64,000 bases of DNA, from the NCBI RefSeq assembly GCF_017348835.2, contig NZ_CP071375.1; one strand, given 5' to 3'. Within the stretch, counting starts at the first letter, position 1; each line of letters opens with the position of its first letter. The notes beneath the pieces were generated by a model that did not search any database, had not been told where the DNA came from, and worked only from the letters and a program-made list of their open reading frames with translations. Below, one piece after another: positions 1-64,000 of this stretch. The DNA is from Escherichia coli (GTDB lineage Bacteria; Pseudomonadota; Gammaproteobacteria; Enterobacterales; Enterobacteriaceae). The position numbers and the translations under genes were made by a program.

Positions 1-51
1 GTTCTCGGTAAATTCACTTTCCGCATTGCGTATTTTCGTCAGGTACAACAT
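1..51 (-). CDS. murR: MurR (RpiR-family repressor of murQP), N-terminal fragment running off the window edge
   Basis: Reverse-strand ATG at 49-51 reads MLYLTKI..., divergent from murQ as in K-12; only 17 codons visible. Confidence 0.45.
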   Translation of the reverse strand, partial: MLYLTKIRNAESEFTEN

Positions 52-214
52 CTTCCACTCTCCTGGGCTGGCAGCAAAAATTCCGCTTAAGTTCTTATGA
101 CGCTCTTCACACTCTGCGAGTGTAGACTCAATGATTCCTTTAAGTCTGTCAATTCGGGATATATGATTCCATACATCTGCAATTATTTGATCGTAAATAG
201 TAAGGTCACCACCG
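52..214. promoter_or_regulatory. murR/murQ divergent intergenic control region
   Basis: 163-bp gap between divergent starts; promoter/operator positions not resolved by eye. Confidence 0.35.
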
Positions 215-1111
215 ATGCAACTTGAAAAGATGATTACCGAAGGCTCGAACGCCGCCTCGGCTGAAATTGACCGCGTATCAACGCTGGAAATGTGCCGGAT
301 TATCAACGATGAAGATAAAACCGTACCGCTTGCCGTTGAGCGCGTACTGCCGGATATCGCCGCGGCGATCGATGTTATCCACGCCCAGGTAAGCGGCGGC
401 GGTCGTCTGATTTATCTCGGTGCGGGAACATCCGGTCGTCTGGGGATTCTGGATGCCAGCGAATGTCCGCCCACCTACGGCGTGAAACCGGGTCTGGTAG
501 TTGGTTTGATTGCTGGAGGCGAATATGCCATTCAGCACGCGGTGGAAGGCGCTGAAGATAGCCGGGAAGGTGGTGTTAACGATCTGAAAAATATTAATTT
601 AACGGCACAGGATGTGGTGGTTGGTATTGCGGCCAGTGGTCGCACGCCGTATGTAATTGCCGGACTGGAATACGCACGCCAGCTCGGCTGCCGCACAGTG
701 GGAATTTCCTGTAATCCGGGGAGCGCCGTTTCAACCACCGCAGAGTTTGCCATTACACCGATTGTAGGTGCCGAAGTGGTTACCGGTTCTTCGCGGATGA
801 AAGCAGGTACAGCGCAGAAACTGGTGCTCAATATGCTCTCCACCGGGCTGATGATTAAATCCGGCAAAGTGTTCGGCAACCTGATGGTCGATGTGGTCGC
901 CACCAACGAAAAACTGCATGTGCGCCAGGTCAATATCGTTAAAAACGCCACCGGATGTAATGCCGAACAAGCGGAAGCGGCGTTAATTGCCTGCGAGCGC
1001 AACTGTAAAACGGCCATTGTGATGGTGCTGAAAAATCTCGATGCCACAGAAGCTAAAAAACGCCTGGATCAACACGGCGGCTTTATTCGTCAGGTTTTAG
1101 ACAAGGAATAA
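215..1111 (+). CDS. murQ: N-acetylmuramic acid 6-phosphate etherase
   Basis: 298-aa ORF with SIS-domain etherase sequence; conserved position before murP. Confidence 0.93.
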
Positions 1112-1114
1112 CCC

Positions 1115-2539
<1,425 letters not shown>

Positions 2540-2543
2540 TATT

Positions 2544-3848
2544 ATGAAACGGACAATGCTCTATCTTTCTCTGCTGGCTGTCAGTTGTAGCGTCAGCGCC
2601 GCAAAATACCCTGTTCTGACAGAAAGTTCGCCAGAGAAAGCAGGGTTCAACGTCGAACGGCTTAACCAGATGGATCGCTGGATTAGCCAGCAAGTGGACG
2701 CCGGTTATCCCGGCGTAAACCTGCTGATTATAAAAGATAATCAGATTGTGTATCGCAAAGCCTGGGGAGCGGCGAAAAAGTACGATGGCAGCGTATTGAT
2801 GGAACAGCCTGTCAAAGCCACCACCGGGACGCTGTATGACCTGGCTTCCAATACCAAAATGTACGCCACTAACTTTGCTCTGCAAAAGCTAATGAGCGAA
2901 GGCAAGCTGCATCCTGACGATCGGATTGCGAAATATATTTCGGGGTTTGCCGATAGTCCAAATGACACCATCAAAGGCAAAAACACGCTGCGGATTTCTG
3001 ACCTGCTGCATCACAGCGGCGGTTTCCCGGCGGACCCACAATATCCGAATAAAGCGGTCGCGGGCGCGTTATATTCCCAGGATAAAGGCCAGACGCTGGA
3101 GATGATCAAGCGCACGCCGCTAGAGTATCAGCCCGGCAGCAAGCATATTTACAGTGATGTCGATTATATGCTGCTTGGATTTATCGTCGAGTCGGTCACC
3201 GGTCAGCCGCTTGACCGCTATGTTGAAGAGTCGATTTATCGCCCGCTCGGCCTGACACATACGGTATTTAACCCGCTGCTGAAAGGCTTTAAACCGCAAC
3301 AAATTGCCGCCACGGAATTGAACGGCAATACCCGCGATGGAGTGATCCACTTCCCGAATATCCGCACCTCCACTCTCTGGGGTCAGGTGCACGATGAAAA
3401 AGCCTTTTATTCGATGGGCGGCGTTTCCGGGCACGCAGGTTTGTTTTCCAATACCGGCGATATTGCGGTGTTAATGCAAACGATGCTGAACGGCGGGGGC
3501 TATGGCGATGTGCAGCTGTTCAGTGCGGAAACGGTGAAGATGTTCACCACCAGCTCTAAGGAAGATGCCACTTTTGGCCTCGGCTGGCGCGTGAATGGTA
3601 ATGCCACCATGACGCCGACGTTTGGCACGCTGGCAAGCCCGCAAACCTACGGTCACACTGGCTGGACCGGAACGGTGACCGTTATCGATCCGGTGAATCA
3701 TATGGCGATTGTGATGTTAAGCAACAAGCCACATTCGCCGGTTGCCGATCCGCAAAAGAATCCCAATATGTTCGAAAGCGGTCAGCTGCCGATTGCAACG
3801 TATGGTTGGGTAGTTGATCAGGTGTATGCGGCGTTAAAGCAAAAGTAA
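2544..3848 (+). CDS. yfeW: Penicillin-binding protein 4B-like serine hydrolase (beta-lactamase fold)
   Basis: ORF 2457-3848 trimmed to ATG 2544 (MKRTMLYLSLLAV signal peptide), which sits just after the murP stop. Confidence 0.88.
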   Translation: MKRTMLYLSLLAVSCSVSAAKYPVLTESSPEKAGFNVERLNQMDRWISQQVDAGYPGVNLLIIKDNQIVYRKAWGAAKKYDGSVLMEQPVKATTGTLYDLASNTKMYATNFALQKLMSEGKLHPDDRIAKYISGFADSPNDTIKGKNTLRISDLLHHSGGFPADPQYPNKAVAGALYSQDKGQTLEMIKRTPLEYQPGSKHIYSDVDYMLLGFIVESVTGQPLDRYVEESIYRPLGLTHTVFNPLLKGFKPQQIAATELNGNTRDGVIHFPNIRTSTLWGQVHDEKAFYSMGGVSGHAGLFSNTGDIAVLMQTMLNGGGYGDVQLFSAETVKMFTTSSKEDATFGLGWRVNGNATMTPTFGTLASPQTYGHTGWTGTVTVIDPVNHMAIVMLSNKPHSPVADPQKNPNMFESGQLPIATYGWVVDQVYAALKQK

Positions 3849-3850
3849 TA

Positions 3851-3886
3851 AAAAGGCCAGTCAGTAATGTTACTGCCTGGCCTTTA
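3851..3886. terminator. Bidirectional intrinsic terminator between convergent yfeW and yfeX
   Basis: Hairpin ggccagtcagtaa..ttactgcctggcc flanked by an A-run upstream and T-run downstream. Confidence 0.6.
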
Positions 3887-3905
3887 ATCAATGAATCAGA
3901 AACGC

Positions 3906-4889
<984 letters not shown>

Positions 4890-4900
4890 TCAGACGCAAA

Positions 4901-5476
4901 TTAACGCCGCCAGATAATTTTACTGACTTTCCAGTTTTTCAGGGTATCGTCCGAAGGCATTAACCCTTCAGGACCACTCCATTCCCCGCTGAACTGGTAG
5001 CTAATATGTTGACTGCCTTCGGCTTTACATTCGACGGCACGATTATCATCACCATCAGCTTTTTGGCAATTGCCAAATGCTTTGCTGTAAAGGTCGCTAA
5101 ACGGTGTACCGATTTTAACACCGGTGTCAGCAGGAATATCGCTATCCAGCACGTCAATGCGACTGATCGTGCCTTGATCGCCGTTAATCACCATCGCCAC
5201 GTTGTCGCCCTTCATCACTTCAAAAAAGCGCACCACGTTGCCGTTCGCGGTTTTCATTCCGCTGCGCAGGCGATAATCGCCATCAAGCGCATCGGCAATG
5301 GCTTGTTCTTGCAGTGGTGTGGACGCCGTTAATTCACCAACGCCCTGCTCGCTCACTTTGGTGGACGACCCAAACCAGTTCCACGGGTTAGCGGCAGACC
5401 AGTTAACTGACGACATCGTGGAACAGCCGGTCAGCATCAATGGCATAGCGCATAACATTAAACGCAGCGATTTCAT
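4901..5476 (-). CDS. yfeY: Lipoprotein YfeY
   Basis: 191-aa ORF with lipobox LTGC near N-terminus. Confidence 0.85.
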   Translation of the reverse strand: MKSLRLMLCAMPLMLTGCSTMSSVNWSAANPWNWFGSSTKVSEQGVGELTASTPLQEQAIADALDGDYRLRSGMKTANGNVVRFFEVMKGDNVAMVINGDQGTISRIDVLDSDIPADTGVKIGTPFSDLYSKAFGNCQKADGDDNRAVECKAEGSQHISYQFSGEWSGPEGLMPSDDTLKNWKVSKIIWRR

Positions 5477-5536
5477 GTCACTTCCTTTGGTTATTCAATA
5501 ACGTTGCTTGGAGTGCAAATTCACCAAAAAGTGCCG

Positions 5537-5986
5537 TTATTCTTTTACTTCATTAAAACAAGCGCGTAAACGTCGATTGGTCAGCAGCCAGATTAATGCC
5601 ACAATATCCGCCACTACCAGCGCCAGACCGAAACCGCTAACGGATTCACCGTTCAGCCACAGCCACGGTTGCCAGCAAAGTAAAACCACTTGCGCCAACA
5701 GCAACAGAAAATAGAGCACATGCCAGATACGGGGAAACGAAGCCCGCCGACCACTCAGCAAAAACGCCAGCACCGCCGGAATGCCAGGAATCAGCCCCAG
5801 CCAGAAATTATCGTGATCGGGATAAAACAGATTTAGCAGCGCAGTACCCTGCTCGCGCGACGCACCGGCAATAACAAACAGCACCCAGGTTCGCGCCTGA
5901 AGCAATAGCACAAGCCAGAAGAGCAAGGGTAAACGCAGGCGACCGTGCGCATCATAATGGACAGGATGAAACTCAGTACTCTTCAT
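5537..5986 (-). CDS. yfeZ: Inner membrane protein YfeZ
   Basis: Hydrophobic ORF; first ATG at 5984-5986 (the track start is TTG). Confidence 0.8.
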
Positions 5987-6398
5987 CTTCAATCAAACGC
6001 TTACCCAGACTCAGCACGTCGGCGTGTTCATATCCCAGGCGTTCATACATTCCGAGCACCATGTCGTTATCTTCCGGCACGTTGATCTGAATTTTCGGGC
6101 AGCCGCGAGCAATCAGCTTTTTCTCCAGCCGGTTAAGCAACGCATTGGCAATTCCACGCCCACGAAACTCTGGATGCACGCCAAGATAATAAGCAGACCC
6201 GCGATGCCCGTCATAACCGCCCATCACCGTTCCGACCACTTCACCGTTCACCTCAGCGACCAGAAACAAACTGACGTCATGGTTCATCTTACGCTCGATG
6301 TCCATTTCCGGATCGTTCCACGGACGCAGCAAGTCGCAACGCTCCCAAAGGGTGATGACCTCTTCGAAATCTTCCTGGCGAAATACGCGTATCTCCAT
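5973..6398 (-). CDS. ypeA: GNAT family N-acetyltransferase
   Basis: ORF trimmed to ATG 6396-6398 ([14 protein letters not shown]...); GNAT motif [10 protein letters not shown]; 141 aa. Confidence 0.88.
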
Positions 6399-6611
6399 GG
6401 TATTCGTTACCTTTTTGCGGGTTAAAAGGCTGATTATGGCGTGAACGGTCGAATTAGCCAATATCTGACGAAAATCGGTTGAAAAAGTGGCATAATGGGG
6501 AGTTGTCAACTATTGAAATGAAAAGTAAAACAATTCTCAACAGCAAACGGTCGTAACGGATTACGCGATACGATATAACATCTGGAACTTTATTATTACA
6601 ACTCAGGCCGT

Positions 6612-7481
6612 ATGAGCACTTTTAAACCACTAAAAACACTCACTTCGCGCCGCCAGGTGCTGAAAGCCGGTTTGGCTGCCCTGACGTTGTCAGGAATGTC
6701 GCAAGCCATCGCCAAAGACGAACCTTTAAAAACCAGCAACGGACACAGCAAGCCGAAAGCCAAAAAATCTGGCGGCAAACGTGTCGTTGTTCTCGATCCA
6801 GGCCACGGCGGAATTGATACCGGAGCGATCGGGCGCAACGGTTCGAAAGAAAAACATGTGGTGCTGGCGATTGCTAAAAACGTCCGTTCCATTTTGCGTA
6901 ATCATGGGATTGATGCGCGTTTAACGCGTTCTGGCGATACGTTTATCCCACTTTACGATCGCGTTGAAATCGCCCATAAACATGGCGCAGATCTGTTTAT
7001 GTCAATTCATGCCGATGGCTTTACCAACCCGAAAGCTGCCGGTGCTTCGGTATTTGCCCTCTCTAACCGTGGGGCAAGTAGCGCAATGGCGAAATACCTG
7101 TCTGAACGCGAAAACCGCGCCGATGAAGTTGCCGGTAAAAAGGCGACTGACAAGGATCACCTATTGCAGCAAGTGCTGTTTGATCTGGTGCAAACCGATA
7201 CTATTAAAAACAGCCTGACGCTCGGCTCGCATATTCTGAAAAAGATTAAGCCGGTGCATAAACTGCACAGCCGCAACACCGAACAAGCCGCGTTTGTGGT
7301 GTTGAAATCGCCGTCGGTTCCTTCGGTGCTGGTGGAAACCTCGTTTATCACCAACCCAGAAGAAGAGCGACTGTTAGGCACGGCGGCGTTTCGTCAGAAA
7401 ATCGCCACAGCGATTGCTGAAGGCGTGATCAGTTATTTCCACTGGTTCGACAACCAGAAAGCACATTCGAAAAAGCGATAA
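6612..7481 (+). CDS. amiA: N-acetylmuramoyl-L-alanine amidase A (Tat-exported)
   Basis: 289-aa ORF with twin-arginine signal SRRQVLKAGLAALTL and amidase_3 domain. Confidence 0.93.
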   Translation: MSTFKPLKTLTSRRQVLKAGLAALTLSGMSQAIAKDEPLKTSNGHSKPKAKKSGGKRVVVLDPGHGGIDTGAIGRNGSKEKHVVLAIAKNVRSILRNHGIDARLTRSGDTFIPLYDRVEIAHKHGADLFMSIHADGFTNPKAAGASVFALSNRGASSAMAKYLSERENRADEVAGKKATDKDHLLQQVLFDLVQTDTIKNSLTLGSHILKKIKPVHKLHSRNTEQAAFVVLKSPSVPSVLVETSFITNPEEERLLGTAAFRQKIATAIAEGVISYFHWFDNQKAHSKKR

Positions 7482-8384
<903 letters not shown>

Positions 8385-8389
8385 CTCCC

Positions 8390-9442
8390 TCACCCCCATT
8401 CCCGCATCCGCTGATGCAACGTCAACGACGGCTTCTCGGCAAACAGCTGCTGGTAATCCGTGGCAAATTGCCCCAGATGCCAGAATCCCCACTGCATGGC
8501 GGCGTCTTTTACCGTTGTGCTTTGCGACCACGGGCTTATCAGTTCGCGGCGTACGGCGTTCAGGCGAATGCGTTTCAGCCACGCGTTTGGGCCAATGCCT
8601 AAAATAGCGTGAAACGCGTTTTGTAGCGTGCGGCGGCTGACATGCAGTTGATTACACAAATCCAGCACCGTCACCGGTTCGGACATGTTTTCCAGCACAT
8701 ATTCACGGGCGCGGGAAAGTAATCTACGGTAACTCTGATGACTGATGCTTTCCGCCGTCACCATTGGTTGCGCTTCTTCCAGCATCGCCCCCATCGCCAT
8801 TAGCAAATTATCCCCCAGCACTTTTCGCACTGCAGGCTGATGAAGATTTTCCGGGTTCTCGCAAAACGTCGCCAGCGCCTGTTGGACAAAGCCCCACAGC
8901 GCGGCTTTATGCTGCTCTTTCACTTCCAGCGCCGACTGGCTACGCAACATATGTAATACCCGATCCGGATTATGCAAAAAGTTAGCCTGACGGGTGATGA
9001 CATCTTCAGAAAGCACTACGCCCAGGATCGTGTAATCGTCCGGCGTACTTAATTCAAACTCGGTTCCACCAGGGCGCGTCGCTATTTCTGCGCTTCCCAG
9101 ACATTGCGAACCGATAAATCCCTGCTCACCGCGCGTCGCCGGAATGCCAAACCAGAACGAGTTCGGCCAGACCAGACACGACTGACGCAGCGCCAGACCG
9201 GTGTATTCACGAAAAACCTGAATATCATCGAGTAGAATTTCCGTAAATTCACCATGAAACTTGCCCGGATGCAGCTGATCGTAAATCTGCTGCCAGGCGG
9301 TAATCGTTAAAGCATGTTCATAGACATCCGTTGTCTGTCGTTGATGAACATTATCCACTTCGACCTTCGGCGTGAGCTTCAGGTTTTCGGGTAAGGGCTC
9401 ATGATAAAGATGGTGCAAATTGGCTGTACGGGTCTTTTTCAT
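8390..9442 (-). CDS. eutR: AraC-family transcriptional activator of the eut operon
   Basis: 350-aa ORF with C-terminal AraC HTH; last gene of eut cluster. Confidence 0.92.
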
Positions 9443-9487
9443 GATGTTAATGCCGGGTGTTGTAGGACACCCGGCACCTCCGACAGG

Positions 9488-9988
9488 TTAATGGGGCTTG
9501 AGACGATAACGACTACTGCGTTTACGTAACGTCCCGGCAGAAAAGAGCTGTTCGAGCGCATTTCTGGCTTTTTCCAGCGGCCAGCCAAAGTGGGCAGCCA
9601 CTTCTCCTGCCGTCATTCCCTGACGTACTGATGTTAACAGCGCCAACAACTCGTCAGCAGATTCCGCGACGATAACTGGCGCGTCGGGTTCCTGTACGGG
9701 TTGCTTCGGCTGGCGGTTAAAGCCAGTAACCAGCCACTGGGTGTCATCGTCTGGCCGACCGATCTCCTTACGGCTGATGACACGCCCGGTACGCATCGCG
9801 GCAGCACAACCTGCGTCCAGCGCAGCACGACACGCCGCCAGATCGCCTTCCACCACCAGCGTTAAGCGACCAGGGTCAAGCACTTCGTGACTGAGCAGAC
9901 GAACGTTAGCTGCTTTGAGCATGGCATCCGCTGCATCTATCGCAGCGACCATGCCGTCCACTTCCAGCAATCCCAGTGCATTGATCAT
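9488..9988 (-). CDS. eutK: Microcompartment shell protein EutK
   Basis: BMC domain N-terminus (MINALGLLEVDGM...); ATG 9986-9988 with GGAGG RBS. Confidence 0.9.
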   Translation of the reverse strand: MINALGLLEVDGMVAAIDAADAMLKAANVRLLSHEVLDPGRLTLVVEGDLAACRAALDAGCAAAMRTGRVISRKEIGRPDDDTQWLVTGFNRQPKQPVQEPDAPVIVAESADELLALLTSVRQGMTAGEVAAHFGWPLEKARNALEQLFSAGTLRKRSSRYRLKPH

Positions 9989-10000
9989 CGGCAACCTCCA

Positions 10001-10660
10001 TTACGCACGCTGGATTGGATTACGCGCGATTTCCAGCACTGCATCGGTAAAGGCGTTACAGGCCGCTTTACACGCTGCCTGGCTACCGGTTAAAAATGCT
10101 GCCGAGTAGTTAGTTTCAGACGGTGGCGGGACATAGGTCACCAGCTGTACGTCGGCAGATTTCAACGCTGCATCAATGCCGTAGGTCGCTTCCAGCGGCG
10201 GTGCCACCAGATACGCCATCGGATCGCCAAGCGTGATCCCGGCGGTTGATGAGAGATAAGAACCGGTACGCGAAACTACATGTGCCAGGAATGCCGTATC
10301 TTGCGCATCATTAGCCCACTGGAAAGCAGCGCCATTTTCAATATGCGCAACCATCGCATCCAGACCTGCACGCACTTCCGCCGGGTTTGGCCCACCAAGC
10401 ATAATCAGCACTTCACCGGCAGTCGGTGACGGGCCGTGTGCAGCGCCCGCATACAGCGAGCGGCCATACACCACTTCGACCATCGCCTGTTTGGTTGCTT
10501 CATCAGCGGCAATGTAGGTGACGTCATCGGAATCAGCAGAAATCAGCCCGAGGCTACGAATATGCGGCGGCAATTTCAGTTCACGCGCAAATTCGGCGTT
10601 AACGGAGGCAATCACCCGCATGGCGGTTACCGACGGTCGAATCAAATCTAAAGCTGGCAT
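10001..10660 (-). CDS. eutL: Microcompartment shell protein EutL (tandem BMC domain)
   Basis: 219-aa ORF in conserved eut position. Confidence 0.92.
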
Positions 10661-10669
10661 GATGCCTCC

Positions 10670-11557
10670 TTATCGGGTCATGTTGATGCCGGATGCTTTC
10701 TGCTCCAGCATACGTTTCGCCAAATCCACAATGACGGCTGCGGCTTCAACCGGCGGCGTGCCGCCCTGGTGAATGTTAGAGATACAGGTGCGATCGGCCT
10801 CAACGGTGGTCGCCATACGCGGCGAGTAAACGGCGTAGCAGGAGAGGCTTTCTGACTGACCCAACCCCGGACGTTCGCCCACCAGCAGGATCACTACTTT
10901 CGCGCCGAGGATCTCACCGATCTGATCTTCAATCTTCACGCGACCATAACGAACAAAGAATGGTGTACCGACTTTCAGCCCGGCCTGTTTCAGGCCCGCC
11001 ATCAGCGGTGGCAGGATCTCTTCGTAGTTCACGGTGATCGCATCAGTTGACAGGCCATCAGAAATAACGACCTGTACGTCCGGATTAGCAACACACTGTG
11101 CTTTCAGCGCTTCAACAGCTTCTGCACACAGGCGGCGGCCCATATCCGGGCGAGTCAGGTAGAGATTTTTGTCGCTAATTTCGGAGCGTACTTCCAGCAA
11201 GCCCTGCGCTTTCACCCACTCTTCCGGCACTTCTTTCAGTACGGTATCTTTCGAACGAGAGTGATCGGCCAGGAAACGCAGCAGCGCCTGGGTACGCGGA
11301 CGCGGACCGGCACGACCGGTACAAACGCGGGCCACGGTGCTGCGGCGCAGTTCTGTTAATACGTCTGCGCGATGCGGGTTTTCAACACCAATCCACGCTT
11401 TTGCTTCAGCGGAACCTAAATCCAGCGCACAGCTTTCCGAGGTCACCGGTGCCGCACAGGTGGTAGTGGCGCACTTTGCTTCTGACGGCGCGGGGGCCGT
11501 TTGTCCCATTGACGCCATCACGCTGCGTACAATTTCTTCAATCTGTTTTTGATCCAT
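10670..11557 (-). CDS. eutC: Ethanolamine ammonia-lyase small subunit
   Basis: 295-aa ORF directly downstream of eutB. Confidence 0.93.
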
Positions 11558-11577
11558 GATGTGTTATCTCCGCGTCA

Positions 11578-12939
11578 TCAGAAGAACAGTGACGGATCGC
11601 CCGCCCGTTTGGTCAGGCGACCGTTTGCCATAATGCCCATGCTTTCCAGCCAGCGTTCAAACTCCGGTGACGGGCGCAGGTTGAGTAACTGACGCACAGT
11701 GGCGGTATCGTGGAATGCGGTGGTCTGGTAATTGAGCATGATGTCATCACCCAGCGGCATCCCCATGATGTAGTTGCAGCCTGCGGTGGCGAGCAGGATC
11801 ATCAGGTTTTCGTTGAGGTTCTGGTCAGCGTCAGCGTGGTTGGTGTAACAGCAGTCACAGCCCATAGAGATGCCGCTCAGCTTGCCCATAAAGTGATCTT
11901 CTAAGCCCGCACGAATAATCTGGCGGTCATTGTAGAGATACTCCGGCCCAATAAAGCCGACCACGGTGTTGACGATAAACGGATCGTAATGACGCGCCAG
12001 CCCGTAGTTACGCGCTTCCATGGTCACCTGGTCTGCGCCGTAGTTGGCACCCGCCGACAGCGCCGAACCTTGCCCGGTTTCGAAGTAGAGGCAGTTTTCC
12101 CCGGCGATACGGTTGAACTCTGCACCCACTGCGCGCGCTTCGTCGAGCATCGCCAGTTCCACGCCAAACTCTTTCAGCCCTTTTTCACTGCCACAGATAC
12201 TCTGGAAAATCAGCCCGCCTGGTGCGCCACGACGAATCGCTTCGATCTGGGTGGTGACGTGCGCCAGTACGCAGCCCTGAGTTGGGATGTTGAATTTGTC
12301 GATCACGCCATAGATGGTGTCCAGCACGCGGCTTAAGTTTTCCACGTCGTCAGTTACCGGGTTGACGCCGATCACCGCATCGCCCACCCCGAAGGAAAGC
12401 CCTTCGTAGATTTGCGCGGCGATACTTTGCACGTCGTCACGGGTGTCATTTGGCTGCAAACGGGCGCTAAAGGTGCCCGGAATACCGATGGTGGTATTGG
12501 CCTTTTTGATTACCGGCATTTTCTTCGCGCCGTAGATCAGGTCCGCGTTGGAGCAAATCTTCGCTACCGCCGCGACCACTTCCGAGGTCAGCCCTTTGCG
12601 GGTAAAGGCAATGTCGTCCACGCTGGTTTCATCGCTCAGCACATACTCACGCAGTTCGCTGATGCTCCAGTTTTTAATCTGGTTGTAGGCCGTTTCGTTA
12701 ACATCGTCCTGAATCAGCCGCGTCACGCAGTCATCTTCATAGGCAATCACCGGATTATTGCGGATGTCCGCTACGGTCATTTCCGACAACACCTGCTTTG
12801 CTGCCACGCGCTCCTGTGAGCTTGCCGCTGCAACGCCCGCCAGCACATCCCCCGAACGCAGTTCGTTGGCTTTAGCCAGCACCTCTTTTACATCCTTAAA
12901 CTGATATACATTGCCGAACAATGTGGTCTTTAGTTTCAT
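11578..12939 (-). CDS. eutB: Ethanolamine ammonia-lyase large subunit
   Basis: ORF trimmed to ATG 12937-12939 (MKLKTTLFGNVYQF...); 453 aa. Confidence 0.93.
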   Translation of the reverse strand: MKLKTTLFGNVYQFKDVKEVLAKANELRSGDVLAGVAAASSQERVAAKQVLSEMTVADIRNNPVIAYEDDCVTRLIQDDVNETAYNQIKNWSISELREYVLSDETSVDDIAFTRKGLTSEVVAAVAKICSNADLIYGAKKMPVIKKANTTIGIPGTFSARLQPNDTRDDVQSIAAQIYEGLSFGVGDAVIGVNPVTDDVENLSRVLDTIYGVIDKFNIPTQGCVLAHVTTQIEAIRRGAPGGLIFQSICGSEKGLKEFGVELAMLDEARAVGAEFNRIAGENCLYFETGQGSALSAGANYGADQVTMEARNYGLARHYDPFIVNTVVGFIGPEYLYNDRQIIRAGLEDHFMGKLSGISMGCDCCYTNHADADQNLNENLMILLATAGCNYIMGMPLGDDIMLNYQTTAFHDTATVRQLLNLRPSPEFERWLESMGIMANGRLTKRAGDPSLFF

Positions 12940-13050
12940 AAGTCGTTCCCTCAGGAAGAAGTGATGAGTGACATTTTTCACAGCCTTCAAACAATTCTAT
13001 TTCATCGTTAACCCTTGTCCTGTAAGGTAATTACCTTAGTACGCCCGCTA

Positions 13051-13087
13051 TTCATCCTGCCGAACGCAACCGAACGCGCCGGATACA
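13051..13087. repeat. Left att-like imperfect direct repeat (ttcatcctgcc..N17..ccggataca)
   Basis: Shares the 11-bp and 9-bp arms at the same spacing with 22476-22511. Confidence 0.5.
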
Positions 13088-13127
13088 TGAGCGGGGTTAT
13101 CGAGTCGTTAGATCGAGGTATCCGGTT

Positions 13128-14333
13128 TTGAGCAAGACACCACTGACAGCAAAGGCCATAGAGGCCGCACAACCGCAGGACAAGCCCTATAAACTCACCG
13201 ATTCACAGACACCTGGCCTGTTTTTGCTGGTCCATCCCAACGGCAGCAAATACTGGCGATTCCGGTATTGGATAGACAAGAAGGAGCGGTTACAGGCTAT
13301 TGGGGTGTATCCGCTGATTAGCCTCAAGGAAGCCCGCAAACGCGCCACAGAGAGCCGTTTACTGATAGCCCAGGGAATTGACCCAATGGATTTGGCACGC
13401 AAGGAGAAAGCCATTGATGCTCTTAATGCTATCGCCAGTTTTAAAGCTGTAGCAGAAGACTGGATGGCTACCAAGGTGAGCGGATGGAGTGAGAGCTATA
13501 CAAAGCAGGTCAGATCGGCACTAGAGAAAGATGTTTACCCCGTGCTAGGTAAGCGGTCGATAGTGGATATAACGGCCCGTGACGTGCTGGCGTTACTACA
13601 GAAAAAGGAGCGCACCGCACCGGAACAAGCCAGGAAATTACGCCAGCGTATCGGGGAGATCTTCAAATTTGCCGTTATCACTGAACTGGTTAACCGGAAT
13701 CCGGTTGCAGATCTGGATACGGCACTGAAAGCCAGACGCCCAGGCCATAACGCGTGGATACCGATTAATGAAATTCCGGCCTTCTACAAAGCCCTTGAGA
13801 GAGCTGGGAGCGTTCAGATTCAGACGGCAATACTTTTGCTCATCCTCACAGCTTTGAGGACGGCAGAATTGCGCCTGATGCGCTGGGAATGGGTAGATCT
13901 GCAATCGGCAACAATCACATTGCCCGCTGAAGTCATGAAGGCCCGCCGACCGCATGTTGTCCCGCTATCCCGGCAGGCGGTCGAGCTATTACAGGACCAG
14001 TTTACCCGCAGCGGATACAGTGCTTTCGTCTTTCCTGGCCGATTCATGGACAAGCCACTTTCAGCCAGTGCCATCCTTAAAGCCCTGGAGCGTATCGGAT
14101 ACAAGTCGATAGCCACAGGCCACGGCTGGCGGACCACCTTTTCAACGGCGCTTAATGAGTCCGGCAGGTACTCACCAGACTGGATCGAAATCCAACTGGC
14201 CCACGTTCCGAAAGGCGTGCGCGGTGTTTATAACCAGGCGGCCTACCTGAAGCAACGACGGGCCATGATGCAGGATTATAGCGACTGTATTGATTCAATA
14301 CTGGCTGGTGACGGTAATCCACTTGAACCGTGA
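13128..14333 (+). CDS. intZ: P4-family tyrosine site-specific integrase
   Basis: 401-aa ORF; AP2-like N-terminal domain; C-terminal catalytic region with R..HGWR..Y signature (HGWRTTFSTAL, RGVYNQAAY); first island gene beside the left repeat. Confidence 0.88.
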   Translation: MSKTPLTAKAIEAAQPQDKPYKLTDSQTPGLFLLVHPNGSKYWRFRYWIDKKERLQAIGVYPLISLKEARKRATESRLLIAQGIDPMDLARKEKAIDALNAIASFKAVAEDWMATKVSGWSESYTKQVRSALEKDVYPVLGKRSIVDITARDVLALLQKKERTAPEQARKLRQRIGEIFKFAVITELVNRNPVADLDTALKARRPGHNAWIPINEIPAFYKALERAGSVQIQTAILLLILTALRTAELRLMRWEWVDLQSATITLPAEVMKARRPHVVPLSRQAVELLQDQFTRSGYSAFVFPGRFMDKPLSASAILKALERIGYKSIATGHGWRTTFSTALNESGRYSPDWIEIQLAHVPKGVRGVYNQAAYLKQRRAMMQDYSDCIDSILAGDGNPLEP

Positions 14334-14455
14334 ACTATAAGGCCGGGTTTATACTCAATATCGACGGTTGAAGCGCTCAAAAAACAACCGTGACAACCGT
14401 CACAAATATGCAATGTCAATGATCTGAATCAATAAATTGCCAATTCTTCGTTTCC

Positions 14456-14470
14456 ACTTTCGAATGAAAG
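14456..14470. repeat. 15-bp motif actttcgaatgaaag, copy 1 (internal inverted repeat ctttc/gaaag)
   Basis: Exact duplicate of 14591-14605. Confidence 0.7.
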
Positions 14471-14590
14471 CAAGATGCAGAAAAATAAATCACCATGAAA
14501 TCATGTACTTATTAATTTTGACCAAATGGTCCAAAATATCCTCGGTGAATCCATGCTTGCCACAGCCAGATGATTAATATTTAACCCATG

Positions 14591-14605
14591 ACTTTCGAAT
14601 GAAAG
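14591..14605. repeat. 15-bp motif actttcgaatgaaag, copy 2
   Basis: Exact duplicate of 14456-14470, 135 bp away, in AT-rich non-coding DNA. Confidence 0.7.
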
Positions 14606-14733
14606 TAAATTGATAAAAAAGTCAGTGTACACTAACTAAATCGAATATTTTTTGCGCTATGTTTGAATGATAATTGAGCAAAACTTTCGCAAGGTGTGAC
14701 GATGTGAGTAATTAATTTTAACTCTACAATAAA

Positions 14734-14791
14734 CCCATCCCGACAGGGATGGTACCTGGAGCGGAGCGAGAGGGACCATCCCCCTGTTTTT
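14734..14791 (+). terminator. Nested hairpins followed by a T-run (terminator-like; may also act on the minus strand)
   Basis: cccatcccgacagggatgg hairpin overlapping ggatggtacc..N16..gggaccatcc stem, then ccctgttttt. Confidence 0.45.
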
Positions 14792-14884
14792 AGTCTTTTG
14801 AAGTTAGTTTTTTAAGGGATTAAATAATTTTGCCTCAAATGAGACCACACCATACAAGGCCAAAAACAATCAGTATTGCGTGGA

Positions 14885-15400
14885 TCAGGCTGGTTTTTTA
14901 ACTATATACCCCGTATGCCAAGGATTCTGATCGCGCGGCATCGGGTCCGCCTTGATAGACTCATAAAACTTATCAGCCATCTCAGCCACAAACTGTACAG
15001 AGGATTCGAACTCAGCGTTTTTGTGTGCGGGAGGAAACCAGAAGTCTAACACGCCAGCATTTCTATTTTTACATACAGCGTATATAAGATAAGCATCAGA
15101 TGTAGGGGTAACTTTTTCGAAACCACCGGGACCATAACGACCAGTAGACCAGTCATCCCAGCATTGTTCTGTCCCGCTATAGCCGTACTGATTGGTATAA
15201 AGACCAATATTTACATGGACTTTACGTAAGTGGATAGGATATACACACGGGGGTTTATGGAAAAGAGTATCCTTTCCAAAATCAGGATGATGTCCATATC
15301 TCCAATGATAAATAAACGAATCCTTAAAGCTCTTTAATTCATCGTTTGTTTTAAACTTATTATCACTGTAGACCTTACCAATAAATTCATTCTGGACCAT
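14885..15400 (-). CDS. Hypothetical protein (171 aa), distal gene of two-gene island cassette
   Basis: ORF 14885-15403; ATG at 15398-15400; overlaps upstream gene by 14 nt; Trp/Tyr/His-rich, no family recognised. Confidence 0.6.
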   Translation of the reverse strand: MVQNEFIGKVYSDNKFKTNDELKSFKDSFIYHWRYGHHPDFGKDTLFHKPPCVYPIHLRKVHVNIGLYTNQYGYSGTEQCWDDWSTGRYGPGGFEKVTPTSDAYLIYAVCKNRNAGVLDFWFPPAHKNAEFESSVQFVAEMADKFYESIKADPMPRDQNPWHTGYIVKKPA

Positions 15401-15734
15401 CAAAGCTTACACTCTTTAAGCGTTCTTCTCGTGAATCGAATAAATCTTTTGATAAATCACACGCTTGTGTGAACGTCATTTTTTTTACTCGTGGTACAGC
15501 CATAGGCGAGGCCGCATTCATCACTTTGTTTTCTTCGTGATCGAGAGTAGCAGTGTAGCGAAACATGACACTTTTACCGCGCACCAACTGGTATCCTAGT
15601 CGATACGCTAACGCGTCAAGATGCGTCAGACGATTTGTTTTACGCAAGCCAGTCATAGCTTTTGGCTTACGAGTGCGCACAGAAAGGGATTTCCCTTCTC
15701 GCTTAGTCGCAAACAAAGTAACTATTTTTGACAT
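15387..15734 (-). CDS. Hypothetical basic protein (115 aa), proximal gene of two-gene island cassette
   Basis: ATG 15732-15734 preceded by GGAGA RBS; Lys/Arg-rich; stop overlaps start of downstream gene. Confidence 0.55.
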   Translation of the reverse strand: MSKIVTLFATKREGKSLSVRTRKPKAMTGLRKTNRLTHLDALAYRLGYQLVRGKSVMFRYTATLDHEENKVMNAASPMAVPRVKKMTFTQACDLSKDLFDSREERLKSVSFDGPE

Positions 15735-16290
15735 GGTATCTCCTGACATCAATCTGCTAAGGCCATTGTGCCTTGTTTGAATAGTAAACTATTCGCCCAA
15801 TCTACACCAGTGATTTTCTTGACGCCAATAGTAAAGGCAGCATTGCCCACCACAGGCAGACAATGAGACTTCAGATAGCGCACCTTCTATCGCGCACGCG
15901 CTCAATAAAACCAACGACACCGCCATCCTGCCTGACCGATGTTTTTAACCAGCGTATACAGAGAAACAGACAACAGCATGAAATCAGCGTATATCCAGGT
16001 GCAGACGGCACTATCACACAACGCACAGCAGGCTGAGGTGAACACTCAAGCAACTTTATCCCCGCCACCGACCACCGCAAACTATCATGACCGTGCCAAA
16101 TTCAAAAGGAATGGCCCATATAACGCGATGAACACACATAAGCGCTACACTTGCTTACCTGAAAACTTCACAGCGTCACAGCGCGTTTTAGACACGTTAA
16201 AATTAATGAGATTTCATTAAATTTTCACCAGACACCGGAACAAGCCTATAAATCAAAAATGAATTACCGACATGCGCCGCTGGCGTTCAC

Positions 16291-16310
16291 AGGAAGAATC
16301 AATAACTTAG
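16291..16310. repeat. Imperfect direct repeat aggaagaatcaataacttag, copy 1
   Basis: 17/20 identical to 16391-16410, exactly 100 bp downstream. Confidence 0.55.
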
Positions 16311-16390
16311 GCCAATGGCGAAAGTTAAACAAAATCAAGAACTTGCAGAAATGCAGGATGAAGCAGCCGATGTGCCCCGTTGGATTTTAC

Positions 16391-16410
16391 CAGAAGAATC
16401 AACAAGTTAG
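16391..16410. repeat. Imperfect direct repeat cagaagaatcaacaagttag, copy 2
   Basis: See 16291-16310. Confidence 0.55.
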
Positions 16411-16662
16411 ACTCGGTGATTTCACCGACTCCTGCCGGACTACTGACCAGATCGAACCATTCCCCAAATTTGGGGAGAGCAAACCACACGCAGATCCTGC
16501 CAGGCTATTTCATCCCACCGCATCACGTATTTGCACACTTCCCCGCTGACGTGCTCATTTTGATAACGAGTTACCCGCTAGCCCTTGCCACATCACCATT
16601 TGTCGCGCTTTGACTAAATTAGCGACGTGCCTGTTATAGCGATACGCTAGTTATGCAGAAAG

Positions 16663-16682
16663 CGCGACATATCCAGCAACCA
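16663..16682. repeat. Exact 20-bp direct repeat cgcgacatatccagcaacca, copy 1
   Basis: Identical to 16790-16809; lies just upstream of the 16707 ORF start. Confidence 0.7.
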
Positions 16683-16706
16683 TGCACCCTACAGAGGAAT
16701 TGAATC

Positions 16707-17159
16707 ATGCGAGACATAGACTGGTCAGCTATCCCTTTCGATGATTTACCGCCCTGGCATCTGGACTGGGACGTAGACCAACGCGAAAACGCGACATATC
16801 CAGCAACCACCAGCATTACAGCGATGCGCCCCGTAAAGCCTAAGAAATACCAGGCAACCGACCTGATAGCTCACCTCAAAGCTATTGGCGGCGTATTTAC
16901 CGGAAGCAAAGACACGCTTGCACATGAAGTATGGCCCCGGAAGACGCCAGCGGGTCGAACCGTTTTACGCTTACTGACCGAACTGTCAGACAACGGCGAC
17001 GCTGTAGTGATTAACCGTGGTCGTTGTGGCGTGGAAGTTATTCTGACGCCGAAGAACAGGGCACAGACGCCTGAATTAAGCGCACCCAAGCAAATGCATA
17101 GCCAAAAATTAAGTCCAGCAGAACGCGTTATATCGCTTTTAAATGGCATCGGATTTTAA
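16707..17159 (+). CDS. Hypothetical protein (150 aa)
   Basis: ORF with GAGG RBS about 10 nt upstream of the ATG; non-repetitive composition; no family recognised. Confidence 0.5.
   Translation: MRDIDWSAIPFDDLPPWHLDWDVDQRENATYPATTSITAMRPVKPKKYQATDLIAHLKAIGGVFTGSKDTLAHEVWPRKTPAGRTVLRLLTELSDNGDAVVINRGRCGVEVILTPKNRAQTPELSAPKQMHSQKLSPAERVISLLNGIGF
16790..16809. repeat. Exact 20-bp direct repeat cgcgacatatccagcaacca, copy 2
   Basis: Inside the 5' end of the 16707 ORF; 127 bp from copy 1. Confidence 0.7.
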
Positions 17160-17185
17160 TTAATTTTGATGTGGTAATTGCAGGC

Positions 17186-17213
17186 AAAAAAATCCCGCCG
17201 GAGAAAGCGGGGA
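17186..17213 (-). terminator. Intrinsic terminator-like hairpin oriented for the minus strand
   Basis: Minus-strand reading ccccgctttctccggcggg followed by U7 (plus strand aaaaaaa-tcccgccggagaaagcgggga). Confidence 0.5.
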
Positions 17214-17446
17214 AGTGAAATCAATCGTTGTAGTTATAGATCACATTTTGGAGTTGAGGATGGCTAATCCTCGCTAATATTATCGCGCCGTTATGTGATG
17301 GGCGCAATTATTTCTTACTAATTAAAAGTTTTGTAAATATTACAGAATATCCCTTTTCACTATATGGTAAAAGATGTGAAACAGGGACATGAGGAATATA
17401 ATATTAAGTATCAACAGTAATGTTGGTCTTTAATTTCATTCAGGGC

Positions 17447-17490
17447 GCGGTGAGGGTTTTCTCCATATTTTTCCTCACCGCTACTTTTTC
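17447..17490 (+). terminator. Terminator/attenuator-like hairpin immediately upstream of the AlpA-like gene
   Basis: gcggtgagg..N17..cctcaccgc stem then tactttttc; a third complementary segment gaggtgag overlaps the RBS of the next gene. Confidence 0.45.
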
Positions 17491-17501
17491 GAGGTGAGAA
17501 C

Positions 17502-17693
17502 ATGAATGATAGCGAATTAATGACGGTGAACGAGGTAGCCGCTTTATTCGGCGTTACCCGTCGGACAATATTCCGGTGGATGAACAAGATTAAAGGCTGG
17601 CCCGTCCCGGTCAGTCCGATTGGCTCAAGAATTAAGTTTATCCGATCTGAGATTTTGGAATTCTATAAAAACAAAGGCGCTCGCCACCAATGA
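17502..17693 (+). CDS. AlpA/Xis-like small DNA-binding regulator (phage transcriptional regulator family)
   Basis: 63-aa ORF with HTH-like segment VNEVAALFGVTRRTIFRWM; GAGGTGA RBS. Confidence 0.65.
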   Translation: MNDSELMTVNEVAALFGVTRRTIFRWMNKIKGWPVPVSPIGSRIKFIRSEILEFYKNKGARHQ

Positions 17694-17769
17694 AAACAGC
17701 TACTGAGATTATCAAATAACCTATTGATTTAAAAAGCTAGCTACCGCAATTTCTGAAGGAATAGGCAGC

Positions 17770-18096
17770 ATGAAAATCAAAGCAAACACAATTAAAGAAA
17801 TAACATCAATCAAAGTAAAAGGAGCAGATGCCATGCATTCATTAGATAGTTATTTTCAGCGCACGACAGCCCCTAAATCAGCCGCCCAGGAACGCCGTGA
17901 GGAATTCCAGGAAAAAGTGATGCGTTCTGCTGATTATATTGCGGACAAGTTCGCGGAAACGGTTCGGCCACTTGTTGATGAAGTAGCTGATAAACTTCAG
18001 TCTGAAATGCCGGAAGACATGGAAGGCACTGCAAAGGCGCGACTCCTTTTTGAATTAAGTCGTCGTTTCGGCGTGTCAATAAGCACTTTTAAATAA
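17770..18096 (+). CDS. Hypothetical phage protein (108 aa)
   Basis: ORF in co-directional island gene string; no family recognised. Confidence 0.5.
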   Translation: MKIKANTIKEITSIKVKGADAMHSLDSYFQRTTAPKSAAQERREEFQEKVMRSADYIADKFAETVRPLVDEVADKLQSEMPEDMEGTAKARLLFELSRRFGVSISTFK

Positions 18097-18113
18097 TCGG
18101 AGGAGGAAAGACA

Positions 18114-18656
18114 ATGGACGCATTTGATGTACTGACAAACAAAGGCGATGAACTGGTAGCACAGCGTGATAAAACCGCCAACGAAGGGGAACGCGCACTG
18201 TTAAATAAGCAGATTAAAGCGATCCGTATGGCCCAGTTTAAATTAATCAGCAATGAAGTTATCGAAAAAATTAAACCGCAGATCCCACAAATCGTTGCTG
18301 ACGCTATTAAAGCCGCCGGACTGGAGAAACGCATTGCCGGGCTGAAAACGAACGCAGAGAAAATGGAGATGCACAAACAGAGCGGTGCTCCGACTCCGGA
18401 TGAGTACTTCTCACCGGATGCTGAGTTTATGGCGCAGGTTGAGGAACGTCTGGGTAGCTGTCTCACCGAGGAACAGTGTCGCTATTTTGATGGAGTGGAT
18501 AGTTCGGCAGGTATTGACCTGAACTCGTATTTCGGTCGTGAAATTGAGCATTTTGATGCCGCCCCGTCTATGCCGGAGCCAGAACCAGAAATGGCCGCCG
18601 ATCCTGAAGCTGAGCAACGGAAACGCGTATTCAATGCGATAGGGATTCGGTACTGA
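18114..18656 (+). CDS. Hypothetical phage protein (180 aa), acidic C-terminus
   Basis: ORF preceded by GGAGGAAAG RBS (18092-18108); no family recognised. Confidence 0.55.
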   Translation: MDAFDVLTNKGDELVAQRDKTANEGERALLNKQIKAIRMAQFKLISNEVIEKIKPQIPQIVADAIKAAGLEKRIAGLKTNAEKMEMHKQSGAPTPDEYFSPDAEFMAQVEERLGSCLTEEQCRYFDGVDSSAGIDLNSYFGREIEHFDAAPSMPEPEPEMAADPEAEQRKRVFNAIGIRY

Positions 18657-18707
18657 TCGGATAAAAGAAAGCCGGGAATTACCCCGGCTGACTTAACAAT
18701 GTGACCA

Positions 18708-19082
18708 ATGAACAAATCGGACAAGACAAACAGGATAAGCAGTCTCGAAACAATGTTCGGGAACTATATTAGCACAAGTCCGGAGAAAATCATCATGTTG
18801 GCACTACGCATCATGCAGGGCATCGCTAAGACCCTCGCAGAACATGTCTTAGACCTGAAACATTCGCCACTGAGCAAACAGGCCATGAAGCGCCAAACGC
18901 TTCGTCTGTGGGCTGAATATTCGCTTGGAACTATCAATAAAATCATCGACATGAAATCGGGGCCGAGCAACCAGAGCGCGGAGGAAATGGAGTTCATCAG
19001 GCGTTTAATTCTCATTCGCAGAGACATTCATAGCCAGTTACACAGCGTGGGAATCGATATTAATGATGGGACGGGCGATTAA
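18708..19082 (+). CDS. Hypothetical phage protein (124 aa)
   Basis: ORF in co-directional gene string. Confidence 0.45.
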   Translation: MNKSDKTNRISSLETMFGNYISTSPEKIIMLALRIMQGIAKTLAEHVLDLKHSPLSKQAMKRQTLRLWAEYSLGTINKIIDMKSGPSNQSAEEMEFIRRLILIRRDIHSQLHSVGIDINDGTGD

Positions 19083-19120
19083 TTTTCGGACAAGTACTAT
19101 GCGCGCGCGAGGAGCTGAAC

Positions 19121-19351
19121 ATGAAGCAAGATATTGCAGACAGGCTGGAGATACTCGAAGGCCAGCGGGCAGAAGCGAAACAACTACGTAAGCAGGCCAG
19201 AAGAGCGCACAGGAACTACGAAGCAGAATCACTGACCGCTTTCATCAACTTCACAAACCGTTGCATCCTGGAGTGTTACAGGGAGGATGCAGAAAACTGG
19301 CTGGATTCATTGCCAGAACAGACTCTGCATGAACTGAACGGCGACCAGTAA
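19121..19351 (+). CDS. Hypothetical phage protein (76 aa)
   Basis: ORF with GAGGAG RBS upstream. Confidence 0.45.
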   Translation: MKQDIADRLEILEGQRAEAKQLRKQARRAHRNYEAESLTAFINFTNRCILECYREDAENWLDSLPEQTLHELNGDQ

Positions 19352-19638
19352 ATAAATCCAGTACGTTTCCCGCAGTGCGCATAACGTACATTATGTGAAA
19401 AACGATATGGATATATATCAGTCTGACTTCAATGAAGAAAACGGACTTCCAGCATCAACCACAAAGAAGTATGGCTAATGCAGCTTTATAAGCCATTGAT
19501 TCTATTAAACGATATTTTTTGTGATTGGTTGAAGCAAACCAAAACACGATGCCACTGAAGCGTTAATAAACTGTTTCAATGTGAAATTATCAGAGTAAAG
19601 AACAATTTGGAGGGTCCGCAAACGCGGATAACAATATC

Positions 19639-21819
19639 ATGAGTGGAAATCTCGGGACCATATACTACGAGGTCGATGCCCGCACTGGGAAACTTCTTAT
19701 CGCGCAACAGCAGGCGGAAGAGGCGTTCGATCGCATTGAACGAGGAGCGCGGAAGGCTGATAGCGGCGTCAAAAAGTTAAATACGCAGATGACTAAAACA
19801 TCAGCCGCAGTCAAAACCAACCTTTCCCCGGCAATCCGTAACGCATCATACCAGATCGCAGACCTTGCCACTCAATTGCAGATGGGCGGTAATGCGCTTC
19901 AGGCGTTCGCTGTGCAGGGTGCGCAGTTATTAGCTGGCTTTGGCACGATGGGCGCGGTAGCTGGCGCGGTGCTGGCTATCGCTGGCGCTATGGGTGGAAG
20001 CCTGGCACAAGGCGCTGATAGTGCAGCCGGATCGGTTGAGTATCTGGACAAGGCGATCACCAAACTGAACGAGGTCATAGCTGTAAATGAACAGGGCGTG
20101 ACGGTGATGAGTGATAGTTACGCCAGACTTTCTAAGGTTAACGCTGAAGTAGCGAAACAGATGCGGAACATGGCTGAAATTCAGGCAATTGCAGCACTGC
20201 GTGACCTGAAAGAACAGGCAAGCCAGGCACAGGGGGAAATGTCGTCATTCTGGCGCAGCTTGCAGGGTGGTAAAGCTGACGCAGCAGCAGCAGCACAGGC
20301 ACTTGATGATCTTGGAATCACAACCAACGACTACAAAGAGGCGATAGCCATACTGAACGCCAATCAGCCGGATACACAGGCGCAAATGGCAACGCTAGCT
20401 AAGTCCGTGATGTACATAGGCGAGGAATACAACCTGACAAACCAGCAAGCCTACGAGTTCATCCGAGCACTAAATAGGGCCGCGACAACGAGAACGCCGG
20501 AAGCCATGCAGGAACTATCGGGCTTCATGCAGGTATTGCTACAGGACACCGAAAACGGTAACGAGGCATTCCGTGAACTGGCTATCAAATTCGTTGATGC
20601 ACAAACCAAAGGCGCAATGCTGGAAGACCAACTAAACCGACTGAAAGGCGCTATCAGTGACGCAGCCACAGAAGCCAGAAACGCCAATTTTACCACTATG
20701 CTCAACACCGTCGCCGCACGCCTGGCAGCCATTGAGCAAGGTTGGGAGGCAGGCGTTAGGATGCAGATGAAAGCCCAGGGCTACACTGAAGAGCAGATCG
20801 ATGAATATGTGAACATGGAAACGGCGTACCGTGATGCAAAAGCCGCTTTGGACGAGAAGAATAAGGCCGACCGTGAAGCTATTGCGCTATCCAAACGCCA
20901 GGCCGCAGAAGCAGCCCGCAAGGCAAAACAGGAAGAAGCTGAAGCACAACGCAAGGCCAAACAGTTAGCCGCGCAGAAGGAGCAGGCAGGACGCTTTACG
21001 CAGCAAGTAATGACGGAATACCTGACGACCGTAGATCCGGCAACAGGCAAGGCGTTTAACCCTGCCGCACAAGTAGAAATGCAGGAGCAGCAGAAGAAAG
21101 CGGCGCTGGATAAATACAGACAGTTGGGCGTCCTGGATGAACAGCAGTACCAGAACACGCTAACCGCCATCCAGAAAACCGCGTCAATGCGCCGCCAGCA
21201 AATCATCAAAGACGAGGCCGACACGTTATTCAACAATCAGCAACAGTTGATCGGCACATTTGGCGATTTCTTCGGTGAACTGTCTGGAGTCATAGCAGAC
21301 GGTGCAGGTGAGCAAAACGCGGCATATCAAGCGCTATTTGCTGTGCAGAAGGGTTTTGTATTGGCATCAGCAGCTTTAAGCCTTCAGAAAGCGCTTGCTG
21401 AGGCAAACGCCTTGCCTTTCCCGGCTAATCTTCCGGCCTATGCGCAAGCTATGTCAGCAGGCACGCAGATCATTTCAGCTATTCGTGGAATAGCTTTCGG
21501 TGGCGGACGCTACAACGGCGGCGCGGTTGGTGCTGGCAACCTGTACCGCGTGGGTGAACACGGTAAGCCTGAGATATTCAAGGCGAACAATGGCAGCCAG
21601 TACATGATCCCAGGTGATAACGGTCGCGTGATAAGTAATCGTGACATTGGCGGCGGTGGCGGCGTAACAATCAACAGCCCGATCACCATTAACACTACGA
21701 ATGGCTTCAGTGATGAAGACTCAAGGCGTCTTGAGGAAGCGATGAAGCGCGTAGCTATGGGCGTTTGCAGGCAGGAGTCAACCAGACCGGGAGGAATGTT
21801 AGCCCCGCGCCGTCGTTAA
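19639..21819 (+). CDS. Phage tail tape-measure-like protein (lambdoid H-like), orphan
   Basis: 726-aa Ala/Gln-rich coiled-coil ORF; C-terminal GNLYR motif and Gly-rich tail as in lambda H; no neighbouring tail genes. Confidence 0.6.
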   Translation: MSGNLGTIYYEVDARTGKLLIAQQQAEEAFDRIERGARKADSGVKKLNTQMTKTSAAVKTNLSPAIRNASYQIADLATQLQMGGNALQAFAVQGAQLLAGFGTMGAVAGAVLAIAGAMGGSLAQGADSAAGSVEYLDKAITKLNEVIAVNEQGVTVMSDSYARLSKVNAEVAKQMRNMAEIQAIAALRDLKEQASQAQGEMSSFWRSLQGGKADAAAAAQALDDLGITTNDYKEAIAILNANQPDTQAQMATLAKSVMYIGEEYNLTNQQAYEFIRALNRAATTRTPEAMQELSGFMQVLLQDTENGNEAFRELAIKFVDAQTKGAMLEDQLNRLKGAISDAATEARNANFTTMLNTVAARLAAIEQGWEAGVRMQMKAQGYTEEQIDEYVNMETAYRDAKAALDEKNKADREAIALSKRQAAEAARKAKQEEAEAQRKAKQLAAQKEQAGRFTQQVMTEYLTTVDPATGKAFNPAAQVEMQEQQKKAALDKYRQLGVLDEQQYQNTLTAIQKTASMRRQQIIKDEADTLFNNQQQLIGTFGDFFGELSGVIADGAGEQNAAYQALFAVQKGFVLASAALSLQKALAEANALPFPANLPAYAQAMSAGTQIISAIRGIAFGGGRYNGGAVGAGNLYRVGEHGKPEIFKANNGSQYMIPGDNGRVISNRDIGGGGGVTINSPITINTTNGFSDEDSRRLEEAMKRVAMGVCRQESTRPGGMLAPRRR

Positions 21820-22315
21820 CCAAATCCCACGCCAGGGGGATAGACTGGCGGCCTTTCAATTCCGTTGAAACGACGGAATCAAACACCCCGATTCAGGGTA
21901 TTTAAACGTCGCGTTTCACGACATTTATCTAAGTCATTGATTTATATTGTAACTCATAATTGAGTTGCGCCGACCATCCCGCCACAAACGCTCCTACGCA
22001 AAAATTCCCTCACAATTACCCTGCCAATTTTCCAGATTTCACGTATACGCGCCTATATCCCCGCCACCGGATACACGCCCGCTTATACCGGATACTTTTA
22101 TGCCATCATTATTAAATCCATTAATAATCATCAAACCATAATTAGCACAACTTATAATCGAACAAAAAACACACAACATTGATAATGATTTTTTCTGGTT
22201 ATACTTATCTAAAAAAGTGGTATGGGAAGTAACTTATTGTTTTGTAATTACAAATTTATTGCGTGGTCAGATGAACAGACTTGCGCACCTCCCGAAAAAC
22301 ACGCGAAAATCGAAG

Positions 22316-22426
22316 TGTTCTTTCTTTTTTTGTTTTTTATTTTTTTATTTTCTCTTTTTCTTCTCTTTCCGGTTCTCTTCTTTTTCTGGTTTTGGTTTTT
22401 TCCTTTTTTATTTTTATTCTTTCTTC
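22316..22426. repeat. ~110-nt homopyrimidine (T/C-rich) low-complexity tract
   Basis: About 90% pyrimidine on the top strand by eye; no plausible coding frame. Confidence 0.7.
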
Positions 22427-22475
22427 AGGGTTGTGATCAAACACACCAAAACATTTTCGCCACAAAAGCGTTAAT

Positions 22476-22511
22476 TTCATCCTGCCAGACCATTCACTTT
22501 CACCGGATACA
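22476..22511. repeat. Right att-like imperfect direct repeat (ttcatcctgcc..N16..ccggataca)
   Basis: Partner of 13051-13087; a further partial copy (caccggatacac) at 22065-22076. Confidence 0.5.
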
Positions 22512-22572
22512 CAGCCGGATATAATCCCGCTAACACCCAGCCACCCAGCATCACGCCTGATAACTACCGTAT

Positions 22573-23976
22573 TCAGGAAGGAAATGCGAGTGATTTCACC
22601 GTCACCGGCACAACCGATCCGCCAAAAAGAGGCGTACCAATGTCGATATAGTCCCCCGCGCGGACAATCACTTCGTCAATGACTGCCAACGGGAGTTGTT
22701 GTAGCTGTGGGCGCAACAACATGCCCAGAGCTTTACCAAAGTCCTGCCCGGCCACCACCAGCAGGGGATGCGGATTCGGAAAACGCGCGACGAAATCGAC
22801 CAACGCGTTGATGACCGTCAGTACCGCGGCGTAACGCACAGGCAGCGAGGCGGGAAGCGCCAGCACGTACGCGTCAGTTTTGGGATCAAGATCCAGCTGA
22901 ATCAGCGCCTGTTGCCAGGCACTCACCAGATCCGTTTCATCAATCGGGATCGCCACCGGCAAATTGCGCAGCGGCAGTTGTACGCCCTCCAGCCAGATTG
23001 TGCTGCCAGAGAGCGAAAGGGTATGTGCACCCGCGCCAATCACCGTGGCGCGTACGGTTTGCGCCGGAAACTGCACGTTCATCTCACGCAGGCGCGGATG
23101 GTCATGCAGCGCCGTTGCCAGAAGCGGGCCAATATCGGCAAAACAGAACGGGTCGGCGGGCTGGTGGCGATAACATTCGCCCACGCCGCCAGAAAGCGTA
23201 ATGATTTCGGGCGTAACACCTGCGGGCAGCAAACCGGTTTGCATTAATGCCTGCGCGAGCGGCGAAAGCGTTCCGTCAATCACTTCGACAATCAGCTCTG
23301 CCATCCGCCAGGTAACCTGCACCAGCTGCGCGCCGGTCAGCGAACGGGCGTCGGTGCCTGCGCCGAAGCACTCATCCACAATCATCTGCCCCGGTTTATG
23401 AGCGTAAACCACGCGCCCCTGGCTGTCGGTTTCCAGCAGGCGACCACCGACGTTGAGGCAGGCAGTGCCGCTGATTTTTCCGGCATCGAACAGGGCGTAG
23501 TTCGCGGTGCCACCGCCGATGTCGATATTCAGTACCCGACACAGCCGTTGTTCAGAAAGGGTTTGCGCCCCGGCACCGTGACCGGCGATCACGGATTCGA
23601 GGTGCGGCCCGGCGCTGGCGACGACAAAATCGCCCAGCGACTGAGAGAGCGCCATCACCGCCGGGCGAGCATTGCGGGTTTTCGCGCTTTCACCGGTGAT
23701 GATGATGGCACCAGAATCAACGCTTTCCGGCGCAATGCCCGCAGCCTGATATTGCTCTAAAATCAGCGATTTCAGTTCCGCTTCTTTTAAACCACCCTGT
23801 TTATCGACAGGGGTAAAGAACACCGGGCTTTGCCAGCTAATTTCGCGTTTGATGAATTCGTAGCGCGGCACCTGCGACACCGCCGCACGGTTAACCAGTT
23901 CCAGGTGGGAGAAAATCACCTGGGTGGTGGTGGTGCCGATATCGATACCGACGCTCAGTAGCTGGCGAGTGTTCAC
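22573..23976 (-). CDS. eutA: Ethanolamine ammonia-lyase reactivating factor
   Basis: 467-aa ORF; conserved eut order. Confidence 0.92.
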   Translation of the reverse strand: MNTRQLLSVGIDIGTTTTQVIFSHLELVNRAAVSQVPRYEFIKREISWQSPVFFTPVDKQGGLKEAELKSLILEQYQAAGIAPESVDSGAIIITGESAKTRNARPAVMALSQSLGDFVVASAGPHLESVIAGHGAGAQTLSEQRLCRVLNIDIGGGTANYALFDAGKISGTACLNVGGRLLETDSQGRVVYAHKPGQMIVDECFGAGTDARSLTGAQLVQVTWRMAELIVEVIDGTLSPLAQALMQTGLLPAGVTPEIITLSGGVGECYRHQPADPFCFADIGPLLATALHDHPRLREMNVQFPAQTVRATVIGAGAHTLSLSGSTIWLEGVQLPLRNLPVAIPIDETDLVSAWQQALIQLDLDPKTDAYVLALPASLPVRYAAVLTVINALVDFVARFPNPHPLLVVAGQDFGKALGMLLRPQLQQLPLAVIDEVIVRAGDYIDIGTPLFGGSVVPVTVKSLAFPS

Positions 23977-25199
23977 GATTGTGCCTCCGCTTCGGTTTTA
24001 GCCGCGGTCGCGTCGTCTTTTGGCACCAGCATCATCGCCACGCCAATCGCCGTTACGCCGCCGATCAACTTGCCGACAATCATCGGGAAGATCATGGCAT
24101 TCATGTTGGCAGCGGCGAAGCCTAAGTGGTCGCCCAGGGCGAAAGCAGCGGAAACGGCGAAGGCGCAGTTGATGACTTTGCCGCGGGTATCCATCTGCTT
24201 CATCATGCCGAACATCGGGATGTTGTTGGCAAGCGTTGCCACCATGCCGGCTGCCGCGATGTTGTTCATATTCAGCACTTTACCGACGCTCATCAGCGGT
24301 TTTTCAAACCAGCGGGTCAGCAGCAGCACCATTGGATACGCCCCTAACAGAACGCAGGAGATAGAACCGATAACTTCAATGGCGCGCATCACCTCACCGG
24401 GTTTATCGCCAGGGGCCATAAAGATAGGATCCAGACCGGGGATCAGTTCCCAGCCAAGCAGGAATTTCACTACCGCAGCGGCAAGACCGAGGGTGATCAA
24501 TGCAACGAGGAATTTGGCGAAGATCTGGAAGCCGTTGATCATTTTTTCCGGGATGAATTTCAGCCCCAGCGCCACCAGAATCGCAACAATGATCACCGGG
24601 ATCATGTTCATCAGGATCAGGGCGAAAGTGAATTCCACCGGCTGGCCGTTGATCTGAACACCGGAGTACATAGCTACCAGACCACCAGCGATACAACCAA
24701 TCGGAATGGTCACAATGCCCGCCAGCACGCCGAGCGCCAGATAACGACGGTCAGAAGGTTCGATAATGCCGAGCGCCACCGGAATGGAAAACACAATCGT
24801 TGGCCCCATCATCGACCCGAGAATTAACCCAGAGTATAGCCACGCTGCTACGTCGCCGCCCGCCAGCTCTTTGGCGAGGAAGAAGCCGCCCATATCGCAC
24901 GCCAGCAGCGTTCCGGCGAACATTGACGGGTTTGCGCCGAGCATTTCGTAAACCGGGATAATTACCGGCCCGAGTACGTGAGCCAGTACCGGTGCCAGCG
25001 CGGTCATACCGACCATCGCCAGACCCAGAGCGCCCATTGCCATAAAGCCTTCTTCGAACTGACCGCCTGATCCTTCGATACTTTTACCGAACTTACCGAG
25101 GAAACGAGCAGAACCGCCGAACTGTGACAGGATCCTGTCTACGGCAGCTATCAGCATAAAGAACATCATGATGTACATGATGATTTCGTTAATTCCCAT
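23973..25199 (-). CDS. eutH: Ethanolamine permease
   Basis: 408-aa polytopic membrane ORF. Confidence 0.92.
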   Translation of the reverse strand: MGINEIIMYIMMFFMLIAAVDRILSQFGGSARFLGKFGKSIEGSGGQFEEGFMAMGALGLAMVGMTALAPVLAHVLGPVIIPVYEMLGANPSMFAGTLLACDMGGFFLAKELAGGDVAAWLYSGLILGSMMGPTIVFSIPVALGIIEPSDRRYLALGVLAGIVTIPIGCIAGGLVAMYSGVQINGQPVEFTFALILMNMIPVIIVAILVALGLKFIPEKMINGFQIFAKFLVALITLGLAAAVVKFLLGWELIPGLDPIFMAPGDKPGEVMRAIEVIGSISCVLLGAYPMVLLLTRWFEKPLMSVGKVLNMNNIAAAGMVATLANNIPMFGMMKQMDTRGKVINCAFAVSAAFALGDHLGFAAANMNAMIFPMIVGKLIGGVTAIGVAMMLVPKDDATAAKTEAEAQS

Positions 25200-25231
25200 C
25201 GCCTTTACTCCCTGTTAGTTGTTATTTATTA

Positions 25232-25296
25232 GCGGATGCTGCGTGAAGCCTTATCCGCACTACATGTGCAATCCCACAGACCGGATAAGACGCGGC
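25232..25296. repeat. REP-like palindromic element between eutH and eutG
   Basis: gcggatgctgcgtgaagccttatccgc...gaccggataagacgcgg. Confidence 0.4.
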
Positions 25297-25298
25297 AT

Positions 25299-26486
25299 TT
25301 ATTGCGCCGCCGCGTACAGGCCGACAATCTGTTCCAGGCTGGCGGTACGCGGGTTGCTGCGCAGACAAATATCTTCCTGCGCGGCCTGCGCCCATGCACC
25401 GTAATGCGCAGATGTCGCGCCAACATCGCCCAGTCGTTTACCAATCCCAACTTCCGCAATCAGCTCACTTACCGCGTTAATAGCGTCACGATCGTCGGAT
25501 TTTTTAGTTCGCAGTGCCCGACCAATCTGACTAAAGCGTTCGCGACATACCATCCGGTTAAACTCCATCACCGTTGGCAGCAACATAGCGTTCGCCAGAC
25601 CGTGCGGAATATGCAGCGCCGCGCCCGGCTGATGCGCCATCGCGTGGCACAACCCAAGACCCGCACTGGAAAACGCCATTCCCGCCATACATGAAGCCAG
25701 CAACATGCTCTCGCGCGCGGCAAGGTCGTGACCGTAGCCCACCGCTTTCGGCAGCGATTTGCCAATCATCGCAATGGCACCAATCGCCAGACTGTCGGTA
25801 AACGGTGTAGCGTTCAGGGCGCTGTATGCTTCAATGGCATGGGTTAACGCATCAATGCCGGTCATCGCCGTGACATGCGACGGCACACCTTCGGTCAATG
25901 CGGCGTCGAGGATCGCCACATCCGGCATCAGCGAGGCATGGGCTAACACCTGCTTGCGCCCGCTCACCGCGTCGATAATCACCGTTACATTGGTGGTTTC
26001 AGAGCCGGTTCCGGCGGTAGTTGGAATGGCAATCAGCGGCAAGCGCGGTTGCAGAACGCTGGTTTCTGACATCTCTGCCAGCGTGCTATCCGGGTTCGTC
26101 ACCAGCAACGCCACGGCTTTCGCCGCATCCAGCACCGAGCCGCCGCCAAATGCGATCACCCCGTCACAACCTGACTCACGCAACTGCGCCACGGCTGCAC
26201 ACACGTCGGTAATGCACGGTTCGCCCACCGGACATGGCCAGAGCGTCATGGCGATACCTTTAACGGCCAGGCTACGCGTCAGCCCGGCGGTCATCCCTGC
26301 CTGATGCAAAAAGCTGTCTGCCATCACGAACAGATGTTTCAGCCCACGCGTTTGCGCTTGCTGTCCGCAACTGCTCACCGAGCCCGGACCGCAAAGCGTC
26401 ACCGGTGGAACGCTAAATGTTTTTACCCGTTGCAGATTCAGGGTATCGAACGCCTGAAAGAGCGCGGTCTGCAATTCATTTTGCAT
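25299..26486 (-). CDS. eutG: Iron-containing alcohol dehydrogenase
   Basis: ORF trimmed to ATG 26484-26486 (MQNELQTALF...); 395 aa. Confidence 0.9.
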   Translation of the reverse strand: MQNELQTALFQAFDTLNLQRVKTFSVPPVTLCGPGSVSSCGQQAQTRGLKHLFVMADSFLHQAGMTAGLTRSLAVKGIAMTLWPCPVGEPCITDVCAAVAQLRESGCDGVIAFGGGSVLDAAKAVALLVTNPDSTLAEMSETSVLQPRLPLIAIPTTAGTGSETTNVTVIIDAVSGRKQVLAHASLMPDVAILDAALTEGVPSHVTAMTGIDALTHAIEAYSALNATPFTDSLAIGAIAMIGKSLPKAVGYGHDLAARESMLLASCMAGMAFSSAGLGLCHAMAHQPGAALHIPHGLANAMLLPTVMEFNRMVCRERFSQIGRALRTKKSDDRDAINAVSELIAEVGIGKRLGDVGATSAHYGAWAQAAQEDICLRSNPRTASLEQIVGLYAAAQ

Positions 26487-27312
26487 ATAGCCCCTCCGCT
26501 TTCTCTCGCCCACTACTGGCGATTGCCAGCGGGGTCATAAACAAACTGTGCTGCGGTAAATGCACCTGTAACGCCGGGAATTGTTTGCGAAACAGTTCCG
26601 CCACGCCCGGTTGCATACAAGAGCCGCCCGCCAGCCATAAATCAGTAATGCCCTGCCCTTCAATATGCCGGGCGACAATGTCCGCCATTTTTTCGTACAC
26701 CGGTTTCACCGCAGGCCAAATCTCTTCACCGTGACCGCGCTTGTACTGCTCCGCCTCTTCCAGCGAAATACGGCGATTTCCGGCGAGAGTCAGAGAGATG
26801 TGATGTCCGCCGGTGGCTTCATCCGCCGAGTACGTCACTTTGCCCTTTTTCACGATGGCAATGCCGGTAGTGCCACCGCCGATATCCACTACGCCTGCGT
26901 TATCCAGTTGCAGTAGATCCGCGACTGCGGTTGGCTCATCCAGCACATGGCTCACTTCCAGCCCGGCAGACTCCAGCACGTTGATGGAAATACGCGGGTC
27001 CGTACCTGGAGGAAATGAAGTCGCCGCATGGCTAAAACGACGACCGAATTGCTGCTCGAGCGTGTCGAGATGGCGACGAACAATGGTGACCGCGCCGAAG
27101 AAATCCCAGACGATGCCGTCGCGGACCACATCGGCCCAGTCGAGGCATACCGCCACCGGCTGACCGTCGCGGTCGACAACCATCGACACCACATCGCAGG
27201 TGCCCAGATCCACCCCCAGCCACAGCGGAGATTCCGTCGCGGCGGGCGTCTGGTTACACAGCGTTGCCGCCGTTTGCAGACGTGGGGTGAGCCATTGTTC
27301 GTCGTGCGCCAT
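26476..27312 (-). CDS. eutJ: Hsp70/actin-fold chaperone-like protein EutJ
   Basis: 278-aa ORF. Confidence 0.9.
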   Translation of the reverse strand: MAHDEQWLTPRLQTAATLCNQTPAATESPLWLGVDLGTCDVVSMVVDRDGQPVAVCLDWADVVRDGIVWDFFGAVTIVRRHLDTLEQQFGRRFSHAATSFPPGTDPRISINVLESAGLEVSHVLDEPTAVADLLQLDNAGVVDIGGGTTGIAIVKKGKVTYSADEATGGHHISLTLAGNRRISLEEAEQYKRGHGEEIWPAVKPVYEKMADIVARHIEGQGITDLWLAGGSCMQPGVAELFRKQFPALQVHLPQHSLFMTPLAIASSGREKAEGLYAK

Positions 27313-27322
27313 CTGTTACTCC

Positions 27323-28726
27323 TTAAACAATGCGAAACGCATCGACTAATACACAGCGACGCAGACGGACAAACGTACGCGCGCTGGTTACCCCTTCACC
27401 GGTTGGCGTGGTGATGGTCATGGTGGTCCAGCCTTCCCCGCCCAGCCCCAGCCCGGCAATGCACGGTCCGTTCTTAACGAAAATGCTGGTATCAATGGCA
27501 TTCGCCATCTGGTTCATGTTCTCGATATTGCGCGAGTGCATTGCCGCCGTGTGGTGGCAACCGCCTTCCAGTTTCACCGCCAGCGCAATGGCATCCGCCA
27601 CGTTGGCGACGCGCACGACGGGCAACACCGGCATCATCAGTTCAGTCACGGCAAACGGATGTTCTGCGGTGGTTTCTACAAACAGCAATCGCGTTTGTTC
27701 CGGAACTTTAAGGCCGATTGCCGCCGCGATTTTGCCTGCATCGCGACCTACCCAGTCACGGCTGACGGTACCTTTTCCGCGCTCGTCGATATTTTTCAGC
27801 AACACCGGTTGCAATTGCTGCGCCTGCTCTGCGGTCAGTTTCACCGCGTGCTGGCCTTCCATCAGACGCATCAGTTCATCGGCTACGCTATCAACAACAA
27901 TCAGTACCTTTTCGTCGGCACAAATGATGTTGTTATCGAAAGACGCGCCTTTAACGATGGACTGAGCAGCACGGGCGAGGTCAGCGGTTTCATCCACCAC
28001 TACCGGCGGGTTGCCAGCGCCTGCGGCAATCAGACGTTTATTGGTGTGTTTACGCGCCGCTTCTACTACCGCTTCGCCGCCGGTCACCACCAGCAGGCCG
28101 ATGCCCGGAAACTTGAACAAGCGTTGCGCGGTTTCGATATCCGGATTTGCCACAGTAACCAGTAAGTTTTCCGGCCCACCTGCGGCAACAATCGCCTGGT
28201 TGAGCAGCGTAATCGCCCGCTGGGAGACTTTTTTCGCCGCCGGATGCGGGGCAAAAATGACGCTGTTGCCCGCGGCAATCAGGCTGATGGCGTTGTTAAT
28301 TACGGTTGCCGCCGGGTTAGTGGACGGCGTCACCGAAGCCACCACGCCCCAGGGTGCGTTTTCAATTAGGGTCAGGCCGTTGTCGCCAGTCAGCACTTGC
28401 GGAGAGAGGTACTCAACGCCTGGTGTGCCGCGCGCCTGAGCGACGTTTTTTGCAAATTTATCTTCAACGCGCCCCATGCCGGTTTCACTGACGGCAAGTT
28501 CCGCTAAATCTCTGGCGTGTTTTTCGCCTGCTTCACGAATGGCAGCAATGGCTAACTGGCGCATTGCCACGCTCTTTAACCCTTGCTGGGCGACTTTGGC
28601 TGCCGCAACGGCGTCATCCAGGGACGCGAAAACGCCCATCTCATGAACGGCGGCGGGCGGCGTGTCACTGCTTTGCATTTTCAGCAGTACCGCTTTCACC
28701 ACCTGTTCAATATCCTGTTGATTCAT
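27323..28726 (-). CDS. eutE: CoA-acylating acetaldehyde dehydrogenase
   Basis: 467-aa aldehyde dehydrogenase-family ORF. Confidence 0.92.
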   Translation of the reverse strand: MNQQDIEQVVKAVLLKMQSSDTPPAAVHEMGVFASLDDAVAAAKVAQQGLKSVAMRQLAIAAIREAGEKHARDLAELAVSETGMGRVEDKFAKNVAQARGTPGVEYLSPQVLTGDNGLTLIENAPWGVVASVTPSTNPAATVINNAISLIAAGNSVIFAPHPAAKKVSQRAITLLNQAIVAAGGPENLLVTVANPDIETAQRLFKFPGIGLLVVTGGEAVVEAARKHTNKRLIAAGAGNPPVVVDETADLARAAQSIVKGASFDNNIICADEKVLIVVDSVADELMRLMEGQHAVKLTAEQAQQLQPVLLKNIDERGKGTVSRDWVGRDAGKIAAAIGLKVPEQTRLLFVETTAEHPFAVTELMMPVLPVVRVANVADAIALAVKLEGGCHHTAAMHSRNIENMNQMANAIDTSIFVKNGPCIAGLGLGGEGWTTMTITTPTGEGVTSARTFVRLRRCVLVDAFRIV

Positions 28727-28737
28727 GATGTTCTGCC

Positions 28738-29025
28738 TTATTTGTGGAAAATTACCTGACCGCCAGACACCACCTCATCGACAATGCCAATCACGCACAG
28801 ATCGACCGGTGACGTTTCGCTTTTATGCGCCTGGCGGGCGGAACTGCCACTCACCAGTAACACCCACTCCCCGGTTCCCGCGCCAATATTGTCGATGGCG
28901 ACGGCGCATTGCCCGTCAGGATTACCTTGTGGATCAATCATTTCCACCATCAGCAATTTGTCATGCGCCAGTCCGTGATGGCGTACGGTACAAACAATTT
29001 GTCCAGTGACGACTGCCAGTTTCAT
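28738..29025 (-). CDS. eutN: Microcompartment vertex protein EutN
   Basis: 95-aa ORF. Confidence 0.9.
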   Translation of the reverse strand: MKLAVVTGQIVCTVRHHGLAHDKLLMVEMIDPQGNPDGQCAVAIDNIGAGTGEWVLLVSGSSARQAHKSETSPVDLCVIGIVDEVVSGGQVIFHK

Positions 29026-29131
29026 ACCCGCCTCCGTGGCGTATTTCAGGTAAAAGCTCCCCCTACCCTCCGCGGAAGGTAAAATGAAAAATGAGAGAGC
29101 GTGACGCCCGAATCGACGTCACACAGGGTGA

Positions 29132-29425
29132 TTACAGGTTGCTGCTATCGCCTTTCAGGCCGATCGGGAACACTTCTTCCAGGTCGCCGTGCGGACGCGG
29201 GATAACGTGTACAGATACCAGCTCGCCGATACGCTGTGCCGCTGCGGCACCGGCATCGGTCGCCGCTTTACAGGCTGCAACATCACCACGAACCATGGCA
29301 GTACACAGGCCGCCGCCAATCTGCTTAACACCAACCAGCTTGACGCGCGCCGCTTTCACCATCGCGTCAGAAGCCTCAATCAGTGCAACCAGGCCCCGGG
29401 TTTCGATCATTCCTAATGCTTCCAT
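29132..29425 (-). CDS. eutM: Microcompartment shell protein EutM
   Basis: ORF trimmed to ATG 29423-29425 ([11 protein letters not shown]...); 97 aa BMC domain. Confidence 0.9.
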
Positions 29426-29463
29426 TGTGCTTTCCTCTTTATCAGGGTCCAGAACGGGACCGT

Positions 29464-30480
29464 TCATTCAACCAGTGTTTGTAAACTGCTTTCGCGGTTC
29501 ATTTCTGTCTGACGCGGCACAGCTGCCACCAGCGCCAGCTCGATAATTTCCTGCACGCTACAACCACGAGAGAGATCGTGCATCGGCGCGGCAAGTCCTT
29601 GTATCAATGGCCCGACGGCACGATATCCGCCGAGTCGTTGTGCGATTTTGTAGCCAATATTTCCGGCTTCCAGCGACGGAAAAACCATCACATTGGCCTT
29701 GCCCTGTAGCGGGCTGGCAGGCGCTTTTTGCGCCGCCACTTCCGGCACGAAGGCGGCGTCAAACTGCAACTCGCCATCGACTACCAGCTTTGGTGCGCGC
29801 TCACGGACGATTTCTGTCGCCTGCTGGACATTGGCAACGCAGGGGTGACGGGCGCTACCGTTACTGGAAAACGACAGCATCGCCACGCGCGGCTCTTCTC
29901 CGGTGATGGCGCGCCAGGTTTCGGCGCTGGCAAGCGCGATATCCGCCAGCTGCGCCGCCGTCGGCTGTGGTACCACGCTGCAATCGGCAAAGCCCAACGC
30001 CGGACCGCTGTACTGTGGCAGCATCAGGAAAATGGATGAGAGCGTTTTACAGCCTGGCTGCAAGCCGATAATGCGTAATCCGGCACGCAGCACATTCGCC
30101 GTGGAAGAGAGGTTGCCCGCGATACAGACATCCGCTTTACCGGCGCTGACCATTGCGGCGGCGAACATCAGCGGATCGGTAAGTTTTTCCAGCGCATCCG
30201 GCGGCGTTTTTTCGCCCGCGCGGGCCAGCCAGCGATGAGCAAATTCTTCCCGCATTGCGAGGTTGCCATGCGGATCAATAACCTGTAGCCCGTCCATCGC
30301 TACGCCATGACTGAGCGCAAACTGACGAAGTTCAAACGGATTGGCGACCAGAATGGGCGTTGCCAGACCTTGTTGATGTAAATATTGCGCAGCTTTCAGC
30401 ACACGTTGATCTAACGCATCCGGAAAAACCACTCTGGCGGGCGCTCGCAACGCCAGTTCACGACAACGTTCAATAATCAT
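29464..30480 (-). CDS. eutD: Phosphotransacetylase
   Basis: 338-aa ORF. Confidence 0.92.
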
Positions 30481-31280
30481 TGCGTTTCCCCCAGTCGTTG
30501 TTGGATCTGCTTCACCGTTAGCGGCTGCTTCGTTACGCTCAGGATCATCATCACGTAGACCGTGCTCGAAAGGCGGTTCAGCGCCTGCAAGATGTCCGGG
30601 CGTAATACTTCAAAGCTGCGGGTGATAAACACCTGCGCCGCTACGGTTTCGGTTTCCCGCACTTTGGTGCGTAGCAGATTGAGCAACGCAGCATCGCGCC
30701 CGTGGCTGGCTTCCGGCACCAGATGATCGTGGTCGAGATAGCGCAGCGGCTGATGAGAAAGCCGATGCAGATCTTCGTCAGAAAGCCCGACAATCGCTTG
30801 ATCGCCCAGCGGTTCCCCCAGCGCATCGGCACGCATAATGTTGCCAAGACGCGAACGGATATCCGCCAGCCACGGCTGCCACGGTTCCGCCAGTTCAATT
30901 TGCAGCCACACTGCCAGCGCAATGGTGCTGTCGAGAACCGCGCGAAAACCCAGACGCGGATCGCTTTTGGCGACCATTTTTTCCGCCGACAGGTGAGTCA
31001 GCGTATCCGGCTTTTTTGCCACCGGCTGGCGGCACAGTTCGCAGCACGCCTGCGGATGTTCATCGCTGCTGGTCAGCCCATGAACGGGCTGCGGCTGCTG
31101 CTGTTCATCGTCAACAAACAGGCGGCCCTGCTCGTCAATAAACTTGATGCGCAGATGGCGGCTTTCCAGTAACTCCCGGGCAGAGGGCGTCAGGCGACTG
31201 TCCGCAGGGAGATGGATCTCTGCGCCTTCGCTGAGCGTATGGTTCGCTCTTAGCCATGCTTCGGTGATGAAATCTTTCAT
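30477..31280 (-). CDS. eutT: Cob(I)alamin adenosyltransferase EutT
   Basis: 267-aa ORF. Confidence 0.9.
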
Positions 31281-31978
31281 AGGGATTGCCAGTTAGCCGG
31301 CCAGGCGACATACAGGAATTTCACGCTGGATGTCGTACCAAATTCGATGCTGGAGCCTTTCGGGATAAACATCACGTCACCCGCTTTGGCGATCATGGTT
31401 TCGCCTTCGTGGCGAACATGCAGCTCCCCTTCCAGCACCATGTCGATTTCGTCGTAGTTCAGGGTCCACGGGAAGAATGCGTTCTCCCACTGCATAAAAC
31501 CGGCGGCCATGCTGCTGCCGTCGTCTCCGGTCACAAGATCAGTCAAGCCCACGCAATGCGGTTGTGCGCCATCAAAACGACCAAACTTGACGCTGCTGCC
31601 ATCAATCACTTTGATGCCGCCTTTGCCGGTCACCGATTTGAAGCTCGGCAGCATTGCGCCCTGCTCCAGCGACTGTTTTTCCTTCATCACTTTTTCCATC
31701 AGCTGCGCGACCAGGCTTTCGGTAAACTGGCCTTCCGGCAGCTGGGCAATGATGGTTTCGCGGATGCGCTGGCTTTCGGTTTTATCGGCTGGCACGCTGG
31801 CGGGAACAGACGCCGTTACCGGGATCGATTCATCACATTCGGTGATGGTAAAACCCAGTAGATCCGCCACTTCACGGGCTTCCGGGGTAATAATGCTGGC
31901 GCGCAGAACCACGGACATTGCCTGTTCGCCGCGCGCGTGTGCTTCACGAATATCATTCGCTGTGATGAGTTTTTTCAC
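31277..31978 (-). CDS. eutQ: Cupin-fold protein EutQ
   Basis: 233-aa ORF. Confidence 0.9.
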   Translation of the reverse strand: MKKLITANDIREAHARGEQAMSVVLRASIITPEAREVADLLGFTITECDESIPVTASVPASVPADKTESQRIRETIIAQLPEGQFTESLVAQLMEKVMKEKQSLEQGAMLPSFKSVTGKGGIKVIDGSSVKFGRFDGAQPHCVGLTDLVTGDDGSSMAAGFMQWENAFFPWTLNYDEIDMVLEGELHVRHEGETMIAKAGDVMFIPKGSSIEFGTTSSVKFLYVAWPANWQSL

Positions 31979-32432
31979 CTGCTTCCTCCTGTTTGGTGAG
32001 AGATGCCAGATAATCCACCAGTTGCTGCACGCTTTGCGGGTCGTGGCTGTTTAGCTCGAAAATCGGCTCTTCGAAGCCCGTCTCAAGCAATAACTTTCGC
32101 GTTGCGGCGACGTCAGCATCTGGCATGTCCGTTTTACTGATGACGGCGATTTGCCGTTTGCTGACGCCAATATCCAGCAACCCGGCAGGCAACCGACTTT
32201 CCGGGTCATTCGCGCCGTGGACATAGATCAGCATGTCCACATCCTGTAGCGTGGTAATTAAGGCGTGATACCAGCGGGGATGGCTAAAATATTCACCCGG
32301 CGTATCAATATCGCCCTTATCATTAAATTCCACGGCCTGTGTTTTTCTGGCGAGGGTATAATTCCCCTGCAACGCATTAAATAACGTTGTTTTTCCTGCC
32401 CCGACGGTACCCACAAACGCAATTCGTTTCAT
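31953..32432 (-). CDS. eutP: P-loop NTPase EutP
   Basis: 159-aa ORF with Walker A GTVGAGKTT. Confidence 0.9.
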   Translation of the reverse strand: MKRIAFVGTVGAGKTTLFNALQGNYTLARKTQAVEFNDKGDIDTPGEYFSHPRWYHALITTLQDVDMLIYVHGANDPESRLPAGLLDIGVSKRQIAVISKTDMPDADVAATRKLLLETGFEEPIFELNSHDPQSVQQLVDYLASLTKQEEAGEKTHHSE

Positions 32433-32444
32433 GAATGCCTCGTA

Positions 32445-32780
32445 TTAACTTTTGGTCATTTCACAAAGCGTATAATTTAATAAGCGACCTAAACCGCTGA
32501 CGGTTTGTGATAACGCTTCTTCTACTGCGCCCACCGAGCCATAAATCACCAATGCACCACTGAAGCGGTCGAGAAAACCGATATGCACATCAGCGGCTTT
32601 CAATGCTAAATCACCGGCGATCATCGCCGTTTCGCCAGGAGTTAGCGTCATAATGCCAATTGCGCCCGCATCCGGAACGCCGATTTTCTTCGCCAGTTCC
32701 TCGCCGGGATGCGCGATGAGATGCGCCAGCGTGACCTGTTTGCCGGGCACAAATTCCTGAATGATGCGTTCTTTATCCAT
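32445..32780 (-). CDS. eutS: Microcompartment shell protein EutS
   Basis: ORF trimmed to ATG 32778-32780 ([10 protein letters not shown]...); 111 aa. Confidence 0.88.
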
Positions 32781-33027
32781 GAGTCGCCGCCTGTGAAAAA
32801 CTTTCGTGTATCGTGACAATTTTTCGTCAGAGTAAATAACAAAATTCGGCAAGCGCGTTTAAAAGGTGAGGTAGATCACTAAGAATGGAGAGATATTCGC
32901 TGTGGTGCATAAACTTTCATATACAACGCATGAATATAAATAAAATAATATCGAGATATTATATAGACTGCTTTTTTTATTATTCGCAAACTCAGTAATA
33001 AGCTTTACTAATATATTGCAGCCAAAC
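32781..33027 (-). promoter_or_regulatory. eut operon upstream control region (main eut promoter expected here)
   Basis: AT-rich 250-bp non-coding region upstream of eutS; exact promoter and EutR site not resolved. Confidence 0.3.
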
Positions 33028-33055
33028 CGCTTACCCTGAATATTCAGGGTAAGCG
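33028..33055. repeat. Perfect 28-bp palindrome cgcttaccctgaat/attcagggtaagcg just downstream of maeB
   Basis: Read directly from sequence; 18 bp after the maeB stop. Confidence 0.6.
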
Positions 33056-33072
33056 TGAGAGTTAAAAAAGAA

Positions 33073-35352
33073 TTACAGCGGTTGGGTTTGCGCTTCAACC
33101 ACGGCCAGCGCCACCATGTTGACGATACGACGCACCGATGCGATCGGCGTTAACACATGAACCGGTTTCGCCACGCCCATCAGCACCGGACCGACAGTCA
33201 CACCTTCCGAGCTGGAAACGCGCAGTAAGTTGTAACTAATGCGGGCAGCTTCCATGTTCGGCATCACCAGAATATTGGCAGAACCTTTCAAAGGGCTGTC
33301 CGGCATACGGTCGTTGCGAATCGCTTCCACCAGCGCTGCATCGCCGTGCATTTCACCATCAATCATCAGTTCTGGTGCACGTTCCCTGACCAGTTCCAGC
33401 GCCTGACGCATTTTGCTCGACGACGGGCAGTCAGAAGAACCAAAGTTGGAGTGCGACAACAAAGCAACGCGCGGCTCAATACCAAAACGACGGACAGTTT
33501 CTGCCGCCATCAAGGTGATCTCCGCCAGCTCTTCTGCGTCTGGTTCGTCATTGACGTAGGTATCGGCAATAAAGGTGTTACCACTCGGCAGCAGCAGCGC
33601 GTTCATTGCACCTGCGGTGTGAACGCCATCGTGATAACCAAAGACATTTTTCACCACGCTAAAATGTTCATGATAATCACCCACCGTACCGCAAATCATT
33701 GCATCGGCTTCGCCACGCTGAACCATGATCGCGCCGATCACTGTCGGGTTACTGATCAGCGCCCGCTGCGCCTGTTCCTGAGTGACGCCGCGACGCTTCA
33801 TGATCTGGAAGTATTCGGTCCAGTACTCTTTAAAGCGCGGATCGGATTCGTTATTGACGATCTCAAAATCAACGCCCGCTTTGATCTGCAAGCCCAGTTT
33901 CTGAATGCGCATTTCGATCACGTTCGGACGACCGATAAGGATCGGTTTCGCCAGTCCCAGCGTTACCAGTTCCTGAGTGGCATGCAGAACGCGCGCCTCT
34001 TCCCCTTCCGGCAGAACTACGCGCTTCGGCGCTTTGCGAGCCTGGGAGAAAATCGGCTTCATAAACAGGTTGGTTTTGTAAACGAACTCAGTCAGCTTGT
34101 CGATGTAGACGTCGAAATCAGCAATCGGACGCGTCGCCACGCCCGACTCCATCGCCGCTTTCGCGACCGCAGGAGCGATCTTAACGATCAAGCGCGGATC
34201 AAACGGTTTTGGAATGATGTATTCCGGACCAAAGCTCAGATCCTGATCGCCATACGCTGAAGCCACCACTTCGCTCTGTTCCGCATGGGCCAGTTCTGCA
34301 ATCGCGCGTACCGCCGCCAGTTTCATCTCTTCGTTGATGGCGGTTGCGCCAACGTCCAGCGCGCCACGGAAGATAAACGGGAAGCACAGGACGTTGTTCA
34401 CCTGGTTCGGGTAGTCGGAACGGCCGGTACAGATGATGGCATCCGGACGCACTTCTTTCGCCAGCGGCGGCAGAATTTCCGGTTCCGGGTTCGCCAGCGC
34501 CAGGATCATTGGTGCCCGAGCCATTTTCTTCACCATTTCCTGGGTCAGCACTTTCGGGCCGGAACAGCCGAGGAAAATATCCGCACCTTCAATCACATCA
34601 TCGAGGGTACGTTTGCCGTCATCCACCACCGCATATGCGGCTTTGGTTTCCGCCATGTTTGGCTCACGGCCCTGATAGATAACGCCTTTTGAATCGCAAA
34701 CCACGATGTTATGTTTTTGCAGACCCAACGCTACCAGCAGGTTCATACAGGCGATTGCTGCAGCACCCGCGCCGGAAACCACCATACGCACGTCAGAGAT
34801 GTTTTTCTCCACCACGCGCAAGCCGTTGAGGATGGCGGCAGTGCTGATGATTGCCGTGCCGTGCTGATCGTCGTGGAATACCGGAATATTCATCCGCTCG
34901 CGCAGTTTCTGTTCAATATAGAAACATTCTGGCGCTTTAATGTCTTCGAGGTTGATTCCGCCGAAGGTCGGTTCGAGCGCAGCGACGACTTCAATAAATT
35001 TGTCCGGGTCGAGTTCATCAACTTCAATGTCAAATACATCAATTCCGGCGAATTTCTTAAACAGAACGCCCTTGCCTTCCATCACCGGTTTGCCCGCCAG
35101 CGCGCCAATGTTGCCTAACCCCAGCACCGCCGTACCGTTAGAGATCACCGCCACCAGGTTACCGCGCGCGGTATATTTGTAGGCTTTTAACGGGTCTTTT
35201 TCGATTTCAAGACAAGGTGCGGCAACGCCTGGTGAGTAGGCCAGCGCCAGATCGCGCTGCGTTGCCAGAGGCTTGGTTGGAGAAACCTGGATTTTCCCTG
35301 GAACTGGAAATTCATGGAAATCAAGTGCACTTTGTTTTAACTGGTCATCCAT
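33073..35352 (-). CDS. maeB: NADP-dependent malic enzyme
   Basis: 759-aa ORF. Confidence 0.94.
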
Positions 35353-35640
35353 TTGGTTGTTCCTTTCACGTAACGTTCACAAATAAAGTGTGTGGGCAAC
35401 AGCCCCTGCCCACAACGTGGCGCACATTATTACCCTGCCGGAGTCTACAGACTTTGAGCAAGTCCAAACTCTCACCATTAATATAATGTTTTGGTAATAA
35501 TCCTATAACACTGATGTTACCTGCTTAATCCAGCAATACCATGCCTGTCTGCTATGCTTTTTTGATGCGTTTAGCGAAATTTCTCAGAAGTGTGAATTAA
35601 CGCACTCATCTAACACTTTACTTTTCAAGGAGTATTTCCT

Positions 35641-36591
35641 ATGAACGAGTTAGACGGCATCAAACAGTTCACCACTGTCGTGGCAGACAGCGGCGATATT
35701 GAGTCCATTCGCCATTATCATCCCCAGGATGCCACCACCAATCCTTCGCTGTTGCTCAAGGCTGCCGGATTATCACAATATGAGCATTTAATAGACGATG
35801 CTATCGCCTGGGGTAAAAAAAATGGCAAGACCCAGGAACAACAGGTGGTCGCAGCGTGTGACAAACTGGCGGTCAATTTCGGTGCTGAAATCCTCAAAAT
35901 CGTACCCGGTCGCGTGTCAACAGAAGTTGATGCACGCCTCTCTTTTGATAAAGAAAAGAGTATTGAGAAGGCGCGCCATCTGGTGGACTTGTATCAGCAA
36001 CAAGGCGTTGAGAAATCACGCATTCTGATCAAACTGGCTTCGACCTGGGAAGGAATTCGCGCGGCAGAAGAGCTGGAAAAAGAAGGTATTAACTGCAACC
36101 TGACGCTGCTGTTTTCTTTTGCACAGGCGCGGGCCTGTGCAGAAGCGGGCGTTTTTCTGATTTCGCCGTTTGTCGGGCGTATTTATGACTGGTATCAGGC
36201 ACGCAAGCCGATGGACCCGTATGTGGTGGAAGAAGATCCAGGCGTTAAATCAGTACGCAATATCTACGACTACTATAAGCAACACCACTATGAAACCATT
36301 GTGATGGGCGCGAGCTTCCGTCGCACCGAACAAATCCTCGCCTTAACCGGCTGCGATCGACTGACTATCGCACCGAATTTGCTGAAGGAGCTGCAGGAAA
36401 AAGTTTCGCCAGTGGTACGTAAATTAATCCCACCTTCTCAGACGTTCCCACGCCCAGCTCCCATGAGCGAAGCGGAGTTCCGTTGGGAGCACAATCAGGA
36501 TGCGATGGCGGTAGAAAAACTGTCTGAAGGCATTCGTCTATTCGCCGTTGATCAACGCAAACTGGAAGATCTTCTTGCCGCCAAACTATAA
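35641..36591 (+). CDS. talA: Transaldolase A
   Basis: 316-aa ORF. Confidence 0.93.
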
Positions 36592-36610
36592 ACCAGCCAC
36601 GGAGTGTTAT

Positions 36611-38614
36611 ATGTCCCGAAAAGACCTTGCCAATGCGATTCGCGCACTCAGTATGGATGCGGTACAAAAAGCCAATTCTGGTCATCCCGGCGCGCCGATG
36701 GGCATGGCTGATATTGCCGAAGTGCTGTGGAACGATTTTCTTAAACATAACCCTACCGACCCAACCTGGTATGATCGCGACCGCTTTATTCTTTCCAACG
36801 GTCACGCGTCGATGCTGCTCTACAGTTTGCTGCATCTGACCGGTTACGACCTGCCGCTGGAAGAGCTGAAGAACTTTCGTCAACTGCATTCGAAAACCCC
36901 TGGCCACCCGGAAATCGGCTATACGCCCGGAGTTGAAACCACCACCGGTCCTCTTGGACAAGGTTTGGCGAACGCCGTCGGGCTGGCGATAGCGGAACGT
37001 ACGCTGGCTGCACAGTTTAACCAGCCAGACCATGAGATCGTCGATCACTTCACCTATGTGTTTATGGGCGACGGCTGCCTGATGGAAGGTATTTCCCACG
37101 AAGTCTGTTCGCTGGCGGGCACGCTGGGACTGGGCAAGCTGATTGGTTTTTACGATCACAACGGTATTTCGATTGATGGAGAAACCGAAGGCTGGTTTAC
37201 CGACGATACGGCAAAACGTTTTGAAGCCTATCACTGGCATGTGATCCATGAAATCGACGGTCACGATCCGCAGGCGGTGAAGGAAGCGATCCTTGAAGCG
37301 CAAAGCGTGAAAGATAAGCCGTCGCTGATTATCTGTCGTACGGTGATTGGCTTTGGATCGCCGAATAAAGCAGGTAAGGAAGAGGCGCACGGCGCACCGC
37401 TGGGGGAAGAAGAAGTGGCGCTGGCACGGCAAAAACTGGGCTGGCACCATCCGCCATTTGAGATCCCTAAAGATATTTATCACGCCTGGGATGCCCGCGA
37501 AAAAGGCGAAAAAGCGCAGCAGAGCTGGAATGAGAAGTTTGCCGCCTATAAAAAGGCTCATCCGCAACTGGCAGAAGAGTTTACCCGTCGGATGAGCGGT
37601 GGTTTACCGAAGGACTGGGAGAAAACGACTCAGAAATATATCAATGAGTTACAGGCAAATCCGGCGAAAATCGCTACCCGTAAGGCTTCGCAAAATACGC
37701 TTAACGCTTACGGGCCGATGCTACCGGAGCTGCTCGGCGGTTCGGCGGATCTGGCTCCCAGCAACCTGACCATCTGGAAAGGTTCTGTTTCGCTGAAGGA
37801 AGATCCGGCGGGCAACTACATTCACTACGGGGTGCGTGAATTTGGCATGACCGCTATCGCCAACGGCATTGCGCACCACGGCGGCTTTGTGCCGTATACC
37901 GCAACGTTCCTGATGTTTGTTGAATACGCCCGTAACGCCGCGCGGATGGCGGCACTGATGAAAGCGCGGCAGATTATGGTTTATACCCACGACTCAATTG
38001 GTCTGGGCGAAGATGGTCCGACGCACCAGGCTGTTGAGCAACTGGCCAGTCTGCGCTTAACGCCAAATTTCAGCACCTGGCGACCGTGCGATCAGGTGGA
38101 AGCAGCGGTGGGCTGGAAGCTGGCGGTTGAGCGCCACAACGGACCGACGGCACTGATCCTCTCCAGGCAGAATCTGGCCCAGGTGGAACGTACGCCGGAT
38201 CAGGTTAAAGAGATTGCTCGTGGCGGTTATGTGCTGAAAGACAGCGGCGGTAAGCCAGATATTATTTTGATTGCTACCGGTTCAGAGATGGAAATCACCC
38301 TGCAAGCTGCGGAGAAATTAGCAGGAGAAGGTCGCAATGTTCGCGTGGTTTCCCTGCCCTCGACCGATATTTTCGACGCCCAGGATGAGGAATATCGGGA
38401 GTCGGTGTTGCCTTCTAACGTTGCGGCTCGCGTGGCGGTGGAAGCAGGTATTGCCGATTACTGGTACAAGTATGTTGGTCTGAAAGGGGCAATTGTCGGG
38501 ATGACGGGTTATGGGGAATCTGCTCCGGCGGATAAGCTGTTCCCGTTCTTTGGCTTTACCGCCGAGAATATTGTGGCAAAAGCGCATAAGGTGCTGGGAG
38601 TGAAAGGTGCCTGA
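36611..38614 (+). CDS. tktB: Transketolase 2
   Basis: ORF trimmed to ATG 36611 ([13 protein letters not shown]...); 667 aa. Confidence 0.93.
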
Positions 38615-38620
38615 TGGTGA

Positions 38621-38710
38621 TCGCCGGACGCTGATCGCCGGATGCTGATTGCCGGATGCGACGCTGACGCGTCTTATCCGGCCTACAGCGTCTTATCCGG
38701 TCTACATGTC
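38621..38710. repeat. REP/BIME cluster downstream of tktB
   Basis: Repeated gccggatgc...cgtcttatccggcctaca units. Confidence 0.6.
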
Positions 38711-38723
38711 CCCGCTATTTTGT

Positions 38724-39767
38724 TTAACGGGTGATCCACAACGTGGGCCAGGCGTCTGGCCCATGCCAGTTATCGCAGGTGGGTTCTGCGGCGTAACGCA
38801 CCAGGCGAAAACGCTGACCGTCAAAGCGCCAGCGCGCCTGAATGCCACAATCGCTTAATCCGCGCCCTTTCGCTAAGGTCACCAGCTCACGCGATTTCTC
38901 ATCAAATGTTGCGTTCATCAGTTCCAGTTCATTTGTCTCCTGCCCGTTGTTGAACGGCAAACGCAACCGAACCGGACGCGAGGCTAGTGGCTTTTTACGC
39001 GACACAATCCATGCCAAATCAATGGTGTTATAGGCCCCTGCCTCACAGCTAATCATCATCAGCGCTTTATCATCAGTCAGCGCAGTGACATTCACCTCAC
39101 GACGCAATGGATCAAGCGAGCAGCGCAGACCATTCATCCGCCAGTTTCCATAATCCAGCAAATCGTTGCGTTCTTCGAGTGAGAGTGGCGTCGGCGTTGG
39201 GTTAACCACCACGACCTCTTTCAGCGCAGGCGCGGGCGGTACGCTGAGCGGCGGTTCGTCCCCTTTCTTGATCCACGCGTTTTCACTGCCAACGCGCTTT
39301 TGCTGAGCATCAATAAACAACAACGCCGCTTTTAAGCCACTCAGAGAAATGGTCTGATTGCCGTCGCGTAAGGTGATCGCCTTCCCTTCCTGAATCATCT
39401 GCAAAAACGCGGTGATGGTTGCCGTATCATCGGTTACTAATAACCATGGTGAAATCCGCCACTTGTCACCACTTAACGCCAACGGCTCGCCATCTAACAG
39501 CAGCCGTGGCGCAATTTCCCCTTCAGACGCATCCGGCGACTTCAACCCGCCGCGCTCAATACGTAAAACGGCATCGGTATGCGCCCCGGCGCTGCGGCTC
39601 AGGGTCATCACCAGTCCATTATGATCGCCCGTATTACGCGCCACGCAGAAGTTTTGGTTATTACAGGTGACCTGCCAGTCGGAAAACGCCCGTTGCGCTG
39701 GTGCCGCCCACACCAAAGACGTCGGCAACAAAGCGAAAAAAAAGAGAAGGAAAATGCGATAGCGCAT
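38724..39767 (-). CDS. ypfG: Periplasmic protein YpfG
   Basis: 347-aa ORF with signal peptide. Confidence 0.85.
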   Translation of the reverse strand: MRYRIFLLFFFALLPTSLVWAAPAQRAFSDWQVTCNNQNFCVARNTGDHNGLVMTLSRSAGAHTDAVLRIERGGLKSPDASEGEIAPRLLLDGEPLALSGDKWRISPWLLVTDDTATITAFLQMIQEGKAITLRDGNQTISLSGLKAALLFIDAQQKRVGSENAWIKKGDEPPLSVPPAPALKEVVVVNPTPTPLSLEERNDLLDYGNWRMNGLRCSLDPLRREVNVTALTDDKALMMISCEAGAYNTIDLAWIVSRKKPLASRPVRLRLPFNNGQETNELELMNATFDEKSRELVTLAKGRGLSDCGIQARWRFDGQRFRLVRYAAEPTCDNWHGPDAWPTLWITR

Positions 39768-39892
39768 GGACGGTACGACCCCAGAAGTTCAAACAAACAG
39801 CACAAGTCGTATCTTCGTTGCGCAGGTAGCGCGGCTCAATCGGATTTGTCGGATTGAGCCAACAATAAACAACGAAATATTATTGTTATTTT

Positions 39893-40468
39893 TCAGTCCA
39901 TTAAATGTGACGTTTGCAAATAGTTAAGCAATAACACCGTCTTACCGTCACGTATCTCGCCGGTTTTGATCATCTCCAGCGCCTGGCTGAACGGCAGCTC
40001 GAGCACTTCAATATCTTCATCTTCGACACCGCCACCGGCGTTAGCGCGCTGATTGTCACTGTATTCGGCGATAAAAAAGTGGATTAGCTCAGTCACACCG
40101 CCTGGCGACATATACAGTTCAAATAATTTGCGCACTTCACCCACTTCATAGCCCGTCTCTTCAATCGCTTCTTTGCGAATGCACACTTCCGGTTCGTCGT
40201 TATCCAGCAGCCCGGCGCAGGTTTCAATCAGCTGCCCGCTTTCATTGCCATTAACCCAGGTAGCGACACGGAACTGACGAATCAGAACCACGGTCTTTTT
40301 CTTCGCGTTGTACAGGAGGATCGTCGCACCATTACCGCGATCGTAAACTTCACGTTTATGGCGGATAACTTCGCCATCTTTGCGCGTGAGATCGTAAGTA
40401 ATGTTGTGCAGGGTGAAATAGTTATCGGAGAGAATTTTGTCTTTAATGAGGGTGATTTGTTGCGTCAT
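39893..40468 (-). CDS. nudK: GDP-mannose pyrophosphatase (Nudix)
   Basis: ORF trimmed to ATG 40466-40468 ([10 protein letters not shown]...); Nudix box present. Confidence 0.9.
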
Positions 40469-40535
40469 ACCGACTCCACAGCGCGAAATGAACAATTATC
40501 TTACGCTGTGAAGTCGGGTTTGTCTGCGCAGGCTA

Positions 40536-42515
40536 TCAGTGAGATTTGACTGATTTTACCCCCAGCCAGTCAATAATCCCCTGTGCCGCATGACGTCCTT
40601 CTGCCATTGCGGTAACCACCAGATCCGCACCACGCACGGCGTCACCACCAGCGAAGATTTTCGGATTGGTGGTCTGGTAACGGTACTGGCTTTCCACATC
40701 CGCGATGATGCGGCCCCATTTGTCTACCGTTACACCGTGCGACTCCAGCCACGGCATCCCATGCGGATTGAAGCCAAACGCCATAATCACCGCGTCGGCT
40801 GGCATGACAAATTCACTGCCTTCCACCGGTACTGGACGCCGACGCCCCTGGGCATCCGGCTCGCCAAGACGCGTGCGCAGGAAACGAATCCCGCAGACGT
40901 GACCTTGTTCATTCAGCTCAAGCGCCACCGGCTGGACGTTAAATTCGAAGTTGGCCCCCTCTTCGCGGGCGTTCTTCACCTCTTTCTTCGAGCCTGGCAT
41001 GTTAGCTTCATCACGACGATAAGCGCAGGTGACGTTACTCGCGCCGTGGCGCAGCGCAGTACGCACACAGTCCATCGCGGTGTCGCCGCCGCCCAGTACC
41101 ACGACGTTGAGTCCGGCGGTATTGATAAACGGCTCTTCCGGTAGCTCTTCGAGCCCCATCACCTGTTTAGTGTTGGCGATGAGGAACGGCAGCGCGTCAT
41201 AAACGCCCGGCGCATCTTCATTGGGTAAACCCGCTTTCATGGAACGGTAAGTGCCTACGCCAACGAAGACCGCGTCGTATTGTTCCAAAAGCGAATCCAA
41301 AGAGACATCTTTACCCACTTCACAATTGAGTTCGAAGTGAATCCCCATCGCGCTGAAGATTTCCCGACGACGTGCCAGCAGGGATTTATCCAGTTTGAAA
41401 GAAGGAATGCCGAAAGTGAGCAAGCCACCGATTTCTGGATGGCGATCGTACACCGTCACCGCCACGCCATTGCGGGTCAGAACATCCGCACAGGCCAGCC
41501 CTGCCGGACCTGCACCGATAATCGCCACCCGCTTGTCCACTTTGGTGACATGGCTTAAGTCAGGACGCCAACCTTTCGCCAACGCCTGATCTGAAATGTA
41601 GCGTTCAATGTTGCCGATAGTTACCGCACCGTGCTCATCGCGAATAGTACAGGCACCTTCACACAAACGGTCTTGCGGACAAACGCGTCCGGTAATTTCC
41701 GGCAGGGTGTTGGTCAGGTGAGAAAGCTCGACGGCGGCGTCGATGTTTCCGGCTTTCACCAGTTCAATCCACTGCGGTATATGGTTATGCAGCGGGCAGG
41801 TCCATTCACAAACGCTGTGCTCGCCGCATTTAAGGCAGCGCGAGGCTTCCCGTTGTGCCTGATCGGCACGGAATGGCAGATAAATTTCATCAAAACCGGT
41901 TTTGCGCGCTTCAATCGCCAGTTTATCCGGCTCGCCACGCGCGGGCGTTGCCTGCATTTGCTCGACTTTACTCATTACCGGCATTTCTTGCGCCGCGGTA
42001 CTGGCATGCCACGGTTGATGTTCCTGACGTGCGGTACGCAAGCGACGGGATTTCGCCATGCCTGAGAGTGCGGCGTCAGTGACCAGCTGCAGCGCGTCCG
42101 CCGGGCAATTCTCGACACAGGCAGGACCGTTTTCGCGCCCTGCACAAAGGTCGCATTTATGCGCCGTGGCTTTAACTTTGCCCGCTGCGACGGGTGTCAG
42201 GACGATTTGCATCGTACCAAACGGACAGGCCACCACGCAGGATTTACAGCCAATACACTTTTGCTGATTGACCTGAATGCTGTCATCAACGTGGCTGATT
42301 GCGCCATTAGGGCAGCTACGGGCGCAGGGCGCATCTTCACAATGGTGACAGGTCACTGCACTACGTTGCTGCTGATGTTTGATAACCGTAATTCGGGGAT
42401 GAAAATGATGTTGGCTCAGGACATGTTGCTCATCATTGTGAGCCATGACACAAGCGATTTCACAAGCATGACAACCCAGACATTGCTGACTGTTGGCCAT
42501 AATAAAACGATTCAT
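40536..42515 (-). CDS. aegA: Fe-S cluster oxidoreductase AegA
   Basis: 659-aa ORF with N-terminal ferredoxin Cys clusters and C-terminal FAD/NAD domain. Confidence 0.9.
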   Translation of the reverse strand: MNRFIMANSQQCLGCHACEIACVMAHNDEQHVLSQHHFHPRITVIKHQQQRSAVTCHHCEDAPCARSCPNGAISHVDDSIQVNQQKCIGCKSCVVACPFGTMQIVLTPVAAGKVKATAHKCDLCAGRENGPACVENCPADALQLVTDAALSGMAKSRRLRTARQEHQPWHASTAAQEMPVMSKVEQMQATPARGEPDKLAIEARKTGFDEIYLPFRADQAQREASRCLKCGEHSVCEWTCPLHNHIPQWIELVKAGNIDAAVELSHLTNTLPEITGRVCPQDRLCEGACTIRDEHGAVTIGNIERYISDQALAKGWRPDLSHVTKVDKRVAIIGAGPAGLACADVLTRNGVAVTVYDRHPEIGGLLTFGIPSFKLDKSLLARRREIFSAMGIHFELNCEVGKDVSLDSLLEQYDAVFVGVGTYRSMKAGLPNEDAPGVYDALPFLIANTKQVMGLEELPEEPFINTAGLNVVVLGGGDTAMDCVRTALRHGASNVTCAYRRDEANMPGSKKEVKNAREEGANFEFNVQPVALELNEQGHVCGIRFLRTRLGEPDAQGRRRPVPVEGSEFVMPADAVIMAFGFNPHGMPWLESHGVTVDKWGRIIADVESQYRYQTTNPKIFAGGDAVRGADLVVTAMAEGRHAAQGIIDWLGVKSVKSH

Positions 42516-42720
42516 AACGACCTTCTTTTTTGGTTGTAAAAACCTTATTCTTTATATGAGTGTTGTTATTACCCGACTTACAGGGGAATCGGCAATGTTC
42601 ATGTGCCCAGAATAAGTAACTATTTCGCTATAAACTGTGGCAGATCAAATAATCCCATCACTGACTAAATTGCGTTTCAGCGAACTGGAACATTAATGAT
42701 TTTTTGTGGAGAAGACGCGT

Positions 42721-44421
42721 GTGATTGTTAAACGACCCGTCTCGGCCAGTCTGGCCCGGGCCTTTTTTTACATTGTGCTGCTGTCGATTCTTTCCACGGG
42801 TATCGCTCTGCTAACTCTGGCGAGCAGTTTGCGCGACGCTGAGGCTATCAATATTGCCGGATCGCTGCGTATGCAGAGTTACCGCCTGGGCTACGACTTG
42901 CAAAGTGGCAGTCCACAACTCAATGCACATCGCCAGTTATTTCAGCAGGCACTGCATTCACCGGTATTAACCAACCTCAACGTCTGGTATGTGCCAGAAG
43001 CAGTAAAAACTCGCTATGCGCATCTGAATGCAAACTGGCTGGAGATGAATAATCGGCTCAGCAAGGGCGATTTGCCGTGGTATCAGGCCAATATTAATAA
43101 TTATGTTAATCAGATAGACCTGTTCGTGCTGGCTTTACAGCACTACGCTGAACGCAAAATGCTGCTGGTGGTGGCGATTTCCCTGGCTGGCGGTATCGGT
43201 ATTTTCACGCTGGTCTTTTTTACTTTGCGCCGCATACGCCATCAGGTGGTTGCCCCGCTGAATCAGCTGGTTACCGCCAGTCAGCGTATTGAACACGGAC
43301 AGTTCGACTCGCCGCCGCTGGATACCAGTCTGCCGAATGAGCTTGGTCTGCTTGCAAAAACCTTTAACCAGATGTCGAGCGAGCTGCATAAATTGTACCT
43401 TTCGCTGGAGGCGTCAGTAGAAGAAAAGACCCGCGATCTCCACGAGGCCAAGCGTCGTCTGGAGGTGTTGTATCAGTGTTCGCAGGCGCTGAACACCAGC
43501 CAGATTGATGTGCATTGTTTCCGCCATATTTTGCAGATTGTTCGCGACAATGAAGCGGCTGAATATCTGGAGCTGAACGTTGGGGATAACTGGCGGATTA
43601 GCGAAGGGCAACCAAACCCGGAATTGCCGATGCAGATTTTACCGGTGACAATGCAAGAGACGGTTTACGGCGAACTGCACTGGCAAAATAGTCACGTTTC
43701 ATCATCAGAACCGCTGCTTAACAGCGTTTCGTCGATGCTGGGACGCGGTTTGTACTTTAATCAGGCGCAGAAGCATTTTCAGCAGTTATTGTTGATGGAA
43801 GAACGTGCGACCATCGCCCGCGAATTGCACGACTCGCTGGCTCAGGTGCTTTCTTACTTACGTATCCAGTTGACGTTACTTAAGCGTTCGATACCGGAAG
43901 ATAACGCCACCGCACAAAGTATCATGGCCGATTTTTCCCAGGCGTTGAATGATGCTTATCGGCAGTTACGCGAGCTGTTGACTACTTTCCGCCTGACGCT
44001 GCAGCAGGCGGATCTCCCCTCCGCGTTGAGGGAAATGCTGGATACGTTACAAAATCAAACCAGCGCCAAACTGACCCTCGACTGCCGTCTGCCAACCCTG
44101 GCACTGGATGCGCAAATGCAGGTGCATTTGTTGCAAATTATTCGCGAAGCGGTGCTGAATGCGATGAAGCACGCCAACGCCAGCGAAATCGCCGTCAGTT
44201 GCGTCACCGCGCCGGACGGCAATCACACGGTTTATATCCGTGATAACGGGATTGGTATCGGTGAACCGAAAGAGCCCGAAGGTCATTATGGACTGAATAT
44301 CATGCGCGAACGCGCGGAACGGCTGGGCGGGACGCTGACTTTTTCACAACCTTCCGGCGGCGGCACGTTAGTGAGTATTAGCTTTCGCTCCGCGGAGGGT
44401 GAGGAAAGTCAGCTGATGTAA
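42721..44421 (+). CDS. narQ: Nitrate/nitrite sensor histidine kinase
   Basis: ORF trimmed to GTG 42721 (MIVKRPVSASL...); HAMP and HisKA_3/HATPase domains. Confidence 0.9.
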   Translation: MIVKRPVSASLARAFFYIVLLSILSTGIALLTLASSLRDAEAINIAGSLRMQSYRLGYDLQSGSPQLNAHRQLFQQALHSPVLTNLNVWYVPEAVKTRYAHLNANWLEMNNRLSKGDLPWYQANINNYVNQIDLFVLALQHYAERKMLLVVAISLAGGIGIFTLVFFTLRRIRHQVVAPLNQLVTASQRIEHGQFDSPPLDTSLPNELGLLAKTFNQMSSELHKLYLSLEASVEEKTRDLHEAKRRLEVLYQCSQALNTSQIDVHCFRHILQIVRDNEAAEYLELNVGDNWRISEGQPNPELPMQILPVTMQETVYGELHWQNSHVSSSEPLLNSVSSMLGRGLYFNQAQKHFQQLLLMEERATIARELHDSLAQVLSYLRIQLTLLKRSIPEDNATAQSIMADFSQALNDAYRQLRELLTTFRLTLQQADLPSALREMLDTLQNQTSAKLTLDCRLPTLALDAQMQVHLLQIIREAVLNAMKHANASEIAVSCVTAPDGNHTVYIRDNGIGIGEPKEPEGHYGLNIMRERAERLGGTLTFSQPSGGGTLVSISFRSAEGEESQLM

Positions 44422-44584
44422 TGCCTCCTACTGACCAAAGAATACTTGCACTTAAGGTTCAGTATAAAAGGGCATGATAATTTACATTAACTCCTTTTTT
44501 TCTCCACGATTGGCTCGTACCTTGCCGCTACAGTGAAGCAAGTCAAGCCTACAACGATACGCAGAAACACGAGGTCCTCTTTTA

Positions 44585-47500
44585 ATGGCGAATTTCTTTA
44601 TTGATCGCCCCATTTTTGCCTGGGTGCTGGCAATCCTGTTGTGTCTGACAGGTACCCTGGCGATTTTTTCATTGCCCGTTGAACAATACCCCGATCTCGC
44701 GCCACCGAATGTGCGAGTGACCGCTAACTATCCCGGCGCATCGGCCCAGACGCTGGAAAACACCGTGACCCAGGTTATCGAGCAAAATATGACCGGCCTC
44801 GATAATCTCATGTATATGTCATCTCAGAGCAGTGGCACCGGTCAGGCATCTGTCACTTTAAGTTTTAAAGCAGGCACCGATCCGGACGAAGCCGTGCAGC
44901 AAGTACAAAACCAGCTGCAATCAGCCATGCGAAAGTTACCGCAGGCGGTGCAAAATCAGGGCGTGACGGTGCGTAAAACCGGCGATACCAATATTCTGAC
45001 CATTGCTTTCGTCTCTACCGATGGTTCGATGGATAAACAGGATATTGCTGATTATGTTGCCAGTAATATTCAGGATCCGTTAAGCCGCGTGAATGGCGTC
45101 GGGGATATCGATGCCTATGGTTCGCAATATTCCATGCGTATCTGGCTGGACCCGGCGAAACTCAACAGTTTCCAGATGACAGCTAAAGATGTCACTGATG
45201 CCATTGAGTCACAGAACGCGCAGATTGCGGTTGGGCAACTTGGGGGTACACCTTCCGTCGATAAGCAGGCGCTCAACGCCACCATTAACGCCCAGTCACT
45301 GCTGCAAACACCAGAACAGTTCCGCGATATCACCTTGCGGGTGAATCAGGACGGCTCAGAAGTAAGGCTGGGCGATGTCGCCACCGTCGAAATGGGGGCG
45401 GAGAAATACGATTATCTTAGCCGCTTCAATGGTAAGCCAGCCTCCGGGTTGGGGGTAAAACTGGCCTCCGGCGCAAACGAAATGGCGACAGCGGAGCTGG
45501 TGCTCAATCGTCTCAACGAGCTGGCGCAGTATTTCCCGCATGGACTGGAATACAAGGTGGCGTATGAAACCACCTCGTTTGTTAAAGCCTCCATTGAAGA
45601 CGTGGTGAAAACGCTGCTGGAAGCTATCGCTCTGGTTTTCCTCGTTATGTATCTGTTCCTGCAAAACTTCCGCGCCACGCTGATACCCACTATCGCCGTG
45701 CCGGTGGTGTTGATGGGAACCTTCTCCGTACTTTACGCCTTCGGTTACAGCGTCAACACCTTAACCATGTTCGCGATGGTGCTGGCGATCGGTCTGCTGG
45801 TGGATGACGCCATCGTGGTGGTGGAAAACGTCGAACGTATTATGAGTGAGGAAGGACTCACTCCTCGCGAAGCCACACGTAAATCGATGGGGCAGATCCA
45901 GGGGGCACTGGTCGGGATTGCGATGGTGCTTTCGGCGGTATTTGTACCAATGGCCTTCTTCGGCGGCACCACCGGTGCCATCTATCGCCAGTTCTCTATT
46001 ACCATTGTTGCGGCGATGGTGCTGTCAGTACTGGTAGCGATGATCCTCACTCCGGCTCTGTGTGCCACGCTACTTAAGCCACTGAAAAAAGGTGAGCATC
46101 ACGGGCAAAAAGGCTTTTTTGCCTGGTTTAACCAGATGTTTAACCGCAACGCCGAACGCTACGAAAAAGGGGTGGCGAAAATTCTCCACCGTAGCCTGCG
46201 CTGGATTGTGATTTATGTCCTGCTGCTTGGCGGCATGGTGTTCCTGTTCCTGCGTTTGCCGACGTCGTTCTTACCGCTGGAAGACCGGGGCATGTTTACT
46301 ACCTCGGTACAATTGCCCAGCGGTTCAACCCAACAACAGACCCTGAAAGTCGTTGAGCAAATCGAGAAATATTACTTCACCCATGAAAAAGACAACATCA
46401 TGTCGGTGTTTGCCACCGTTGGCTCTGGCCCTGGGGGCAACGGGCAAAACGTGGCGCGAATGTTTATCCGCCTGAAAGACTGGAGCGAACGCGACAGTAA
46501 GACCGGCACCTCATTTGCCATTATCGAGCGTGCAACGAAGGCGTTTAACAAGATTAAAGAAGCTCGCGTTATCGCCAGCAGCCCGCCAGCAATTAGCGGT
46601 CTTGGTAGTTCTGCGGGTTTTGATATGGAGTTGCAGGACCACGCTGGAGCAGGTCACGATGCGCTGATGGCAGCACGTAACCAGTTGCTGGCGCTGGCGG
46701 CGGAAAACCCGGAGCTAACCCGTGTGCGCCATAACGGCCTCGATGACAGTCCGCAGTTGCAGATTGATATCGACCAGCGTAAAGCTCAGGCGCTGGGCGT
46801 TGCTATCGACGATATTAACGACACACTGCAAACCGCCTGGGGTTCGAGCTATGTGAATGACTTTATGGATCGCGGTCGCGTGAAGAAAGTCTATGTGCAG
46901 GCAGCTGCGCCGTATCGCATGCTGCCAGATGACATCAATCTCTGGTATGTCCGAAATAAAGATGGCGGCATGGTGCCCTTCTCTGCTTTCGCGACCTCAC
47001 GCTGGGAGACAGGCTCGCCGCGTCTGGAACGCTATAACGGTTATTCTGCGGTTGAGATTGTTGGGGAAGCCGCACCGGGGGTCAGTACCGGTACGGCGAT
47101 GGATATTATGGAATCGTTAGTGAAGCAGTTGCCAAACGGCTTTGGTCTGGAGTGGACGGCGATGTCGTATCAGGAGCGGCTTTCCGGCGCGCAGGCTCCG
47201 GCGCTGTACGCTATTTCCTTGCTGGTGGTATTCCTGTGTCTGGCTGCATTGTATGAAAGCTGGTCGGTACCGTTCTCGGTAATGCTGGTCGTGCCGCTGG
47301 GGGTTATCGGCGCGCTGCTGGCAACCTGGATGCGGGGGCTGGAAAACGACGTTTACTTCCAGGTGGGCCTGTTAACGGTCATTGGTTTATCGGCGAAAAA
47401 CGCCATCCTGATCGTCGAGTTTGCTAACGAGATGAACCAAAAAGGCCACGACCTGTTTGAAGCGACGCTCCACGCCTGCCGTCAGCGTTTACGCCCGATT

Positions 47501-47698
47501 CTGATGACCTCGCTGGCATTTATCTTCGGCGTATTGCCAATGGCAACCAGCACGGGTGCCGGTTCCGGTGGTCAGCATGCGGTGGGTACTGGCGTAATGG
47601 GCGGGATGATTTCAGCTACTATTCTGGCTATTTACTTCGTGCCGCTGTTCTTTGTGCTGGTGCGCCGCCGCTTCCCGCTGAAGCCGCGCCCGGAATAA
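44585..47698 (+). CDS. acrD: RND aminoglycoside efflux pump
   Basis: 1037-aa ORF. Confidence 0.94.
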
Positions 47699-47702
47699 GC
47701 AA

Positions 47703-47737
47703 TAAAAAAGGCGACATGCCAATGTGTCGCCTTTTTC
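47703..47737. terminator. Intrinsic terminator after acrD (also downstream of ypfM on the other strand)
   Basis: aaaaaa-ggcgacatgccaatgtgtcgcc-ttttt. Confidence 0.65.
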
Positions 47738-47796
47738 AACTTTCCGATTAAGAACTTGCTCAGCAGGTTCTTGCTGTTTGTACTTTGTCTCAGGAA

Positions 47797-47856
47797 TTAC
47801 TTACGAAGCATAACTTCAATAAAGTCTTTCCAGTTCCCCAGTTCACGTTCAATCAT
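47797..47856 (-). CDS. ypfM: Small protein YpfM (19 aa)
   Basis: Reverse-strand micro-ORF MIERELGNWKDFIEVMLRK with GAGAGG RBS; not in the 60-aa ORF track. Confidence 0.6.
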   Translation of the reverse strand: MIERELGNWKDFIEVMLRK

Positions 47857-48218
47857 AACAACCTCTCTTATAATTATGGGTATTCTACGGAAACAATATA
47901 CCGTGGTGAAGCTAATTTACTCGATTGCTGCGATGACTACCTCCGGGGGACAAACCTTATGTAAATACTATGGTCCTGCGGTGATGATTTGTATGTGATA
48001 CACAGCAACATTTCGAGATATTCATACGGCATCTAATACTGATTTAATTCTGGTTAAAATACAGACAGATAACAAGATGAATATTCTTAATGTTTACGTT
48101 AAAAATGTTTAATATTATTTAATAGTTGTTAATTTGAATACTTCGATAATGTTATATTTCCTGATAATCATTTGCAGGCAAAATGTTTTCACCCTTAAAT
48201 GAGTATTTATTCTCATAA

Positions 48219-48593
<375 letters not shown>

Positions 48594-48596
48594 TCT

Positions 48597-49724
48597 ATGT
48601 CGTGCCCGGTTATTGAGCTGACACAACAGCTTATTCGCCGCCCTTCCCTGAGTCCTGATGACGCAGGATGCCAGGCTTTGTTGATTGAACGTTTGCAGGC
48701 GATCGGTTTTACCGTTGAACGCATGGACTTTGCCGATACGCAGAATTTTTGGGCATGGCGTGGGCAAGGTGAAACATTGGCCTTTGCCGGGCATACCGAC
48801 GTGGTGCCGCCTGGCGACGCCGATCGTTGGATCAATCCGCCGTTTGAACCAACCATTCGTGACGGCATGTTATTCGGGCGCGGTGCGGCAGATATGAAAG
48901 GCTCGCTGGCGGCGATGGTGGTAGCTGCAGAACGTTTTGTCGCACAACATCCCAACCATACGGGGCGACTGGCATTTCTGATCACCTCTGATGAAGAAGC
49001 CAGTGCACACAATGGTACGGTAAAAGTCGTCGAAGCGTTAATGGCACGTAATGAGCGTCTCGATTACTGCCTGGTCGGCGAACCGTCGAGTATCGAAGTG
49101 GTAGGTGATGTAGTGAAAAATGGTCGTCGCGGATCGTTAACCTGCAACCTAACCATTCATGGCGTTCAGGGGCATGTTGCCTACCCACATCTGGCTGACA
49201 ATCCGGTACATCGCGCAGCACCTTTCCTTAATGAATTAGTGGCTATTGAGTGGGATCAGGGCAATGAATTCTTCCCGGCGACCAGTATGCAGATTGCCAA
49301 TATTCAGGCGGGAACAGGCAGTAACAACGTTATTCCGGGTGAACTGTTTGTGCAGTTTAACTTCCGCTTCAGCACCGAACTGACTGATGAGATGATCAAA
49401 GCGCAGGTGCTTGCCCTGCTTGAAAAACATCAACTGCGCTATACGGTGGATTGGTGGCTTTCCGGGCAGCCATTTTTGACCGCGCGCGGTAAACTGGTGG
49501 ATGCGGTCGTTAACGCGGTTGAGCACTATAATGAAATTAAACCGCAGCTACTGACCACAGGCGGAACGTCCGACGGGCGCTTTATTGCCCGCATGGGGGC
49601 GCAGGTGGTGGAACTCGGGCCGGTCAATGCCACTATTCATAAAATTAATGAATGTGTGAACGCTGCCGACCTGCAGCTACTTGCCCGTATGTATCAACGT
49701 ATCATGGAACAGCTCGTCGCGTGA
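48597..49724 (+). CDS. dapE: Succinyl-diaminopimelate desuccinylase
   Basis: 375-aa M20 peptidase-family ORF. Confidence 0.94.
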
Positions 49725-49751
49725 TGAGTGGTTCTGCAAGAGGAAATAAGC

Positions 49752-49952
49752 ATGGACTGGCTGGCTAAATATTGGTGGATTCTGGTGATTGTCTTTTTGG
49801 TAGGCGTCCTGCTGAACGTGATTAAAGATCTCAAGCGCGTCGACCATAAGAAATTTCTCGCCAACAAGCCGGAGCTTCCCCCGCATCGTGATTTCAACGA
49901 TAAGTGGGACGATGACGACGACTGGCCGAAAAAGGATCAACCGAAGAAGTAA
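49752..49952 (+). CDS. ypfN: Small membrane protein YpfN
   Basis: ORF trimmed to ATG 49752 ([14 protein letters not shown]...); 66 aa. Confidence 0.8.
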
Positions 49953-49960
49953 GCTAAGTG

Positions 49961-50040
49961 GCCGGATAAGGCGTTAACGCCGCATCCGGCAATGGTGAAC
50001 GATGCCTGATACGACGCATCACGCGTCTTATCAGGCCTGG
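49961..50040. repeat. REP element
   Basis: gccggataaggcgttaacgccgcatccggca and partner. Confidence 0.5.
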
Positions 50041-50051
50041 TAATCTGTCTT

Positions 50052-50750
50052 TTACATCATTTCAATCACATCATCATCGCCAGGCTTACCGCCACTTAGC
50101 GCTTCGTCGAAATAATGTTTCGGAATGGTATAACGCAAGTGATCCAGGGCAAATTGCATACTGCGATTGTCGATCGCATGGCCTAAATCCTCCACGATAT
50201 CCAGCGTCACGTCACCACCGGCACTGATTAACGCTTCCTGCGCCGCAACCGCATGCGCCAGATCGATAACCGGATCTTCACCGCCATGAATCAGGTGAAT
50301 TGTCGTTGCTGTAGACGCGGTTTCCGGCAGGCTCGCATAGCGTCCGTTAAAGGCAATGACGCGCGAAGCAAGGCCCGGTTCGGCTTTAATGCTCTCCAGC
50401 GCCATAATCGCGCCTTGTGAGAAACCAATTAGCGCCGTGGCGTTAGCCCCTACTCCGCTCTGTTTCTGCCAGTAGCGCACCGTCTCAATAAACGTCGGCA
50501 TGATGGCATCCACACGCGCCTGGCGATTATCTTCCGTAATACCCTGCACCGAAAACCACTGACGCCCCGCCGGATTACCGCTCGGCTCCGCGCCTCCGAC
50601 ACTCACCACCAGCGCATCCGGGAACAACGGTGCAAACCAACTGCCAATCTCCCCCATCGCTACTGGGTTATCACCGACGCCGTGAAAAAGCAGCAATAAC
50701 TGTTGCGCAGGTTTATCCGGGCTTTGAACAACAAAATGGTCATGTTTCAT
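50052..50750 (-). CDS. ypfH: Alpha/beta-hydrolase esterase YpfH
   Basis: ORF trimmed to ATG 50748-50750 (MKHDHFVVQS...); GFSQG nucleophile elbow. Confidence 0.88.
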   Translation of the reverse strand: MKHDHFVVQSPDKPAQQLLLLFHGVGDNPVAMGEIGSWFAPLFPDALVVSVGGAEPSGNPAGRQWFSVQGITEDNRQARVDAIMPTFIETVRYWQKQSGVGANATALIGFSQGAIMALESIKAEPGLASRVIAFNGRYASLPETASTATTIHLIHGGEDPVIDLAHAVAAQEALISAGGDVTLDIVEDLGHAIDNRSMQFALDHLRYTIPKHYFDEALSGGKPGDDDVIEMM

Positions 50751-50823
50751 GGCGAACTCCTTAACTGATGTCATTAATTTTACGCCGCTGACTCACAATG
50801 ACCATGGGAGAAAATTGAAGGAG

Positions 50824-52839
50824 TCAGTGAAAAAATTGCCATTGCGTTATGCGATCGCGCAGACGCTCAGTGCGAACCTCATTAAGTGCGAACAGCGCCT
50901 GTGCGGCCTCTTCCCGCTGACGGACCAGTAACATCTTGCGGCCTGAAAGTTTAAGTGTGGTACATAACTGCGCATCACTGGCGTTTTTCTGTAAACGCCC
51001 ACGCAGCGCCGGTAATGCCAGTTCACTGGTTTGTAGCAGACGCAATAAGCAACCTAACGACGTTAATAGCGGACGATGAGCGAAAGCAAAACCGGCCAGT
51101 TCAAGCCAGTCGTCGTCAGAAAGCACGATATCGTTTAGTGGATCAACAGGAAGCATTTCGCCATTCCACTGCGCGAGAGCTTGCGCATCGCGACGTAAAC
51201 GGTAATGCTCACGTTCAGCCAGCTGTTTACCCGCATCACTCATCGGTAACAGCGCCATCGCCGTATAGCAACCGCTGCTGGCTTCACGATGATTACCCAT
51301 TCGCACCAGCACAAAACCGCAGCGTTGCCAGAAACGCCATAACTCCCCGGTGTAACCAAAACTCACCGAAAGATAGTCGAGGCCAGGCCTATATTGCAAA
51401 GCGCTGGCAATGAGCTGTTGCCCAACGCCTTCGCGCTGACGCGCCGGATGGACTGCAATCCGGCTGACCCGCCGTCCACGCAATGTCGCCGCCAGTGGAT
51501 TGCTGCCGTGCGCCGCCAGCGACTGGGCCACCAGATTACCCCGCGGGCGACGAAAACCTGCCCATACCGCCTGACTGAGTTCTTGAGATAATCCACCCTC
51601 ATCCACCAGCCACAGCGCTCCGGCAATCTCGTTTTCGCCAGCCGCCTGTAAAAAATGTTGCCCTGGTGCATCCATCATCCGGCGTAAATCCAGCGGCGAA
51701 GTCCGGTAGTGCGCACCAGACAATAACTGATAAACCTTTAACGGCGTTTCTGGCTCGATTCGCCATAACGTCTGTTCAAATGCGGAAATGACAATATTGC
51801 CTTGTGGTGTATGGGTGAAGTTTTCATCGTCAAAAACCAGTGCATTACTAACCATTTTTTCCAGCGGGCATCCCTGTGCCCAGCGGATCGGCTGTTGTAG
51901 TTCAAAACGGTGTAAATGCGGAAAGCGAGCGCAAAATTTCAGCAAAAAACCACGTCCGGTGCCTTCGTAGCCCTGCACCGTAGTGGTTAACAACGTTCGA
52001 GGAAAACGCGATACCAGTTGATGCAACAACGGCGCAGGTATGGCTGCGGCTTCGTCGACCACCAGCCAGTCGGCTTGCTCATCGCTGGCTAACAAGGCAT
52101 CCGGCGCAATAAAGCGAAACTTCTCGCCCGCAAATTGTGCCAGTACATCCGTTGCCGCTTTTGCGGGCGCAGTGACAATCGCACTACCCGCAATACGAGA
52201 AATGAGTTGCCCTGCCAGCGCCGATTTACCGCGCCCACGCGCAGCAGTTACCGCTGCCACGCCCGACGGCATGGTCAGTAGCTGCTGTAAGAGTTGCTGT
52301 TGTTCTGGTTGTGGTGCGCCGGTCGCGGGGTGCCAGTCAGTACGGGGAGTAAAATGCGCCAACGAGAACGGCTGGTTTTGCCGCCAGAGGATAGCGTCGT
52401 TATCCGCCGTAAGTACGCGTTTGAAATGCTGGACAAAATGCGGCGTCGCAATAGGGTCAGGGCAATCACTCCAGCGCAGCGAGTCGGCATCAGGTTGGTT
52501 TTCCCACTCTTCCCATACAGGGAGTAACAAAACCAGCCAGCTTCCCGCTTTCAACGTTCCGCTAAGTGCGGCAAAGGCAGCGGCATCAAAGCCGTGGCGG
52601 GCGTCGAATACCGCATGCCGGAACTCGCGCCCAAGTAAAGTTTGTAGTGCCGAGGGAGAACAGTGGTTTTCAGCGACTGGCTGCGGCGAAATCCACAGCC
52701 AGTCGCCAGGTAAGGCATCACGCAACTTAAGCGCATGATCAAAACACCAACCCTCTTCCCCGCTCAACACCAGCAAGCGGCGGATCCCTTCACGTTTCAT
52801 TTGCGCTGTTAATGTGTGAAGCGCAGTCAGTTCAGCCAT
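50824..52839 (-). CDS. tmcA: tRNA(Met) cytidine acetyltransferase
   Basis: 671-aa ORF with helicase-like P-loop and GNAT domain. Confidence 0.9.
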   Translation of the reverse strand: MAELTALHTLTAQMKREGIRRLLVLSGEEGWCFDHALKLRDALPGDWLWISPQPVAENHCSPSALQTLLGREFRHAVFDARHGFDAAAFAALSGTLKAGSWLVLLLPVWEEWENQPDADSLRWSDCPDPIATPHFVQHFKRVLTADNDAILWRQNQPFSLAHFTPRTDWHPATGAPQPEQQQLLQQLLTMPSGVAAVTAARGRGKSALAGQLISRIAGSAIVTAPAKAATDVLAQFAGEKFRFIAPDALLASDEQADWLVVDEAAAIPAPLLHQLVSRFPRTLLTTTVQGYEGTGRGFLLKFCARFPHLHRFELQQPIRWAQGCPLEKMVSNALVFDDENFTHTPQGNIVISAFEQTLWRIEPETPLKVYQLLSGAHYRTSPLDLRRMMDAPGQHFLQAAGENEIAGALWLVDEGGLSQELSQAVWAGFRRPRGNLVAQSLAAHGSNPLAATLRGRRVSRIAVHPARQREGVGQQLIASALQYRPGLDYLSVSFGYTGELWRFWQRCGFVLVRMGNHREASSGCYTAMALLPMSDAGKQLAEREHYRLRRDAQALAQWNGEMLPVDPLNDIVLSDDDWLELAGFAFAHRPLLTSLGCLLRLLQTSELALPALRGRLQKNASDAQLCTTLKLSGRKMLLVRQREEAAQALFALNEVRTERLRDRITQWQFFH

Positions 52840-52853
52840 CCCTGCCCCGGAAG

Positions 52854-53717
52854 TTAAATGCTTTTACCAAAAGTATTGCATTGTGCCGGATCGCCGCTGT
52901 CGAAACCACGTTTAAACCAGCTGTAGCGTTGCTGAGAAGTGCCATGAGTGAAACTGTCTGGTACTACTCGCCCCTGACTTTGTTGTTGTAAACGGTCATC
53001 GCCGATGGCCTGCGCCGCGTTCAGCGCCTCTTCCAGATCGCCGGTTTCCAGAACGCCTTGCTGCTGCATACTATGCCCCCAGACACCGGCAAAACAGTCG
53101 GCCTGGAGTTCCATACGCACAGATAAGCGGTTCACTTCCGCCTGCGTCGCGTTTTGTTGCAGTTGACGAACTTTCGGCTCGATGCCTAACAGTTTCTGCA
53201 CATGATGACCGACTTCATGGGCGATAACGTACCCCTGGGCAAAATCGCCATCCGCGCCAAGTTTGTCTTTCATGTCATCATAGAAGGAGAGATCGATATA
53301 AACCGTGCCATCCGCCGGGCAATAGAACGGCCCCATTATGGACTGGCCCGCCCCGCATCCGGTACGCGTCATTCCACGGTACATGACCAGCTTCGGTTGC
53401 TGATAGGTCTTACCCATCTTCTCGAATTGTTGTCCCCAGGTGTCTTCCGTGGTTGCCAGAATCACCGAGGTGAATTTTGCGGCTTCGTCTTCATTTGGGC
53501 TAATTGACCGCGTTGATTGCTGTTGAGAAACCGGCTGCCCGGTCATCAACCCGGTTAAATCAACGCCATAGTAGCCTGCAACCAGCACGACTATCAGTAA
53601 AATCAGCCCGCCTTTACCGCTCGGCAGACGGAAACCGGGACCGCCCATTGACGGACCGCCGGAGCTATTGCGCCTGTCTTCAACATTGTCACTTTCACGT
53701 CGCCCTTGCCAACGCAT
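52854..53717 (-). CDS. ypfJ: Putative zinc metalloprotease YpfJ
   Basis: 287-aa ORF with HEVGHH motif. Confidence 0.88.
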
Positions 53718-53884
53718 AGATACCTCAACAATATATTCATTATAGAAATGATCGTAGGTGGTTCAGAGGAAGATTACCACAGGAAAGCGGGATGAAATGG
53801 CGGAGGAATGAGCGTTCAATGCACATCTTACGAGAATGGTTGTCTTGCCGTGTCAGCAGCACGGCAAGATGATGAACAGAAAAA

Positions 53885-54598
53885 TCAGTCCAGCTGTACA
53901 CCCAGGCGGCGGGCGACGGCTTCATAGGCTTCGATCAGGCCACCGAGGCTCTGGCGGAAACGGTCTTTGTCCATTTTCTCCAGCGTTTCTTTGTCCCACA
54001 GGCGGCTACCGTCCGGGGAGAACTCATCACCCAGTACCACTTCGCCTTTGTACAGACCAAATTCCAGCTTGAAGTCGACCAGAATCAGACCAGCATCATC
54101 GAACAGTTTTTTCAGCACGTCGTTCGCTTTGTAGGTCAGCTCTTTCATACGCGCCAGATTCTCTTTGCTTACCCAGCCAAAGGTTTCGCAGTAAGATTCG
54201 TTGACCATCGGATCGTGCATGGCGTCGTTTTTCAGGAACAGATCGAACAGCGGCGGGTTCAGCTCAATACCTTCTTCGATTCCAAGACGTTTCACCAGAG
54301 AGCCCGCAGCACGGTTACGCACGACACACTCAACCGGCACCATATCCAGCTTTTTCACCAGACATTCGGTATCGGAGAGCAGACGCTCCATTTGAGTCGG
54401 GATACCCGCTTCAGCCAGTTTGCTCATAATGAAGTAGTTGAACTTGTTGTTCACCATACCTTTGCGATCAAACTGCTCAATGCGCGCGCCATCCCCTGCT
54501 GACGTATCATTGCGGAATTCGAGCACCAACAGGTCCGGGTTTTCCGTGCTGTATACGGTTTTCGCTTTACCACGATACAACTCAGCTTGCTTTTGCAT
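53885..54598 (-). CDS. purC: SAICAR synthetase
   Basis: ORF trimmed to ATG 54596-54598 ([17 protein letters not shown]...); 237 aa. Confidence 0.93.
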
Positions 54599-54652
54599 CT
54601 TTATCACTCCTGGGTGTGAATTAACGTTTTAAAATCTTTTGCTGTCTGGTGT

Positions 54653-54717
<65 letters not shown>

Positions 54718-54810
54718 TGCGAATTACCGCTAAAATCGCGTTTTCCTGCCGACGCACACGTTTGCGTATCATATCAGAAAAAAGGGCCGGATGACTCCAG
54801 CCCTGTATTT

Positions 54811-55845
54811 TTACTTGCTAAACGCAGCCTGGAAGACAGCTACCAGCGCGTCGTTCTGACTCTGAGTCAGAGTATGACCTTTCGGATCGATGAACTGTAG
54901 GCTGCTGCGGTTATCTAAATCGCCAACCTGCAGTTTATAGTCACCGGATGCCAGACCTGGATCGCTCGCGCCCAGTTCCTGCCAGTCGCTGTCAGACAGC
55001 GGCTTATAAGTTACGGCCATGTTGCCCTGCGAACGGGTGCTGTCGGTCACTTTCATGCCCACTTTTTCCAGCGCCGCTGGCAGACGTTGCCAAACCACAT
55101 TGAACGGCCCGCGTACGACCAGCATTGGTAAACCGGTGTCATCAGCTGCACTTTGTACGTCCATAGTGGTGGAGGCACGATTTTGCGCAGCGTTCGCGGC
55201 GTCAGTGGCAGATTTATCCAGACCGGCGGAAATAACGTTCATCATCTCCGTGCTGTAACGCTGCATGGAAGCCGCGTCTGCAACCGGTTTGCCCGCCTGT
55301 TCCAGGTTCAGCAGTTTAACCGTAACCGCCTGCTGATAACCCTGCGGCTTAACAGAGATTTGATAACGACCACGATACTGCTCGTCTTCGTCCAGACGGT
55401 TCCATTGTACCCAATCGGTGGTCAGTGTCTGACCAGCATCATCACGTTGGGTGATGGTGTAGTTTTTCGCCTGCAGCACGCTAACCACCTGCGGCCACAG
55501 AGTATTGCCACGGCCATTTTCCACCAGCAATGAAGCGGTATCGCCCGTGAACTGGGTACGCGCGCCAGAAACCAGTGCCAGCGGCTGGGCTGGTGGACGA
55601 ATGTCCAGCGCCTTACCGACAGCACCACTACCGTTGGTCACCGGGATTGCATAATCACCGGAGGTCACCGGCAAAATCATTCCAGCCGGGGCATGAAGCT
55701 CCGCAAGCGGTGCCGCTTCCAGGTAGGCTTCATCACCACTGACCTGACGCTTATAGCGTGAGTCAGAACTACAGGCAGCGAGTAATAAAACAAGCGAAAC
55801 ACCCGCAACCTTTGCCAGGCGCGACTTTTGAACAGAGTAAGCCAT
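54811..55845 (-). CDS. bamC: Outer membrane protein assembly lipoprotein BamC
   Basis: 344-aa ORF with lipobox LLAACSS. Confidence 0.92.
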
Positions 55846-55861
55846 CAAATCTCCCTAAACT

Positions 55862-56740
55862 TTACAGCAAACCGGCATGCTTAAGCGCCGCTCTGACCGT
55901 CTCACGACCACTGTCGGTGATTGGTGTCATTGGCAGGCGCAGCGTATCGGTCGCCACAAGACCCAGTTCCTTACATGCCCATTTCACCGGGATTGGATTG
56001 GGTTCGACAAATAGTTTGTTGTGTAATGGCATCAGACGCTGATTAATAACGCGTGCCTCGGCAAAATGCCCTTCTGCTGCCAGTTTGCACATCTGGGCCA
56101 TATCACGCGCTGCGACGTTAGCCGTAACGGAAATAACCCCATGACCGCCTAATTGCATGAAGTCCAGCGCGCTCGCATCATCGCCGCTCAGCAGAACAAA
56201 ATCATCTGAAACCAGCTCTTTGATCTGGTTTACACGCGTTAAGTTCCCTGTTGCCTCTTTGATTCCGATAATATTTTTTACTTTCGCCAGACGGCCCACC
56301 GTTTCCGGGAGCAGATCGCAGCCAGTACGGGACGGCACATTATACAGAATTTGCGGCAGGTCAGTATGCTCAGCGATGGCTTTGAAATGCTGATACAAAC
56401 CTTCTTGCGACGGACGATTGTAGTAAGGGGTTACCGTCAGGCAGCCGACGATACCACTGTCATTGAAGCGCTGCGTCAGGCTAATGGCTTCCGCAGTAGC
56501 GTTAGCACCAGTCCCGGCAATCACCGGAATGCGCCCGTCAGCCAGCTCCAGCGTCATCATCACCACATCAGCATGTTCGTCATGATTTAAGGTAGCGGAC
56601 TCGCCAGTGGTGCCAACAGAAACGATCGCCGAAGTACCGCTGGCGACATGATAATCAATCAGTTTTTTCAAGCTAGCCCGACAGACATTACCTTTTTCAT
56701 CCATCGGAGTAACAATCGCGACAATACTTCCCGTGAACAT
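55862..56740 (-). CDS. dapA: 4-hydroxy-tetrahydrodipicolinate synthase
   Basis: ORF trimmed to ATG 56738-56740 ([13 protein letters not shown]...); 292 aa. Confidence 0.93.
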
Positions 56741-56885
56741 GGGCCATCCTCTGTGCAAACAAGTGTCTCAATGGTACGTTTGGTATGGCATTAAAAGCAA
56801 GCAGACAGAACCGTTCTGATTGTTGTATGCATGTTTTTTTTATGCTTTCCTTAAGAACAACTCACCCCTTAAAGGAATAACCAGT

Positions 56886-57458
56886 TTGACACTGTCATCG
56901 CAACATTATCTGGTGATCACTGCGTTGGGTGCCGATCGCCCTGGAATTGTGAACACCATCACCCGTCATGTCAGTAGTTGCGGCTGTAATATTGAAGACA
57001 GTCGCCTGGCGATGCTGGGAGAAGAGTTCACGTTTATCATGCTGCTTTCCGGTTCATGGAATGCCATCACTCTGATTGAATCAACGTTACCGTTGAAAGG
57101 TGCCGAACTGGATCTTTTAATCGTGATGAAGCGCACGACGGCGCGTCCGCGTCCGCCAATGCCAGCATCTGTCTGGGTTCAGGTCGATGTGGCAGACTCC
57201 CCGCATTTAATTGAACGCTTCACAGCACTTTTCGACGCGCATCATATGAACATTGCGGAGCTGGTGTCGCGCACGCAACCTGCTGAAAATGAACGGGCTG
57301 CGCAGTTGCATATTCAGATAACCGCCCACAGCCCCGCATCTGCGGACGCAGCAAATATTGAGCAAGCGTTCAAAGCCCTATGTACAGAACTCAATGCACA
57401 AGGCAGTATTAACGTCGTCAATTATTCCCAACATGATGAACAGGATGGAGTTAAGTAA
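56886..57458 (+). CDS. gcvR: Glycine cleavage system transcriptional repressor
   Basis: In-frame TTG start at 56886 gives the 190-aa MTLSSQHYLVITALGADRPGIV... protein. Confidence 0.8.
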   Translation: MTLSSQHYLVITALGADRPGIVNTITRHVSSCGCNIEDSRLAMLGEEFTFIMLLSGSWNAITLIESTLPLKGAELDLLIVMKRTTARPRPPMPASVWVQVDVADSPHLIERFTALFDAHHMNIAELVSRTQPAENERAAQLHIQITAHSPASADAANIEQAFKALCTELNAQGSINVVNYSQHDEQDGVK

Positions 57459-57928
57459 TGAATCCACTGAAAGCCGGTGATATCGCACCGAAATTTAGCT
57501 TGCCGGATCAAGACGGAGAACAAGTTAATTTGACCGACTTCCAGGGACAGCGTGTTCTGGTTTATTTCTACCCGAAAGCCATGACCCCCGGCTGTACCGT
57601 ACAGGCCTGCGGCTTACGCGATAACATGGATGAGTTGAAAAAAGCGGGCGTTGATGTGCTGGGTATCAGCACCGATAAACCCGAAAAACTCTCCCGTTTT
57701 GCGGAAAAAGAGCTGCTTAACTTCACGCTCCTGTCTGATGAGGACCACCAGGTGTGCGAGCAATTCGGCGTCTGGGGGGAAAAGTCCTTCATGGGCAAAA
57801 CCTACGATGGTATTCATCGCATCAGCTTCCTGATTGACGCTGATGGCAAAATCGAACATGTCTTTGACGATTTCAAAACCAGCAATCACCACGACGTTGT
57901 GCTGAACTGGCTGAAAGAACACGCCTGA
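57458..57928 (+). CDS. bcp: Thiol peroxidase / peroxiredoxin Bcp
   Basis: 156-aa ORF; ATG overlaps the gcvR stop by 1 nt. Confidence 0.93.
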   Translation: MNPLKAGDIAPKFSLPDQDGEQVNLTDFQGQRVLVYFYPKAMTPGCTVQACGLRDNMDELKKAGVDVLGISTDKPEKLSRFAEKELLNFTLLSDEDHQVCEQFGVWGEKSFMGKTYDGIHRISFLIDADGKIEHVFDDFKTSNHHDVVLNWLKEHA

Positions 57929-58122
57929 TTACTTTGCTCCATTCCGTGCTGGCTGCGCTTGTGGTCAGCACACCTCACTTCTCGTGACCAAGATCACATT
58001 CTCACTTTCCCCTGCGACACGGGTGTCGAATCCATTTTTTGCTGAACGTTAATGACCATCATTTTTGTACCGTTCAGAATCCAGTTAATTCATAACTTAT
58101 TGAATATATTAAATTAATAAGA

Positions 58123-58140
58123 CTGGCATCCTTTATGCAA
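58123..58140 (+). promoter_or_regulatory. Sigma-54 (-24/-12) promoter of the hyf operon
   Basis: TGGCAT-N5-ATGCA with canonical GG..N10..GC spacing, about 40 bp upstream of hyfA. Confidence 0.5.
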
Positions 58141-58180
58141 TATGAAATGTAATGTTTCATATCATTTTCAAGGAGCCGAC

Positions 58181-58798
58181 ATGAACCGCTTTGTGGTGGC
58201 CGAACCAATGTGGTGTACAGGATGTAATACCTGTCTCGCTGCCTGTTCGGACGTGCATAAAACGCAAGGTTTACAGCAACACCCGCGCCTGGCCCTGGCG
58301 AAGACGTCAACACTCACTGCCCCTGTCGTGTGTCATCACTGTGAGGAAGCCCCTTGCCTGCAGGTCTGCCCGGTCAATGCCATCTCCCAGAGGGATGATG
58401 CGATCCAACTCAACGAAAGCCTCTGTATTGGCTGCAAGCTTTGCGCCGTGGTCTGCCCATTTGGCGCAATCAGCGCTTCAGGAAGCCGTCCGGTGAATGC
58501 CCCTGCGCAATATGTTTTTCAGGCTGAAGGCTCACTCAAAGACGGCGAAGAAAACGCGCCAACACAACATGCTTTGCTGCGCTGGGAACCGGGTGTCCAG
58601 ACCGTCGCGGTGAAATGCGACCTGTGTGATTTCTTGCCAGAAGGTCCGGCCTGCGTTCGCGCTTGCCCGAATCAGGCGTTACGGCTGATCACCGACGATA
58701 GCCTGCAACGTCAGATGAAAGAAAAACAGCGCCTTGCCGCAAGCTGGTTTGCCAATGGCGGGGAGGATCCCCTTTCCCTCACTCAGGAGCAACGCTAA
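58181..58798 (+). CDS. hyfA: Hydrogenase-4 component A (4Fe-4S ferredoxin-type)
   Basis: ORF trimmed to ATG 58181 (MNRFVVAEPMWCTGCNTC...); 205 aa. Confidence 0.9.
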   Translation: MNRFVVAEPMWCTGCNTCLAACSDVHKTQGLQQHPRLALAKTSTLTAPVVCHHCEEAPCLQVCPVNAISQRDDAIQLNESLCIGCKLCAVVCPFGAISASGSRPVNAPAQYVFQAEGSLKDGEENAPTQHALLRWEPGVQTVAVKCDLCDFLPEGPACVRACPNQALRLITDDSLQRQMKEKQRLAASWFANGGEDPLSLTQEQR

Positions 58799-60816
58799 TG
58801 GATGCCCTGCAATTATTAACCTGGTCGCTGATCCTCTATCTGTTTGCCAGTCTGGCTTCGCTGTTTTTACTCGGTCTGGACAGACTGGCTATTAAGCTTT
58901 CCGGCATCACATCGCTGGTGGGCGGCGTGATTGGCATTATCAGCGGAATTACGCAATTACATGCAGGCGTAACTTTAGTCGCCCGTTTTGCCACCCCTTT
59001 TGACTTTGCCGATTTAACCCTGCGAATGGATAGCCTCTCGGCATTTATGGTGCTGGTTATCTCCTTGCTGGTGGTGGTTTGTTCGCTCTATTCATTGACT
59101 TACATGCGCGAATACGAGGGCAAAGGCGCGGCGGCGATGGGCTTCTTTATGAATATTTTCATCGCATCGATGGTTGCCCTGCTGGTGATGGACAACGCTT
59201 TTTGGTTCATCGTGCTGTTTGAAATGATGTCACTGTCTTCCTGGTTTCTGGTCATTGCCAGGCAGGATAAAACGTCGATCAACGCTGGCATGCTCTACTT
59301 TTTTATCGCCCACGCCGGATCGGTGCTGATTATGATCGCCTTCTTGCTGATGGGACGCGAAAGCGGCAGCCTCGATTTTGCCAGTTTCCGCACGCTTTCA
59401 CTTTCTCCGGGGCTGGCGTCGGCGGTGTTCCTGCTGGCCTTTTTCGGTTTTGGCGCGAAAGCCGGAATGATGCCGTTGCACAGCTGGTTGCCGCGCGCTC
59501 ACCCTGCCGCACCATCGCACGCTTCGGCGTTGATGTCTGGCGTAATGGTCAAAATCGGTATTTTCGGCATCCTGAAAGTAGCGATGGATCTGCTGGCGCA
59601 AACGGGTTTGCCGCTGTGGTGGGGCATTCTGGTGATGGCGATCGGCGCAATCTCCGCGCTCCTGGGCGTGCTATATGCGCTGGCGGAACAGGATATCAAA
59701 CGGCTGCTGGCCTGGAGTACCGTCGAAAACGTCGGCATTATTTTGCTGGCAGTCGGTGTGGCGATGGTCGGTCTGTCACTGCACGACCCGCTGCTCACCG
59801 TGGTTGGACTGCTCGGCGCACTGTTTCATCTGCTCAACCATGCGCTGTTCAAAGGGCTGCTATTTCTCGGCGCGGGTGCGATTATTTCGCGTTTGCATAC
59901 CCACGACATGGAAAAAATGGGGGCACTGGCAAAACGGATGCCGTGGACAGCCGCAGCATGCCTGATTGGTTGCCTCGCGATATCAGCCCTTCCTCCGCTG
60001 AATGGTTTTATCAGCGAATGGTACACCTGGCAGTCGCTGTTCTCACTAAGTCGTGTGGAAGCCGTAGCGCTACAACTTGCGGGTCCTATTGCTATGGTAA
60101 TGCTGGCAGTCACTGGTGGGCTGGCAGTAATGTGCTTCGTAAAAATGTACGGTATTACTTTCTGTGGTGCGCCGCGCAGTACACACGCTGAAGAGGCACA
60201 GGAAGTGCCAAATACGATGATCGTCGCCATGCTACTGCTCGCGGCACTCTGCGTATTAATTGCGCTTAGTGCCAGTTGGCTGGCACCGAAGATAATGCAT
60301 ATTGCCCATGCGTTTACCAATACCCCTCCCGTCACTGTCGCCAGCGGAATAGCACTTGTACCCGGCACGTTTCATACACAGGTCACCCCCTCATTACTGT
60401 TGCTGTTACTACTGGCGATGCCTTTGCTGCCTGGCCTTTACTGGCTGTGGTGTCGTTCGCGCCGCGCAGCGTTTCGTCGCACAGGAGATGCCTGGGCATG
60501 CGGCTACAGCTGGGAAAACGCGATGGCTCCGTCAGGCAATGGCGTGATGCAGCCGCTGCGTGTGGTCTTCTCTGCGTTATTTCGTCTACGACAACAGCTC
60601 GACCCTACGCTGAGGCTAAATAAAGGTCTTGCGCACGTCACCGCCAGGGCTCAGAGCACAGAACCCTTCTGGGATGAGCGGGTGATCCGCCCCATCGTGA
60701 GCGCCACCCAACGGCTGGCCAAAGAAATACAGCATCTGCAAAGCGGCGACTTTCGTCTCTATTGCCTGTATGTGGTCGCCGCACTGGTTGTGCTGCTAAT
60801 CGCTATTGCCGTCTAA
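58798..60816 (+). CDS. hyfB: Hydrogenase-4 component B (NuoL-like membrane subunit)
   Basis: 672-aa polytopic ORF. Confidence 0.92.
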   Translation: MDALQLLTWSLILYLFASLASLFLLGLDRLAIKLSGITSLVGGVIGIISGITQLHAGVTLVARFATPFDFADLTLRMDSLSAFMVLVISLLVVVCSLYSLTYMREYEGKGAAAMGFFMNIFIASMVALLVMDNAFWFIVLFEMMSLSSWFLVIARQDKTSINAGMLYFFIAHAGSVLIMIAFLLMGRESGSLDFASFRTLSLSPGLASAVFLLAFFGFGAKAGMMPLHSWLPRAHPAAPSHASALMSGVMVKIGIFGILKVAMDLLAQTGLPLWWGILVMAIGAISALLGVLYALAEQDIKRLLAWSTVENVGIILLAVGVAMVGLSLHDPLLTVVGLLGALFHLLNHALFKGLLFLGAGAIISRLHTHDMEKMGALAKRMPWTAAACLIGCLAISALPPLNGFISEWYTWQSLFSLSRVEAVALQLAGPIAMVMLAVTGGLAVMCFVKMYGITFCGAPRSTHAEEAQEVPNTMIVAMLLLAALCVLIALSASWLAPKIMHIAHAFTNTPPVTVASGIALVPGTFHTQVTPSLLLLLLLAMPLLPGLYWLWCRSRRAAFRRTGDAWACGYSWENAMAPSGNGVMQPLRVVFSALFRLRQQLDPTLRLNKGLAHVTARAQSTEPFWDERVIRPIVSATQRLAKEIQHLQSGDFRLYCLYVVAALVVLLIAIAV

Positions 60817-60826
60817 GGAAATCACC

Positions 60827-61774
60827 ATGAGACAAACTCTTTGCGACGGATATCTGGTCATTTTTGCGTTAGCACAGGCCGTGATTCTGCTGATGCTAAC
60901 CCCACTTTTTACGGGTATTTCCCGGCAGATACGCGCGCGTATGCACTCCCGCCGCGGGCCTGGGATCTGGCAGGATTATCGCGATATCCACAAACTGTTT
61001 AAACGCCAGGAAGTTGCGCCGACATCTTCAGGTCTGATGTTCCGCCTGATGCCGTGGGTATTAATCAGCAGCATGCTGGTGCTGGCGATGGCCCTACCAC
61101 TATTTATTACCGTTTCCCCTTTTGCGGGCGGCGGCGATCTGATCACCCTTATCTATCTTCTTGCCCTGTTTCGTTTTTTCTTTGCTCTTTCAGGGCTGGA
61201 TACCGGAAGCCCGTTTGCGGGAGTCGGTGCCAGTCGCGAGTTGACGCTCGGCATTCTGGTCGAACCCATGCTCATTCTCTCACTGCTGGTATTGGCGCTG
61301 ATAGCGGATTCCACGCATATCGAGATGATCAGCAATACGCTGGCGATGGGCTGGAACTCGCCGCTAACCACCGTACTGGCGTTACTGGCCTGTGGTTTTG
61401 CCTGCTTCATTGAGATGGGAAAAATTCCCTTTGATGTTGCTGAAGCAGAACAGGAATTACAGGAAGGCCCGCTGACCGAATATTCCGGTGCCGGGCTGGC
61501 GCTGGCGAAATGGGGGCTGGGGCTGAAACAGGTCGTGATGGCAGCACTGTTTGTGGCCCTGTTTCTGCCCTTTGGGCGCGCGCAAGAACTTTCTCTCGCC
61601 TGCCTGCTGACTTCACTTGTCGTTACGCTGCTCAAGGTTTTGCTGATTTTTGTACTGGCCTCAATCGCAGAAAACACGCTGGCACGCGGGCGTTTTTTAC
61701 TCATTCACCATGTGACCTGGCTTGGCTTCAGCCTTGCTGCGCTTGCATGGGTCTTCTGGTTAACCGGTCTGTAA
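60827..61774 (+). CDS. hyfC: Hydrogenase-4 component C (NuoH-like)
   Basis: ORF trimmed to ATG 60827 (MRQTLCDGYLVIF...); 315 aa. Confidence 0.9.
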   Translation: MRQTLCDGYLVIFALAQAVILLMLTPLFTGISRQIRARMHSRRGPGIWQDYRDIHKLFKRQEVAPTSSGLMFRLMPWVLISSMLVLAMALPLFITVSPFAGGGDLITLIYLLALFRFFFALSGLDTGSPFAGVGASRELTLGILVEPMLILSLLVLALIADSTHIEMISNTLAMGWNSPLTTVLALLACGFACFIEMGKIPFDVAEAEQELQEGPLTEYSGAGLALAKWGLGLKQVVMAALFVALFLPFGRAQELSLACLLTSLVVTLLKVLLIFVLASIAENTLARGRFLLIHHVTWLGFSLAALAWVFWLTGL

Positions 61775-61790
61775 GGAGCACTGACGGAAT

Positions 61791-63230
61791 ATGGAAAATC
61801 TTGCTCTGACGACGTTAATGCTGCCTTTTATCGGCGCACTGGTCGTTTCGTTTTCGCCACAACGTCGGGCCGCCGAATGGGGGGTTTTGTTCGCCGCGCT
61901 GACCACGCTGTGCATGTTGTCGCTGATCTCCGCGTTTTATCAGGCCGATAAAGTTGCCGTCACGTTGACGTTGGTCAACGTGGGGGATGTGGCATTGTTT
62001 GGCCTGCTCATTGATCGCGTGAGTACGCTGATTCTGTTTGTGGTGGTGTTTCTCGGTTTGCTGGTCACGATCTACTCCACGGGTTATCTGACGGATAAAA
62101 ATCGCGAACACCCGCATAACGGCACGAATCGTTATTACGCATTTTTGCTGGTGTTTATCGGCGCGATGGCGGGACTGGTACTCTCCTCGACGCTGCTCGG
62201 TCAGTTGTTGTTTTTTGAAATTACGGGCGGCTGCTCCTGGGCGTTGATCAGTTATTATCAGAGCGATAAAGCGCAGCGTTCAGCACTAAAAGCGTTGCTT
62301 ATCACCCATATCGGTTCGTTGGGGTTGTATCTTGCCGCCGCCACGCTGTTTTTGCAGACCGGAACGTTTGCGCTTAGCGCGATGAGCGAGTTACACGGCG
62401 ACGCACGTTATCTGGTTTATGGCGGCATCCTGTTTGCCGCGTGGGGGAAATCGGCCCAGCTACCGATGCAAGCGTGGCTACCGGACGCAATGGAAGCGCC
62501 AACACCGATCAGCGCCTATCTCCACGCCGCATCGATGGTGAAAGTGGGCGTTTACATTTTTGCCCGCGCCATTATCGACGGCGGCAATATCCCGCATGTG
62601 ATTGGCGGTGTTGGCATGGTCATGGCCCTGGTCACCATTCTTTATGGCTTCCTGATGTATTTGCCACAGCAGGATATGAAGCGGTTGCTGGCCTGGTCGA
62701 CCATCACTCAACTTGGCTGGATGTTCTTCGGCTTGTCGCTCTCCATCTTCGGCTCGCGGCTGGCGCTGGAGGGTAGCATCGCCTACATCGTCAACCACGC
62801 GTTCGCTAAAAGCCTGTTTTTCCTTGTAGCAGGTGCGCTGAGTTACAGCTGCGGCACGCGCTTGTTGCCGCGTCTGCGTGGCGTATTGCACACCCTGCCG
62901 TTGCCAGGCGTGGGTTTCTGCGTAGCAGCGCTGGCGATTACCGGTGTGCCGCCGTTCAACGGCTTCTTCAGTAAATTCCCGCTGTTTGCCGCCGGTTTTG
63001 CGTTGTCAGTGGAGTACTGGATCCTGCTGCCCGCCATGATTCTGCTGATGATTGAATCGGTCGCCAGTTTCGCCTGGTTTATTCGCTGGTTTGGTCGCGT
63101 CGTGCCGGGCAAACCGAGCGAGGCCGTCGCCGATGCCGCACCGCTGCCAGGGTCAATGCGCCTGGTGTTGATTGTACTGATTGTGATGTCGCTGATTTCC
63201 AGCGTAATCGCCGCGACCTGGTTGCAGTAA
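61791..63230 (+). CDS. hyfD: Hydrogenase-4 component D (NuoM/N-like)
   Basis: 479-aa polytopic ORF. Confidence 0.92.
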   Translation: MENLALTTLMLPFIGALVVSFSPQRRAAEWGVLFAALTTLCMLSLISAFYQADKVAVTLTLVNVGDVALFGLLIDRVSTLILFVVVFLGLLVTIYSTGYLTDKNREHPHNGTNRYYAFLLVFIGAMAGLVLSSTLLGQLLFFEITGGCSWALISYYQSDKAQRSALKALLITHIGSLGLYLAAATLFLQTGTFALSAMSELHGDARYLVYGGILFAAWGKSAQLPMQAWLPDAMEAPTPISAYLHAASMVKVGVYIFARAIIDGGNIPHVIGGVGMVMALVTILYGFLMYLPQQDMKRLLAWSTITQLGWMFFGLSLSIFGSRLALEGSIAYIVNHAFAKSLFFLVAGALSYSCGTRLLPRLRGVLHTLPLPGVGFCVAALAITGVPPFNGFFSKFPLFAAGFALSVEYWILLPAMILLMIESVASFAWFIRWFGRVVPGKPSEAVADAAPLPGSMRLVLIVLIVMSLISSVIAATWLQ

Positions 63231-63241
63231 GGAGATGATGA

Positions 63242-63892
63242 ATGACCGGTTCTATGATCGTAAATAATCTGGCGGGACTGATGATGCTGACATCGCTGTT
63301 TGTGATTAGCGTCAAAAGCTATCGCCTGTCATGCGGATTTTACGCCTGCCAGTCGCTGGTGCTGGTGTCTATTTTCGCCACTCTCTCGTGCCTGTTCGCC
63401 GCAGAGCAACTGCTGATCTGGTCTGCCAGCGCCTTTATCACCAAAGTGCTGCTGGTACCGTTAATCATGACTTACGCTGCACGAAATATTCCCCAGAACA
63501 TCCCGGAAAAAGCGTTATTCGGTCCGGCAATGATGGCACTGCTCGCGGCGTTAATTGTCCTGCTTTGCGCATTTGTCGTTCAGCCCGTGAAGCTACCGAT
63601 GGCTACCGGGCTGAAACCGGCGCTGGCGGTAGCGTTAGGTCATTTTCTGCTTGGCCTGCTGTGCATTGTCAGCCAGCGCAATATCCTGCGGCAAATTTTT
63701 GGTTACTGCCTGATGGAAAACGGCTCCCATCTGGTGCTGGCGCTTCTTGCCTGGCGAGCACCGGAACTGGTGGAAATAGGTATCGCTACCGACGCCATCT
63801 TCGCCGTCATTGTGATGGTGTTACTGGCAAGAAAAACATGGCGTACCCACGGCACGCTGGACGTGAACAACTTGACCGCGCTGAAGGGATAA
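63242..63892 (+). CDS. hyfE: Hydrogenase-4 component E
   Basis: 216-aa membrane ORF. Confidence 0.9.
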
Positions 63893-63896
63893 TGAG

Positions 63897-64000
63897 ATGA
63901 GTTATTCTGTGATGTTCGCTTTACTCCTGCTCACGCCGCTGCTTTTTTCGCTGCTCTGTTTTGCCTGCCGGAAACGGGGGCACTCTGCGACTCGCGCGGT
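63897..64000 (+). CDS. hyfF: Hydrogenase-4 component F, N-terminal fragment running off the window edge
   Basis: ATG at 63897 opens a hydrophobic ORF ([17 protein letters not shown]...) continuing past the window. Confidence 0.6.

Follow-up and report, generated by a model that had tools for sequence, protein, structure and literature searches.

Gene context of the bcp-hyfA spacer

The window, by which we mean the whole 64,000-nt stretch of E. coli DNA analyzed here, matches the genome of E. coli strain PE164 at 100% identity over its full 64 kb (NZ_CP114128.1, positions 1302522-1366521, reverse complement). In its last part, the genes occur in the order bamC(-), dapA(-), gcvR, bcp, hyfA, hyfB, hyfC, hyfD, and hyfE, with hyfB to hyfE running on to the window end, and the structural genes hyfA-J are all annotated as intact in PE164. 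A spacer of 252 nt separates the end of bcp (position 57928) from hyfA, and this spacer hosts the elements described below (Table 1). An additional in-frame ATG at position 58142 lies upstream of the predicted transcription start, and it would therefore be unusable from the sigma-54 promoter that we discuss here.

Table 1. Coordinates of the features found in and around the bcp-hyfA spacer, as positions in the window
Feature	Position	Strand	Remarks
Stable hairpin	57946-57971	+	18 nt past the bcp stop codon; -17.6 kcal/mol, z = -2.84; no T-run
CRP site CGTGACCAAGATCACA	57983-57998	.	Centre at about -159.5; ChIP-seq-supported allele in ETEC
Block B, CGACAC-N3-TGYCGA	58015-58030	.	Perfect palindrome CGACACGGGTGTCG in E. 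coli; centre at about -128
Sigma-70-like candidate ATGACC-17-CAGAAT	58052-58080	+	8/12 consensus positions
Block C TGACCATCAYTTTTGT	58053-58068	.	-97 to -82; 15/16 positions invariant across three genera
IHF-like element ATTCAATAAGTTA	58093-58105	-	Candidate; centre at about -51
Sigma-54 (-24/-12) element CTGGCATCCTTTATGCA	58123-58139	+	Top matrix match in the window; K-12 allele bound in ChIP-seq and SELEX
Palindrome ATATGAAA-N7-TTTCATAT	58140-58162	.	Around the transcription start, spanning -10 to +13
Predicted transcription start	58150-58151	+	19 nt past the centre of the motif; 31 nt before the hyfA ATG
Shine-Dalgarno sequence AAGGAG of hyfA	58170-58175	+	
hyfA	58181-58798	+	First gene of the operon; ATG at 58181 annotated by PGAP in the identical PE164 genome

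The hairpin that follows bcp is likely the 3' end structure of that gene. At the same place in Citrobacter and Kosakonia, the alignment, read as unfolded sequence, shows other inverted repeats that are rich in GC and have T-rich tails after them. A scan against Rfam returned no RNA family within the bcp-hyfA spacer.

The -24/-12 element and the predicted transcription start

Positions 58123-58140 read CTGGCATCCTTTATGCAA. In the earlier note, these letters were described as TGGCAT-N5-ATGCA with GG-N10-GC spacing, about 40 bp upstream of hyfA, and the sequence bears out each part of that description. TGGCAT occupies 58124-58129, the spacer CCTTT 58130-58134, and ATGCA 58135-58139; exactly 10 nt separate the GG at 58125-58126 (-25/-24) from the GC at 58137-58138 (-13/-12); and the motif is followed, after 41 nt, by the ATG at 58181. 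The two doublets thus sit in an element that resembles YTGGCACGR-N3-TTGCW. Strand and position are also those of a sigma-54 promoter, in that the element is on the plus strand, is intergenic (bcp-hyfA), and is predicted to start transcription a few tens of nucleotides before hyfA.

Primer extension by Skibinski and colleagues in 2002 reportedly put the start of transcription 30 bp upstream of hyfA, and the same work is said to have found expression of a hyfA-lacZ fusion to be sigma-54 dependent. The reported start agrees with the one predicted here (58150/58151), for which we used the 19-nt rule together with the 31-bp distance given in Table 1 of PMC4591121 (Bonocora et al. 2015). The base at 58150 is T in the window and C in K-12 and five other sampled strains. 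This T also disrupts a direct repeat that is present in K-12, ATGCAAT...ATGCAAT (58135-58141 and 58148-58154). The palindrome around the start could be the operator of a regulator; its conservation between genera is limited to AA-GTTT around +2 to +8.

Motif scores and chance expectation

The motif by itself is not significant in 64 kb of sequence. The degenerate form TGGCAY-N5-WTGCW matches once in the window vs. 0.58 expected matches, and at least one match was obtained in 41 of 100 shuffles. We then scored the window with an E. coli matrix derived from the 41 intergenic sigma-54 ChIP-seq sites of PMC4591121, with hyfA left out. The hyf site reached 15.1 bits, the best of ~128,000 window positions, which falls inside the range of the training sites themselves (9.0-21.8 bits) and close to their median (16.0). 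The same score was attained in 116 of 200 dinucleotide-shuffled windows, with a mean of 0.95 matches per shuffle. According to the multi-species matrix of Barrios et al. (taken as reproduced in PMC7658346), the hyf site ranks only 8th in the window, with 11.9 of 21.2 possible bits; it departs from the multi-species consensus in having T for C at -21, C for G at -20, and A for T at -15. It was likewise absent from the matches of a search for TGGCACG-N4-TTGCW at up to 2 mismatches.

Since the motif is insignificant by itself, the case for its identity must rest on position, experiments, and conservation. With regard to position, the shuffle rate of 0.95 matches per ~128,000 positions predicts only ~0.001 matches this good on the coding strand in the 150 nt that precede hyfA. 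The combination of motif and position is thus beyond chance, and the combination is also conserved in orthologous loci (see below).

The next-best matches to the E. coli matrix in the window were found at 1686-1702 (+), 25407-25423 (-), and 40799-40815 (+), scoring 14.1, 13.6, and 13.4 bits, respectively. These three have no counterpart among the published ChIP-seq sites for the region and are therefore probably chance matches. Separately, the sequence AAGGTACAATTTATGCA within narQ (43385-43401, minus strand) is one base off a K-12 intragenic antisense sigma-54 ChIP-seq site, IA19 (ACGGTACAATTTATGCA).

Sigma-54 binding and expression of hyf in K-12 and Proteus mirabilis

The K-12 allele, ATGGCATCCTTTATGCA, is identical to the window element at 16 of 17 bases, the sole difference being the first base. 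In K-12, the hyfA site is sigma-54 ChIP-seq peak OS23, with a fold above threshold of 16 and a predicted start 31 bp from hyfA, and it carries the flag "C", which denotes experimental confirmation in EcoCyc (PMC4591121 and its Table 1). In addition, genomic SELEX with reconstituted RpoN holoenzyme recovered the bcp-hyfA spacer as a 92% peak when the holoenzyme was used alone and as the highest peak of the genome (100%) when NtrC was added (PMC8743547). These binding data concern the K-12 allele; the window allele has C at -27 and T at +1.

The earlier note had also stated that the hyf operon depends on sigma-54 and an activator, a statement that finds support in the published K-12 binding, in the regulation cited in the literature, and in our comparative data. 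Skibinski et al. 2002 (J Bacteriol 184:6642) is the source that later papers cite for regulation of hyf by FhlA/HyfR and sigma-54, and in Proteus mirabilis the activity of the hyf promoter is reduced in both rpoN and fhlA mutants (PMC7658346).

A contrary reading is that the motif is a chance occurrence without a role and that hyf is transcribed by read-through from gcvR-bcp. About one match this good is indeed expected per 64 kb, and the hairpin after bcp has no T-run, both of which this reading would accommodate. Published sigma-54 occupancy in vivo and in vitro contradicts it, however, as do the strand-specific conservation across species described below and the stability of the hairpin that follows bcp, and we regard it as extremely improbable. 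We are instead nearly certain that positions 58123-58139 are the sigma-54 (RpoN) promoter of the hyfABCDEFGHIJ(R-focB) hydrogenase-4 operon. It is an already characterized element, namely the hyfA promoter of K-12 as it occurs in another E. coli strain.

Conservation within E. coli and across genera

Within the species, 4297 of 5426 complete E. coli genomes contain at least 80% of the length of the bcp-hyfA spacer, and hyfR is found in an equal number of genomes (4297). The 16-mer TGGCATCCTTTATGCA is unchanged in all 7 of the diverse E. coli strains that we compared. Position -27 varies among these 7 strains, with A in K-12 and three others and C in the window, O157:H7, and E57; the C brings the element nearer to the consensus YTGGCAC and raises its score with the E. 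coli matrix by 1.5 bits. Most of the other genomes, ~21% of the complete E. coli set (~1,127 of 5,426), have only the first 49 nt after bcp (57929-57977) in common with the window spacer. One ST131 genome has yfgO directly after bcp, and the whole hyfA-focB locus is absent from it.

Across species, a scan for HyfA with one genome per species yielded 45 loci, 43 of them usable and none from Escherichia or Shigella, which is why the within-species variation above was drawn from the E. coli genome collection. In the 150 nt before the start codon, 29 of the 43 hyfA-like loci of other species have a sigma-54 match of at least 11 bits on the coding strand, and none of the 43 has one on the other strand; the background expectation, obtained from other upstream DNA, is ~0.04 per locus. 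The gcvR-bcp-hyfA order is retained in Citrobacter and Kosakonia. Their elements read ATGGCATCCTTTGTGCA or TTGGCACAKCTTATGCT and are predicted to start transcription 28-32 nt upstream of the ATG; at the aligned position, the TGGCA and TGC cores are invariant.

The upstream control region

The upstream blocks were defined from an alignment of 8 sequences from E. coli, Citrobacter, and Kosakonia. Across genera, the promoter and these blocks show clear purifying selection.

The most distal of the regulatory elements is the CRP site. Its CGTGATCAAGATCACA allele is among the high-confidence CRP sites obtained by ChIP-seq in ETEC H10407, where it was assigned to hyfA (PMC4287617), and hyfA is a known CRP target that has also been found by genomic SELEX (PMC3105977). 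The half-sites GTGA and ATCACA are invariant in Citrobacter and Kosakonia. The best match of the FhlA matrix in the spacer (57985-57998, 12.4 bits) coincides with this site, and we rejected it as an FhlA site given that ChIP-seq favours CRP.

The core of block B is invariant across E. coli, Citrobacter, and Kosakonia. Measured between centres, block B lies 30 bp from the CRP site in Kosakonia and in Citrobacter sp. NCU1; in E. coli, this distance comes to 30-31 bp according to which frame is chosen. The sequence GTGTCGA occurs both in block B and in the hycA-hypA FhlA enhancer, which lies between these two genes; the published FhlA matrix gives block B only 5.6 bits. On sequence grounds, block B is most likely a candidate enhancer site for FhlA/HyfR. 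A consensus scan had flagged it as an intrinsic terminator of bcp, a reading that we rejected: it does not form a stable RNA hairpin (z = +0.58), and in Citrobacter and Kosakonia the stem is broken (TGCCG) with no compensating change while the sequence is otherwise kept.

Block C gave no good match to the FhlA matrix and fits none of the FhlA, CRP, or IHF consensus sequences. It overlaps the -35 hexamer of a proposed sigma-70 promoter, which is considered in the next section.

The consensus sequence bound by IHF is WATCAANNNNTTR, and the putative IHF element between block C and the promoter matches it at 12 of 13 positions. In this element, the positions of the consensus core, which read TCA and TT on the minus strand, do not vary among the 8 aligned sequences.

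A proposed sigma-70 promoter in the spacer

The proposed sigma-70 promoter would start transcription near 58087 and would either drive hyf or contribute to its expression, leaving the sigma-54 site within its 5' leader. It originates from a genomic SELEX study in which RpoD holoenzyme gave a peak in the bcp-hyfA spacer in vitro, to which the hexamers ATGACC-17-CAGAAT were assigned (PMC3946193), and the ATGACC indeed lies within the strongly conserved block C. The hexamers were, however, assigned in silico after low-resolution binding in vitro, and the -10 sequence CAGAAT is not conserved in Citrobacter and Kosakonia, whereas the sigma-54 element is. Moreover, the promoter marked as confirmed in EcoCyc is the sigma-54 one (PMC4591121), and our own scan of positions 57850-58260 for sigma-70 sites with at least 9/12 consensus positions and 16-18 nt spacing found none, which also counts against this proposal. 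We thus find it improbable that the sigma-70 candidate accounts for hyf transcription in either of these ways, and a role as a minor extra promoter beside the sigma-54 promoter is possible.

Activator genes in this lineage

The gene hyfR is located ~5 kb past window position 64000 (L056 2584-4595, minus strand; NZ_CP114128.1 1295583-1297594). PGAP annotates it as frameshifted in PE164, where deletion of a single C turns GTTGCCGGG into GTTGCGGG. As a result of the frameshift, the last 30 residues (PRGAATRLGMKRTTLLSRMQRLGISVREVL) are replaced by VARRHD followed by a stop codon, and the C-terminal DNA-binding helix-turn-helix is lost. A second pig isolate, F2_81, has an identical 2012-nt hyfR sequence. 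This match argues for a real hyfR mutation in the lineage, although a shared assembly error is also possible. The gene for the activator of the FhlA regulon, fhlA, is intact in PE164 (2079 nt, under the annotated symbol "flhA"), as are the hyc and hyp operons. Given a HyfR without its DNA-binding motif and an intact fhlA, FhlA is likely the sole activator in this genome.

The loss of the HyfR helix-turn-helix through a 1-nt deletion also bears on how often the promoter is used. It could be that the sigma-54 site is genuine and is occupied by a poised closed complex that rarely fires, such that the operon is effectively cryptic in this strain. In wild-type K-12, hyf has been called "silent" or poorly expressed (in the title of Self et al. 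2004 and in a remark in PMC7384014), and sigma-54 occupies many sites without known transcription (PMC4591121). Weighing against this are the intact fhlA, together with the report that FhlA regulates hyf (PMC7658346, citing Skibinski 2002), the purifying selection on the promoter and upstream blocks across genera, and the intact annotation of hyfA-J in PE164. On balance, we take effective silence of the operon to be the less likely case, and yet one that deserves to be kept in mind; rare firing is plausible and is compatible with the identification of the element as the hyf sigma-54 promoter.

We also considered the possibility that block C is an enhancer specific to HyfR that separates HyfR from FhlA control, in which case PE164 and F2_81 would represent a natural FhlA-only variant. 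This assignment is speculative, and we consider it rather unlikely. The lineage keeps block C and carries a slightly stronger base at -27; were the assignment true, it would be useful for dissecting the logic of control by two activators.

Proposed mechanism of hyf promoter control

In the proposed scheme, RNA polymerase with sigma-54 would sit on the -24 GG and -12 GC as a stable closed complex (occupancy of this kind has been shown for the K-12 allele), and this complex would be unable to open the DNA unaided. An AAA+ enhancer-binding protein bound upstream would contact the complex by DNA looping, and ATP hydrolysis would open the promoter. The enhancer-binding protein in question would be the formate-responsive FhlA and/or, where it is intact, HyfR. 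The activator sites are probably the conserved blocks at about -128 and/or about -90, and looping is probably helped by a bend at the IHF-like site at about -51. Transcription would then proceed from about 58150/58151, i.e., 30-31 nt before hyfA. The CRP site at -159.5 may add catabolite control, with binding known from the ETEC ChIP-seq data and the effect taken from the literature.

Comparison with known sigma-54 promoters

The promoter in the window and K-12 hyfAp have in common the locus, the gcvR-bcp-hyfA order, the 16-mer TGGCATCCTTTATGCA, and the distance to the ATG, as well as the upstream CRP site and the conserved blocks, and the spacers are ~96% identical. The window differs from K-12 in having C rather than A at -27, T rather than C at 58150, and C rather than T in the left half of the CRP site; in addition, hyfR is frameshifted in PE164.

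Among the FhlA-activated promoters, those of hycA, hypA, fdhF, and hydN are of the same -24/-12 TGGCAY-N5-WTGCW type as hyf. In this formate regulon, 20-41 nt separate the predicted transcription start from the gene start, and an FhlA enhancer lies upstream; the fdhF motif GTGGCATAAAAGATGCA shares both the TGGCAT and the ATGCA variants with hyf. In contrast, the hyc-hyp and fdhF enhancers display clear repeats of TGTCG/CGACA or CGTCA/TGACG, whereas the hyf spacer has one such palindrome (block B), the unrelated block C, and the CRP site. The ChIP-seq signal in K-12 is also lower, with a fold above threshold of 16 for hyf vs. 91 for hycA and 201 for hypA.

The hyf loci of Proteus mirabilis, Citrobacter, Kosakonia, Morganella, Providencia, and Dickeya have a coding-strand sigma-54 element shortly upstream of hyfA. 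Among these other Enterobacterales loci, the element differs in sequence and in how far it lies from the ATG (28-73 nt), and Citrobacter and Kosakonia are the only ones with the bcp-hyfA synteny and the upstream blocks.

As a discovery, the element carries little weight, given that the promoter was mapped in 2002 and has since been re-confirmed by genome-wide ChIP-seq and SELEX. It serves instead as a positive control, i.e., a real sigma-54 promoter that was correctly recognized from raw sequence. The analysis also provides a compact map of the hyf control region, comprising the CRP site, the two conserved blocks, the IHF-like site, and the -24/-12 element, and this map together with the hyfR frameshift could guide work on the poor expression of hydrogenase-4 in E. 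coli.

Other features of the window

The sole Rfam match in the window at the gathering threshold is naRNA4, a REP-derived nucleoid-associated RNA, at 49960-50037 (+) with 85.7 bits. The window further contains an island of hypothetical genes at ~13100-22500, between eutA and eutB, that breaks up the eut operon. Its contents include a YafO-family toxin, a helix-turn-helix regulator, and the integrase intZ, and its placement resembles that of the CPZ-55 prophage in K-12.
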